Shown piece after piece: positions 1-64,000 of a stretch of 64,000 nt of DNA. The notes beneath the pieces are model-generated. The model was given only the letters and a program-made list of their open reading frames with translations. It did not search any database and was not told the origin of the DNA. This DNA comes from Hyphochytrium catenoides (lineage: Eukaryota; Protista; Hyphochytriomycota), in contig FLMG01003519.1 in NCBI GenBank assembly GCA_900088475.1, positions 20,103 to 84,102 of the forward strand. Direction: 5' to 3'. How positions within the stretch are numbered: the first letter of the stretch is position 1; every line of letters begins with the position of its first letter. Position numbers and translations under genes: made by a program.

Positions 1-1243
1 AGGGGTGCAGGGATATTATGTCTGAGTTCGATGTGTATGATGAGTATCTGCCGCTGCTGTTCTTGTCTCCATCTGAAGCGCTATACAATTGATAAAGATC
101 ATCGTTCTAACCAAGTTGCCATTGTTCCGCCCCATTGTAAGCTGCTAACGGTCGATGATACTTCGGGAGAGGTGATCGGGGCATCAGGGCTATGTGTTGG
201 AATTTGTCTGTCAGGTCGGTATTGGGGCAGAGCGGTGCTGCTGCTTGGTGAACTGTGAGCTCTGGGCGGCAGAATGCTACTGTAGGAAGTGGACAGTCTC
301 CTCACGCGCTGGCGAACGCTAAGAGAAGAGAGGCCAAGGATGAACAGGGCGGACAGGCTTCGCAGACGTCCCTCCCGAGAGAGGGAAAGAACCTTGCTTC
401 GTCGTTTCTACGTTATCTAGCTGTTGTTTGGCTCACAAGCCAGCAGGCGGTACCTTATAGATGCCGCTTTGGGCTCTTGTATGAAAGATATGCAACAGCT
501 CGGATTGTGAGCGTGTAGGCTAGTGTGCCATTTGACAGGAAGACTTGGATTGCGGAATGACATCTCTTCCTTCAATCTGCCTTGCAAAATTGGGAAGATT
601 TGCAAGGTGTGAATCCCCTCGGCGCGGCCTCCAACACTCCGAACCGAGCAACTGCTTAGGATTCCTACTCTATCGCCTCAACGCCTACATCGTAAGATTT
701 ATATCGCACGTCACAATTCTATCAGATGACCTTTGCAATAGAGGTGACTTCACCGCAGCGGCGCATATCTCTTTTTATGGATAAGTAAGGGTAGGCTCAA
801 AGGAAGAACGAGGCGATCCGGGGACAGCGCACCTTCCTTGCCCAAAGCCAAGAAGCCACGTCTGCTGTTAGTTATTGAACAAGCCGTTCAGAAAGCTTCG
901 GACTCAACTGCTGCTTCCTTGTCCAGGGGAAGGACAGCGATCCGGCCTTCTTACAAGGATGAATAGGCATTGTAGCGTTAACTTTACGGCGTCCCAGTGC
1001 CTTTACCTTGGGATTGGCGGTGGGAGACTTCAGCAGGCTTGGGGTTAGATTCTATATATTTACACCACCAGTCAGGAGAAGACAGCAGCGATTGCCGCCG
1101 TAATGTTGCTGCTCCGTGCCACTCTAAGAAATAACTTCATACTATTATTAGCGACCTCCTTCAAAAGGCCCCGATGACATATTAGTTCTTAGGAGAGAAG
1201 CAGATGAACCCGTTGAAGCAGTCGTGGCCGCCAGAACTACCAT

Positions 1244-1735
1244 TTGCGGGCTCTAGATGCACCTCCTGCTTCCCTCCAAAGGTCCTCCTATATTGAGATC
1301 TCTCAGTGGTTGCGATGCGCTGATGAATCTCCTGCAGTCAAAGATAAAGACGGTAATGCCTTCTGCCTTAAGAGGCTTCTCACCCTGCTCGCTATCATCC
1401 GCTCCTTAAGAGGAGCCTACGGGTATTGTGCATGTAGGAAAGCCCAGCACTTCTTCATTCTGCCGCTCATCAACAATCTGCCGCAGATGGTGAAGAAGAA
1501 ATTAGAAGACTCCTCGTCCAAAGGTGCCTGCTGGTAGGTCTAGCTGCGTCTAATGTCCCTGCAATCAACCAAGCCTCTTTTTACCGCCTAGGTTTATCAA
1601 GAGAAGTACAAGTAGCCAACGCGGCAGTATGGTAGGTTTTCCGGAAACTTTATGGAGCAAGATGGTTGTTGAAGCCACACAGGTTCAACACGGGAGGGCC
1701 TCGAAAGGCCACGAAGGCGAACATTGAGCGCCATC
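1244..1735 (+). pseudogene. Decayed protein-coding fragment of unknown family
   Basis: Protein-like ORF 1244-1537 continues in the same frame through four TAG codons and a TGA. It overlaps repeat copy 1, and no clean gene model could be built. Confidence 0.3.
1583..1732. repeat. Copy 1 of a ~150-bp diverged direct repeat
   Basis: accgcctaggttta...gagaagtacaagtagccaacgcggcagtatg...cattgagcgcc recurs at 2998-3150 with scattered substitutions and small indels. Confidence 0.9.
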
Positions 1736-2997
1736 ACCAGGCAGGACGTCCATGCCCCCATCATACCCCTCTATGTCCCCCACAACAAAATAGTAGTCTG
1801 CAACCACCCCGTTCCTAAAAAAAACAGCGGACAATGGTGGTGCTTCACAACGAATATCGTCCCCGCCAGCACCAGCCGAAACTGAGACCCGCGGCACGCT
1901 TCTTCATCAGGTGAAGTCGCCTTCTGCTCTTACTGCTGATTGACTTCTGTGGCCACCGCGTTAGCCTCCGATCATAGAGCTTGACGTGAGCATCGCACCC
2001 CCAGAGTCTCTGGAAGGCATCTCATCTGTTCGGGAAAGGCAGGCAAGTGCCAGAAAGGTAGAACATCAGATTATCAATGAAAAATCTCGTAGAGTATAGA
2101 GGCTTCGAAACACAGCGGAGAATAGAGGGTGCGCTTGCCTCTTCGCAGTACATCTGACGGCAGCTTTGCAGTGGCTGGGTAGTCAACCGTTGAGATATTG
2201 CCCAGGACGGACAAATGAACCTTCGCGCAAGCCGGCTAAATTGCCCTCCGCGCGTAGCATAACCATGCCACTGGTCAATGATATATACTGCCCTACCGTC
2301 TGGATCAAACGGTTCAAGAAGTTTTCCACCCTTCCTAATTTCCCCACCAGGAAACTCCTTACGGTACTCCATTAGCAAGCGGTAGAGCAGTACCTGCGGT
2401 TTTCGTCTTATTGAAGCCGGGGCTGGAACCTCAGACAGGGACGCTTCTTCCACTTTCTTATACCCATAGTTTGAGACTCCTGAGAATGACAAAGAGGATT
2501 GTTGTCCTGCACCAGCATACCCTACGCTTAGAGCCATAAGGGGCTCGTTCCTTTTTCGATGTGCGCAGCCACTCCCATACACGAGAGCAGTATTGACCGA
2601 ACGATTCGGCTGCTTCACTTGTAAGAGGCATTGTTTCTTCCTAGCAACGTACGTAGACTGGTGACGGCCTGATGAACAGAGTTAGCGACGCCAGTCAGGG
2701 ACAATTAGGTGAGGAGGTGGAAGTAACTGCTTGCTGGATCTGCTGCTGCTGGGTGAGGGCGACAACCCCGATGACAATCGAAACACAAATGCGGAGCAGG
2801 GACTAAACTTTCCGGACAGTGAGGCCTAATGTGATCGAGTCTAACAGCCCGTACCTTAGAGCTAACAACACCTACAGTTATTCAAGGACTTCACCCACTC
2901 ACACGCCTTTTACCTCCAAGGATGTACCTTCACGATGTGCCACATATTTTACTGTCACATCGTAGTAGCACATCGTTCGGACTTACTCAAAATGTTG

Positions 2998-3150
2998 ACC
3001 GCCTAGGTTTACAAAGAGAAGTACAAGTAGCCAACGCGGCAGTATGATGGTAGGTTCTCTGGAACGTTATGGAGCAAGATGGTTGTTGAAGCCACACAGG
3101 TTCAACAAGGGGAGGGTCTCGAAAGGCCACGACGGCGGGCATTGAGCGCC
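2998..3150. repeat. Copy 2 of the ~150-bp diverged direct repeat
   Basis: Aligns by eye to 1583-1732. Confidence 0.9.
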
Positions 3151-4662
3151 GCTAGTAGTGATGATGCACACCAAAAAGTGCTGGAAGGGTGTAGTGGGGC
3201 CTGCTCTCTGAAAGTCTTTTTGCACTTTGTGCAACGTCGAATGTTGTACGCTTGCAGAATTAGTGATCAGACCTCGATGTAAGCCAAAACTGCTGGCTCT
3301 GGAGGCACGACGAAGGTCCAGCTAAGCGTGGGACGATAGCTTAACTCTGGCAGGTAGCAGGGCGAAAGGTATCAAAAAGGGAGAATTATTCTATCGACGT
3401 ACCTGGCGTCTTCCAGCGCACTTTGCAGTTTTTCATACATTCATGTCCTGTCCTTCTTCTACTTCTGCTGTAGAACTACCGTTTAGGCTACTTACAAGAG
3501 CTTCACACACATATACACATAGACATTCACTGCCAGCTGCCTGTCAGCTGCCAGTTGCGGTCATTGTGGTTGCAGGTAGAAAAGCGAACTAAAACCTCTA
3601 TCAACTAGCAACCTGTGGCTAGAACTACTACGAGTCGAGGGCTACTCGTACTACCGCTTGCACCCCGACACAACTCATCCTACGTACAGCCCAACCACGT
3701 ACTGTGAAAAAGGTACTGTAGGCCCAGCCCGCTAGCGACAAGCACGAGACCATGATAGTAGAGTAGTAGTAACACACTGCTCACAAACCCCTGATCTAGC
3801 AAAGATAAGGGTCCAGAAGTGGGAGTGTCCTCTCAATTATTGAAGAAGTAGGAAAGAACTGGTTATTGAACATTGTGATTAGGCTTTTTGTTAGAGATGG
3901 TAAAACGGTAGTCTGGCCACTGCAAAGTATGGGTGTTTGGGTAGGTGAAGAGACGGCGAAGGGTGAAGCGTGTGTATGTCTCTCATCACTATCTATGCTT
4001 CATAGCATACCATAGGTCTGTAGCGCCGGGCATAAGTCATAAGTCATCAATGTTTGAGTCAGACCCTTTTCCTTCTTGATGTCTCAAGTATTTGAGGTAC
4101 GTTGGAAGCTAAAAGCCTTTGAAGAACGGAGGAAGTCTCACGGCACTCGTATGTGTTCAGAATATTGTAACCTCCAGTTGAACCATCGAACTCGCCTGTC
4201 TCACTTCTTCTAATCCTACTTCTGGTGCACCAAATCACTTTTCTCCCATCATCTGCCTACTAAAAGGGCTGAGGCCTCTCGAGAAGGAGTCTCACACAAG
4301 GACTCTATGCCCTTGGGCATTTGTATGTGACGGGTAAGAAGCGGAAGAATATTCCCCCACGGAGGTCAGAAGGTACCGCTTCGCCTCCGAGCTCTATGGA
4401 ACAGACCCATCTACAAAGAAGTTGGGTTAGGAGTCCTCGATCTGTGGTCAAGTAAGTCTCTGACATGAGCATCCATTGCGGCTCATTCTTGCTGCAGAGC
4501 CCGATGGGAGTCTCCTCTTGCAAGATCTCTTCCAGAGGCATTCAATCAGTCATTGCAACGCAGGAGCAAACACCCACACCTGCTCCGTCGCGAAGCTCGC
4601 AACCCCGAGTGATTGCAGAGACTCTCAGCTGCTACCGGACACCCTCACCGGCAGCCTGAAGC

Positions 4663-5577
4663 ATGGCTTTATTGAGAATGCCCTTCCTAGCTCTTTTGCT
4701 AGCATGCTTGACAACAACTTTTCGTGTGGATGCCGCTGGAGGCATCTGCACAGTTCCCTGCTGGCAGCGAAGCTCGCCTAATGAGCCCGGTACTTTTTGC
4801 GACATCAGCAAGGGTGACCGCTGCTCTACTTGCAGAGCTCTCAATGACCACGGAGAAGCAGTCTGTTCTGAAGTGATTGACGGTGTCTGCCCCTCCCAAA
4901 TGACAACCTGTCCTATGGCTCAGCTATCGATGGCGTCTCTGATAGCAGAACTGGCATCTGCCAAAGGCAATCTTCAGCCAGTAAAGTCATCTACTAATAT
5001 CATCACGGATGCTCCAGGAATTCCGTCCTCAACTTCGACTTCCTCTTCCGTGTTGATCTCAGGCCTTGGAGAAATCGACGTTTTGCAAGGTGACGGCAGT
5101 CAAGCAGATGACAAGCAAGAGACCTTGGCTGTGCAGGCCTCGCCAGCGCCTGCATCAACTGTAACAGAACCGGACTTGGGTCAAGTGCTGGCTGGGGCGG
5201 ACATGATGTCCAACCCAGCATCGTCGGCACAGACGCAGCAGCTCGGGACGGCTACACGTTCCTCGAGTGATAGGGAAGCAGTAGGTTCAGCTTCCAACTG
5301 GGTCAAACTGCTTGTCGGTTGCTGTATAGCCGCTGGGACTGGCTTCTTTGTGTTTGCCGCAGGGCTCGCGGTAGTCAAGCTGAAGGTTCACTTGGATAGA
5401 AAAACAGCTGAACGCGTCCTTGCGACGTCTGCACCATCACCTGGACTCTTTCTGCCCGTCCCTTCGCCAACTGTCCCGCTGTATGACTTGGAGAATTCGA
5501 AGCGCTACGCGACCGAGTGCATTCCTTTCACGAAGCCAACCAAGAAAGACCTACTGGTTACCTACCAATGCCTATGA
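4663..5577 (+). CDS. Single-exon type I membrane protein: signal peptide, 8-Cys domain, Ser/Thr/Ala-rich stalk, TM helix
   Basis: 304-aa ORF. Hydrophobic N-terminus (MPFLALLLACLTTTFRVDA), 8 Cys in ~55 aa, low-complexity linker, TM segment LLVGCCIAAGTGFFVFAAGLAVV followed by basic residues. Confidence 0.8.
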   Translation: MALLRMPFLALLLACLTTTFRVDAAGGICTVPCWQRSSPNEPGTFCDISKGDRCSTCRALNDHGEAVCSEVIDGVCPSQMTTCPMAQLSMASLIAELASAKGNLQPVKSSTNIITDAPGIPSSTSTSSSVLISGLGEIDVLQGDGSQADDKQETLAVQASPAPASTVTEPDLGQVLAGADMMSNPASSAQTQQLGTATRSSSDREAVGSASNWVKLLVGCCIAAGTGFFVFAAGLAVVKLKVHLDRKTAERVLATSAPSPGLFLPVPSPTVPLYDLENSKRYATECIPFTKPTKKDLLVTYQCL

Positions 5578-5808
5578 GACCCAACCTAACACGCATCTCT
5601 TTCATAAAGTTCGATGGTCCTGTTCATAAGCCCTTTGTTCTATAACTGCATCTGTTTATATAAATGCACATCCTCTCCTCGGTGACTTCTGTTCGAAGTT
5701 CTCATCCGCACCCTCGTCCGACGCCTTGGCTAGCAGCAATCTATGACTTCTAACCCTCAGCACTATGTGTAAAGAGCATTCACGTAAGGGACAGCAGTAA
5801 GTCGTTTG

Positions 5809-5872
5809 ACTCTTGAGATCACATCTTATGGCAAATATACTCTTGAGATCACATCTTGTGGCAAATATACTC
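5809..5872. repeat. 30-bp tandem duplication (2 copies, 1 mismatch)
   Basis: actcttgagatcacatctt(a/g)tggcaaatat x2, then actc. Confidence 0.95.
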
Positions 5873-6004
5873 CCAAAAGTCAAGCTATCGACCTTCAAAG
5901 AGTGTTAAGGTCTGCTCCTTCAAGTCTGCTCTTCACCCAAGGTGAACAAGCTAGCGCTGTTAAGCTAACAAACTACTTTCATCCGCCTCATCTACCGGCA
6001 CTTT

Positions 6005-9000
6005 CTAGGCAAAAGGGTACAGGTAGGGTTTTCCAGGCTCAGCCATCTGCTGCTTGTCTTCAGGGCCCGGCACGTGGTCTCCAGGTACGGTCAAAATCTA
6101 ATGATTTGACACGTTAGCCGCAATCACCTACCCCTAAAAAATGAATGACATACCTGAACCTCCTGCAGACCTAGCGAGCTGGCAAGGAACTGTTGATAAA
6201 ACTGTAGCACCTCCATCTCGTTAAAGGGCATTCTGTACAGAAAGAAAGAGCATGACAATTTAGTCTTCCACTTTGCCCATTAGCAAGTATGCATTGCCAT
6301 AGCAACTTACACAAGGTCCAGCGCTTCCACTCCCACAGCCTCGACCTCACTCTTCTGGAACGCAGCAAACTGCATCACCAGTTTCATCAACTTTTTCAGC
6401 TCTGGTTTGGAGTCGACAAACTGTTTAAGCAGCTTCATAAAATCTTGGGGGAAGCCTCGCGTTGTCGGATCATAGATAGAACGCATGTAGGTCATCAGCT
6501 GCTCTTTCCATTCTGGGTATGCTGTGGCAACGTAGAGATAGGCCTTAGTAGGAGGCTTTGCAGGCTCGGCGGGCTGGCCCTTTTTAGCTTTCTTTGGCTG
6601 TGAAGCCTTGATCACTGAGTCTCTGAACTTCTTCATGTTGGCCCGGAAATAGTTACCGGCCCTAAACAGAACGCTGTCCACCTGCTGAGTGGCAGGCAAG
6701 CTGGGGATCACAACTTAGACTAGTTAACATCTCACTATGCAAGGCAATGGTGAGCCGTACCCAGCCTTGAAGACGCTCTCTTTGTTGCCTAGAAGACCCC
6801 ATACGTTCTCGCACCAATGGGGAGTTATAGGAGCCATAATCCGCACAAGCGCGTCAATGAACTTCTTTGTCACCTCAACATGCAGGCCCTAAATAATAAG
6901 ACAAGAGTAGCCCGCAAGGTGAGGCCCCGAATAAGCATAAGCCACGCCCATTTGGTAAGTACCATTCCCTGACGAGTGCAAACATCCCGATAGAAGTCCC
7001 GAGCTAGGAGTAGTTCGAAGAAGCCGGCATGCAGTGCATCACGGAATCGCATATTGTCATAGGCCGTCTGGGCATCCTCAACCTGGATAGACATGGCCGA
7101 TGGAGGTTATTGGTCATCCTGCTTCAAGGCTAGGGTGCTTTTGCGGCTGTCAGTACCTGTTTGTTCACCTCATTCTCGAAGATGCGATCGCTAAGATTAA
7201 CTTCTCCTGAACGGAGCTGGCCAGCCAACTCCTCTTCAAGAACTGCAGTTAAAGGAGAGTCCTTGAGAACGATGCAATAGCAACTACAGGTCGTCTCTGC
7301 TGCGAAGACGTACCTGATTTGATCCAATCCTCCTCAGTGGTCAGCCTGAGAATGGCAGCATTTGCAGTATCTCTGATAGCCATATAACTCGGTGTGAGAT
7401 ATGACACTCCTACTTGCCAAGAGTTTTCAACCCAAACCTTGCAAAGTTGGCATCATCCATTCCATCGCCTGCATCTGCTAACGCGATCCTTGTAGCATCA
7501 GCACCCCAGATCTCCACGGCGTCCTTAAGCATGATAAAGTTTCCTTTCTGCTTACTCATCTTCTCAGCATCAACCAAAATGTGACCATTTGTAAAGAAAC
7601 TCCTTGGCCACTTTGACGGATCATCGCTCCAGATCTCAGTATGATTGTAGAGAGACATTGTCAAGTGATTTTGGATCAAGTCCTTTCCTAAAAAGAGTGG
7701 GTCGGTGCCTTGTATGGGGGGCAGGTTTGAGACACCGCGCTAGACCTTACCTGAAACTCTAAGGTCCAGAGGATACCAGTAGTTGAACTCGGATTTCAGG
7801 ACGTCCAGCTTCTCCTTTGGAATCGAACAGTTCTCAGGGTACGGAGCCTTCAGGAAAATGTAGTTCCAGACGTCCAGAGTCTAAGGGCATGTGACAAATT
7901 GCATGATAAGAGAGCCCAAAACAGTGGTCGAAGCAGAATCCGTCAGCTTTTTACGTCATTTTGAGCGAAGTGTCTGCACATACCAGCTCTTCCGGCTTTA
8001 TGCCCAACGGCCCAGCTGCTGATCCCTCCATATTTCCTACGGATTAACGGTAAGACTCACAGACCCAACTGCTACTAGCCTTTTCACCTTACCTTGAAGA
8101 TGGTGGGCGACGGTATAATACGCCATGTAAATTGTTGAGTCTGAAAGAGACTCAATTACCCACTTCTCATCCCATGGAAGATGTGTGCCTGTTCCATTTT
8201 TGTGAGTACAACCGGCACCTTCAGAGGGGAAACTTCAAGCACTTACCGAGACCAAATTGCCTAGAGCAGGCCCACTCGTGGAGCCAGGACAGAGTGGCCT
8301 CAAACTGGCTGAGTACCACAGGGTTGTACGTAGTGAATTTTTCTGACTTGATATGCTTCAGAACACGCTCTTTCCAATCTTCCTCCCCATAGGCCAAATA
8401 CCACTGCTCAGTCAGTGCGACGACGCATTCATCGCCTGAACGGGACATAACTGTCGACTCGGGTTCGAAATAGGGCAGAGCCAAGCCCGCTGCAATGAGC
8501 TCCTTTCGGACAAGCGGCTTGGCGTCACATACTTTCTGACCCTAACGTGGTACCAATGTCAGAAATCTGCATTAGCCCAAGCCCTTTGCGATGATATACC
8601 TTTTGGCTTCCGACAAGCATTCTTCCCTCATAAAAGCCCTTTAGGTAGACTTTTTCTTTCGCTTCCTTTAACTTTTCGGTGTCATTTTGGCTCTTGATCT
8701 TAAGCTCGTCACACACCGTAACAGCCGCCTTGTCGCCATAACCAGGAATATCAATGATGGGCACCACCTGATAGTAGCGGGGCAAAATTTAGGGTTAGCT
8801 CAAGCCCTTCTTCCGATGCTGTTGTGAGCCCATACCTCATAGGGTAAGACCATATGATCCTCAAGATGAAACTTTTGTCGCATCGCCGGCTTCTCTTTCA
8901 GATCACGAAGAGCAGCATAATCGTCTGGAGCATCGCTAGGTACACTCGTAACCACTCCGGTTCCTTTCTTCATTGAGATTGTCAATAGAGGAAGTGTATA

Positions 9001-10760
9001 CACGACTTCGTAGGTGGCATTTGGCGCGGACAGAGGAGCTCCGAGCAGGTCCCAGCCCTTAAGCTTCAGCAGGCATTCCACCTTGCCCCAGACGCGGGAC
9101 TTGTTCTACGGTGAGAGGATCAATCAGGTTTTCGAACGTGACGAAGCCCTTCATATGAGGAAGGTCGATACCTGGTGTGCAAGGTTAAGGGCTGATCTTT
9201 CACTGCAAACAAAGATTTCCTCGTCGTCTATCTGGAATGCTCCGTAGTCTCCGTCCGGAAGAACGAAACAGTTTGTCTGGCCATACCTGTGCGAAGGCCG
9301 TCGGTGACATACCATCAATCAGCGAGTTTTGCAATCTACAGTCCACCCGCGGTTACTCACATTGTCTCCGGGCGGAGTGTCGCGGCAACTAAGAAGACCT
9401 TTTTGCCAGCGAGTGGGGCAAGCTTTGCTGGGAATGGCTCTACAATTCTCAATTTGATGAGTGTGTACTCTTGTGGGCCAACACCTTCTCCAGATGCACG
9501 ATCATGATCTGCACAGACCTAAGAACTCAACTTTAGTAATGAGACTCAATGCGAAGCAGCGACCAATAATGCAGGACAGCGACAAATAGAGCCTCTAGGG
9601 AAATTACATTCATTCGTGCAGAGGAACAGGATTATTTGAAGAAGGAAGAAGACAGTACTAACTTGGCCGTCGAGAGCTGAGTACACCGCTGGTCGTGTAC
9701 CAAAAAGAACTCTCTTCTTCTCCCTGAGGATGTGGAACTGCCACCGAATGAAGGAGTCATAGTAGGGATTGACACTGGTCGTGATGAACGCACGCCGCAG
9801 GTCCACGTGGAAGCCAAAGAGCTCCAAATCTTCCCTTCCCAGTGGCGGGAAGTAATGCAGCCAATAAACTGGGTCCACAAAGTTGGGAATGAGCTCTTCG
9901 GGTACCTAAGGGTAATTTGTATGTAAGACATAACTAATGAGAGTAGATATTGCTCCCCAGGCATGACTGCAGACTAGGAGGGCATACCATCATCTTTAGA
10001 ATATCCCATTGATATTTCACAGCACCCGTCTTCGCTACTGCCTTTGACTTCTTGCCCTATAATGGGGATTGTTAGAGCTTCGGAGGTACAAGTAGAGGCC
10101 TAATAGGATTCGACCTTAAAAGTCCCAGGATTCTGTTCTCCCTCTGCCGGCTTCCCTTCAGCTTTGGCTTGTGCGACCGTCTCTGCAAATAAGGGGTCAG
10201 TGGTATCAACCCCCACCTCAGATATGGTATGGTATCATCATACCCTCAGCACCCTCTTCCTCCTGTTTGGGAAACTTTGGCGGGCATCCAAACTGCTCTA
10301 GCTCTGCCTTCAACTTGTTTGCGGCTGCTTGAATTGGCATACCCGAACAATGGAAGCCGTATGGGAATATTGCATTCTCACCCTTCATCTTATGGTATCT
10401 AGGACCTCAACAACATTAGCAATAGAGGAGTTGCATGAAGTTGTTGCATAAACCTACCCGACAGCAAAGTCTGCCTTTGTCATTGTAAAGCCATGACCTA
10501 GATGAAGGCGCCCATTCATGTACGGGTACGGGAAGGTGGCAAGATACTTCTTCTTGCCAGGAATGGGGTCAGCCTCGAAGGTCCTTCCTTCTTTCCATTT
10601 AGCTTGTACTCTCTTCTGCATATCAATGAGGTGGTCTCTCCTAGCAAAAGACTGAAAAGATGGTTTAGTGCTCACAGTCCACTGACTTGCCAAGAATCAT
10701 GATGCTAACCTTTGGGGCAGATGCTCCATCTGCGGAGCCTGACACTGCTAGCTCCGCCAT
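6005..10760 (-). CDS. LARS1: Cytosolic (eukaryote/archaeal-type) leucyl-tRNA synthetase, ~22 exons
   Basis: Motifs [14 protein letters not shown] (HIGH), [27 protein letters not shown] (CP1 editing), [36 protein letters not shown] and KMSKQKGNF. All ~21 introns traced are GT-AG and keep frame from ATG 10760 to TAG 6005. Confidence 0.97.
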
Positions 10761-11559
10761 CTTCGTGGTGGGTGGTGCTTCCATCCTTTAAAGCTTTAGT
10801 CTCACTCTCAATCCAGACGAAGGAATCGATTCGTTTCTCCTAGATCCGCAGTGCGCAATGAGTAGAAACGGCGCTGATGAAGCAAGGCGTCCAAGCTTCA
10901 ACCACGAAGAAGAGCTTATGGTCAATGCCTCTGCGCAGCATCTGAAAGCTGAAGGCGGAAGATGTTGAGGGTTCGGATGGTGATGACTCATCACCGCCAG
11001 AGACTTTTTTCCACGGCTCTGCTGGAGACTGTGGCAGATAGCCGCTAACGATCATCATCTTGGAACTTCTACTGTACATCGGACAACGTCACTGAACCAT
11101 ATGTGATGACACCATAATAATAAAAGGCCCTTATGATGTACGGAGTATGACCTTTCAGGCTAAGCGATCCTGGCTTGTCAGACACAGCTTCATCATTAAA
11201 TCTTTGGATAAACCGGTCGGTCCCACAGAGGCACTGACATTAACCGGCACCGTTTGGAATAACGTAGAAATGCAAGTTGTAGTGCTGTACTTTACGGATA
11301 TTGAGATTGCTGCTTGCTACGGTCTTTACGCTGAAGTCCTGGCTAATGCTACTACCTTGTACACTTGTAAGTTTCCTATTTAGAGAGAATGTGCGCTGGG
11401 TCCGCTATTGAGCAGCGGCTTGCCATCTAGTTTGTCATTGACTGCGGAGGAGAGGGGGAGGGGGGAGGATTCACGCCTGTGGCCCGAGATGAGATGAGGG
11501 ACGTCCATGTTGTAGTCACGTAGGGCAATTGCAGTAGTAACACGTGCCGCTGTACCACT

Positions 11560-12974
11560 CTAGTCGTCCCAAAGTAACTCCTGGACCCGATGAACTTGTA
11601 GCTCATTGGAGCCAGACTCCTTATCCATATGACGGAGAAACACGAGATTCTCAATCTCCCCTACTACCACCTAGACAAGACAAACATTTAGGGCTAGGGC
11701 TGCATCGAGTGAAAGAGAGTGGTCACTGTTGTTACCTCAACTGTCGTCAGAACAGTTCCTTCAATCAAGCTTCCTCCAATAACGCGACCGTCAGAATCTG
11801 ACACTGCAATGTTGATGCTATGGGTCTCTCCTGGCCCAATAGTGCCCGACAATGACACTATTTCAACCGGTGCGTTGATCACAATAGTATTGTCCGTGGT
11901 GCTCTCCATCGTAGGAAGGGCTGAGGCAGTACGTAAGCTTACTGTCTTCAAGTTGCCAACCACTGTCTGAATGAAAGCAGCCTTAAGACGGTTCTTTCGG
12001 GCGAAGCTGAGAATGGTATTCTTGAGGTCTTGTCCAGCGCGTAGCCTCATCGCATACACGCGGACATGACCGCCACCGCTTGAGACAGGCAAATCCGCTG
12101 TAAAAGGGCGAGTCAGCTCAATATTACCACCCGTTTTTCTTTCCTCTAATGGACAAAATCTCCTTTTTGCTGAACGTGACGACTAAATCAACTTACAGGC
12201 CATGTAATCTGCATCCATGTATTCTCCTCCTTCTCCCAAGATACGGCGACGCTTAGGTCTTGATATCGCCGTCGGATCAGAACCTTCTAGCGCTGGTAAA
12301 TTAGCAGGAGCACCGCTAAATAGGTAGAACGGAGCAAGTCAGAATACGTAACGATTGATGTATACCTCACCAGCTCACGTGAGCTCCCAGATTCTTTGCT
12401 CTACATCTTAAAGCTTACCCTTTCTTTCTCAGGCTAGGATTGGTCTTAATGTATGCCACAACTACGTTCTTCGGGATGTTTGAGAATTTTTGATGAATCT
12501 GTTGCGTGCATACGAGTGAGCTACCGAATAGGTGGCTAGCGAAAAGGGGACCCATACCACTTGATGAACTTTGTTGATTCCAGCATAGCCAAGCTTGACG
12601 CGATAAATCTGATCGATCGTATCAAACCATTCCCGGGGAGGACAAACCCTAAGCATGGTGCTCGTTCCTTGTTCGCTTTTGCTTCCCTGGCGAAAAAGTG
12701 CATATTTTGGTTGAGATCCATCGGGAGATGAGCAAAGACGTCTGGTAAAGTCAGTCTTTAGCATGTGCTTGAGCTTTGCAATCCGAGCTCGGTCCATTCC
12801 TTCCCATCTATGTGGGTTGGAGTCATCCAGCAGCGAAAGGTATAGGTCGTACTTCTCGTCGGTGATAATTTTCTGGGACTTCATTATGTCGGATGCGAAG
12901 ACCAGCCGCTCAAACTCAGCTTTGTGGTCCTCGCGGCTGATCACCGGTTCATTGGCCACTCCCGGAGACGTCAT
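11560..12974 (-). CDS. Fusion protein: degenerate integrase Zn-binding (H2C2/KRBA2-like) domain + NLS + PPC/DUF296 domain, 5 exons
   Basis: Four GT-AG introns join MTSPGV...GYAGINKVHQV|IHQKFSNIPKNVVVAYIKTNPSLRKKG|GAP...RPKRRRI...|DLPVSSGGGHVRVYAMRLRAGQDLK...EIVSLSGTI...VSDSDGRVIGGSL...TTVE|VVVGEIENLVFLRHMDKESGSNELQV in one frame. The PPC motifs are clear; the N-terminal assignment is less certain. Confidence 0.8.
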
Positions 12975-14208
12975 GATGCCAACCCTTAACCCTATCAACG
13001 AACTCCAAGCAGAAGTAGACGTATCTGATGGCAAGCTCCGTCTTGCCGGGCAATCTGCACTTGTCGCTTTGATCGTCGCAGCTCTGCAGAAGAACTCGCT
13101 GAGCTTGCTCACTGGGCAACAACAGCAAAAGCTGGTGAACGGAGAAATTCAAATTCAGAAAGAAGCCAGAACAGACAAAGCCCATTGTCGATGAGAGGGC
13201 CGTCCCACCCATCCTGCCTCTATAAATAGGATGTAATATTTGCCAAAACGGGTGGGCCATCTCCTGGGTTGCCAATAATGTCAATAAGTTTGAGACATGA
13301 CAAGATGTGAATAACAATTATTCACAATACATCACAAGTAACCTCCAGGCAGCTGCTTACTTACTGCTTATCTTGTACAAAATCAATAGCTGCATTGTCA
13401 ATTATGGACTCTTAGCGTTAGTGAAAGATTGAGATTATTGACTAAGCACTGAAAGGGCACAGCGGAAGGTGCATTGTCTATGGTGCTCAAGAGGTCAGTA
13501 TATTTATCGGCTTATCGGCTGATCATCGCAACCGAAAGAGATTTTGAAGATGATCAGCCAGTCATCGGAGGAATCTATCGTGCGTGATAATGGGAGAGGG
13601 AAGCAAGCTTTGCATGTTGGTGACCAAGCGGTTTGCTGAAACATCTGTCTTTTCAACAGCCCAATAGCCCCACATTCGGTTCGCATCCATAAACGGAGAT
13701 CTTCTACGCCCTCGGAGCAGCTAGCTGTAGTCGATCCGCTGGGAGTGCGGCTACCTTGGTAGAGTGTGCTTTCCTTTCAGCTCCCTAAGCGCCAACATTA
13801 GAGGCGGCGGCCGGGATTGTGCAGATCCGAAAGGTCGATCGACCTCAACTGCAGATCTCTTACTAATAATTGTTCTTAGCTCATCAGCGCACTATGTTAA
13901 TGTCTCTGGCTCTCAGTTCCATCCCGGACTGAGCAATTCCTAAACAAGGATAAGAAGCGCTTCAAGATCCGTTGTTATGAGCCCTAGTTGATGTTATGAG
14001 ACCTCGGGAGTTGGATAGAGAACATCTTACACAATATCTTACTCGCAGCGCAGATAGAATGATGACCATGGGTTACTCAACTTTTATTATGATCGACACG
14101 TAGATACAAAGAAGTAGACGGACATAAGGCAACGACAAACAGATATAGCTAAAAGAAAGCTCTTCCTTTCTATCCTCCTAGAGCCATTTTGAGGAGTGAG
14201 GAAGGATC

Positions 14209-17200
14209 TTACTGAGAAGTAGCTGGTCCTTTGAGGAAGAAATTGGACAGCGAGGCTACAGGTCCTCCACCTTGCCTTGGGCCGACAGGAGTTTTCATCG
14301 TCACGTAGTCAACTATTCCTTCTCGACTCTCGTAGGCACCAATCTTGGGGAAAGATGGTGAAGCGATTGGCGCTGCTTGTACCCTTGTACTCACGATGCC
14401 CCCCTTCTGAAACCTATCGAGTGGTTCTGTCGGTGGCATATCTGGCCCCCTGTTCCCTTGTCTTGACAATCTTGAAGCAATGACGGAAAGGCTAAGCGGA
14501 GGAGCTGCATAACTCTTCTCAAACGGTGCAGATCCAGACCCGGAGTGAATCGCACTTAAGAGTGTGCCTCGCTGTGCAGGCAATGTCGTATGACGGTCAC
14601 GAAAGTGAGGACTAATCCAGCCGTCAGGCTCCAATATGTCTCCATTCTGCTTCTCCAAAAACAGGTGGTTGGTTAACGCTAAAAGGCAGCGTCTATATTT
14701 CGTTAACAGGTGGCTGCTAACTTTGCGGTTGGCCCTGCGCACACGCCGTTCCAAAAAGGATGGGTTGATCATCACACTTCCGACCTTGGTGATCACGACC
14801 TCAGTGCCGATATGCTTGAAGTTTTCTCCAATCCAGCCGGGCATGGATAGGATCCCGACAATCATGTCTCCATCACAGACGAGGCGGTAGGCATACGGGA
14901 TGACTTGATTGAAGATGTTTGCGAACTGGAGGTTGCCCACTCTTGGAGATCCGAAGTTGACTAGTCCAACCCAGTTGCGCAATCTGCCCTCTAGCTTCAG
15001 ATCAAGTGCAGCGAGTGTGGCGAGGGCGCCGCCAAGACTGCAGATGAAAGAGAGGAGATAGTTTAGTAAAGAAGCGTCAATAATGAAGACTAGAAAAAAA
15101 GCAAATCATATAATACCTGTGTCCGGTACAGAGTATATCCCAATTAGCCGTTGGACCGCTTCTGACAATCTCCAACACGCTCTCTAGAACCTCCTCCCGA
15201 ACTGCGGAATAGGCTTTCCAAAACCCCGAATGAATCTTGCATTGGCGAGCTTCGCCTTCCACAGTGAAGGTTGCCTTGGTCTTGACAAGCAGGACATCAA
15301 CGCCGACGTTCCTTCAGAAACGGAGAAAATGACAGCCCAATTATGACTCAGTATTGACCCGATCCTTGCGACTACTGCTCTTACCTGAAGCTGCTCGTTC
15401 CTCTGAAGGCTATCACTATCTGTCCTCTCCCCACAGCGATGAGCCCATGAGTATCATGCTCTTCATTGTGGATATACTTCACAATACGGTAGCCTAACTC
15501 TTCGAAGCGGAGCTCATCGATGGTAGCCTCCATCGAAGTACCAATGGCTGGATGAAGAAGTGTGACATATAGGCGCGCAATGCGTGGTGGACTCAATTCA
15601 TCGAGGAGAAAAGCGATTGTAACAGGGACATAGAGATAAAACCAGGAATAAGGCCCACGACAAATTCAAGAAGACTCTGACAGGAGCCGTGTCCCCTAGC
15701 GATAGAGATTGCGGTTTTATGGCGAGTGTACCTGTTGGGGGCGGGAGGTAAACTTCATGCGAAAAGTTGAACATGTTGCAAGCAGTTTCCACGCAAAAGT
15801 ACTTTTTATGCTGGGACGGGCTCTTAGGATCTTTCCCTACTTTCCTGTCGTACCTATAGAGAGGACAAAGAGGACATAAGACCGAGATATGGGTACTGGC
15901 CATCATCATTCTTCTTAGCCTGTGCATTCATCAACTTACCTCAAGGCCCCATTCTCTCGGTACACAAATTTCCTTCTGATCTTGCTCTTGCCACTGGGCA
16001 CATAGAAGAAGAACGCCAAAGTCACGACCATAGTGAACTCAAAGAGCGCCTTCAATCTTGGAATGTAGGGTCTCGCCAACCCAGATACCACTAAAGAGCA
16101 GTGGTGAGGGCAGGTTAGAGACGTCACCTGCCGAGAAAATTTACGGATCATCTCACCTGAGGCCTCTGTTTCGGTAGGGACTGACTGGAATAAGGCAGGT
16201 GGGGCGAGGAACTCCACGCTCTTTTCCACAAAGTAGAGTATCAAGTAAAGGATGAGCTGCGGTAAGAGACATTGGTCGTTTAGAGGCTATTCCTATAAGA
16301 TACGGAGGGAAAATAGTCGTACTCACCATGGGGCGAAGGGTGCGGTAGCTCAACTGCTGAAAGCGAGAAGAAATATAGGGGATGGGCCTCAAGAAGACAC
16401 CCGTTCGATACAGGACGAACATGAGATAGAAAAGAAAGAGGCAGTTCATTCCGAACATCACGCTCATCATCACCACAACGAGAACTCCATCTTCAGTTGA
16501 AGTCAGGTCTACTCCGGTCATGGGGTAAGGGTCGGGCCTCTTCTTAAAGTAGAGAATGGCGCAAGCATGGACCGCTAAATGGGCGATGACATATAGTGTT
16601 TTGCCGATGTAGAAACCAGCTGTCGGAGAGGTCCCATTTAGACGAAGACCGTCCTAAACAGATTGTAGAAGATATCTTTGAATACAGGGTCCTAAAGGAG
16701 AAAAATTTAGCTGCGCTCTTACCACCAGACAGACGAGGAAGACGTTGAAAAAAACCCGTGCTAAGCCCCCTAATATTGATGAGGCTAGTCCCAGTGAGTG
16801 ACCGTAAGCAGCTCCAAGCTCCAGTACCAATCCTGCAAGATTCTAAGGATGAGCGTGTCAGACCCATAGGAGGCCAGCATACGCGTGAGAGCAATGACAC
16901 AATCCACACCTGCTTGAGAATCATTGTCACAACCAGCAAGCAGACAAATCTTCTCTCAAGAAGCCAGTTCTGCCAGCCTTTGCCAAACTTGAGCAATGCG
17001 CGCATATAAATGGCTAATGTCACGATGGACAATAACACCATAATGATAGTACTAGCAGCGAGGAAGTAGCCCCAGAAGTTTGGTGAGCCCGTATAGAAGA
17101 CAGTCGGGATCGCATGCTTAGCGTTCCCTGCCAACGCGATGTTCGTTTGGCGGAGAACGACCTTCGCCGGGAATATACTTGTCGACTCGGTGGAACTACC

Positions 17201-19064
17201 CTTAGTTTCCGCCTAGGACAGAGGTACCAGGCTTAGGGCGATATAAAGAAGACAGCTGGCGCAAAACGTTTTAGGTGTACCCTAAACACATTTTCTCCGC
17301 AATAGAGCTTGTATTTCTCTGCCTGTGCTGGCGATGCCCCTTCCAGACCTTGTTTGGATCCGGAGCATGCAAAGTACCAAGCTGTGCCGGTTACGTTTGC
17401 CTGAAAATTGATGCTGAAGTCGGAGAAAGAGCCTTGTCGGCCCTGTGGCAGAAGAAAAGAGTCAGGTTAAAAGGCTGGAGAGACATGCACGGTGAAGCTA
17501 ACTTAAGAGGTACGGTCCTACGTGAATATCTGAGCCGAACGGCAGACTGAAGACAGGTCTTTTAGTGCAGATGGCCCGATTTTTAGCAAGGTTCTTTGCT
17601 GGTGTCGTGGTTTGGTCCCTCCAAAGCGGCACAATTGAAGAGCTACCGCCGGTGCAGACTGATGGTGCTGGAGGATTGAGCTTCTGAATAACCTGGACCC
17701 GTTTTCCGCCCCTTGTTCCCATCATCGAAACAGTGACATCGAATGTCATGTCCATAGACCAGCCATCAAAGATTGGTGTTTCGCTGGTATTCCCGGCAAT
17801 CGGTGCCGCAGCTGCTAGTTGGTCCCAAAAATATGTTCTAGAGCCATTCGCTACCCTGTACACAGGGTTTGAGGAGGAACCCCTTAGCGTTGTTTCGTCC
17901 AAAATGAGTGTTAGTAAGTCCTTCTCAGTGCCGACGTTTTGAAGATAAACTTCTGGTGCCCATGAGTATCTATAGCCAATGCTGTCCAGCAGCTCTCCAC
18001 CGGTAGAGAAGGTGAATGATCCAGACATCAGGGTAGAGGATCCGAGGGTCTTGTATAGGAGTAGATCTGGATTCTCTAAGATCCGAATTTCCCCACTGCT
18101 AGAGGCTTGAAGGACAATCACAATCAAGGCGATAACTGTCAAGAAGACGCCGAGCATCCCCATAAAAGTGGCTTTGATAACTCCAGGAGACAGTTCCTCC
18201 AGCTTGATGCGATAGCTGTCCATTGTGACGCCGGACGGAGCGTACGCAAGCTAGGGATAGAGATACCATCAGCGGGCATATGATTTGGAAGACGACGTGG
18301 TGCTTCTTCGGAGTTGACTTACCCGTCTGGGATCTACCCATCCCTTCCTCTCAAGCCGCTCAATCATTGGATTGGCCACAGCGGCCTCTTCTAAGTCTTC
18401 AACCTTTGGATTGCGATCTTTTATATGGCTATGGGGTCGTTCTCCAGCTGCATCACCAGAGAGACGGGCGAAGGTATGGGCAGCTCTTTCAGAGATGACG
18501 CGGCCATTAAGATGCCTTATTCCCACACTAATAAGGCTAGTGAGCTTCTTCTTGGTCTTTTTTAGCTGCCTTCCTCCCCAGCAAGAGGTGACGACGCAGC
18601 TGAGTAACATGAGGCAGAAGGTAAAGATTACCAGCAACGGCATAGAAAACCATACTACCGTCCCTACTCCCGTAAGCTCGCAGAATCCCTGAAACACTAT
18701 GGTTTCATTGAATGCCGTCACTGCCCTTCTCTGGCACTTTGAGAGCCAATCCAAACAAGAGCACTGCAAGTTCCCAACGTTGATGCAATTTCTAGTCGAG
18801 TTTGACACGTCTACAAACGGTGTTTTGAGCCCCACCATGGACATGTAGCCCTCATAGAAGTTTTGAGGAAGAAGCCTAAAGCTCCTGGGAGGAAAGAGGC
18901 GGGACTCTTGGATCGTGCATTGGTGGTCGGCCGTCACCTGAAGGAGCTGCAAGAGCTGTATGGAACAATGCTTACCATTAGCTGGGTCTGGGAACACCAG
19001 ACAGGAAGTAAAATAACCTTACCAGTCCAACTGTAAGAATGGTTAGCTGCATCTTCTGAGCCAT
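14209..19064 (-). CDS. Signal peptide + Cys ectodomain + TM + TMEM181/Wntless-like multipass domain + C-terminal class 3 lipase
   Basis: GT-AG splicing links ORFs 18269-18997, 17498-18223, 16544-17134, 16153-16521, 15936-16244 and later ones. Lipase motifs: IVIAFRGT, KIHSGFWKAY, TGH|SLGGALA, NFGSPRVGN, DMIV, SSHLLTKY. TMEM181-like motifs: WLLERRFV, DGLR..FYIGK, LFYLMFVLYR...LRPIPYISSRF. Confidence 0.85.
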
Positions 19065-20566
19065 CAGGCTGCACTGAACCATCATATTAGGCTACTACGA
19101 GGTGTAGCAAGCATTACTTGAAGGTAATAGAGGTTCATCCCGGCCTGCGCCTCCGACAGCATCTACTTGGCTGCAGCATGGCATCATATATCTACCTCTT
19201 TGCAAGGAAGAGAGGATGGGGTCTTTTTTCCTGGAGTCTTCCTATCCAACGCTAATGAACACGCAGCATCGAGTTCCCTGCAATGGACTTTAGACGGAAG
19301 ATGATGATAGTGATGCACATCTGCAGCGACTGTTACTGCTAGAGCTTTACGAGGGATCCTGAGGGCGCAGGTCTTACAACGGGTGGAACTAGGAAGTCTG
19401 AGTTTCAGGTAAGTTCCTTCAGCGCCGAGATCTCTCTGAAGCTCCACAGATCATCATGCTGGCGGGCAACTCTCTGCTGCTTCAAGCTGGCTTCATTGAA
19501 CATCATCTTCGGTAGTGTATGCAAAGCCTTTCTCTATGGGCTGATGATTGAGAGTCAGTCCCCTGACCGCTTTCCACACTTTAGACTAGATCCTCACTTC
19601 TCGTGATGGAAACATTTCAAGCAATCGACCATGGAACTTTGTTTCTTTCATACGGAGTATATACAGGAGAGAACACCAGTAATTTAGAATATAGTGGGCT
19701 TGGCGAGTACTGTAGTTTTTACCCAATCAGTGGATAATACAGATAGATAGGGAAGTTAAGGCTATCCAGGATAGCAAACTTGCAAAACCTTCTTCACAAT
19801 AATGTCAGGAAATCTACAGGTCAGCTGGTCTAAGAAGGAGGGAGATACACTCCCTACATCCACTGTAGAACTGACTCTCATCAGAGTCAATAGTTGGGCC
19901 TTCTGGTGTCCGTCCGATAACCCTCGAGGAAGATGCAGGTTGGGACGTGTGATGTGAGGAGAGGGCGGAGAGAGGAAGGAAGAAAAGTTGCCATCTTCGT
20001 AAGGCCTTCATTACGAGTAGAACCTCCTCCTGGTCAAATCTCTTCTGACTTGCTCGTTGAGGCCTCCCTAGGATGGCCTGTGGCAGAGTTTGGATTGTTA
20101 TTATTGCTGTTGCTAACCGTTTCCCTGAGCCGCTAACCGCTAGAGAGTGCACCTGTAGAAGCCTGGAGGAGAAAGGTAAAGGTGCATCATGGGCACCCGA
20201 AAGGGCACACTCCTCACGCCTGATGATGGAGCAGTAGGATAATATAAAAGCAAGCTAAGACGCACATTCAATAAGTTTTAGGGCTATCTGGAACTCCGAG
20301 CTGCCTCTCTCTCTTGTCTCTTATAAAAAGACCTGACCACCGCGTTTGATCCATAAGCTACGACTATTACGCATTCCTTCTGATCACCTTTTCCTTCTCT
20401 TGCTCGCCTCCTGTAAGTCTTTCTCCTTTCTCCAAGGCTGCTTGATGATGACATAACGTGTCGAGGGATTGCGCAACCAAAGCACACTTCGAACGTGGCC
20501 TAAGACACGCTCAAGAACAATGATGGCCACAAGGAAACAGAACGTAAGTCCAACGCCTTGACTCTC

Positions 20567-21449
20567 ATGTCTGCTAAGTTTGCACCGGTAAGTGGTATGA
20601 ACAAAGGGGACTCATGATCCCTCTCCTCAGTCGAGTGGCAGGCCTTCTGGAGGGCACTGTGAGCTTGATCCTTGCGAACATAATAATCCTGTGGCGGATG
20701 GCGTTGGTCCGGAGCTGAATGCAGAAACAGCGACAGACAACCAAAAGTCGCAGGAGTCTGGGGTTCCTGCATGCCTCTCACAGCTCAGGTACATACCAAG
20801 ATGGAATTGGTGGATATCGGCCCCTCAAAACACTGCGCAGGCGGGCATTGCAGGATTTAAGGGCTGAGCGTGACCATTGGCTCCAGAAAGAGAAAGATCT
20901 GGCCAAGTTAGTGAGTGCTTTTTTATATGACGGTGACCTCAAGAAGGTATGCGAGTCACGGCGTCGGGCCTCGAGCTCTCAAACCTCACTTGGTGACAGA
21001 GTCAAAATGTAGGGTGCGGAGCTTCAGGCAATGTTCAGCGGAAGGCTATCCTCTAGCAATTCCAAGGTAGACACAACAGGGCTAACGTTCTCCCAGCGCT
21101 TATAGTACTCATTCTAGTGCTCCATAGGACAAAATTGCAGAAGCCGAGAAGGTTATTCAGCACTTAGAGCAGCACTTGAGTGCATCATCAGACATCAGAA
21201 ATGCAGAGAAATCAACGACGGTTGGCCCCAGGGACATCGACAGGAATAGCACGGTGGGATCGGACCGCTGCCAAGGGTGTTCCCACATGCATAAGCAACT
21301 GAAGGCAGAGCAGCTGGCGAAGCTGCAACTGATCCGAGAGAACGCGATGTTAGCTGATCACATTGCTGACTTAGAAAAGCTGGTAGGTACCCGAGATGCG
21401 AGATTTGCATGACTAGCCCTGATCCTTATCTATGCAGCTCGAGTCCTAA
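20567..21449 (+). CDS. Hypothetical coiled-coil protein, ~6 exons
   Basis: Consistent GT-AG model: MSAKFAP|SSG...SQLR|RALQDLRAERDHWLQKEKDLAK...KK|GAELQ...SK|DKIAEAEKVIQHLEQHL...QLIRENAMLADHIADLEKL|LES*. The start codon is uncertain. Confidence 0.6.
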
Positions 21450-22113
21450 GAGTCTCAAGTCAGACTCCTCAGTCACAGTAAGTTAGATTCCCCTTACTCA
21501 AAAGTAGATACCTTTTCTTGACACCCAGGAGATTGGAAGAGCAGCACGACCCTCTTCAAGAGTTTCAAATGATTATCATTGAGGTAGCGCTGAGCCTAAG
21601 GTTTCGATATGAGGACTGGGGAAAAAGCCACATTGCGAGCCAGTCTCACCTTCTCTAAATCATCATGTGTTACCGCTCCGCTACATATAAAGGGCAGCAA
21701 AAGGGTTGGTGCCTCAGGGTGTCATAGTCCCGATATAATAAGCCTCCTACCTTATGATCCGCATGACCAGGTCGATGTGCTGCTTTAACATGTGGTTGTC
21801 TGGTTCAAGCCAGTAAGCTGAACGCAGAAGCCCCAACGCACAGCTCTGGGTATCATTGTGCTCTAAGTGGAAACGTTGACGCTTTAGGCTGGACGCCCCC
21901 AGATAGCACAGAGCTGACTAATCTCAATATGAGCTACATGTGACAAGATTTCACGTAGACCGACGAAGAGCGGCGAAGATCGTACCTTATAAAAGGCTAG
22001 TGTATGATTGGGAAACCTTCATGGTAGACAAAAGAGGATGGAGTTAGCAGTTCCCTCAAAAGCGCAAACCGGCGCAATGCAATCACCGATTGAGTAGTTC
22101 CAGGAACGTCTCC

Positions 22114-23400
22114 CTAGCCTTCAGAATCTGAAGCAAGAGGTCTCTTAGCACTAGCAAGGACTTTGCAGCGACAAGCTGGCCAAGTTATGCTTACATCATC
22201 CTCGCCCACAGCGGCCTCAGCTTCCTCATAGAGGTAGACGGCTAGTTCAACCTCCTCTGCTGTCAACCTTTGGCCGCGTCTACTTACAGGTCTAAATTTA
22301 GAGTGATGGAAGACCGTTGTACGAGAACTAGATGAGTACCTGTTAAGTAGTCTACGTGCCGCCTTCACGAGCTCGAAGCGGTCAGGGTTATAATCATAGG
22401 TAAAGCTGCTGCTAAACTGTGATAAAGTCCTCAGTCAACCTAATTCAGACAAGACTGGGTACGTAGCTCACCAACTCTGCTCTGGGTAGCGCCAGAAGGG
22501 GGAATGGCCTCCAGTCAGGGTCTTCGCGGACTAGCTTCTCAACCTGGAAGATGTCAGAAGATTCTTCATCAGTGCCTAACATCAATTAGGCCAACCTGCT
22601 CTGATGCCGACTCATCTAATATTCGCGATGGATAGAGACTTGGCGCACTGTTGTGCGCTGGATTTGTAACTATCTGCCTGCAGAAAGCGACAGCTTCACA
22701 CAGAGTTCAAAAGTTCCACCTTAAGAACTAATGGCATATTACCGAAGCTTCAAAATCCGAACCCTGCGGTCCTCAGCCACGCTTCCTGATTCCTCCACCT
22801 TCGTCGATGGCCGGGTACCGACATCAATCTCCTCAACCTGACTGGAGCCACCAGCTGTCGCTTGCGGAAGCTTTAGGGTCCCCAGGGACCTCATAGCGAT
22901 GCCTGAAGGAAGGTCTTCTACATGTAAATAGCTGTTGAGTACGTTTAGCGATCACGGGCAAGAACAGAGGAGGGTCCTCATCGTAAAGGAACAAGCGCTT
23001 GGTAGCTACTAACGAGTGCTCGAGGTTGCTTCCCAGCTTCAGAGTTCATTGCAGGCGTCGCAAGAGCTGAGTACTGCTGCCGATGGCCGGTCGGCTTGGT
23101 ATGATGACGGAGGCAAAGAGAACGCAGAGGTAGCGGAGGACGCTGCCGTCATCTTGTCTCTTCGTTTCGCATTGACTCTGGTTTACCCACCTTCAACATC
23201 GTATCATCTCTTTTGCTACGAACTGTTGTTGTACAACCACCATAGTCTCCCAAGATAGCCGCTTTTTACAACTCTTTGCACGTATAAGGCCCCCTTCCGA
23301 TCCCAGTTATGATGTTGCCCAAGCAGTGAGTGTAACTTGAGGTGACCTCCTCCATCATCTGTCAGGCAGGTTCAATCCTTCGCATCTTCTTCATAGTAGT
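22114..23400 (-). CDS. Hypothetical multi-exon protein; 5' end unresolved
   Basis: Exons join in frame: ...RPSFRHRYEVPG...RILKLR|QIVTNP...SEQ|VEKLVREDPDWRPFPLLALPRAEL|FSSSFTYDYNPDRFELVKAARR... Confidence 0.45.
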
Positions 23401-23867
23401 GTAGGCCTACTTCTTCTTCTCCTTATTGCGTCATTGTCCTCTCTTCGTCAAGCTAATAATGTGTTCTGGTGGTCGTTGCACCAGTCCCTCGTCAACCAAG
23501 ATAACGATATAATGCAACAACGCCTTCTTGTCACCGCCCACTACCAACAGCTACCTACTACTGGGAATCGCGGTTCTCACTCATAATAACTACTTAGAGT
23601 TGTCCCTGTACCCCCAGAGAACCTAGACAGGCCCATGCATTCTTCCTCGAGCGCTGAACAGACGCAGAAGTGCACAAGCGACTATTGTATTATCCGCTAT
23701 CTGGCGGATTGGGGCGATGTTTCCAGCTAAGTCTTGTTGGAACCACGGTTGTGTACAGCAGCTTTTCAATGCAGTATTCTTACTCATCGGTACAATAATA
23801 ACCGGCTGGTTATGGCACCAAATCTCCGCATACGTCGGTCCGGGGGAGGGAGGTACAGTGAGGAACC

Positions 23868-24788
<921 letters not shown>

Positions 24789-25579
24789 CACAGCTAAGAT
24801 TGCCAACCCTAGTTGGTGAGTGCCCTACTTTTCAGGAGCTTGTGATATGCTTTCTTGGCCCTTGGATACAAGCAATAAGCTTGCCCTAAAATAAAGCAAA
24901 AGCCGTTTACAGACAGATACTCCAGGAGGCCCGTAATAATAACACGCAAGATCCTCCTGTGGCCTTCAATAAGAACCCGACGCAATCCTATCTGGTAACG
25001 GCTAGCCTTAGATTGTCTGTTCTTCGTTCACTGTGTGCCTTTTCAATAGTAGAACTAATCTCTTTCTCACCAAACGAAGAAAAAGAGCTTTCCAGTTCTG
25101 CAGGTGGTACACAGAGCTCCTCCCTTAATAACAGCCGGCCGCTCTGAACAAGTGTCCAGTGGAATGGTGTTGCAAGCAGTTTCCTTGATCTGATTCTTCA
25201 CCGTGCTCAAGATGAAAGGCTGCCGGTAGTGTCTGGGCAGCCATTGCCTCTTATTTCGTCCTAGTAGCAGCACCAGGGTTCAAAATAATAATGGCTATGC
25301 CTCTAGTAGTGAAGCACCTATTGATAGAGGCAACAATATCTTCAAACGCCTAGTAGCTCCAGCAGCATAAAGTTCAGTCCTGGGGTCCATATTAGCTGTT
25401 GCTTGTAGTAGGCACTGTGCCTCTCTTTGGTTTGCCCTCAGTACCTGAGCCGACTGAACCTTGAACAACCATCGTATGCCGCTCTTCCATCTGTGTCACT
25501 ACTCATGTGGCCAACGCTTATTACAAAGAAACACTTGTATGGATTACTCTATGACGTTACGTTATGGCTACAAGGGCTA

Positions 25580-26416
25580 TTATGATATACAGCACGAGCG
25601 GACTATCTGGTCAAGACGAAACTCCTTAGCTAACTCCTCTTCCATCAGCGAGAAATCGACGTCTTCGAATCTCATGTATGATCTCTTTGAGAAGAATCGC
25701 CCGTAATCATACTCGTTTACCGTAGGTTCACCGCGAACAGCGATCTCGTAGTATCGGAGTTGGTCGAAGAATCCGTGGTTCACTGACGCCTCTGGTCTCT
25801 TCTCCTTTACAATACTCAGAGCCTCCCTCAGGCTGAACCTGGCGGGATGGGTAAGGTACGCGATGGCAGCTGTTGGGGACCTCGAGATCCCCTGCTCGCA
25901 GTGTATGAAGACTCGGCCACCGCTGGCTTCAGCCTCGTCGATAAAATATGCAATTTGAGGCATATGCGCTATAATAGCGACATCCTCGGGAACATCCTCG
26001 GATGGGACACGCAAATACTTGAGCGACGCAATGCAAGCACTTGATGCCTTCGTAGGCGAATAAGACGTTGTTGCCATTTCAATAGGCTCATCGTTCTCTG
26101 GGGAGAAGTTACATTCAGCTCCATTTACCGTCAGGACTGTTCCCTTCTCTAGTAAAGTCCTGCTTGCTTCGAAGAAGTTTGGGACCCTCGTGGTCACGTT
26201 AAGCACATGTGAGATACCAAGTTGCCGCAAGAGCTCCCCATCCTTTGCATGGTGTTTTGTTCCCACATATATGCTATCTGTTATCTTCGATGGAGGAAGT
26301 TCACAGGCTCTGTCGCTTCCCATACTGCTGCTGCTTGTTGCGGCTTCTTGCTCTTCTTCGTCGTCTTCGTCGCCCTCGTCAGGGAGTTCAAGAGTTCCAC
26401 TGAACCCTCCGCCCAT
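25580..26416 (-). CDS. Dual-specificity protein phosphatase (atypical DUSP), single exon
   Basis: PSKITDSIYVG, LRQLGISHVLNVT, catalytic VFIHCEQGISRSPTAAIAYL, VKEKRPEASVNHGFFDQL. Confidence 0.92.
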   Translation of the reverse strand: MGGGFSGTLELPDEGDEDDEEEQEAATSSSSMGSDRACELPPSKITDSIYVGTKHHAKDGELLRQLGISHVLNVTTRVPNFFEASRTLLEKGTVLTVNGAECNFSPENDEPIEMATTSYSPTKASSACIASLKYLRVPSEDVPEDVAIIAHMPQIAYFIDEAEASGGRVFIHCEQGISRSPTAAIAYLTHPARFSLREALSIVKEKRPEASVNHGFFDQLRYYEIAVRGEPTVNEYDYGRFFSKRSYMRFEDVDFSLMEEELAKEFRLDQIVRSCCIS

Positions 26417-27096
26417 GATCTCATAAGCTAAGCAGAGCTCACTGCGTGATCTCGCTGTCCCTGGAACGGGTCTTTTATCGCCATTTTCAGACTGGTTCGG
26501 TCATGGGTTGTGGTCATCATCAGCAACAAGATTTCTATAGGATTATAGGTCACTGCCAAGGCACCCAACAACAGCAACAACGTCTCTGTCTTACTTTTTT
26601 GGCTCTATCAGCTTCACTTTGGCCGAGGATATCGGGAGCCATACATCACTGGGGTAAAGACTTGAGCTTTAATCACTGTGTTCAGCTTGAGATCCCAAGG
26701 TAGGTCTCTGTCGCAGTTTATTCTGTCTCCCTTGCTTGGTGGATGGTTGAGATGATGATGGCCAACAGCAACAGAAAGAGAACACTGGGAGACAGAGACA
26801 CGACGAAAAGTGAAGGCACAGTTTCTTATCCCTTGACATACAGCCGGTTACGGCTAGTGATCCTGGGGAAGCTCTGTAAATAGTTCCAGCAGCAGAGCTT
26901 CATGTTCCTTGCCATCTTGGTTCCAAGGATTATTTGACCGTGCCGTGTTCTCTCCAAAAGGAAGACTGCAGACTGCAGATCTGCATTATCCGGTCTGTTA
27001 GCTTCAGCTCAAACACACTCTTTAAGCCGCTTGACCCACTGACTGCGGTGGAAAGCATGCCTCAGAGCCTGCGCGAAGAAGCGCCACCTCTAGATT

Positions 27097-27898
27097 ATGG
27101 GGAACTCGGCTAGTGCCCCCACCGACAACCAGCATAGAGTCGACAGGAGGCGTGCGGAACCATCGAGGTGTGATCCGATGCCGTTATCCACTTGCTGTAT
27201 ATGGCCACACTTACCCTAATGCTGCCCGCCCGCCTCTAGTTATGAAGACCATTCATTACCTGCCAATCCCTTTTCATGTGAGTAATCCTTTGGGGTTTAG
27301 TCACTGTTCTTCGGCACTTGAAAGCCGTTTTGTTGTGACTTACAGCTAACTCGACGGTCTTGAAAATGTAGCTCGGAGCCTCTTTAGCGCACCACGACAT
27401 GAAGGCCCAGTCTCGAGAAATGCAGTTTACGATGGAGAATTGGGGGTCGGTAGTCTGGAGGGACGTGTGCCGCAGCCCCGGCATGTATCCCTCGAAGGAC
27501 CCTCCACGAGGCTAGAAAACAATGGACTGGAGCCGGGGATTAAGCTTCTACAAGTGCCTTACAGTACGATGATGGCGGTTGAAACTCAAGCCAACACCGC
27601 CAAGGGAGTAGCAGTTTTGCCTTGTCATCTCTACAGGCCTTCAACAAATTCAACTCCAGATCGGGCCGCTTCCGGAAATGGTGATGGGTACAATCAATGC
27701 GTCATATGTCTAGGACGTTTTAAGGAGGGAGACCGCTTATGCCGGATGCCGTGTCTGCATACTTTCCATCAGGCTTGCTTATTGCAATGGCTCTCTCGCC
27801 ACTCTGCTTGTCCACTTTGCAACAATGAAGTCCAGAAACTGCTGCAGGAAGAAGAGCGGTTAACCCAGCCGCCTAACTCATCCGCAGGTGTATCCTAG
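27097..27898 (+). CDS. N-myristoylated RING-H2 E3 ubiquitin ligase, 3 exons
   Basis: ATG 27097 (MGNSAS...) splices through two GT-AG introns into ORF 27440. The C-terminus has CVICLGRF...MPCLHTFHQACLLQWLSRHSACPLC (C3H2C3). Confidence 0.85.
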
Positions 27899-28039
27899 CG
27901 GACTGACTAACCGTCGGCTGGCGCTCTCTATACGTCTCTCTCGTTCTTCCTGTTCAATAACACCTTGTAAGATAGCTATTTTATTCAGTTGGGGGCTGCT
28001 TTTATAAATTAATACTTGGAAAAGGATGAGGAGCAAATG

Positions 28040-31000
28040 CTACCCAGACTCTCCTTTCTCATCAGTGATTTTCTTCATCACCTTTGTCTGAGACACTTGC
28101 TTCTCCCACAAATCAAGCGTGAGATCTTCTAGTGCGCTATCCTCGGCACCTTTGAAGTAGAAACGGTCGTGATGCATCCTCTGTAACGTTGGGTCAGGAG
28201 CTGCTAGCTGAGCAGCTCCGCCGGTCTTCTCCAGTGCTTCAATCGTCTGAGCTAATCGATACATCTTGGAGATGTACTTCCTCATGCGAAGAGTGCAAGG
28301 TATATGTGGCATCAGACTCTTGCCTGACAGAACCATTTCATTGCCTTCTCGAATCATATCTCGACCTTGAGATAGCCTTGCCTGATTCTCACTTATGAGC
28401 TTTTGTAGAGCCTTGGCCTGTGTCATCCCTAACACTGAGACATCAATGTAATAGACTCCGTTATTATATGCGGGAATCGTGTTCAGGGCTTTTTGGGCTT
28501 CATCGATTACTTCTTCTCCCTTCATAACTAGCAGTTTGCCTTCTTCAATTAGCTTTTGGCCTGACAGTAGACATAGATGAGAAATTGAGATCTTCGACCA
28601 CCCACAGAGAACCGGTACAACCGACAAAACTTCCCACCTTTGCTGCCATCTTTAGAAAGGTGAACTAGCCCTCGTGTCCTGGCCTCAAAGACCCATTTTC
28701 CGATTCCAAGAATGACATGGAAGTTCTCAAAACCCGGTGGTAGCCGCCGAGCGTTGCGGTACAGCCTTCGTGCTAGATTCTGAGACTGATAGAGAGCTTG
28801 CCGAACGTCCGCTGTCCGCATCCGCAACATGTGTGCAAAGTGTACGTCTGAGATCTACGGAGGAAAGTGCGAGTCTTTAGTAAAAGCTTTGCAGTGGCTT
28901 GGACCTGACAGTATAGATAGGTCGGACAGGACTTTTTAAAATTTAGGGGTAGCATATCGAGAAAGTAAGCCCACTAGCCATTGCCGAGGTAACCGCTGAC
29001 AAGGGTTGTCAAGGAGGAGAATTAGGAAGAGAAGCCATTGCCCAAATTTCATCGAACCTTTGATTGATAGTCAACTCCGTCCTCCCAGTTCTCGGCGGAC
29101 ACTGCACTGCTGGAAGACCCCTCACTGCTGCTGCTGTAGACTGTGGTAGTCTCATCTCCTTCTTTGCTAGCCTTTCCTCCTGATATTCCTCTCTCCTTCT
29201 GTTGCATGGTCCAGCAGCTTTGAAGAATGTTACCGTGAAAGGAACGGCGGATAATGACGCCCAAAGCGCTAATAGCGTATGCACTTTCCCAGGTGCTGAA
29301 ACCAATTACGGCGTCAGAGCTTGGGTCATCGCCAAACACTTGGTACGTGCCGTCTCTTGGTGCCTGAGAAGGGTGAAGGTAATGATACAAACGTTAGGCC
29401 ACATAAACAGCTGATTGGCACAGAGTTTGTGCCAATTAACTACTGATTGAAAAAGCCATGACTTAAGTTCCTTTCGGGGTAACAACAGGAATCGGGACCG
29501 CCACGTATCGCTCTTAATTCTTGCTTCGCCTGCCACAACTCTCTGCTTTGTATAGCTCTTCTGTTCACCAGTTCTCACTGACCTGACCAAACCACTGACT
29601 CTGGTGACCTCCGTCTGTCATAAATCGGATGCCAACCGGCGTTCCATCTAGGCAAACGTCTACTCGCACCACGATCTCTAACTCAGGAGCCTCAAATCGG
29701 TGCTCAGTGCCGTAAGCCCGGCCTTAACGAAAGGATGAAGCAGTGGATTTATTGTCGGAGATAGCTATTGAGTGAGTAGTGTAACTTCAGCTTACCAGCC
29801 AAGAAACCTTTGAATTGACATCCACCAGCTCTGTACCAGCACTGAATACCCTCCAATCGCTCCTTGAAGAAAAGGGAGACAGCGGTCAAATGAGCTACCG
29901 GACTGGGATCCACATCCTCCCGATAGTCTCCTTCAGTTCTGCCACAGGGCGGAAGCTTAAGTAGCTGGAGACATAGTAGAACGTGTGCGTTAGGAGCTGG
30001 CTGAGAAGGAGGCATATATACCCAGTACGTGGGGTACGACCTTGTACATTGGAGCGAAGCGCTCCTCAAATGCCGTAAAAAGTAGTCTTCTTTCTAGCCT
30101 CAACCTCTCGCCAACCTCCTCTCCCCATCGTTCAAGCAGATTCTTCATTGTAGGGTGGCGCCGATTTAATCTCTGTCTGTAGGCCGCCCTCCATCGTGAG
30201 AACTTTGAGATTCTAGAGGAATAGAGACCCCGATCGAAGAAGACAACAGCATCGGAGAGTAGAGAGAGATCATGCGATAACCGTTTATCCATAAAAGCAC
30301 GCACAGCATGCCTCTCTGTAATCGTGTATTGAGGCTTCAGGTGCAACTTTAGCGCATAAAAGATCCGCTGAAGAACGCGAAGCTTAGCCCTGACGTAGAA
30401 GTGTTAGTCTATCATTTTGCCTATCCGGCGTTCTCGGATGTGATCCCTCTCATAATGGATTTGCCGTGCTCTAACATTTGCTATGTCAGTTTTTCCCACC
30501 TCCTTCTGCAGTATTTAATCCTTATAATTCGTTCTCGAGCTCTGGCTTTTTGATTACCTTGTCCTGTTGGTCTCAATTATTTTGCGTCTGATCCTCTTTC
30601 TCTGGCACGTCTCCACCCATCGAAGGAAGATCCCCTTCTCATCTTGTCCTAAGCTCTGATATGTGGCTTCCACACCCTGAGGCCGAGTGTCTGTCTTGAG
30701 ATAGCCGCTAAAGAGCCCTAACAGGTACTGCCAGACGAGGTGGGAAGAGTTGTGTCACGGGATGATTGGGAATTGGATAAGGGTCAACGATATAAGGTGT
30801 TGAGCAAAGGAAGAATGATACGCGGAACCTCAACTTCATCTACTCTTACCCTTCTTCTCCTAAGCTCTTTAGGCAAGTTGGGCGAGGCATACTTATGCCT
30901 CTCTTTAACCCAGAGCAGCCAGCGAGAGAAGATACCCCACTTTTGCTTTAGGGTGTGAAAGAGAGGCATTCCACGTAGGAGGTATCTATGGCGGGCGCAA

Positions 31001-34000
31001 ATCTTGAGCCAGTGCCGTAGCTGAGCCCGGTTCCTAAGAGGGATAGAACTGTTTGCAGAGGAGAGAGGTAGAGATTGGTTGAGTAGCGAGTTCGTACGCG
31101 GAGGTGAAGCATGTAGTTTGAACGGGAAGTTTGTGACCAGCGATGTCGAAAAGAATGAGAGACAGACACGAACGCCTATGGCTAGAATTCCTCCGCTCCC
31201 TTCTCCGCCGTTCCCTAAAGTCTTAACTTTTGGCACCCTATTTGCCGAACGTCTCCGTGCCCCAGTCCTATATAACCTTTCGTTGACTCCATCCTTTAAA
31301 GAATCTTAACTTTGTTCTCACCCTTGGTTTGCACTTACTATTTTGTCTCTATAATGTAGAATCTCCAAGCCCTGAGGACAGCTTTCAGGGTTCTCTCCTT
31401 ACACTGCTCCTGCAGGCCTTGAAATACTTTATCCATCGCGTCATGCAGTACAACGGCGCGGTTTACGTAGAGCTGTGTGACGAAAGCGGATGAAGATCAG
31501 ACAGTGATCTAAGGTTAGGACCAAGTTGAAGATTGAGGTTCACGGCCGACTAAGGCACTGGATAAGTACGTTGACAGGCGCGCGACCCAGCCAACCCAGG
31601 GCAAGGATCGATAGGTATAAAATACGAACAGGGACGCCTTGGAAAAAGCAAATAACGGAGACGAAAGGCTATGCGAAGCAGGAGTGAACCCTTACTCTTT
31701 TGCCCACATCTTGAACAGCTCGCACTGTGCTCTGCGTGTTCTGCTCCTTTGCTTGGAGCAGAGTTGTTTCTGCCTGAAGAACTTGTTCGCGTTCTTTCTG
31801 CTGTAAGCCCAGACGGAGCTGTAGGTGCTCCCCTTCTCCCTTAACGGCCTGGACCTGCTCCTTTGCTTGTTGTGTCTGTTCTCTAACCTTTGTTGTTCCT
31901 ACGGAGAGATTATCGGAGATGTGATCAAGGAAGGAGACCCACACACAGAAGATAGGCAAGGCGTTTCATATTAGAGCTAACCGCCCAATCAGGTAGAAGC
32001 CATAAAAAGAAAAAGATGAAAGAATCGAGTCTTTAAGGTACTGAGCGAGGTAGGAGCAACCCTGGAAGCAGAATGACCACCGGCAGTCCCACGGAATCCT
32101 TGGCGGCTGACTGAGTGGACACTAGAAAGTGCAAAGGTCTTGGTTACCTTCTCGACGCCAGCGCTCATCCATCTGCCATTCCTCCAGGTGCCTCTGCTTG
32201 GAATCGATAGAGGACTCTCCTCCTTGTTGCCTGATAATCTTGACCTTGTATTGTTGTCGTACGGTAGACGGATCGGCGCTAAAGGGCTTCAGGGTCTTTG
32301 TAAAAGAAATTGACGATGACGAATGATTAGTGTTTAGAAACTGAGCCTCTGGGGAATAAGAGTGCCGAGAAACACGAAGATGGAAGAGGAAGACTCTGTA
32401 TCTTGCTCTGTAAATAGCTAGCAAACTTCTCACTCTTTTTGTTTTTGAGATCTTGGACCAATGGCTGAAGAACTCCCTGGAGGCTTTCTTTCGCCAATAG
32501 GTATCAGCTTTCTTTCGATTTCTTCGCCTCACTACATTGTCCCTCATGCCTTGGAATAGACTGAGCGCAATGCGTACAATTCTCGCTCTCTAGTTGGGAA
32601 AGACGATAGAATTATCGAAGGTTAGGGTTAGAGACAGACATTCAGATGTGTTGAATAGAGGTGTACAAGAAACCTAGGAAAGCTCTGGTCAAGACGATCT
32701 CCCAGGCGATGGTGGACTCTGAAAGGGGATACTAAGAAAGGGGCCAGCTGGAGTAGGCACCTTACCGTGAAGCGAATTATAAACTTCTGGACTTTTGTAT
32801 AGAGCTTGTGCACGGCTAAGAAGGAAGCTTGCGAGGAAAGACCTCTCTCTGGCCACCAAAACTTTTCCATTGCTGGCTGGATTAGAGGCACCGGTTGGCG
32901 GTAGAAAATCTCCTTCAAGTGAGTTTTGGATATCCGCGCACAGTTCTTGCGGCAGTCCAAAAGATATCTGCATGGGCAGTGAGAAATCAACATAAGTCCG
33001 ACAGCCTGCAACCGCGTCTGCAGCGTCCCAGATCTTTGTGTTGATTGAGTTATATAAGGCTTCCCTCCCGAAGGGTATCAACTGGTATACTGGATACTTC
33101 TCTACCCCCTCCTGCTCAGTGACGCCTGGATAGAGTCTTTCGATTGGCATCCAGTTTGTTGGCACTCTTTATCACCATCTCCAGTGCGCTATCTTCTCTC
33201 TCCTCCTTCAACCCTCTTCTTCCTCTCATAGTCGTTGCACCTCATACCTCAGATTATAAAAGATTTCGGAGCAAATGCGCAAATAGTTCTTCTGAGTGTA
33301 CTGATTCCACGCCTACATTTATAAGCCGTAAATGACGTCAGATACGGCTGGCGAACAAGTTGTCAATACGAGAACAAGGTAGTACTTAGGCGATCAGAGC
33401 TATTGACGCCGCCTCTCAAGCCAAGTGGAGATCAAGTTTCATAAATATGGAGCTGGAAGGACTACCAAATCGACCAATGAGTGAGTCAAGAGCCAGGCGC
33501 AGAGGGCCTAAAGGATAGGCGCCGGAGGTGAGGCTAGATAATAAACACCTACCTTCTTAGAAGCCACGGACTGTATGGCCCTGCGCCGCCAGACCACAAG
33601 GAATATCTTCAGCTGATGCCTCCGCACAACAGTATGATAGAACTTCTTTGCACGATTCTTTTTCTCAATCTGTAGCACGTGCATAGGTCCCATAAGCGTG
33701 AGATGCGCGCTTCGGGAAGTCGAGGGACGTGAACAAGGACTCACCTTCCTCATCAGCACGACCCGCATCGCCCTGAAGTGTCGCAGAAGCTGGTACGTGT
33801 TCCAGAGTCTGACGGCGAACTTCGCCTTTCTCCGAACACGAACGGCGAAGTTTGCTTCCCTTCGCCATACATGAAACGGCCAGAAAAGGGAGCGGAACAG
33901 GAAACGCTTCCGAAGGACGTACTGGGAACAGCAGAGGACAGACTTTGTTAGACCCTGGGGCTTACGCCTAGAAAGTGGTGCCAACCACCGCTTGAACGCC

Positions 34001-37000
34001 GAAGGCCGGTGTTCAGAATCTTGAAGTCGGTGTATCTTCTAAGAGGCTTGAGTATCCTAATACCAAGGTCCTGACGCATTCCGCATTCCTCTTTTGTATC
34101 GTATTGTACCTTAGTGTGCGCTCTCCAGGCAACCACTTTTCTGAGTACGTAGTGGTTCATAAGCTTCTGTCGTGCGCAGCTATTTTTGAAAAGCCAGAGC
34201 CATTCTCTCAGCCTGTTTGCTTTGCTTTCTCGGTGGAAGGAGATAAGACGGCTAGTAAACTGCCGCAACTTATACCCACGGTAGAATGTTTGAATCCGGA
34301 CTGCTGCGCAATGGTAGAACGCGGTGAACGCCTGCATTGAGAATCAATGGCAGAAGTTCACCATACTAATGTTATTCAAAAGAAGAGAGTGGGATGCATT
34401 GGATATTGAGGTGCGCACAAGAGAAAGCCATCAGAACGAGGAGTCATGAGATGCATATCTAGCTTTTCCTTCTCGGGGGAATAACAGGCCAGTGAGTCTA
34501 CCTTAAGAAGCTCTTCTTGGTGTTGGTTGATAGAGCCTCCTTTTTGTATAAAATGCTCCTTCATCAGCCCGAAGATGAGAGAAAGCATTGTCTTCCCTTT
34601 CTTCTTCGCCTGAAGTCGCATCAATTCCTCGATTTCAAGCTCTCTCTCCTCCTCATCATCTCCAGCTGCTTCTTCTTCTTTCATCGATGCTTTGGCGCTT
34701 TTCTTTTCGTGCTTCGTAGACCTGAGATCTGCTTTCTTTGCTTTCGAGAGACATTCTTTTGCCTCCGACTCTTTCCTTTGCCGGTACACCTCCCAGTCAA
34801 CAGTGCAGGACTTTCTAGGAAGACAGATCAGGTCAGAAAGCACGAGCGAAGCATCGTACAGTCGCCATCATGCTCCTCTCTTTCTACTCCCAAGCTCTCA
34901 GCTTTGTTAATATGCTCATCTTAGTGTTCTGCTCTCCTGAGGTCACATTCAAGCGATACATCCTCGGGCCCGCGTACCTGATACTTTCTCTTGCACCTCT
35001 CCATCCCTGGGGATGCGTTGCGTTAAGCTTTGGAGCCAGATAGTCGATGGAGTCGAAGACGTCCATTAAAGAGTCGGCGGAAACCTTCACGTGCAATACC
35101 CCATCCACGATGAAGGCTAGGGCAAAGGACCATAGTAAGCGCGGGGTGAGAAGGGATATCAAGGGCGTAAAATAAGCCAAAAAGAATCTGTACAGAAGTG
35201 CCTGGGATCGGAGATAGTTATGTCAAAAGCGAAGTCAGTCGTGCAACCGATTTGAGGCTCCATTTCACTTTGTTAGAAGGCGGCAGTCCGCGGAATGTGT
35301 AGGTAAGTGGAAATGATGTGAACAGGACAGTTCCTGGGTCTACCTTCCCCAATAGGACGGAACAGGGCCAGCTCTATCTCTTCCTCATCGTCGACACTGC
35401 TTATTTCCTCCTCTCCAAGGCCAGATGTGGTCTCCTCTTCTTCCCCGCTGCTTTCCCCTCTGTCGGTCTGCCTCGCAGAATACGCCTTGGAACTCGGCTC
35501 CGCGCAGTCTCCTCCGTCAACCCCGACCGTCCTCGTGGCTATCGTTGACTGCTGTAGCGCAGAACCTCCGTCTTCTACCTCCTTCATGCCCTTTCTCAAC
35601 CTTGGATTCTTGACTCCATTACGTAGGAAAAGGCCTTTGAAAACCTGGGGCATCATATGAGAAATGGATAAAGGGCTATCTTGGTGGTTCTGGTTGACCA
35701 GCGACTTATTGCGCTAGTATCTCTCCTTCATCCTCAAGGTATTGCTATTTTGCAGCCCCTTGCCCCTTTCGCTCCACCGTCACAACCTAACCTCCTCCGC
35801 TAAGCTTTTTGGCTCTGTCCGGAAACTCACCTCGTGGTGGACTGCCATGTCATTAATGCCTTCTTCCCGCAGTCGCACCCGCAGCTTTGTCAATGCTTGG
35901 CTAGTTGTTACTTCTGATTCCGTCCATCTTGCTCTCTTTCCTTCCACAGCAGTGTGTTCCCCTCCTTCCTCAAGAGCATAGAGAGCATCCGCTATAATGG
36001 TGCCGCAGTGTCTGTAGACATCGTTCTGATAGAACTTTGCCAAGTCAAGGATTATCCTTCCCATTTCCTTTCTAGTAAGGCTTACGGGAGGACTATAAAG
36101 AATAAGGAGGAGGTGGGATAGAGAAAGGACTCGTTTGGTCGACAGGGACGGAGGAGATTCCCAGGCTGCTATGAGGTTAGAGAGTGGCTTCACATTCGCC
36201 ATCGACATTGCTCGCTGGCCATTTTGCACAACAGTTGTAGTCTTTCGCCTGAGTCCTATCCTTTCTGTCTCGTGCTCTGCTTTGCTTCGTTCTGCTAAGT
36301 CTGAAGCCTCAAAGGCCTTATTGATCACTGGAGCAGCTGCTCGAACTTTTCTGAGCATGTGCTGTCGCGCGTACTGGTACAAGTCCCGTAACTTTTCCTT
36401 GATCTTTCTCCTTGGCTTTTGTGGCCAAAGCCTAGATAGATACTCCATGTCGACGATATGGCTCTGGTCGTATGAGAGAGTGACAAGAATGTAAGGCAAG
36501 ACGCCAAGGATATCTTCGTCAGCCTTATTAGACCCATATGAACGAGAACAAGCAGGAAGTTCAGTTGACCGAAGAAAAGCGAGGTTGAAACAGATGACGC
36601 TGAAGACCACTCTGCGGAGGTCGGCTACAGAGTTGGTAGGTCAGAGCAGGGTGGGAATCATATTTGTGGATGGACGGAAGAGAGTGGAAGGGAAACCGCC
36701 ACTGAAAGCGAACCATCCACTTATAGGGTATCGGGAAAGTGCCTGACCTCCTCCTCCCTCGACGAGAGCGACACATTGCGACTCTGATGTGAGGGTCCTA
36801 CGGATGGTAGTCCTAAGAGAGAACTTTCTTGAAGGCTCAGCAGAAAGTTGTGAAGATCCTCATCAAGCGTCTTAACGGCTCCAGCAGCCAGCATCTGCTC
36901 CACATCTGCCAACGTAAGAGCGGGGCCCAAACCAATGTTCGCCTGGTGGTGTAAAGAGGATTCAAATCGATAAGATCATATGGCCTATGGTTTAGGACGG

Positions 37001-37706
37001 GGCGACCCTTGGTGCAACCAGCGACAGACTTAAAGCAAAAGAAACCTATCGAAGAACCTCAGCGATCGTAGAGCCGCAAGGATCGAAAAGTGAGGCTCTT
37101 ACGACCTGCAAGCTCAAAGGAGGCAGTATATTTGTTGACGGCAGTGAAGTTCCTGAAAGAGAAGCAGCAGGGCAGCGTCAGCAAGAACAATGAGATAAGC
37201 GGAAACAGAGGTTCAGCCATTGGCAGGGGGATAGACTGATTCCTTGTGTTCGTTCAAGACCCTTTCCTTTGTAACTCTAGGAGAGTAACCCAGAAAGAGG
37301 CTAAACGCCCCGCTGAGAAGAAATATTAATCCATCGGCTAATAGAACAACTGATGGTATGATGGCATGGATATCAAAGGGCCGGAGAAGGACAGACCTAA
37401 GGATTATGGCGTTCTTCCTAATCTCCTTGCTTATCTAACTTAGTCATCTTCTTCTATTCTCCCTCTACGAGGTCTCCCCGTTGTATACTGACCTCGGGAT
37501 ACCCCTTTAAAAGAAGAAGATAGGAGCTCATGTCGAGCTTCGTCGATGGATGAGGAGGAAGGCAGCACGGCGACCGTGCTTGGCCGGTTCCTCTCTGGTT
37601 TAGCAGCATTGGAAGGGCTCTGAGGACTGGGAGCGGAGGACCGGCGGCCTTTATGCAATAGAAGAGTCGCCCACTCCGGACCCTGCACCTCATCCTCGGC
37701 GTATAT
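28040..37706 (-). CDS. Very large multi-exon protein with IQ motif and Sfi1-like (Trp/Arg-rich centrin-binding) repeats; may extend 5' to ~38.5 kb
   Basis: Consecutive same-strand exons. IQ motif AAVRIQTFYRGYKLR. Repeated F/L-x-x-W-R/K units: KVVAWRAHT, FHVWRREA, FLVVWRRRA, FFSHWSKI, LRHWLKI, FSRWLLWV, LLERWGEE. Not every junction was resolved, so this could be two genes. Confidence 0.6.
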
Positions 37707-38666
37707 CTAAGAGACAGAGTTCAGGAGACGAGTTTAGTGCTCTTCTCTCTGTCTCTTTTCCTTCTCTTGCTCAGTCTCTCTCTGTGTCCCTCAGCCATCT
37801 TCTCCCTTTCTCCATGTTCGTCCATCTCTTCCCACTTCTCTCCCTCTATCTTTTCATTCTCGTCTTCACTGATGCTCCAACAAAGTACCTATCCCTGTTT
37901 TTAATGGGTCACATGCTACAACGTCTTCCTTAATGGTCTCATCTTTACCTTGCCAGGAGGTCGCCCACTTGTCTTCTTCGCCAAATCTGGAAGCAACCTT
38001 TCCTTCTTGCCTGGGCTGCCCTCAGTGACAAAGCTCATTCTTGCAATAGTCCAAACCTGAAGGCCAGGACGCTGCAGAAGTTCCCAGGTTGAGCTATACT
38101 AAGTCTCTGAGGCTGGGTAGCGCATTGGGCTTATCCTTGTGCCTGTAAAGGACATCGCTGTGGAAATGGCTCGTCTCTCTCCGACCCAGAAGCGTGATGT
38201 TCTTATGATCCTATCATGGAGGTACTCATTTGCATCCGTCATACTTCCACCTCTTCAAACTGTCAGCATCAGCACTGGCGTCTGTCTTTCTACACCGATC
38301 ACCGGCAGACAATGCGTGAGCGGGGACATGCTGGACTTGAGCTTGATGGGAACCTTCTTCCTATTGGCGGCGGCGGCAGAGGACGGGGTGCTGCTGGTCT
38401 GCAGACGAGGGAGACAGGCAGCCCCATACTTCGGGTCCTCCGTGTACCGTGGACAGAGAGCCTTGTAACGCCGCAGCCTTTCGACAAACACGACATGTAA
38501 CCTTATTCGGAATACGGTGTATGATGCAATCATGAATCCGGAATGATAGTCTTTGTTATTAGAAATACCTCCACAGAGACGTGAATAAGTTATGCTTCGA
38601 GACAGCTAACAGTTTATAATGAGGGACGGTAAGCAGAGGTCCGGTCCTTCAACACATGGAAACTCT

Positions 38667-41600
38667 TTACACGGCATCAGGCGCGGCAGTGGTGGCATTA
38701 GCTGCATTGCCGGCATTGGAGTTGGCGGCGTTTGCCTGAGGATTGGGTCCACTGTTGCTGAGCATCTGTGCTTTGAGAGACTCCACGGTCGGTTTGGTCC
38801 ACTGCGTGACGCCGAGTCGGGGATTGCAATAGTATACACGACCTTTCGAGCGGGAGACCTAGGTCGAGGAAATGATAAGGATGAAATGTTAGGGTCGGAT
38901 GTGAAGCCGCTGGTTAACTGCGTGGAATCTACTCACCTTAGCAATCCATCCAGGCGGCAATGGTTCGTCCAGTGCATCGAGACTGAGCGCTTCGGGAGCA
39001 GGAGCTGAAGCAGCCTTCTCCTGGCCACCAACAATCGATGATAGCCCTGTTACACTGGTGGAGATCGAAAGTGGGTTAATCCTAGCGTTAGATCTTTCCG
39101 AAATCGATCCACGCTAGTACCTGTTCGATATGGTGCCAAACGCGCTAGCTAGACCGCCGAAATAATTTGACTTCCGGGAGGCGCCGTTTGCCAGCGACTG
39201 GCGACCAACCATTGACATTGACGATCGCAGTTCTAGGGATTTAGTCAATAGCATCCGTCAGAGTGGTGACAGGACAGTAAGAGTGAACATCAAGATGCAA
39301 GAGTGAACATCAAGACGCAAGTGTCCAGGCCATTAGTCGTACCATTCGAGCTGTTTCTGCCAGTAGGGGAATTGAGCATTGGTGTTCGCTGTGCCTCCTC
39401 CGGAATGGAGGAAATGGGAGGTAGGGACGGCTTCTCCTGTCCCTGAGGAACGCCTGATGCTCCCTTGAGCTTCGACCCAGCAAAGCCCAAGAAGGAGGCA
39501 GCTGTCCACCGAGAGCCAGCCTGTGTGCCATCCTCAGCCGTAGACCCTGCATTTATAATTGAGTGCCTCTATCTTCATAACATCCCCACAAAGTAATCCA
39601 CCTATTAGTGCCCCATATTCCTTGAACTATGGCCCTCTATACATATGTACGTATTATAGAGTTGCTCTAGGTGGAAGGAACTCTTACCGAGGCCGCTGCC
39701 CTTCTCAATGGAGCGCTTGGCAGGCTCCTCCTTCTTGGCACCAAGAGTCCTGAAGTAAGAGCGAGACTGTGACTTTTCCAGCTCAGCAGCCTCTTTCTCT
39801 GCCTGCTTCTCCAATAACTGGAACAGCTGATCCTTCCACTTTTGAGCATCTTCTCTGTACCGCGATGTCACTTTCTCCTTATCTTGGAGCTGCAGAAGGA
39901 TAAGACACGCAGCTGTTAGTAGGAAGGTCTTTAAAGAACGAGCAAGAGACATCACAATGGAGAAAGCTGCAGAGCACAAACTGCGAGGAACAATAGCAAG
40001 ACAGAGCATTAACAGGGCTGTATCGATCACCTCCCCTTCCAGCTTGCGAATCTTGACATGGGAAGTGGCTTCGATGTACTCCTTCTCGTTTTTAAGCTTA
40101 TCATTTTCTCTCTTCAGCTGATCGACCATCGTCTTGTACTTGGCAAGCTCTTCTCTTAGCTTCTTGCCTTCCTGTTGAAGCGTATCTGGAAGAGATAGTG
40201 AAGGTCAGAGATGACAGGGGAAACCGCACACAGGAGGAACGGTTGAACGCGATTGAAGAAGAGATGACGGCTTGGAGAACAATACGTTGAAGTACATTTG
40301 GTCCAGGAACCGATAGCTTACCTATCATTCCTCCTGCATCAGCCATGACGTCCTGCGTTACTGAACCTCGACGTTCTCTTCCTTGAGGAACTGATGTGGC
40401 GCTTAAAGAGGCCCTCATAGCCTCCTCTTGTGCCCTAGCGATAGCCTCCTGAGCTCTCAACTGCTCCTCCTGTTTCAGGGGTGTAAAGTCAACATTTAGA
40501 AAGCAGACGCAAAGTGTCGAATAAAAGAGAACTAGTACTAGGCCAGCTAAGCCACTAAGTTGTACACCCAAATCATTAATCCAGTCAACGGAGCCAGATA
40601 TCTGATACGCAGATCGCCCCAAAAAAGAAGCAGTTTTCTAAGTCGCTCACAGTCTCCATTACCTTCAAGCGCTCTTGAAGTGCCTTCAGCTGATAAGCCA
40701 TGTCTGCCTCCCTCTTCTTCTCTTCTAACATCTGGAGAAATTTTGGTCTCCAGAGTACCATTCTTACAAAAGCTTGAATTTTGACAGATGCCTTCCGCCT
40801 TCGAAGGAACTTGCGGCTGCCAAGTGAAGACAAGGTATTTCAAGAACCGATAAGGTAAGGTCAGAACTAAGCTCTGGCCGCAAAAGTTAGACGTTCTGTA
40901 CTAAGCTAGAATGTGCAGCCCTTCCAAACAGTGAATAGCAATGGATAGGGTGAAGACAGATTAGACCTTTAGGCAAAGTGCAACATACCGCTGAATGAAG
41001 CCTCTCACGTGCCGTTGAATAATGATGCTTGCACGCTCGCGCCTCAGAGCGGTCGCTACCTGACGACCCTTATAGCCTGCAGAGAACCTCAATTGAGCAT
41101 ACAAACTCAATGTAGGAACCGAGGAAGGGCTAGTTTCAAAAAAAGGCTAACTCCATCTAGTAAAATAAAGCATCACACTGGAGCAGAGGGCAGAATGGTT
41201 GCGCTACCTCTCCAGCGAGCCTGAAGCTTGACCATTCCCCTCTTTAATGTCCTATACCGGCGCATGTGGTAGAAGCATCTGAAGACTGCCTGAAGCTTAA
41301 TAATGGCGTATCTTGCCCGCTGATAGCGAATAACAGCCATAAAGCCGCGCATGATTCGCTGCAGAAAGGTTGCTTTCTCATCCAAAAACTTCTTGCGGCG
41401 GTCTTCCATCTCTTCCATGACGCCAAACTGAACAAAGAAAAGAGAGTGTGAACTTGATAGGTCGTCATGAGAGGAACGTGGAGAGAAGACGCCAACTGAA
41501 AGAGATCGCCAACGAGGAACGGCAGGGCAACCAATGCCTTAGCGGTGTTGTGAGCATTACCTGGAAGTAAATCTTTGTCCTGCCCAGCTGGAAATTTTTT

Positions 41601-44600
41601 GGCGGTTGGTACCCCAAATTGAGCATCATTTGTTCACACCTAATAACACGCACAGCAGTTATAAGCACGGCCTTGTTCTATGAGCTCTGTCCTTCTCTTG
41701 TTTCCTTACTTGGCCATGGCGTTGCCAGTGATCTTGCTATTCAAAAAGAGTTTGAACCTTGTCAGGCACTGCTCGTGCAGCATCTTATTTGGATAACCTG
41801 CTCTGCTGATACGAATAGCCTCAATCACACCGGCGCAGCGAAGCTGACCGGCGACCTAGAGTCATGATGTCATTACCGACGTGTTAAGGCTCTTCGTCCA
41901 AAGCTCTAAAGTTACATGCCTATCTTACCTGATTCAAGTCCATCTCTGTTGAACTCTTCTTTGGGTTCGGCTTTATGCACCGGACATAGTGGACTTTTGT
42001 GCTCTGAATGTTCGTCATAAGCTCAGTCAAGCTATTCTTGAATTGAGTTCCTACTGTCGAGGTCGCAAGCGACCGCCTCTGCACTCCTCCTCCACCTTGA
42101 GATGTCCCTTCCTTGTCAGCAAACAGCTGGGAAAAAGAGTTTCGTAAGCCAAGCATAGTCTTAAAAGGGGACGCACTAGCAGACTAAAGCCTTAGGAACG
42201 GATGGTAACCAGGACTTAAGGTGAGAAAGGGATAGTAAACCGGAAAGCAGCCGGAGAAGTCTTCAAATTCACCTCTACGACGAAGGGTATGGAGCTTGAC
42301 CTCATCAAGTCCGTCAAGTCTGGCAAAAGTGCGTCTTTATGCTTCTCTAGAAAGCCTACTGCCTCATAAGTTACGACGCCAGCATAGTGCTTGATAGCAA
42401 ACTTGGTTCGAGAGGTCCTGATAAACTCTATAACCTGCACCTCGTCGTCTTTGTGCAAAGTCTGCAACTTGCTGACGAAAGCTTCCTCTGTACCCTTGGG
42501 GCGGGTTACTTCCTCATTGAGAAGAGATATTATACCCATCTTGCTCTCAATAACATCTAACACATCTTGATTGTCCTTGAACTCAATATGATCCCAGGTT
42601 ACACCTGCACAGAAAATGAGAAACGATGGATAAGAAGCCTCAAGCCGTCTTCACAAAGGCCAACTAGTAGGACGCGTGAACAGTTCACTCAAACAACTAT
42701 AGCGACGATGTTAGAGAGACGGAGTCTAGACACGAAAGATATCTAACAGAAGATAACAGGAACCACCAGAACCCTGCACTCCGTACTCTTTCGTTACCCA
42801 ACTACCTTCTTCCTCGTATTCAATCTGAACGGTCTTGAAGACATCCTGAGTGAATTTTTGCTGCAGCTTCTCATTGGCATAGTTGATGCAAAACTGCTCG
42901 AAGCTGTTGTGCTTGAAGTGCTCGAATCCAAAAATATCCAATATTCCCACTTGAGTGACCATCTATGACCAGGGATTTATTGGGCAAAGACAGGCAGGGT
43001 CAAATAACGAACAGAAGCAAGGAAACCCAGAATGGTTCTGTACAACAACCAGCTTGCTGGGGAGCTGCAAGTTAGCGGAAAGTGCGGCAGAAAGCCCTTC
43101 GCTCACCTTGGCATCATTAGACAGTGAGTTGTTCATAGTTGACACGATCCAGTTGAACATGTTTGAGTAAAGCGCTTTCGAGAGAGCGTCTCTGCAATCA
43201 GCAGCGTCGGACGCTTTGAGCTGGACTGAGTATACATCGTTTCGGGCCCTATAATAAGTGACTGTTAGCAACATGCGACGCATACGTATAAAGTAAGAAA
43301 ACGGCGGGCGAAAGGACGGAGCCAACGGGCGATTTACTTCCCATCCGAGAACTGAGAAATAAGCCCAAAAGAGGGAAACAAAGAAGCATAATTGTTCTAA
43401 CCTCATGGTCCTAGTGCAGAATGCCTTTTCAATAGCTTCCGGAGCACAACCTAGAAGTTCCGTCACAGCAGCAAGAGAGTCTTTATTTGCAATCTCCGAT
43501 TCCTCATCGTTGGACTCCTTCGGCTTGAATGTGATCTCTCCAAGGTGGAGAACGGCGCTTACTGTCCTCATTAGCGCTCTGAGAAACGTCAATAACAATT
43601 AGCTTTAGATTGATATTTGTCAAGTGGCAAACAGATCCTGAGAACAGTTTGATCCTGGAAACAAGCACAGAAAGGCACAGACAATCATGGAGTCGAGCGT
43701 CGCAGTAGGACTCCAAGTACCCTAGAATCTGGACAGAAGCGCAGTTGCTTTTTACCGAAGTGTAGCATCATCAAGTCCGATCGCTCTCAGCGCCTTGACA
43801 GTCACTTCCCACGTAGGAGAGTCTCTCGCCTTCTCATTCTTACTACCTCCAAAATATACGTAGTCCTTCGCCTTATTTACTAGGTACTCTGCAGCCTCTG
43901 GAGCGAAAAGTAGCTGGTAGAATATGTGGTAGTTTCTCTCCCCTTCGGCATGGGATATGATGCGAGTCTTTTCCAGCAAATAAGTCTGGACTTTAGCACC
44001 AACAAGGATCCCATGCCTGTCAAACTACAGAGACGACATGCGACGGTGAGTCTAAGTGCTGTCCTTCGGCTTTTTCCACTAAAGGAAGCATAAAAAATAG
44101 TACATTGCCCGAACGGCACTCAGCGCCAGCAGGGCACCCTCGAAAACATCTACTCCGTAACCCCGATGACAGCTGCTCCCACACACGATGGAACAGAGAA
44201 GTAAGCTAGACAGCATTTACCTGCAGCTGCGTGAACTTTCCGAAACGACTACTGTTATCATTTCGGACAGTCTTTGCATTACCAAAAGACTCAAGGAGAG
44301 GGTTCACCGCAATGATACGACTAATGGTGTTATCGTTGACTCCTCCAGCGATAGAGGCCAGATGGCCCATGACAATCTTTGTCGTTTCGGTTTTCCCAGC
44401 GCCTATCAAAGAGCACATGAGGTCAAAAATGCACATCACCCAGACTCTTTTGCCCTATACCTGACTCTCCGCTAACTAGAATGCTCTGATGGCGTTCGTA
44501 GTGGCGCATGTCACGATAGGCACCGATGGATGTGCTATAGACATGAGGCGGAAGATCCTCTCTGTCCATTTCCAAATAACGCCTGTGTTGGTCCTCACTA

Positions 44601-45189
44601 TAGAGCTCCGGCATCCATTTATATGGGTTAACAGCGATAACGATTTCGCCGGTGTAGGTGTCTAAGAGTAATGGTTTTAGTGAACGCGCGGGTCGGTAAG
44701 GAACAGTCGATGATGCAAGACGCACAAGGCTTGGAGGCCAGAAAACGGGTCCTAATGTTGTACAGGATAGCAGGCTCGTGGAGGTAAGAAAGGTTGGTCA
44801 TGTCCTCCACTCCAAAGCCAGTTGAGTCCTCATTCTGCAATGGAAGGGAGTCCACAGCCCCCTTGGCATTGCCGGTGACAAGCTGAATAATCTTCTTGTC
44901 ATCAAGGTCAATCTAGACAATAGCGGTCAACTATGACATTCAGAAGCAAGAGATAACGGAACTCTTACATCTCGCGTTTCATGACCACCGTCAAGATCAA
45001 AGGTTTTCGCCCTAATCTTTTTACCCTGACTCGAAATAATCTCTGCAGGGAGCCAGATGTTGGTCTCATCTGGCACGTAGCACTTTGATCCTGGGACCTG
45101 TGCATCCAAGAAGGTAAGGCAAACGTGTCAGCTGACCGCTGGCTTTAGCAGCGCACACTTGGCTATCCACCTACCATTGACAGAGCCAT
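38667..45189 (-). CDS. Myosin: N-terminal SH3-like, motor, 5 IQ, coiled coil, C-terminal WW domain (~20 exons)
   Basis: [15 protein letters not shown]|[68 protein letters not shown]. Five IQ motifs. Spliced tail [10 protein letters not shown]|[23 protein letters not shown], stop TAA at 38667. Confidence 0.95.
39279..39321. repeat. 20-bp tandem duplication inside a myosin intron
   Basis: aagagtgaacatcaaga(t/c)gc x2. Confidence 0.9.
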
Positions 45190-46799
45190 CCTGCCTGAGA
45201 GACGAAAAGTGCTTACTGCTAAGAACTGCTAGCTCCGTGAAATCAGAGCTATAAAAGCTCACCACGCCTGTCCCCAACTGTCTACCAGCACACCCTAGTC
45301 ATCGGCAACGCGCATTAGGGAGAAGCAAAACCACTTGGCCTCGATACAATCTAGCGATAGGCGCTGCTGCCAAAAAGCTGCACCCGGTGAGGCGATGGCG
45401 CGATGGCAATGAGATGATCACCACAAGCAGCAAAAAAAATCTGAGGAAGTGTCAGCCACCCTAAAATAATAACGACATCGTCTTAGCGGCGGCAAATCCC
45501 ACTTCTTCAAGGTAAATACCATTTATAAGGACGTTAGCGGTACCACTGGCTCTGTTGAGATGTTAGCTTCAGGATATAATCGCTAGATTCGGCTGTCTCT
45601 GTAATGTTTTATTGGGATACCTGGAATACCTTGTGATGCTTGAAAGTGGTACGGTGCTGGGTTTTATACCGTGTAAAACCAGTGTGAGGTTGGTTAGTTA
45701 TAATAAACAGGGGGAAAATCGGGATGGCGTTGGGTTGGGGTAGAACTAGATACAGTTTGCAGGGAGAGAGCGTGAGGAAGGGAGATCAGGGGGGAGAGCT
45801 CGGCAGTGGGAGAGACAGAGCTATGCTGTTGTAAGAAGACAATCAAGACTGAAGGGTGCGAGTCAGAGGCAAGAGAAAGATGCCATAGGGAGACAGACTC
45901 TACTAACGCTGTAACATTATTAGACATCAGGAGCGCGAGACCCTTGAGGCCAACACAGATACCAAGAGATGCCAGCCTGTAAAATAGGGCAAGCAACACA
46001 CTAAAATTATAAAGGGGGAAAATTACTGCAACCTTCATAAGCCCCTGGCGTCACTATTATTAGACTACTTCAGTTCATATAAGGATAGAGAAATATTACT
46101 ACTTCCTTCCTAGGGTTGTCGTATCAGAACCGAACGGTTTCCCGCACCATTTCCCATAAAGTCCGTCGCCCTCTTCTTCGCCATCATCTCGCGGCTTCTT
46201 CAAGGATAAAAACCCTAAGATAATAAAGGCACAGAGATTATTGATAGAAGCTCCAGCTATGTTGGGCTCTCTAACTCCCTTCTGCCTTTGGCTTGAAACC
46301 TGCGGCGCTCTAACGTAGAAGGTGAAGCTGCAGGGGCGGTCGAGATGTGAGGACAAGAGAGTAGTTCTCTGGGCATCAGTTCGTCACTGACGTGAGCTTG
46401 TTGATGTCCCAGGTGCAGCAGGTTATCGTTAGACGTGATGATGGGTTCTTTCCCAAGAGGTAAGGATCTCCCGCTCAGTGCTTGACGTAGAAGGAAGTGC
46501 CAGCACAATAGGAGGAGTAAGGAAGATGCACTTGTTAGTTTTCATAGATTCAGCTGCGGACCGCGTTCCCATTGTATGCACGATTCCGTCCAGCCGATGC
46601 TACTTGTGCGAGATGGCAAAAACAATGAGTGGGTTTTCATATGCGTGCTGATTGATAAGCTTATTTTCAGCACCCATTGTAGCCTTCTTAACAATTAACG
46701 TGGTACATATGATTTCCTACTGCTATGCGGTGCCTTGACGGAGCTGAGGGACGGACAGATTCTTTCAGACTCCAGCCTTGCTAACGAAATTGCTTACGT

Positions 46800-49700
46800 C
46801 TAAGGCATTATTTTGTTGGACCGCCTCTGGAAGCTGTCGTACCTGCAGTATGAGAAGCATCGCTTTTAATAAATAATTGGGTATCACGGCGAAATGAGGA
46901 GCCACTTCCTGGCGAGTTCCCCAATGGTCAAAGCTCTTGTCCACCAGGGCTAAAATGGCCTCCCGTAGTTTGCATCCCTCAATATTCATAAAAAAGCGTG
47001 ATTTCATCCGCTTGAGAACTTTAGCTCTGGATGTGCTCAGGAAACATGGAGACGGAGAGTTATTTGATGTAAGAGCCACCATAGATAAGAGCTTGCTAGC
47101 GTTAGCCCTTGCGGCGAGGAACCCTGCGATGACTCGGTCCTTGAAGAGCTGATACCCGGCAGAATCAACTCCACCCATCAGGTCTACCATTTCTACCGTC
47201 AGCTTGAAGGGTGCGCTCTCCAAGCTGACCTGCCCACCTACCAGCAGAGTACCATAAGCAAGAAAGTACCGTGGAAAGTCACAACGTGAGGCGATGGTCA
47301 GCACATCCTGTACAACTGTCTCCTTTATCTTACCCGGCGCCATGCCCAAGACAAATCCGAAGTCGATTTGTATTAAGTGGCCATCCTTGTCAAGCATGAT
47401 GTTTCCATTGTGCCTGTCCTTGATCTGGAGAAAGTAACAGACAACACTGTATGCCGCCGTACTGTTGATAAAGTTCTCGCGAGCTCTCTCAAACTCAGCG
47501 GAGCCTTCAGGTCCAAAACGCTTCTCGAAGAAGGTCTTCCAAGCCGCCGTAATCGCGGTCATGCTTCTTGATTGAATCCAGTGAGTAAGCGTCTACCAGC
47601 GTCTCAATGAGCCCAATAGAAGGACCTGTGCAAACTATCCTGTGATAGCAGGGAGCAACCGTCGTTCGTCTGGCGAGTGAGCCACCGCTTCTAGGAGGGA
47701 CAGCAGAGCTCATCAGAAAGACCGCCCACCTGTAGGGTCTCAGCCACAGTGTGAGTTTGTTTTCGATGAAGATGGTTTGGAACATTTCGATCAGCTGCAG
47801 GATGAAGGCTTCCTGGCGCATATCGTCGAAGCTCTTCGCGATTATGGTCTGCATCCCCCATCCAGGAAGATGGGCATAGGGAGATTGGGCCCTGCATTTC
47901 GCAACCTATTTGAATGGGCTGATGAGTAAGTATCCCGATGGGTTTGTTAGCTATGGCTCCACCACCTTACTCTCCCAATCCTCCTCCTGTGCCCGGTGGC
48001 TATACACCTCGCTCTCGGGAGACGGAAAGGACTCTTTAAGCTTAACTCTGAGAGAGAGATCAGTGATCTTGTGAAGCAGATCCTCTCAATATGTGATGAC
48101 CTCACCCATCATCACCGGCAAGAAGTTTCTCCAAAGCGCCTGCTTGTTGGACTTCACTATCCAGCTCCTGATACTCCTCAGAGTAAATGCTAGGACTCTC
48201 GTCGCCGACACTGCCATTCCACATTGCACTAAGAACGTGTCGCAACCGCGCTAAGTTGACATGGCGATATTGATGTCAGTACTGAATTTGCGCAGGTTTT
48301 AGGGTTCATCATGAACTTCACATACCTGACCCCTCTGACTCTGCTTTCGCGGGATACTCTCCCTCCGTAGCTGGACCTGCCGTCTTGACGATACCAATCT
48401 GACCAGAAATGAACGGTGAGAGATGAGGTAAGCGTTACGGGCTTTTGAACTATCATCACAAGGCACTTACTTCTGCCACTGTGACTGCGCCGGGACATTT
48501 GTCTTCTATAGCGCTGTGGTCAGTAGATGAAGATACCTCTTTCACAGGACTTGAATATAAGTTCCGGCATACGGGCACATCGATGCATAAGACCTCGAAG
48601 GCAATTAGAGTCGGTGCCCTCGATCTAGTCGAAAAGACTTTGCTCTCGCTCTTGGCGACCCGTAAGATCTATTACACAAGAGATTCACCAATCGCAGCCC
48701 CAGATAACGCCACCTGTGAGACAAAGAGGAAGCAGACCGGCAAATAAAGCGTTTCCTGGTGGAGCTTCTCCTCTAAGTCGTCAAGTTTGCTTGGAAGGAC
48801 ACACTTGCGTTCGTCCCTATCCAGATGGCGGAGATCTTCAGCAATATCTGTGAGACGCTTGACAAACTTCATCATTCCTATGCAAAGGTGACGTGTCTAG
48901 GTGGTGCCATCAACCGCGATGACAAGCGACAAATAAGAGTAATACCTTCAAACTGCAGGTCCGGGTATACATTTTCTTCTGTCAAGTTGAGGCTGCCTGT
49001 GGAAATTGGTGAATGTGAACTAGATGTAATGCCTTCCTGAGCTAGTGCGGTTAATTTATAGTCCAAATGCCTGGGATCCCCACTGGGATAGGAAGTTAGC
49101 TTTGGCAGGAAACCTCGGTTCACTCACAGGAAACACATTCCGATCCTTACCGTAATGGCCGCCTGAAGCCTCTGTCCTCGATAGGATAGCCATCCTCTGG
49201 GTAAATACTGAGCGCCCCAGCAAGGGTCCCCTGCTTCTCAAGGTCCAATATCGTTGCGTGCAACCGTACAATCTCCTACAACGAGCACAACCGCTCTTTA
49301 GCAATGGCGCCTGCAGGTCACGTCCATCCTGTCATCATAAATAGGTTTACCTCCTTATTATTAGCTAAGAGCCAGTCCCAGAATAAAATTGACGGCAAAT
49401 GGGCCTCAAATGCTCGTATCACGACCTCCATCTCGCCAAAAACGCCTGCCATATGCTCCATTTGGTGCTGCGGTACATCATCCATCCAAAGCCCCGAGAT
49501 AATATTGAGATGGCTAAATTCCTCCAGTGGCACGGCCATCATCACCAGGAAGAGGGAGAAATGAGCGAGGTAAACGTCATTCCTTTCTACGGCATCGTGA
49601 TAAGTTGCTAGGAACTCCCAAGTAGCCAGTAGTCGCAGATGGACGTTTGTCCAGATGACTGCTCGTATGAAGTAAGCGTAAAGAATGAGCTGCAGAAGAT

Positions 49701-51817
49701 TGGCTTAGTTTCACTCTTTAGACAGCAATGCAAGTGCTCTGCCAAGTGGCCTACCTGGACCCTTGTGAAGTCATCACCAAAAGACATGAACAGTATACGA
49801 ATGAAGCCTGTCATTTGGCTCCAATAGAACTCCATCTCAGAGGGGTAGGACTCCACAAATCTGCTCGAGAGATACCGAGGAGGAAGACAGGAGTTCTTGG
49901 TGAGATTGTCAAGGGACATAGTCACCGAAGCGGGAGGTTGCAGGGGATGGTAGCAAGAAGTAAGCGCAGAGCCGCTGACCCACCTCACCAACTAAGATAG
50001 GGTCAAAGCAAAGAGCTCCGGGTCTTCTCTAAATTGGTGGAGAAGGGAGAGGCACTGCAAGGTGTCGAACTTCTTGCCCTGTAACAGCTTCGCTAGTGCT
50101 CGTCTGTAACCTGAGTCCATTTGAGAAGAGACAGCTGTATCTGTAAGACGAGATGTAGTTAGCATAGAGTTGTGACAGAGGCCAGACAGCTCTTAGGCAT
50201 ACCAGCCATGAGCTGTTCCACATCTCCTTGGTATTGGTCTAACTTGCGAATGTAGTGTGTCAGAACGAAGACAAAATTGATAAAGTCTTGACGTTGTGCG
50301 CAGTAGTCGCAGACAGTGACTGCTTGAAACTCGTCTAGCTGCGGCAATGGCATTTTCTTTGAACAATGGGCCTGGCAAAACAAAAGACAGCAGCTCACGC
50401 AATACTGCCGCGATTTGAAGACCTATTCGTGGCAGAGTGATCGGAGGAACGACAGATGACACAATCAACCACCGTCCGGACGACCATAATCCCAGGTGCT
50501 CTTCGGCGAGGCAAGACTAACCGTAAGCTCGAGGTGGCAGCGAAAGCACTTCTGGTCAAGGACCTTGAGCTGCCTGTAGTTCTCTTGTCTTACAGCAGCA
50601 GCTACAGCAGAATTAGGGCTATTGGCAGGATTATGCCATTTGCTGAAGTTACAAGGGGTGATACGCACCTCTGCTTTGGCGATCACTAGCTTTGGTACGC
50701 TTGTTCGCCCAATAGCCAGCCGCAGTCGCTCCGGCGACGGGCCCAATCCCAGGTAGGAGGAGAGATCCAACCCATGCACCAGCTATCGCGGCGGCTGTCT
50801 TAGCGCGCCCTACCTAACTTAGTGGAAGGTCATATAGGGTCACCCATGATATAGTTAGGTAGAGGGGTAATAGTGGTGACCTAACCTTCGAGGTTCTTTC
50901 CTTTTGCATCTGAGTCCTGAGCTCGATATCGGCCAGTTCTCTTGCAGATCTTTTATCATTCGAAGGCTTACATGCTATCGCTTTTTGGGCTGCCAAAGCC
51001 ACTTTCAGCGTGCTCATCCATTGGTTTTTGCTTTCCAGAGTTGACGCTGAGCACTCTACAAAGCAGGTCCGCTGCTCAAGAACCACTTTGAGCAAAGGCT
51101 AAGGACAATGCATCCTCATGTACGCCTACCTTTACGGACTGGCCTCGAATACGAAAGGCGTTCTTATAATGGCCGATGATCCCCTTGCCTTCCCAGTGCT
51201 CCACTTCGAGAGCCGTCATTTCTCCTTGTATGTTCTGAGAGAGCGCTGCGTCGTGTTTTGTCTTGAACCAGCGAAAGCGAGTCCCTAGAAGTACGCAGTG
51301 TCTTGTTGTCAGTAGTCCATGAAACTTGTTGCTCCCACTTAGAGAGAGTCGCAGTTTGAGAGGTCCATCCAAGTGCGAGATCTGATGGGGAAGATCCTGA
51401 TTTGGATGTGCTACCACTGACTGCTGTCATGATAATAGCAATAGCCGGGAATCAGCTTCTGGCGGTCTCTGGATGTATTATATTATGACATTGACCCTCA
51501 CCTCCTTTCCAGGTGTTGAAGAGTTAGCAAGCTCTTCCCCAGTTCTGCCTCTCCTACTTGTACCTTCAAAGTTTTGTTCTTCCGCTGGCGGCTCCGCCTG
51601 AGGCTCCAAAGTGTGCTGGGTAACGGCCTTCTCTAAGGTCGGCCTCTTCAGCTCTTTGATTAGCTGAGCTTCCAGTAGATGGTTGTCCGAACCACCAATC
51701 GTTGAGGGCAAACTAGGACTAAGAATGTAAGTTGTCCAGGGCAATAACCATTAGGCCATAGACCGTCTTGCTCTGTTACCTGAGGTCAGAAACTTCGTCG
51801 TCACATACGTCCTCCAT
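46800..51817 (-). pseudogene. PH-FYVE-phosphatidylinositol 4-kinase (type III beta-like) with three lesions; pseudogene/null allele or assembly errors
   Basis: Kinase motifs AKSFDDMRQEAF, LWLRPY, QIKDRHNGNIMLD, IDFGF, ESAPFKLT, TRQYDSFQ. Lesions: in-frame TAG 49992-49994, +1 frameshift ~47533-47540, GG instead of GT donor at 46909. The start codon is uncertain. Confidence 0.8.
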
Positions 51818-53579
51818 TCGTGACTCCTCAGCAAATGTCCCCGCCACTTCCGGGGTGTTAAGCGGCGTTGATAAGTCTCACCGCCCGGGCAGTTTTCCCA
51901 GTGAGCTCAGAGTAGGGTTCGGCTTGGTTTGAGTCCCGGTCCTTGCGAGTCTTTCCAACGTGGAGCTCTACCGTTCTCCTGGGTGGCCGATGCATAGCTG
52001 TACATGACGGACCCTCCTATACACTCTCTACCATCACGAGTGGCAATCCAGGCCCGGCTTCTTCTTTGCCGGACAATGCAGAAAACTTAGGTTTCTGGCT
52101 ACGCAGGGCTCATCATTTGCCCCTTCTTTCTCGCCTCACTACGATGGGTATGGAGATGTTAGTCACTGCTTTATTGATTGCTTCTGAGCCTTTATTATGG
52201 ATCTTTTGTCGTAAAGGGCCATTGAAGGCCTAGTACTACGTGTTGAAAAGCGATATAAGTAGTCCTTAAAGGACCACGGCTACTGTGGCGATGTTAGTCG
52301 ATGGCCTCGCTCCTCCTCGCATGCATATCCGCTCCTCTGTCGCTCTGCCAGCTCGATGCCCAGAAGATTCTTGGTCCACAGCCCGTCGTTGTCTGAGGAC
52401 AAAGCCGACAACCTTTATCCGCAATGCAAAGAGAAGAATGTTATCTATGAGCTTGGCTGCTGGGAGCAAGGAAGGACGTTGTCGTGCAAACGTCTACTAG
52501 AAGCCTACAGGACATAACCGCTGCTCTCAAAAGAGAGAAGACGCCATTCTTTCCTTGCGTGCGGGAGATCTTTCGTCGTCTCACCTCAGCAACGCTCTAG
52601 GAGCCATAACATAGACATTCCTAGCCACCTACTAGCTCAACGATTCAGCTCCTGTTGTCAGCTCCTGTTGCTGCTGTGCCATCTACGAGAACAAGGAAAA
52701 CCCAGGCTGAGAAGGTCAAGGCACATAATCCCACGCAGCTCCACTACTGCTCTCTCTTTCTTCTCACTCGAAAGCCATCAACTCTTGGAGCCCACTGTTT
52801 TCCCTTTGAGAGCAGCACGAAGAGTGATGCCAAACAACTTCCTTTCACTCTTTAGTTCTGGATGTGAGTGAGGGGCGAGACGAAGGGCGGACCAGGGAGG
52901 TGCAGCTGACATCTTTGCAGGTTAACTTGGGGGAGCCAGAGCGAGGTATGATGCCTTGAAAAGAACGATGATGTGGCGTGGAATAGATACACGCTGTGCT
53001 TAGCTTCCCTTTCTTTCATAGATTTCAGGGTAAATCTTCTACTGTACGATGTTGGTCGGGACTGTACCACATTTGGCCGTGTCACATCATCCCTCGTCTT
53101 CGTCTTCTGCCTCTTTTTAGGGTAACATGCAGTACCTCGCAGCATTATCGCCGTTCAGTGTCCACGGAGCCGGAGGAGCAGCACACCAGCGGAGCCTCAG
53201 CATTGTCAACAGCAAGGAGATGAGAGACTTGAGAAGCCGCAGCAACAAATACTGATGATGTTTACTGGCTTTTCTTAGGCCTGGACAGCCCTGTTCGCTT
53301 CCTTCCGCTTTGCTGATGAGTGATGAGTACGTCCCCGTTGTTGGCCAGCAGAAAGAAGGCTCGCCACGAAGCGTTGTAAATCAGCAGCAGCGATCATGAT
53401 CCATACTAGATTTGTTAAGTGAATGGCGGTTGTCGTCGAAAGAAATGACAGCACTACTGACATCTCTTTATTAGTGGTAACAAGGACGCCCGCTCCTCAC
53501 TGCACCAGCAAACGCGGACTGTTCGTGCTACACTACTACTACTTTGTATCATAGTCAATGAAAGCGAGCCGCCTGGGAA

Positions 53580-53630
53580 GAAGAGGGTTTAACCACTGTC
53601 AAGGAAGAGGTTTTAATCACTGTCAAGGAA
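53580..53630. repeat. 24-bp tandem duplication (2 copies, 2 mismatches)
   Basis: gaagagg(g/t)tttaa(c/t)cactgtcaag x2. Confidence 0.9.
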
Positions 53631-54035
53631 TAAGTGTTGCTAGTGGATTGCTCTTCTTGAAGGGACAGGCGGATGGCAAGAACGGTCGGCGAAAATATTG
53701 GTCAGCCGAAGAAGAGCAAGCCATCGGGAGGCAGAGCATCAACCGAACCGAGGGCTTTGGTATCTTTTCTACCTACTACTAGCTTACAATGGCGCTTGCT
53801 TGTCTGGTCACCCACATCATCCGACAATAACAGATGATTATGCAAATGGTGTCTCCTTCTCCTCCTAATCAACCGTAACGCTTTGCTTAGCGTTATTAGA
53901 ACTATCCTTCTATCCCGTAGCTACGCAGTGCATCCCCTAAAGCGAGGCAACTGCACTGGTTCTTCATCACTGCGTGTTCGCTTATTGTTCTCATCATGAT
54001 GGAGAAGAAGAGGCTCATTAGTAGCGGTGACGTTA

Positions 54036-55835
54036 TTAGAGCAAGCTAATATCCTTCGTTGGAGTAGTGGCGGAGGCACCAGCACATCTGCTGTAAGAGT
54101 TCTCACGAAGACTGGAAGAAGATGGAGCCGCTACGTATTGGTGTTGCGGCATCAAGCTGTTACCCGCCGTAGTCATTTCGCTACCGCCGCTCTCTTTGTG
54201 CTTGCGATCAGATCGACATCGTCGGCAACACACACAGCTCGAACAGCAATGGCAAGGGACCCAGCCAACAAGGAACAGCAGTATTGCCAAGCACACATAG
54301 CCAAGGACAATCCACAAAATTGTGCGGAACTGCTGCTTGCTGGGAGGGCTCAGTAGTACCAAGGCACCTCCAATGACCAACAAGCCGGGCAGGAAGATAA
54401 AGGAAAGGCTTTTGAGAAGCACCACCTGCCAGTATTCCCCACGGCTATCAGCTTGAGGAAGCGAGCTCCCTTCTTGTTCCTCAGGCAATGCTTCGGGTCG
54501 TTTGCGGTGGATCATGTGCCCTAACAATAGTCGAGTCATACAAGCGAACAGATAGAACCCAGCCATGACTAGGTATACCACCGCGGCTGTCCGGCTAAGA
54601 GGCCGCAGTGCCCAATATTGAATACGCATAGAAGCTTCCGTCCCTAAGGAGCTGCTAATGAAGTCCCATTCTGTAAGGTAGATGACGCCACATATAACAC
54701 CAATTAGTGCACAGCCCAGAGCAACGGCTAATGTTTCTTGCAGGAACCCTCGCGATCGACTCGGGGTCAACACTAGTGCCAGTACGAACACGAAGACGGT
54801 GATCACAATTAGCACTTCTGCTGCTCTGAGAGCCGCAAAGAAGGTGTCCTGGGTGGACTCCAGAGCTGTAGAGTTGGTCAGAGGAATAGTCCAGTTCACA
54901 AGGTTAAAAAGTTGTGAGCTATTCGAATAGCCTCGTTCGTCTAACTTTGCGGAAACCTCAGTGGCGACTGAGGTGAGATTCAGTATCAGTGTGCCGCCAC
55001 CTTCTGAAGTGACTATGACCTCGTTGGGAGAACTGCCTGTGAGAATAGCCAGGAACAACTCATGTGCCAGTCCGTTAGCCACACGCCAGGCCTTGGGGAA
55101 GCTCGGAGAATAGAGAACATCGGTGAGCACATCAGTGGCTTCTTCAGACAGCTGGTCGCACGGGGGACAAGGATCTGTGCTTCCAGATGCTTCAGATACC
55201 GTCTTAGCCGCAGACGGGTTGCTGTCGATTGCCTTCTGGACTGCCGTTGCAAAGGTAAAAATAATGGCATCAAGTATCTTTGGATCAGTAGCCATCGGTG
55301 CTGTCATGGACACCCACGACGAAGTGTGCACCAAAAGTGTTCGCACATACCATCCTGTCATTGCCAAGGGCACAGCGATGACGCCGATGAATAGGATGCT
55401 CCAGAACAGGCATAAGCGAAACCAACCCCAGACTGACGGTAGCCACCAGGATGGTCCTTTGCTGTCCATCCTCGTGGTGCAGCATCCGCGGGGTCTGTCA
55501 TATTGAAGGTTGGGTCCACTACCACCCTCCTGTTGAGAGCCATCTTGTTGCTGGTGGTCCTTTGGGCTACTCTTGTTGGCCCCTTCCTGGTTGCTAAGAC
55601 TAACAAATGCTGTTGCTCCGTCTTCGATATCATGAGTATTGTCAGCAGAACGAAGAGTGACGGCGATACTGCTTGACTCGGGTTCCTCTCGTCTATTGTT
55701 GCAGGTAGTGGTGGGAGGAGAGAGGAGCGGATTCCAGATTGTAACCGGGTCCCTGGCCGTCAAACCCTTCTCTTCTTGCCCACATACATCGCCATCGCCT
55801 GGCCCCCGTTCTCCACTACTCTGACCTATCTTCAT
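54036..55835 (-). CDS. Intronless multipass membrane protein resembling an actinobacterial integral membrane protein family
   Basis: 599-aa ORF with ~6 TM segments. Core: AVPLAMTGWYVRTLLVHTSSWVSMTAPMATDPKI...VLYSPSFPKAWRVANGLAHELFLAILTG...GTLILNLTSVATEVSAKLDERG. Confidence 0.8.
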   Translation of the reverse strand: MKIGQSSGERGPGDGDVCGQEEKGLTARDPVTIWNPLLSPPTTTCNNRREEPESSSIAVTLRSADNTHDIEDGATAFVSLSNQEGANKSSPKDHQQQDGSQQEGGSGPNLQYDRPRGCCTTRMDSKGPSWWLPSVWGWFRLCLFWSILFIGVIAVPLAMTGWYVRTLLVHTSSWVSMTAPMATDPKILDAIIFTFATAVQKAIDSNPSAAKTVSEASGSTDPCPPCDQLSEEATDVLTDVLYSPSFPKAWRVANGLAHELFLAILTGSSPNEVIVTSEGGGTLILNLTSVATEVSAKLDERGYSNSSQLFNLVNWTIPLTNSTALESTQDTFFAALRAAEVLIVITVFVFVLALVLTPSRSRGFLQETLAVALGCALIGVICGVIYLTEWDFISSSLGTEASMRIQYWALRPLSRTAAVVYLVMAGFYLFACMTRLLLGHMIHRKRPEALPEEQEGSSLPQADSRGEYWQVVLLKSLSFIFLPGLLVIGGALVLLSPPSKQQFRTILWIVLGYVCLAILLFLVGWVPCHCCSSCVCCRRCRSDRKHKESGGSEMTTAGNSLMPQHQYVAAPSSSSLRENSYSRCAGASATTPTKDISLL

Positions 55836-56199
55836 AATATCGACTACTAGAGCTCCGACTCGCCGTTGGTGTCTGCTGATAGAAAGTGGTTGATGATGTC
55901 GTCGCCCTCCTACCGCGACGGGAGGAGGACGAAAGGAAGCGAGGAGTTTGAGACCGAAGAGTCTGAAAAGGGTCCGGACCTAACGGGTATGGAAACTGTT
56001 CAGCTTGTAAGGAGAGAAGCTTCTTGACAACACGCAGAGATTGGCTTCCCGCCTCTTCATAAACAGCAAGACCACTCAAGCCGTCACACTTTGCTGCTTT
56101 TTATTATTCACCGAGCTCCGCAAAAAACTATCGGGAGCATACAGGATCTCCATTTACCACTGTTATACGTGCTCATCTTCAAAGAGCGGTCTGAATGAT

Positions 56200-57250
56200 G
56201 ATATGGGTCTAGAAGAAAGAGGTAAGTGAGAAGCAACAGCACACACACGAACGCTTGGTGAGAGCTGCATTCTTCAGAGATACAGCGGTTCGTGAGGAGA
56301 AGGAAGAAGGAGGGACAGGACATTGTTGACAGCTGGGATGGCGGCAGCTGCCCACCCAAACAGCGGCAGCAAGCATCATCACACCACCCACCTATCGCCA
56401 CTACTCCTACCTAACTTCCTTCTTCTTCCACCTCTCTGCCCTTTCTATCGAGCAAGAGCCTTGTTCTCCACTGCCTTCCGGCCCTTCATGGTCTCACAGC
56501 AGCCAGCGTCAGACCGCTGTCTCTGGGTCCTCCTCCTCCTCCTCCTCCTTCACCCTGCCAACCAAACGACAGCAGCCGTACCGCCAATCCATGCAGCTCT
56601 TCTTTTTGCTGCTGCTGCTGCTGCTTCTTCGCTCCTCCTCCTCCGTTTCTTGCTCTCCTTCGGTGCTTTTTACTCCTACTAACAACAACAACAACAGTAC
56701 ACTAATAAAGACAGGCCAAAGTGTCACACCACAGCAAGCAGCAGCAGGTTCACTCAGAGGTGGTCGATGGGGCGCACAAGGAATTTGTTGATGAGGAAGA
56801 CGAAGGGTGCAGAAGGTAGGCAGGGCGGGCGCAGCTGCAGCAGGAGCACCAGCGACAACAGCAGCCAGAATCTGGTGGGCTGTGCTGGGCTTGCGAAGAC
56901 CAAAAAAGACGGAAGACAAAGCAGCAGAAGAAGTATGTCGTCTAAGGAGGCCAGAGGGTCAGCAGCAACAAAAGAAGAGTCGATGAGGAGGAGGAGAAGG
57001 AGTTGGCAAGCCAGCGCTGGCACGCCAAGAAAATGAGCAGGCAGCTGCCTCGCAACCTTTGCTGGTGATTTGTCCTTAGTTGGCGAGGAGACGACGCATA
57101 ATCTTAGTTGAAGATCCTTGTGCGTGGTGGTAGTGCTTCGAAGATCAGACATCTCTTCCAGAACGCTTCTCCATGTTGTGAGGATTGTGATCCTTTTCAA
57201 AGTAATAGTAGCATTGTGGGCGCTGGTGGTAGAGAGAAGGAGACAAAGAT
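56200..57250. repeat. Low-complexity intergenic tract with (CTC)n, (GCT)n, (AAC)n, (GAG)n microsatellites
   Basis: For example ctcctcctcctcctcctcc ~56529, gctgctgctgctgctgct ~56608 and aacaacaacaacaac ~56681. Confidence 0.8.
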
Positions 57251-57663
57251 AGGATCAAGAGGCGGACTGCTGATTGGACTGTGGTGTGGCAGCTCTGTTA
57301 TGTGACTATTGCTGCAGAGATATGCAGCTAGACCACCCGGAAGGGCGGGCAGCAAGCCCAAGGCTTTTAGGAGAGGCTACACTCTCTCCTGTCAGAGGAT
57401 CCACGAAGGCTCTTTCTCTCCTACTAATTGGTGCGCTACGCCTGCTGCGGTAATGATGGGGAGGAAGGGTGGTCGACGACAGACCTACCCGTAGAGGCCG
57501 TAAGAAGGAGTAGTTATCAGCAGCGTCTCACTTTGAACTCTGTCAAGGACCGATGACGTCCTCTCACTGGCAATAACATAAAATATCAGCACTGCTCAGC
57601 AGATCGCAGCACGCTTCAAAAAGACGAGGAAGAATCGGTATATGTTCTCAGCTCATCAATAAG

Positions 57664-58692
57664 ATGTTGCCCTCATCACCTAGAATCCCATGCCCCTCGT
57701 GTGGGAGGTCCATGGACGAGGTCGAAGGGCAGCATCGCTGCCTAGTCTGTCAACAAGGAGCCACGACAGACCCACCACCGCTATCTGACGGCTTAACGAC
57801 ACCAGAACGGACTAATAACAAGCCTTTGATGAACACAGCCACCACCATCACGCCCTCATCAAAGGACAGTGAGAAGACCAAGGCCAATATGATTAGTGAC
57901 CCTGGCTATCCTCCTTCTGACATTATGGCGGCTCCACCAGCACAGATAATAGCAGCACCGGAACAGGAGTCGATGATGACAGGGCCAACCCAGCTTCCGC
58001 TGGCCCCAGTTGTTTACGTGATGGTTCCTCCTCATCAGTCACTTCCAGCCGAGCAGCTCCAACCTCTGCCTAAGCGAGAGTGTGATGAACAAAAGTACTG
58101 GAAACCCTATACGTACGCTTGGCGGGCCGACCTGTTTGGCTGCTTTGACCATATTATCCCAAACTGCTGCGTAGCGTATTGGCTGCCGTGTATCACCTAT
58201 GCGCAGGTCAACTCGCGGATGGGTCTTCTCTCCTTTGGATGGTCGGTGGTGCTCTCGTTAACGACGTGGGCAGGAATAACGGCTGGCATCGTTATGTGGG
58301 CCGTCAAAGATTGTTACTACAGCGAAGTCTACGATCAATCCACGGGAGTATTCCTCTATTCCTACTACGTATGTGACTATGACGCTGTCAACTACATTGG
58401 CATAGTCCTTGTTTGGCTCTTCTTCCTGATCTTCATGGCCCTTCTTGGCTGGCAGCGAGTGGTTATCGTTAGAACCTTGGTACTTCCAGGAGACCCCTGC
58501 ATGGACGTCTGTCTGGCGACGCTCTGCCCATGGTGCTCCTTGGCTCAAGTTGCTACTCAGGTTGGCTCCTACAAAGAGGGCAGATGTGGTTTAGGGCCTG
58601 CACCACTTGCACGACGAGACGGATTCCAAGGAGGAGCTTATGAGACGCATCCCACGTACGCACCTCTTGCCACTCCTGGCGCTGTTGCATAG
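57664..58692 (+). CDS. PLAC8 (Cys-rich, PCR/FWL-like) membrane protein with N-terminal CxxC-CxxC motif, intronless
   Basis: WRADLFGCFD...CCVAYWLPCITYAQVNSRMG...R..IVRTLVLPGDPCMDVCLATLCPWCSLAQVATQV. Confidence 0.9.
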   Translation: MLPSSPRIPCPSCGRSMDEVEGQHRCLVCQQGATTDPPPLSDGLTTPERTNNKPLMNTATTITPSSKDSEKTKANMISDPGYPPSDIMAAPPAQIIAAPEQESMMTGPTQLPLAPVVYVMVPPHQSLPAEQLQPLPKRECDEQKYWKPYTYAWRADLFGCFDHIIPNCCVAYWLPCITYAQVNSRMGLLSFGWSVVLSLTTWAGITAGIVMWAVKDCYYSEVYDQSTGVFLYSYYVCDYDAVNYIGIVLVWLFFLIFMALLGWQRVVIVRTLVLPGDPCMDVCLATLCPWCSLAQVATQVGSYKEGRCGLGPAPLARRDGFQGGAYETHPTYAPLATPGAVA

Positions 58693-58986
58693 CTAAGTGT
58701 CCAGCTTTGAGAGCTGACAATGAAGTGCTTTGTAGGATAGGGTCATTGCGTAGACAATCTCATTTTCGACTAATGGAACAAACTCTATGTCTAGCCTTTC
58801 TTCAGTAGTAGTACGCTCCTTTCTGTCACAAAAACCAGCAGTGAGAGGAGACCTCTGTTCATTTCTCACACTCGCGAGCTTCGCCAAGGGCCCTAAGAAG
58901 GAAAATAAGAAAGCCACGCGACGCTGCTTGCCACCTCCAACTATCAGCTTGCCCATGATGATGCTACCTAGTTCCTTAATGCCAAA

Positions 58987-59064
58987 CGGAGGGGTTTGTA
59001 CCGTCGGCGAGTCTGCTAGTGCTAATTCTTTGGGGGCCGCCTGCCTGCCAGGGCATGGCAAAGG
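58987..59064. repeat. Copy 1 of a perfect 78-bp direct repeat
   Basis: cggaggggtttgtaccgtcggcgagtctgctagtgctaattctttgggggccgcctgcctgccagggcatggcaaagg. Confidence 0.95.
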
Positions 59065-59275
59065 TGGAATATCCAGGGAGGAGGGATATTAGGTTTTCCT
59101 GGCGCGGGTGTAGGATGGGGCTGACCTCCTACGTCACTTTCAGATTTCCTCGGTCAGCCTCAGCCTCTGCCGCCTGCCAAATCTAGACACGGCGGCAACG
59201 GATAGAAGAAGCGAGACTGACTAGACCTATGCGCTGCCGCAGAACAGTCAGAAACTCGGCCTGAGACAGGCTTGG

Positions 59276-59353
59276 CGGAGGGGTTTGTACCGTCGGCGAG
59301 TCTGCTAGTGCTAATTCTTTGGGGGCCGCCTGCCTGCCAGGGCATGGCAAAGG
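59276..59353. repeat. Copy 2 of the perfect 78-bp direct repeat
   Basis: Identical to 58987-59064; period 289 bp. Confidence 0.95.
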
Positions 59354-59671
59354 CTACGCTCACGGTAAGGCAAGAGAAGTAGACCAGCAAGCAGCACGAC
59401 GACTAGCTCATGCGATCGATGAACTTACAAGACTCAATAATCATCATCACTACTTTGGAGACTCATACTGCTGTCTTCCACCTTACTGCCTATTGGATGA
59501 TCATATGACGACATCGATTGATTGATAATAGTGCTCTAGCGACTTTATAACCTGGTACCTATTATCGACAGCTCACTACGCCTTCTAAGCCACCCGTTCG
59601 ACCGCACACTTGTTACCAACCGCTCAAGACCTTTTCTCCAAGAGCCAGTGTCACTGATGAACTGGCAGATC

Positions 59672-60325
59672 CTAGACTCCATCTGATGGATGGCTTACCG
59701 CCACATAGGGAGCAGCTACCTCTTGGTCCTCAGGAGTTCTCCGGACATCTTCTGCGACCCCCTGCTTAGGCAATCCCGCTGCCTTCCTAATGTTGTGATG
59801 CTTGTAGCTGTAGATAGCACACCAAAGCGATCCCAGAAAGCAAAGTGCAGTCAGGAAAGTGTAGACTGTGGCGACACGTAGAAGATCACACTTTGGAATG
59901 TGTGCACTGTCCAGTTTGTCAGATATTTGACTTTCCGCTGACGCACCAACAGAGCCAGTGGGGAGGCTAGCAAGAGCAGCGTCAATCTTATCTCGGTAGT
60001 AGTCACAGAACCTAATGAAATTGTTGGCCGCCAAGCAAACTCCAATGATGGTTAGGGAGAGAAGGAAAGAGATGTCCATGAAGATTGCCAAGTCTGGATG
60101 AAAGTGATGATGCTTGCTGCAGGTGGTTGCCAGGATCCAAACCGTCATGAAGATTATTGTCAAGCCACCGAAGGCTATTGCAGAATACACCGGACTGAGC
60201 TCGGACTGGTAGGGTGCACCATTGAGTCCAGGCGCGGCTGTACAGATTACTATCACTGCGCACACCCATGCAAGCACACGAAAGCACAGGGCGCATTTCT
60301 CGGATGAAGCGAGCGAACGAGACAT
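59672..60325 (-). CDS. MARVEL-like four-TM membrane protein, intronless
   Basis: LCFRVLAWVCAVIVI...; four hydrophobic helices; IFMDISFLLSLTIIGVCLA; C...C loop before LLRVATVYTFLTALCFLGSLW. Likely ATG at 60325. Confidence 0.75.
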   Translation of the reverse strand: MSRSLASSEKCALCFRVLAWVCAVIVICTAAPGLNGAPYQSELSPVYSAIAFGGLTIIFMTVWILATTCSKHHHFHPDLAIFMDISFLLSLTIIGVCLAANNFIRFCDYYRDKIDAALASLPTGSVGASAESQISDKLDSAHIPKCDLLRVATVYTFLTALCFLGSLWCAIYSYKHHNIRKAAGLPKQGVAEDVRRTPEDQEVAAPYVAVSHPSDGV

Positions 60326-62463
60326 TTTCTTCAGACTGAAGCGAGATCTGAAAAATAAGCGGAGTTTGGGGCTTGAGACGGTGCAGAGGAGACACGCTCG
60401 AATTATTGGCACTGAAGAAATTCAATAATGAGGCTGGAAGAGGATCTCGAGAGAGAGGAGGCTGTTGTTTGCTGGCAAGACGACCTACGGTGGACGTGTC
60501 TGAACCGTCAGACATTCTCACTCCTTTGGTCAGACATGTCCCAGGGATGATATATGACGGAGCTTATGCCGCTCAGCGCGGACACTTCATGTTGATAGTA
60601 AGGATTGAGCAGGCAGAGATAGTTCCAGCGGCGCGGAGACAGGGCTAGATGCTTTCAGTCTTATTGATCTACCTCTTTCATAGCGAACACTGATGCTGTT
60701 TTCTGTGCCCTCCCACTATTTCTACCTTAGCGCAACAGCTGCTTTGTTCACACTTTGCATGCGAACGAGGTGATACCTTTAGGCATCATCACCGCTAGGA
60801 ACACTTTCGTTTAGCTTAGAACGAGGACGGCCGCCGAGAAAAAAGAACATTGAGAGGCTGCAGAAGCTATTCGCAGATGCTTGCTCAGAAGAAGCTCGAC
60901 CAGTCGTTCTAACACTCAAAGAGCAGAGTTCTGTCTCGTCTTCGTACCCGATCTTGGCATGATGCTCTAAGTAGATCTTCTATCATCGATGTGAGAAGAC
61001 AAGTTGGTGAATTTTCTTGCTGTATATCATTTGGCATTAACGCCAGTGATCGACAGTGTGGAGGTAGAGCAAAAAAGAGAAGGATAGGACAGAAACCCTC
61101 CAACATCTAGTCGCTGTGACAGCTCCACACCGTTGTCCTCACCCCAAGCGCGTTATGAAACGCAGCTTACTCTCAACTTCAACTTTCTTTTCTCTCAGCA
61201 GGAACATCGGTTCTATTGTAGCAGCCTTACATGGGCAGCGTTCGCAGATGAAGATCCCACCCCACCTCCTGCTGCATTGCCCACAGTGGTTGTTGATGAC
61301 TGAGTTAGAGTGTTGTCGGCTGTGAATGATGATGCGGCCCTGCACAGAGACAGGCTGGGCCTGGAGTGGTGCGAGGAATCGCTGTCGCCTTGCAGTGCCG
61401 GATCAGGTGACTGGTGCTGACGCCTGTGACTTTATTAAGGGGAACGCAGCTGGGGAACGATGGGGCGATGATCTCGCAGCTGCCCAGGTAGCTTGGGACT
61501 AACGCTATAAAAGGTCCCTCCTACATACAGTCGTCGTTGCGGTTTGAACCTCTTTGTATCCCTACAAGTACAACTGTACCATTTTCTGGGCTTCCTACAA
61601 AATAATACAAGACCTTTTACGAATAATTGTTGAACAAGTTAACCGTAAGTACAACACACCGTACCAAAGATACAGGGGTTTTGCCAAAACATGTCTCCTC
61701 GCTTTTGTTATCTGTTATCTGTAGAACCATCACAGCCTAAAACTACTTCCTAGTATACTAGTAAATAAGAGATGCCTTTTCGCTCGTTATTATTATAGCG
61801 TGTCCTTTGATGTTAACCTCTACCTATTTTTAGTGGTTAGAACTAGGGGTTCTAAGTTGGGAGACCAAGGGACGAACTGGTGTAAGGGCAAAGTAAGAAC
61901 TACGGAGTACTAGGAATTGGAGTACTTGAGGAGCGAACAACCTGGAGGTTGGACTCTACATTGCCTTAGGAATAACCCTTGGTATGTATGATGCCTTGCA
62001 CCTCATAGTCTTGGCCTTCTAGAATACCCTCTCTAGACAAGCTGGCTCCCTCAGCTTCCTGCTGGTTAATGAACTGCTGCAGCTATGATGAGGATGAGCA
62101 CCTCGTGTGCCATACCTGGCTACCTTCTCTCTCCAGCAGAGGTAGAAAATCCAACCTTTCCTCCTGTTTGGCAACAAAGACTGCTGGGCCTGTTATCACC
62201 AAGCAATGGTACTTCGTTTTCCTTACCTCCCAGACTGGACAAAGCTTCTTCCCGCCACGGACAAGTCCAGACCCTCGGGCAGGGCAAGCCACGGGATGAT
62301 CGTGACAGCGAAGGCATGCAGCAAGAGTCTGGGTTCTTCACCTTCCGTCGATACTCAGGTCTTTTTCCCGATAGTACTCATTATCCCACTTGTCGGCCTA
62401 TCTTATAGCTGTAGTACTCGACGCCCTCAAGCAGAATCGAAGCCAAATACCATCACTGCTACT

Positions 62464-63420
62464 ATGGCATCCTATCACAGTTTGGAGTCGTTTGGCGATT
62501 ACCTGGTCTCCGTAAAAGGACATGCTACTACAGAGCTTTTTGGAACGTACGAAGTTCGGATACAGACTGGAAGAGGCCTGGTATGGTCCGTCTCTCATAG
62601 GTTTGCAGATTTCGTGAGTCTGCGCCAACAACTTATGGAAAGGCTCAGAGTTCATGCGCTTAGGCATCACGCATGCCCATGTAATCTGGAGCTTCTCCGG
62701 AAGGAGCTCCGCTCCGCTTCTATTTTGCCATGGCGAAGACCCTTCGGCTCCAGGAGTGCTAAGGTGATTGACAGAAGGAGCTCCAAGCTGACGAAGTATC
62801 TGTGCAACCTCCTCAAGTTAATCTCCGTCCACATCAGCATTTCTCGCTGTTATATTGTGGAAGAGGCGATAAGTACGTACCTGAGGTCCTTCATCGACCC
62901 GGATGATGCGTATGTTGGCAAAGACAATCGTCGCAGGGCGGCAGAGAAACTGCTGCGCTCCTCTGCACTACATTGTACCAAAGACCGAGGAGGAACTCAA
63001 ACTTATGAAAGCAGGATTAGCTGTGTAATCTGTTGGGAGCCTATCCACCGGAGCTGTACACCACTTCAAGATCTATGCATATCAGAGAGTAGTAAGAATG
63101 TTGTTATGAATGTGTCTTCTTACAGGGAACCAGACTCCAAGAGGTTAGCTCGTGAAGGTTTCGCCTTTCAAGAGAGACATCGGCCCGCGGTTTCTGATGT
63201 CCCCAAGAAAGGGCAGTGCTCCCTGAATGGAGTCACGAGACTCTTGAGACTAGACAACGCGACTACAGAAATAGAGGAGGAGGGAACTTCGGGCGAGCCA
63301 CTAACCGCCACCACCGTTGTCATCCTGCGCTGCCAGCACATCTTTCATGAGCCCTGTCTTCTGCGCTGGCTAGAAACGCATAGTACATGTCCTTTGTGCC
63401 GTCAAGATGTTTACCAATAA
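62464..63420 (+). CDS. PX-domain + RING-H2 protein (RING split by a long insert), intronless
   Basis: PX motifs TYEVRIQ..WSVSHRFADFVSLRQQL..LPWRR..VIDRRSSKLTKYLCNLL. RING: CVIC...LRCQHIFHEPCLLRWLETHSTCPLCR. Likely ATG at 62464; the ORF is open from 62206. Confidence 0.85.
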   Translation: MASYHSLESFGDYLVSVKGHATTELFGTYEVRIQTGRGLVWSVSHRFADFVSLRQQLMERLRVHALRHHACPCNLELLRKELRSASILPWRRPFGSRSAKVIDRRSSKLTKYLCNLLKLISVHISISRCYIVEEAISTYLRSFIDPDDAYVGKDNRRRAAEKLLRSSALHCTKDRGGTQTYESRISCVICWEPIHRSCTPLQDLCISESSKNVVMNVSSYREPDSKRLAREGFAFQERHRPAVSDVPKKGQCSLNGVTRLLRLDNATTEIEEEGTSGEPLTATTVVILRCQHIFHEPCLLRWLETHSTCPLCRQDVYQ

Positions 63421-64000
63421 ACCCTATCAACCCACATAAATGCAAACTCACAACATTGACGGACGTCACACCAGAAATACGTAGTGTTATCAGCTTGATG
63501 ACAAGTATTGGTCGTCGTCGAGTCCTTCCTGTTGCAACTCATCAACAGGCGAGATGAAGAAGTGACCTAGTCGATTTGACCCAGCAGCGTCACATGAAGT
63601 GTGACATAACCGTCAATCAGGCATACATCCGCGTACTTTGTAGATTAGAACTATCATGGTGAAGCTTACGAGTGGTTGTACAAGCTCTCTTTCCTCAGGA
63701 CGGAGCTTCAGCTACCACTGCTGTCTCTCTCTGCAAAAGCTGCTTCGTCAAAGTGACGGCAATAGGCTTCCTCAACCGTTCAAGTCCCTACCTCAAAAGA
63801 CATAGCATTTTTGACTCCGTGTTGACAGGGTGAACAACAAGGGGGCCCAAAGTACGGGCTTACGACTAATTACAATTACGACTACTACAACAATTACAGA
63901 GGAAGTACTTGGGAATCGAAGGGTTTGAACTTCAACACCACACCTTGAACAGTGTTGGCAACTTTTTTTTTAAGCTTATTAAGTCTAGACTTATTAAGCT

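Follow-up and report, generated by a model that had tools for sequence, protein, structure and literature searches.

The open reading frame at positions 54,036–55,835 on the reverse strand of the window (the 64,000-nucleotide stretch of Hyphochytrium catenoides DNA analyzed here) is, with a probability of roughly 80%, a genuine nuclear gene, belonging to an intron-rich soil eukaryote, that was horizontally transferred from an overwhelmingly actinobacterial family of membrane proteins. In the scenario we favor, an old bacterial gene would have been transferred and then refitted for the eukaryotic secretory pathway; we infer both the direction of this transfer and a single eukaryotic origin. A bacterial acquisition followed by adaptation to the secretory pathway had already been proposed in a sequence-only reading of this DNA, and the proposal is now supported by significant bacterial homology, by the embedding of the gene in eukaryotic DNA, and by additions that are unusual against the bacterial background. 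A literature search combining horizontal gene transfer, Actinobacteria, membrane proteins, and protists found nothing relevant.

According to the ATG-to-stop list of open reading frames, the gene is complete and intronless, encoding 599 amino acids followed by a stop codon, and a frame of 600 codons in DNA of 50% GC is far beyond chance expectation. The strings quoted in the sequence-only reading (WYVRTLLVHTSSWVSMTAPMATDPKI, LYSPSFPKAWRVANGLAHELFLAILTG, GTLILNLTSVATEVSAKLDERG, and CHCCSSCVCC) are all found in its translation, for which an exact-sequence look-up returned no record. That reading had also set the intronless 1.8-kb frame against conserved genes with ~20 introns in the window. The single 599-codon frame stands, but it is not exceptional locally: the nearby genes for PLAC8 (342 aa), MARVEL (246 aa), and PX-RING (404 aa) likewise appear as single long frames, and the adjoining PI3/PI4-kinase gene is split. 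Repeat and Rfam scans detected no mobile-element or RNA features at the locus.

The encoded protein (all coordinates on the reverse strand) opens with a low-complexity N-terminal extension of ~120 residues (aa 1–120; positions 55,476–55,835), which is predicted to be cytosolic and carries at its end, before the first transmembrane helix, a Cys pair (C118 and C119). TM1 (aa 139–159; 55,359–55,421), with a hydropathy peak of 2.47, is a predicted signal-anchor helix with its N-terminus inside; it lies within a long helix of the AlphaFold model and aligns with TM1 of the bacterial family. Next come a helical ectodomain, predicted to be extracytoplasmic or lumenal (aa 160–337; 54,825–55,358), and a five-helix transmembrane bundle, TM2–TM6 (aa 338–524; 54,264–54,824), which was delineated from hydropathy and the model helices and whose hydropathy segments span residues 338–356, 369–387, 415–437, 477–495, and 506–524. 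Beyond TM6, on the face predicted to be cytosolic, lies the juxtamembrane Cys cluster CHCCSSCVCCRRC (aa 528–540; 54,216–54,254), a candidate S-acylation site, and the protein closes with a Ser-rich C-terminal tail (aa 541–599; 54,039–54,215) that has no bacterial counterpart and aligns to no homolog. The AlphaFold model has a pLDDT of 80.4, and the ectodomain model has a pLDDT of 85 and a pTM of 0.75. Loop counts of Lys and Arg fit an N-in/C-in topology without being decisive. TM1 would act as the signal anchor, with the ectodomain facing the ER lumen or the cell exterior.

Homology to bacteria begins at approximately aa 135–140, and the disordered N-terminus described from the letters alone is real: its ~120 low-complexity residues have no bacterial counterpart, and 159 residues precede the ectodomain in the window protein and 141 in P0039, its eukaryote-type relative, versus a bacterial median of 52. 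The ectodomain itself spans 178 residues versus a bacterial median of 176. Sequons occur at N87 (NKS), N286 (NLT), N305 (NSS), N314 (NWT), and N321 (NST); the last four, to which the earlier reading had drawn attention, all lie within the ectodomain, where P0039 has six and bacterial members average 0.6. The Cys cluster that it had listed among the eukaryote-style additions is equally present, as the protein contains 19 Cys (seven of them in residues 528–540) and P0039 contains five, against a bacterial mean of 1.2. After the transfer, the protein would have gained the disordered cytosolic N-terminus, the cytosolic juxtamembrane Cys clusters, the C-terminal tail, and a set of N-glycosylation sequons restricted to the ectodomain. 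The juxtamembrane Cys clusters are probably S-acylated, and we infer that the ectodomain sequons are N-glycosylated.

The actinobacterial family invoked in that reading proved to be real, and the similarity of the window protein to it is significant: hhalign against a profile of 30 family members gave a probability of 98.4% and an E-value of 5.8e-15 over 266 columns. The consensus given there also agrees with the one computed from real sequences (W.R....DTD.YV.TVAPLA.DPAVQ ... S..F...W..ANR.AH.Q.VA.LTG ... G.V.L.L ... V...L...G). The core with statistically supported bacterial homology, as delimited by hhalign and BLASTP, covers aa 140–412 (54,600–55,418, reverse strand); BLASTP aligned 240 aa of the protein with family member P0036 at 28% identity (E 2e-18), and a search of 5.8 billion proteins matched it to P0001 at E 2.3e-8. 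Several bacterial matches align through TM6, with query positions reaching ~408 of 480. An exhaustive phmmer search of 1.84 billion proteins recovered 777 relatives, counted as clusters at 50% identity, at E ≤ 1e-3, with 60 at ≤ 1e-10 and none at ≤ 1e-30. Every relative with a name belongs to Actinomycetota, a single Atlas cluster excepted. Named matches came from Agromyces, Leifsonia, Microbacteriaceae, and Streptosporangiaceae; the family also occurs in Streptomyces, Nocardia, Rhodococcus, and Acidimicrobiia. Feature matches in the Atlas at 0.90–0.91 were Actinomycetota and Chloroflexota clusters, one of which is commonest in Chloroflexota. The Atlas shape search retrieved four uncharacterized clusters, commonest in Actinomycetota, with 278–303 residues aligned and TM values of 0.51–0.62 by query and 0.47–0.74 by match, indicating the same predicted fold as the family. 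Scans of the window protein and seven family members identified no Pfam or NCBIfam model for the family. TMEM132_C, Prominin, FxsA, and sarcoglycan, which surfaced when the window protein was compared with Pfam, NCBIfam, and PDB sequences, were rejected as sub-threshold noise.

Like the window protein, members of this Actinomycetota "integral membrane protein" family (for example, Agromyces intestinalis FLP10_12995 and Leifsonia sp. AG29, along with P0001–P0038 and loci L004–L123) combine TM1 with a helical ectodomain of ~176 residues and five further transmembrane helices. The window protein differs from them in its ~120-residue N-terminus, Cys clusters, C-terminal tail, and four ectodomain sequons, and shares with them an F-x3-W-x2-A-N-x3-H helix, a P-[LM]-A-x-D-P turn after TM1, and the G-x-[VL]-x-L-x-L and L-x3-G motifs. 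Eight of the nine near-invariant family positions are kept (T171, V175, P180, F246, W250, H258, L298, and G302), the ninth, position 181, shows a conservative change from L to M, and N254 agrees with the family consensus. In the ectodomain helix motif, the W is invariant across the family and the F and H occur in at least 90% of members; all of its residues are found in the window protein (F246, W250, A253, N254, and H258). The family motif following TM1 is T-D-x-[YF]-V-x-T-x-x-P-L-x-x-[DN]-P, for which the window protein reads T171-S-S-W-V-S-M-T-A-P-M-A-T-D-P, retaining T, V, P, D, and P and showing S for D, W for Y/F (174), M for T, and M for L (181). The S, W, and I variants of this motif are rare in bacteria, and the W and M are shared by P0039.

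The patchy eukaryotic distribution anticipated by the sequence-only reading was borne out, in place of a broad, vertically inherited eukaryotic family. A scan of GTDB species genomes with a degenerate DNA motif of the family returned 120 loci, all 120 in Actinomycetota and 118 of them HMM-confirmed, and P0039 is the sole eukaryote-type relative among the best 150 of the 777 phmmer matches. P0039 is encoded on Logan contig ERR10900108_49259 (locus L003), beside a U3snoRNP10/UTP10 gene, which is eukaryote-only. It aligns with the window protein at E 3e-33 and is its top phmmer match (E 3.6e-23, versus 1.2e-17 for the best bacterium), each being the best match of the other. The two proteins have in common six derived residues at conserved columns (W174, T178, M181, L188, Y386, and T399), compared with a maximum of three that either shares with any bacterium, and three of their sequons occupy identical alignment positions. 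P0039 further resembles the window protein in its disordered N-terminus of ~120 residues, a juxtamembrane CC pair, and the SLG, SRTA, and MAG.Y motifs of the transmembrane bundle; unlike it, P0039 keeps the D-T-D motif and is 456 aa long. A Pro-rich tail follows TM4 and closes the protein, so that TM5–TM6 and the Cys cluster are missing. Because its 3416-bp contig stops 9 bases past the stop codon, P0039 may have a spliced continuation beyond the contig end. Two metagenome scans, which used exact patterns only (taken from the aligned disordered N-termini, which were spurious, and then from the core), found no eukaryote-type copy. Viral contigs gave zero matches for the bacterial or the eukaryote-type motif, and therefore nothing points to a viral vector. 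A word-index search with the alignment of the two eukaryotic proteins was uninformative, recovering P0001 only and missing P0039 itself, probably because low-complexity words crowded out other candidates.

In the careful 52-row tree, which is unrooted and was built under a site-heterogeneous model, the window protein and P0039 are monophyletic with UFBoot 100 and SH-aLRT 99. The same tree unites the eukaryotes with P0047 (carried by assembly GCA_031549175.1), the nearest bacterial row and itself a long branch, at 96/87, at a point where long branches meet. The 97-row quick tree instead places the eukaryotic pair near Acidimicrobiaceae with a support of 41; the attachment point shifts between the two trees, and the donor most likely lay within or near Actinomycetota. 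The transfer is old and probably common to the second eukaryote, rather than a recent acquisition by this host, because the window protein is just 23–29% identical to bacterial members, its composition is host-like, and the sister copy is only 27% identical to it. An unlikely alternative posits two independent bacterial transfers, one into this host and one into the organism carrying P0039, with their pairing produced by long-branch attraction and convergent adaptation. The meeting of long branches is flagged on the tree itself, the leave-one-out trees drop the two sequences into different, unsupported places, both are atypical in amino-acid composition, and sequons and Cys could converge under secretory-pathway selection; against these points stand the 100/99 support for the pair under the site-heterogeneous model, its excess of shared derived residues over any bacterial pairing, the reciprocal best matches, and the positional identity of the three sequons.

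What the family does in either setting may be glimpsed from where its conservation falls. In an alignment of 106 sequences, the near-invariant residues all fall within the ectodomain, the transmembrane bundle having none; the conserved activity could therefore be extracytoplasmic binding or recognition, with the six helices serving as a membrane anchor, and not solute transport, a tentative suggestion from residue patterns to which we give less than an even chance. The converse assignment, which makes a transporter or flippase of the six-helix bundle and gives the ectodomain an accessory role, strikes us as improbable. The best structural likeness, a weak one, is to the transmembrane domains of type I ABC exporters, and an ABC ATPase neighbors the family in 4 of 73 bacterial loci; however, a Z of ~10 is below the stated noise level for helical bundles, Foldseek yielded nothing, TM2–TM6 contain no near-invariant polar residues in the 106-sequence alignment, and the family has no conserved partner gene, with no partner appearing in more than 8 of the 73 actinobacterial loci. 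Fold searches with the whole core or the ectodomain gave no solved-fold match above noise.

That the transferred gene is by now a silent relic, or an unexpressed frame without function, is very unlikely. The D-T-D motif, the most conserved of the family, has degenerated to H-T-S, the gene is known here from its sequence, and the coding-potential scores are weak: the in-frame codon score is barely above that of the other frames in a genome where codon-usage signals are weak, frame 0 is weakly best for the N-terminal extension and the C-terminal tail, and the RSCU correlation with neighboring genes is only 0.14 (from a small sample with no baseline). Nevertheless, the 599-codon frame has stayed intact along a branch of ~1.8–2 substitutions per site, the eight near-invariant residues listed above are retained, the host-specific additions sit in topologically sensible places, and the D positions of D-T-D vary in bacteria too, where N, S, E, and H are seen. 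We consider it highly improbable that the gene instead belongs to an ancient vertical eukaryotic family lost nearly everywhere, or that it moved from a eukaryote into bacteria. The unrooted tree would permit a root on the eukaryotic stem, and prokaryote-style gene calling in big collections would miss intron-containing eukaryotic homologs; yet the bacterial clusters, drawn from at least 25 genera in three classes of Actinomycetota plus Chloroflexota, number 777 against two eukaryotic sequences, the two metagenome and two viral scans turned up no eukaryote-type copy, and named Actinomycetota fall on either side of a split supported at 96/87, with the eukaryotic pair on one of them.

At the locus, the open reading frame is flanked by eukaryotic PI3/PI4-kinase, PLAC8, MARVEL, and PX-RING genes, the nearest lying less than 2 kb away on one side and ~6 kb on the other. 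Its GC3 is 0.535, with neighboring genes at 0.52–0.56, and actinobacterial genes typically have a GC3 far above that value; its dinucleotide delta* of 0.067 falls inside the range of the window, whose 95th percentile is 0.085, and the window contains no N runs or assembly gaps. The frame is thus physically inside eukaryotic DNA, native in composition, and uninterrupted by gaps. Bacterial contamination or a chimeric assembly, which an intronless frame with bacterial relatives might bring to mind, has next to no likelihood given this composition and these neighbors, the lack of any bacterium above ~30% identity, and the in-frame fusion of eukaryote-only additions.

Returning to a single old transfer from Actinomycetota, movement of genes from bacteria to protists is familiar, and clean cases involving polytopic membrane proteins whose refitting is legible in the sequence are rarer. 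Here the refitting shows in the signal-anchor topology, the restriction of sequons to the lumenal face, the Cys clusters on the cytosolic side, and the disordered tails. The case also highlights a large family of Actinomycetota and some Chloroflexota that has neither a profile model nor a solved structure nor a known function. As judged from its sequences, the family has persisted in two eukaryotes that have each kept most near-invariant ectodomain residues despite diverging heavily, which suggests that the ectodomain is useful in very different membranes. A more ambitious and doubtful extension, which we hold to be possible at odds well short of even, is that a eukaryotic family of six-pass proteins, both glycosylated and S-acylated and present in at least two deeply divergent protists, goes back to one ancient transfer of a widespread and so far unstudied actinobacterial envelope protein, with an ectodomain fold that has no solved relative and a conserved W/H site performing the same extracytoplasmic recognition in both domains of life.

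Among known systems, the type I ABC exporters (EfrCD, 7ocy; ABCD1, 7vwc; TmrAB, 6raf) resemble the model of the window protein in having long helices that protrude past the membrane. The superpositions gave a Z of 10.3 with an rmsd of 6.5 over 153 residues and a Z of 10.2 with an rmsd of 5.1 over 161, but such rmsd values of 5–6.5 Å extend over less than half of the residues, with Foldseek E-values of at least 0.2. Assignment as a type I ABC exporter domain was rejected on a fold score within helical noise and on the lack of a nucleotide-binding domain in the open reading frame. Proteins of the YhgE/Pip and EsaA type, which are common in Gram-positive bacteria, consist of one N-terminal transmembrane helix, an extracytoplasmic domain, and five C-terminal transmembrane helices; they share with the window protein the gross topology only, their ectodomain being several times larger, and neither the window protein nor the seven family members scanned against Pfam and NCBIfam matched a YhgE/Pip or related model. 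Known transfers of membrane proteins from bacteria to protists include the nucleotide transporters of microsporidia and diatoms and the bacterial-type rhodopsins of dinoflagellates. The family described here differs from these in having no known function and a eukaryotic distribution of, so far, two sequences; it would resemble them as a polytopic protein of bacterial origin that is now fixed in the nuclear DNA of a eukaryote and passes through the secretory pathway.

The window ORF occupies positions 54036..55835 on the minus strand as an ATG-to-stop frame encoding 599 aa, which establishes the 1.8-kb ORF of the sequence-only reading as real, with every peptide string quoted there lying inside it. 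The translated protein carries the sequons and Cys cluster that had been described. In total it has five N-x-S/T sequons (N87, N286, N305, N314, and N321), and of its 19 cysteines seven fall inside residues 528-540. Hydropathy delineates six membrane segments (~139-159, 338-356, 369-387, 415-437, 477-495, and 506-524), with a 178-residue loop, hereafter the ectodomain, separating the first two. Basic-residue counts in the loops fit an N-in/C-in topology without deciding orientation; under such a topology, the ectodomain would face outward together with four of the five sequons, and the Cys cluster would sit next to TM6 in the cytosol.

Searches of Pfam, NCBIfam, and PDB sequences with the window protein gave no above-threshold match, and a word-index search recovered a single protein, P0001 (E 2.3e-8), with 23% identity over 301 residues in BLASTP. 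Using P0001 as query, 38 relatives were retrieved, of which the named ones (Agromyces, Leifsonia, Microbacteriaceae, and Streptosporangiaceae) are annotated as 'integral membrane' or hypothetical and have no Pfam domain. A profile of 30 of these relatives matched the window protein over 266 columns with 98.4% probability (E 5.8e-15), and the consensus computed from the actual sequences was essentially equal to the actinobacterial consensus given in the sequence-only reading. Neither Pfam nor NCBIfam holds a model for the bacterial members. The proposed uncharacterised actinobacterial integral membrane family thus does exist, and by these sequence comparisons the window protein belongs to it as a divergent representative. 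Separate support for this homology came from an AlphaFold model of the core (pLDDT 80.4; pTM 0.71): its top ESM Atlas shape matches were four uncharacterised clusters, 100% bacterial and commonest in Actinomycetota (TM 0.51-0.62 by query, up to 0.74 by match).

An exhaustive phmmer search of 1.84 billion cluster representatives, with residues 120-599 as query, returned 777 matches at E<=1e-3; 60 of these reached E<=1e-10 but none E<=1e-30, and top identities were 28-33%. Hence, no close ortholog, eukaryotic or bacterial, is present in this collection, which rests on gene calling that would miss intron-containing eukaryotic homologs. Scanning one genome per GTDB species with a back-translated pattern of the strongest family motif, T-D-x-[YF]-V-x-T-x-x-P-L-x-x-[DN]-P-x-[VI], yielded at least 120 loci; among the matches listed, every record title denotes an Actinomycetota organism or MAG, spanning Streptomyces, Kitasatospora, Leifsonia, Agromyces, Microbacterium, Nocardioides, Nocardia, Rhodococcus, Arthrobacter, Acidimicrobiia, and Thermoleophilia, with 118 of the 120 listed also verified by a family HMM. 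We rejected the automatic Gloeocapsa/Cyanobacteriota label of one locus (NZ_JBAQEO010000465.1), apparently a genus-name homonym for a Rhodococcus MAG; its record title reads high G+C Gram-positive, and its sequence groups with Nocardia and Rhodococcus. An Atlas feature search with the core alone recovered Actinomycetota clusters along with one Chloroflexota cluster (0.90-0.91), so the family, while dominated by actinobacteria, is probably not exclusive to Actinomycetota.

In composition, the window ORF matches the host. Its GC3 is 0.535, against 0.52-0.56 in neighbouring genes, and its dinucleotide signature lies 0.067 from that of the remaining window, within the variation seen across the window itself (mean 0.054; 95th percentile 0.085). 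On one side lies a minus-strand PI3/PI4-kinase gene (46765-47854) whose catalytic domain is split over at least two ORFs, with profile positions 4-43 encoded by 47507-47854 and positions 113-230 by 46765-47562, and which thus contains one or more introns; many short minus-strand ORFs extend from this region up to ~51.7 kb. On the other side lie a PLAC8 family gene (57664-58692, plus strand, 342 aa), a MARVEL domain gene slightly under the Pfam cut-off (59672-60412, minus strand, 246 aa), and a PX and RING-H2 gene (62206-63420, plus strand, 404 aa). All three look like long single ORFs, indicating that intron-poor genes are not rare in this stretch; consequently, although the frame of the window ORF is indeed uninterrupted, its intronlessness is weaker evidence for transfer than had been assumed. 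Scans of the locus for repeats and RNA families were negative on the flanks of the ORF, where no trace of a mobile element was found either. A 24-nt unit is tandemly duplicated (92% identical) at 53580-53627, ~400 bp downstream of the stop, and between the ORF and PLAC8, at 56528-57002, (CTC)n/(GAG)n runs form imperfect inverted repeats whose ORFs translate to low-complexity poly-Glu, poly-Ser, and poly-Leu. The window has no N runs, and the ORF has native composition and eukaryotic flanks; the transfer is hence not a recent one, and contamination or chimerism is very unlikely.

The top phmmer match (E 3.6e-23), P0039, proved to be a second eukaryote-type copy, with 27% identity to the window protein over 310 residues in BLASTP (E 3e-33). 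Unlike the remaining matches, it shows AT-leaning amino-acid usage and a ~120-residue disordered N-terminus; it also has a CC pair ahead of TM1 and seven sequons. Its 3.4-kb Logan contig (ERR10900108_49259) additionally encodes U3snoRNP10/UTP10, found only in eukaryotes, as a UTP10/HEATR1-like fragment at 3-1049 on the minus strand, a single uninterrupted ORF of 349 aa that is cut off by the contig end. GC on this contig falls to 0.46 at an intergenic dip, against 0.57-0.58 in genes. Other low-GC matches examined among the best 150 of the 777 were bacterial in appearance.

Both proteins carry additions relative to bacterial members, as the sequence-only reading had anticipated for the window protein. 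Residues ahead of the ectodomain number 159 in the window protein and 141 in P0039, against a bacterial median of 52; ectodomain sequons number 4 and 6, against a bacterial mean of 0.6 (three or more in 3 of 104); and cysteines number 19 and 5, against a bacterial mean of 1.2. The in-frame codon score of the added N- and C-terminal tails of the window ORF is best in frame 0, weakly. These features suggest that the window protein may be glycosylated and S-acylated, and support its visible adaptation to the secretory pathway.

Three sequons (NLT, NWT, and NS[ST]) occupy identical alignment positions in the two eukaryotic proteins, which also have in common the SLG, SRTA, and MAG.Y motifs of the membrane bundle. 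In a 97-row quick tree they were sisters (SH-aLRT 100; stem 1.39 substitutions per site), with their attachment among bacteria unsupported (41). A careful 52-row tree (LG+C20+F+G4 PMSF) again paired them (UFBoot 100/SH-aLRT 99) and placed the bacterial protein P0047 adjacent (96/87); it also contained a 96/87 split with named Actinomycetota on either side. The tree carries a warning that two long branches meet. Without P0039, the window ORF again fell nearest P0047, and without the window ORF, P0039 was placed elsewhere, both lacking support. A tree-independent count of shared rare residues (columns with at least 60% bacterial agreement; shared state in <5% of bacteria) gave six for the pair (W174, T178, M181, L188, Y386, and T399), against at most three between either protein and any of 104 bacterial sequences (means 0.51 and 0.39); among 809 random bacterial pairs, just 2 reached five. 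Together, the tree pairing and these residues make a single eukaryotic origin likely, at roughly three in four. The donor can be named only as the Actinomycetota-dominated family, with P0047 as a lead. The latter resides on a 57% GC MAG contig (GCA_031549175.1, JAVBQH010000112.1) that also encodes corrinoid-related proteins (B12-binding and RACo), a polysaccharide-synthesis flippase, and an ABC transporter.

Regarding function, no conserved gene neighbourhood was found in 73 actinobacterial loci. The commonest neighbours, each in at most eight loci, are recurrent but non-conserved, uncharacterised small membrane proteins: PLDc_N-SHOCT (L119:1-543), DUF7144 (L040:903-1544), DUF6325 (L048:1273-1740), and DUF6350 (L032:7053-8000). 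SHOCT occurs in 49% of members of one same-fold Atlas cluster, hinting at occasional fusion. Foldseek with the whole-core model gave no match, and a resemblance to ABC-exporter membrane domains (Z <=10.3; rmsd 5-6.5 A) was discarded, since scores of this size lie under the noise threshold of helical bundles. Modelled by itself (pLDDT 85; pTM 0.75), the ectodomain had no convincing solved relatives (best Z 6.5; Foldseek E >1; profile-to-PDB E 0.05). In a 106-sequence alignment, the ectodomain holds every near-invariant column; eight of these nine positions are retained in the window protein, and the exception, L181M, is conservative. On this basis we tentatively, and with low confidence, favour binding or recognition over transport; the protein would act on the extracytoplasmic or lumenal side, with the six-helix bundle as its anchor.

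Bacterial-family homology, host-like embedded DNA, and secretory-pathway-type additions collectively support the earlier interpretation of horizontal transfer: a member of an unstudied, mainly actinobacterial membrane-protein family passed long ago from a bacterium to a eukaryote, and at least one further eukaryote probably has it too. As an event, it is an instance of a well-known kind, and its interest lies mostly in the unexplored family and the clear signature of adaptation.
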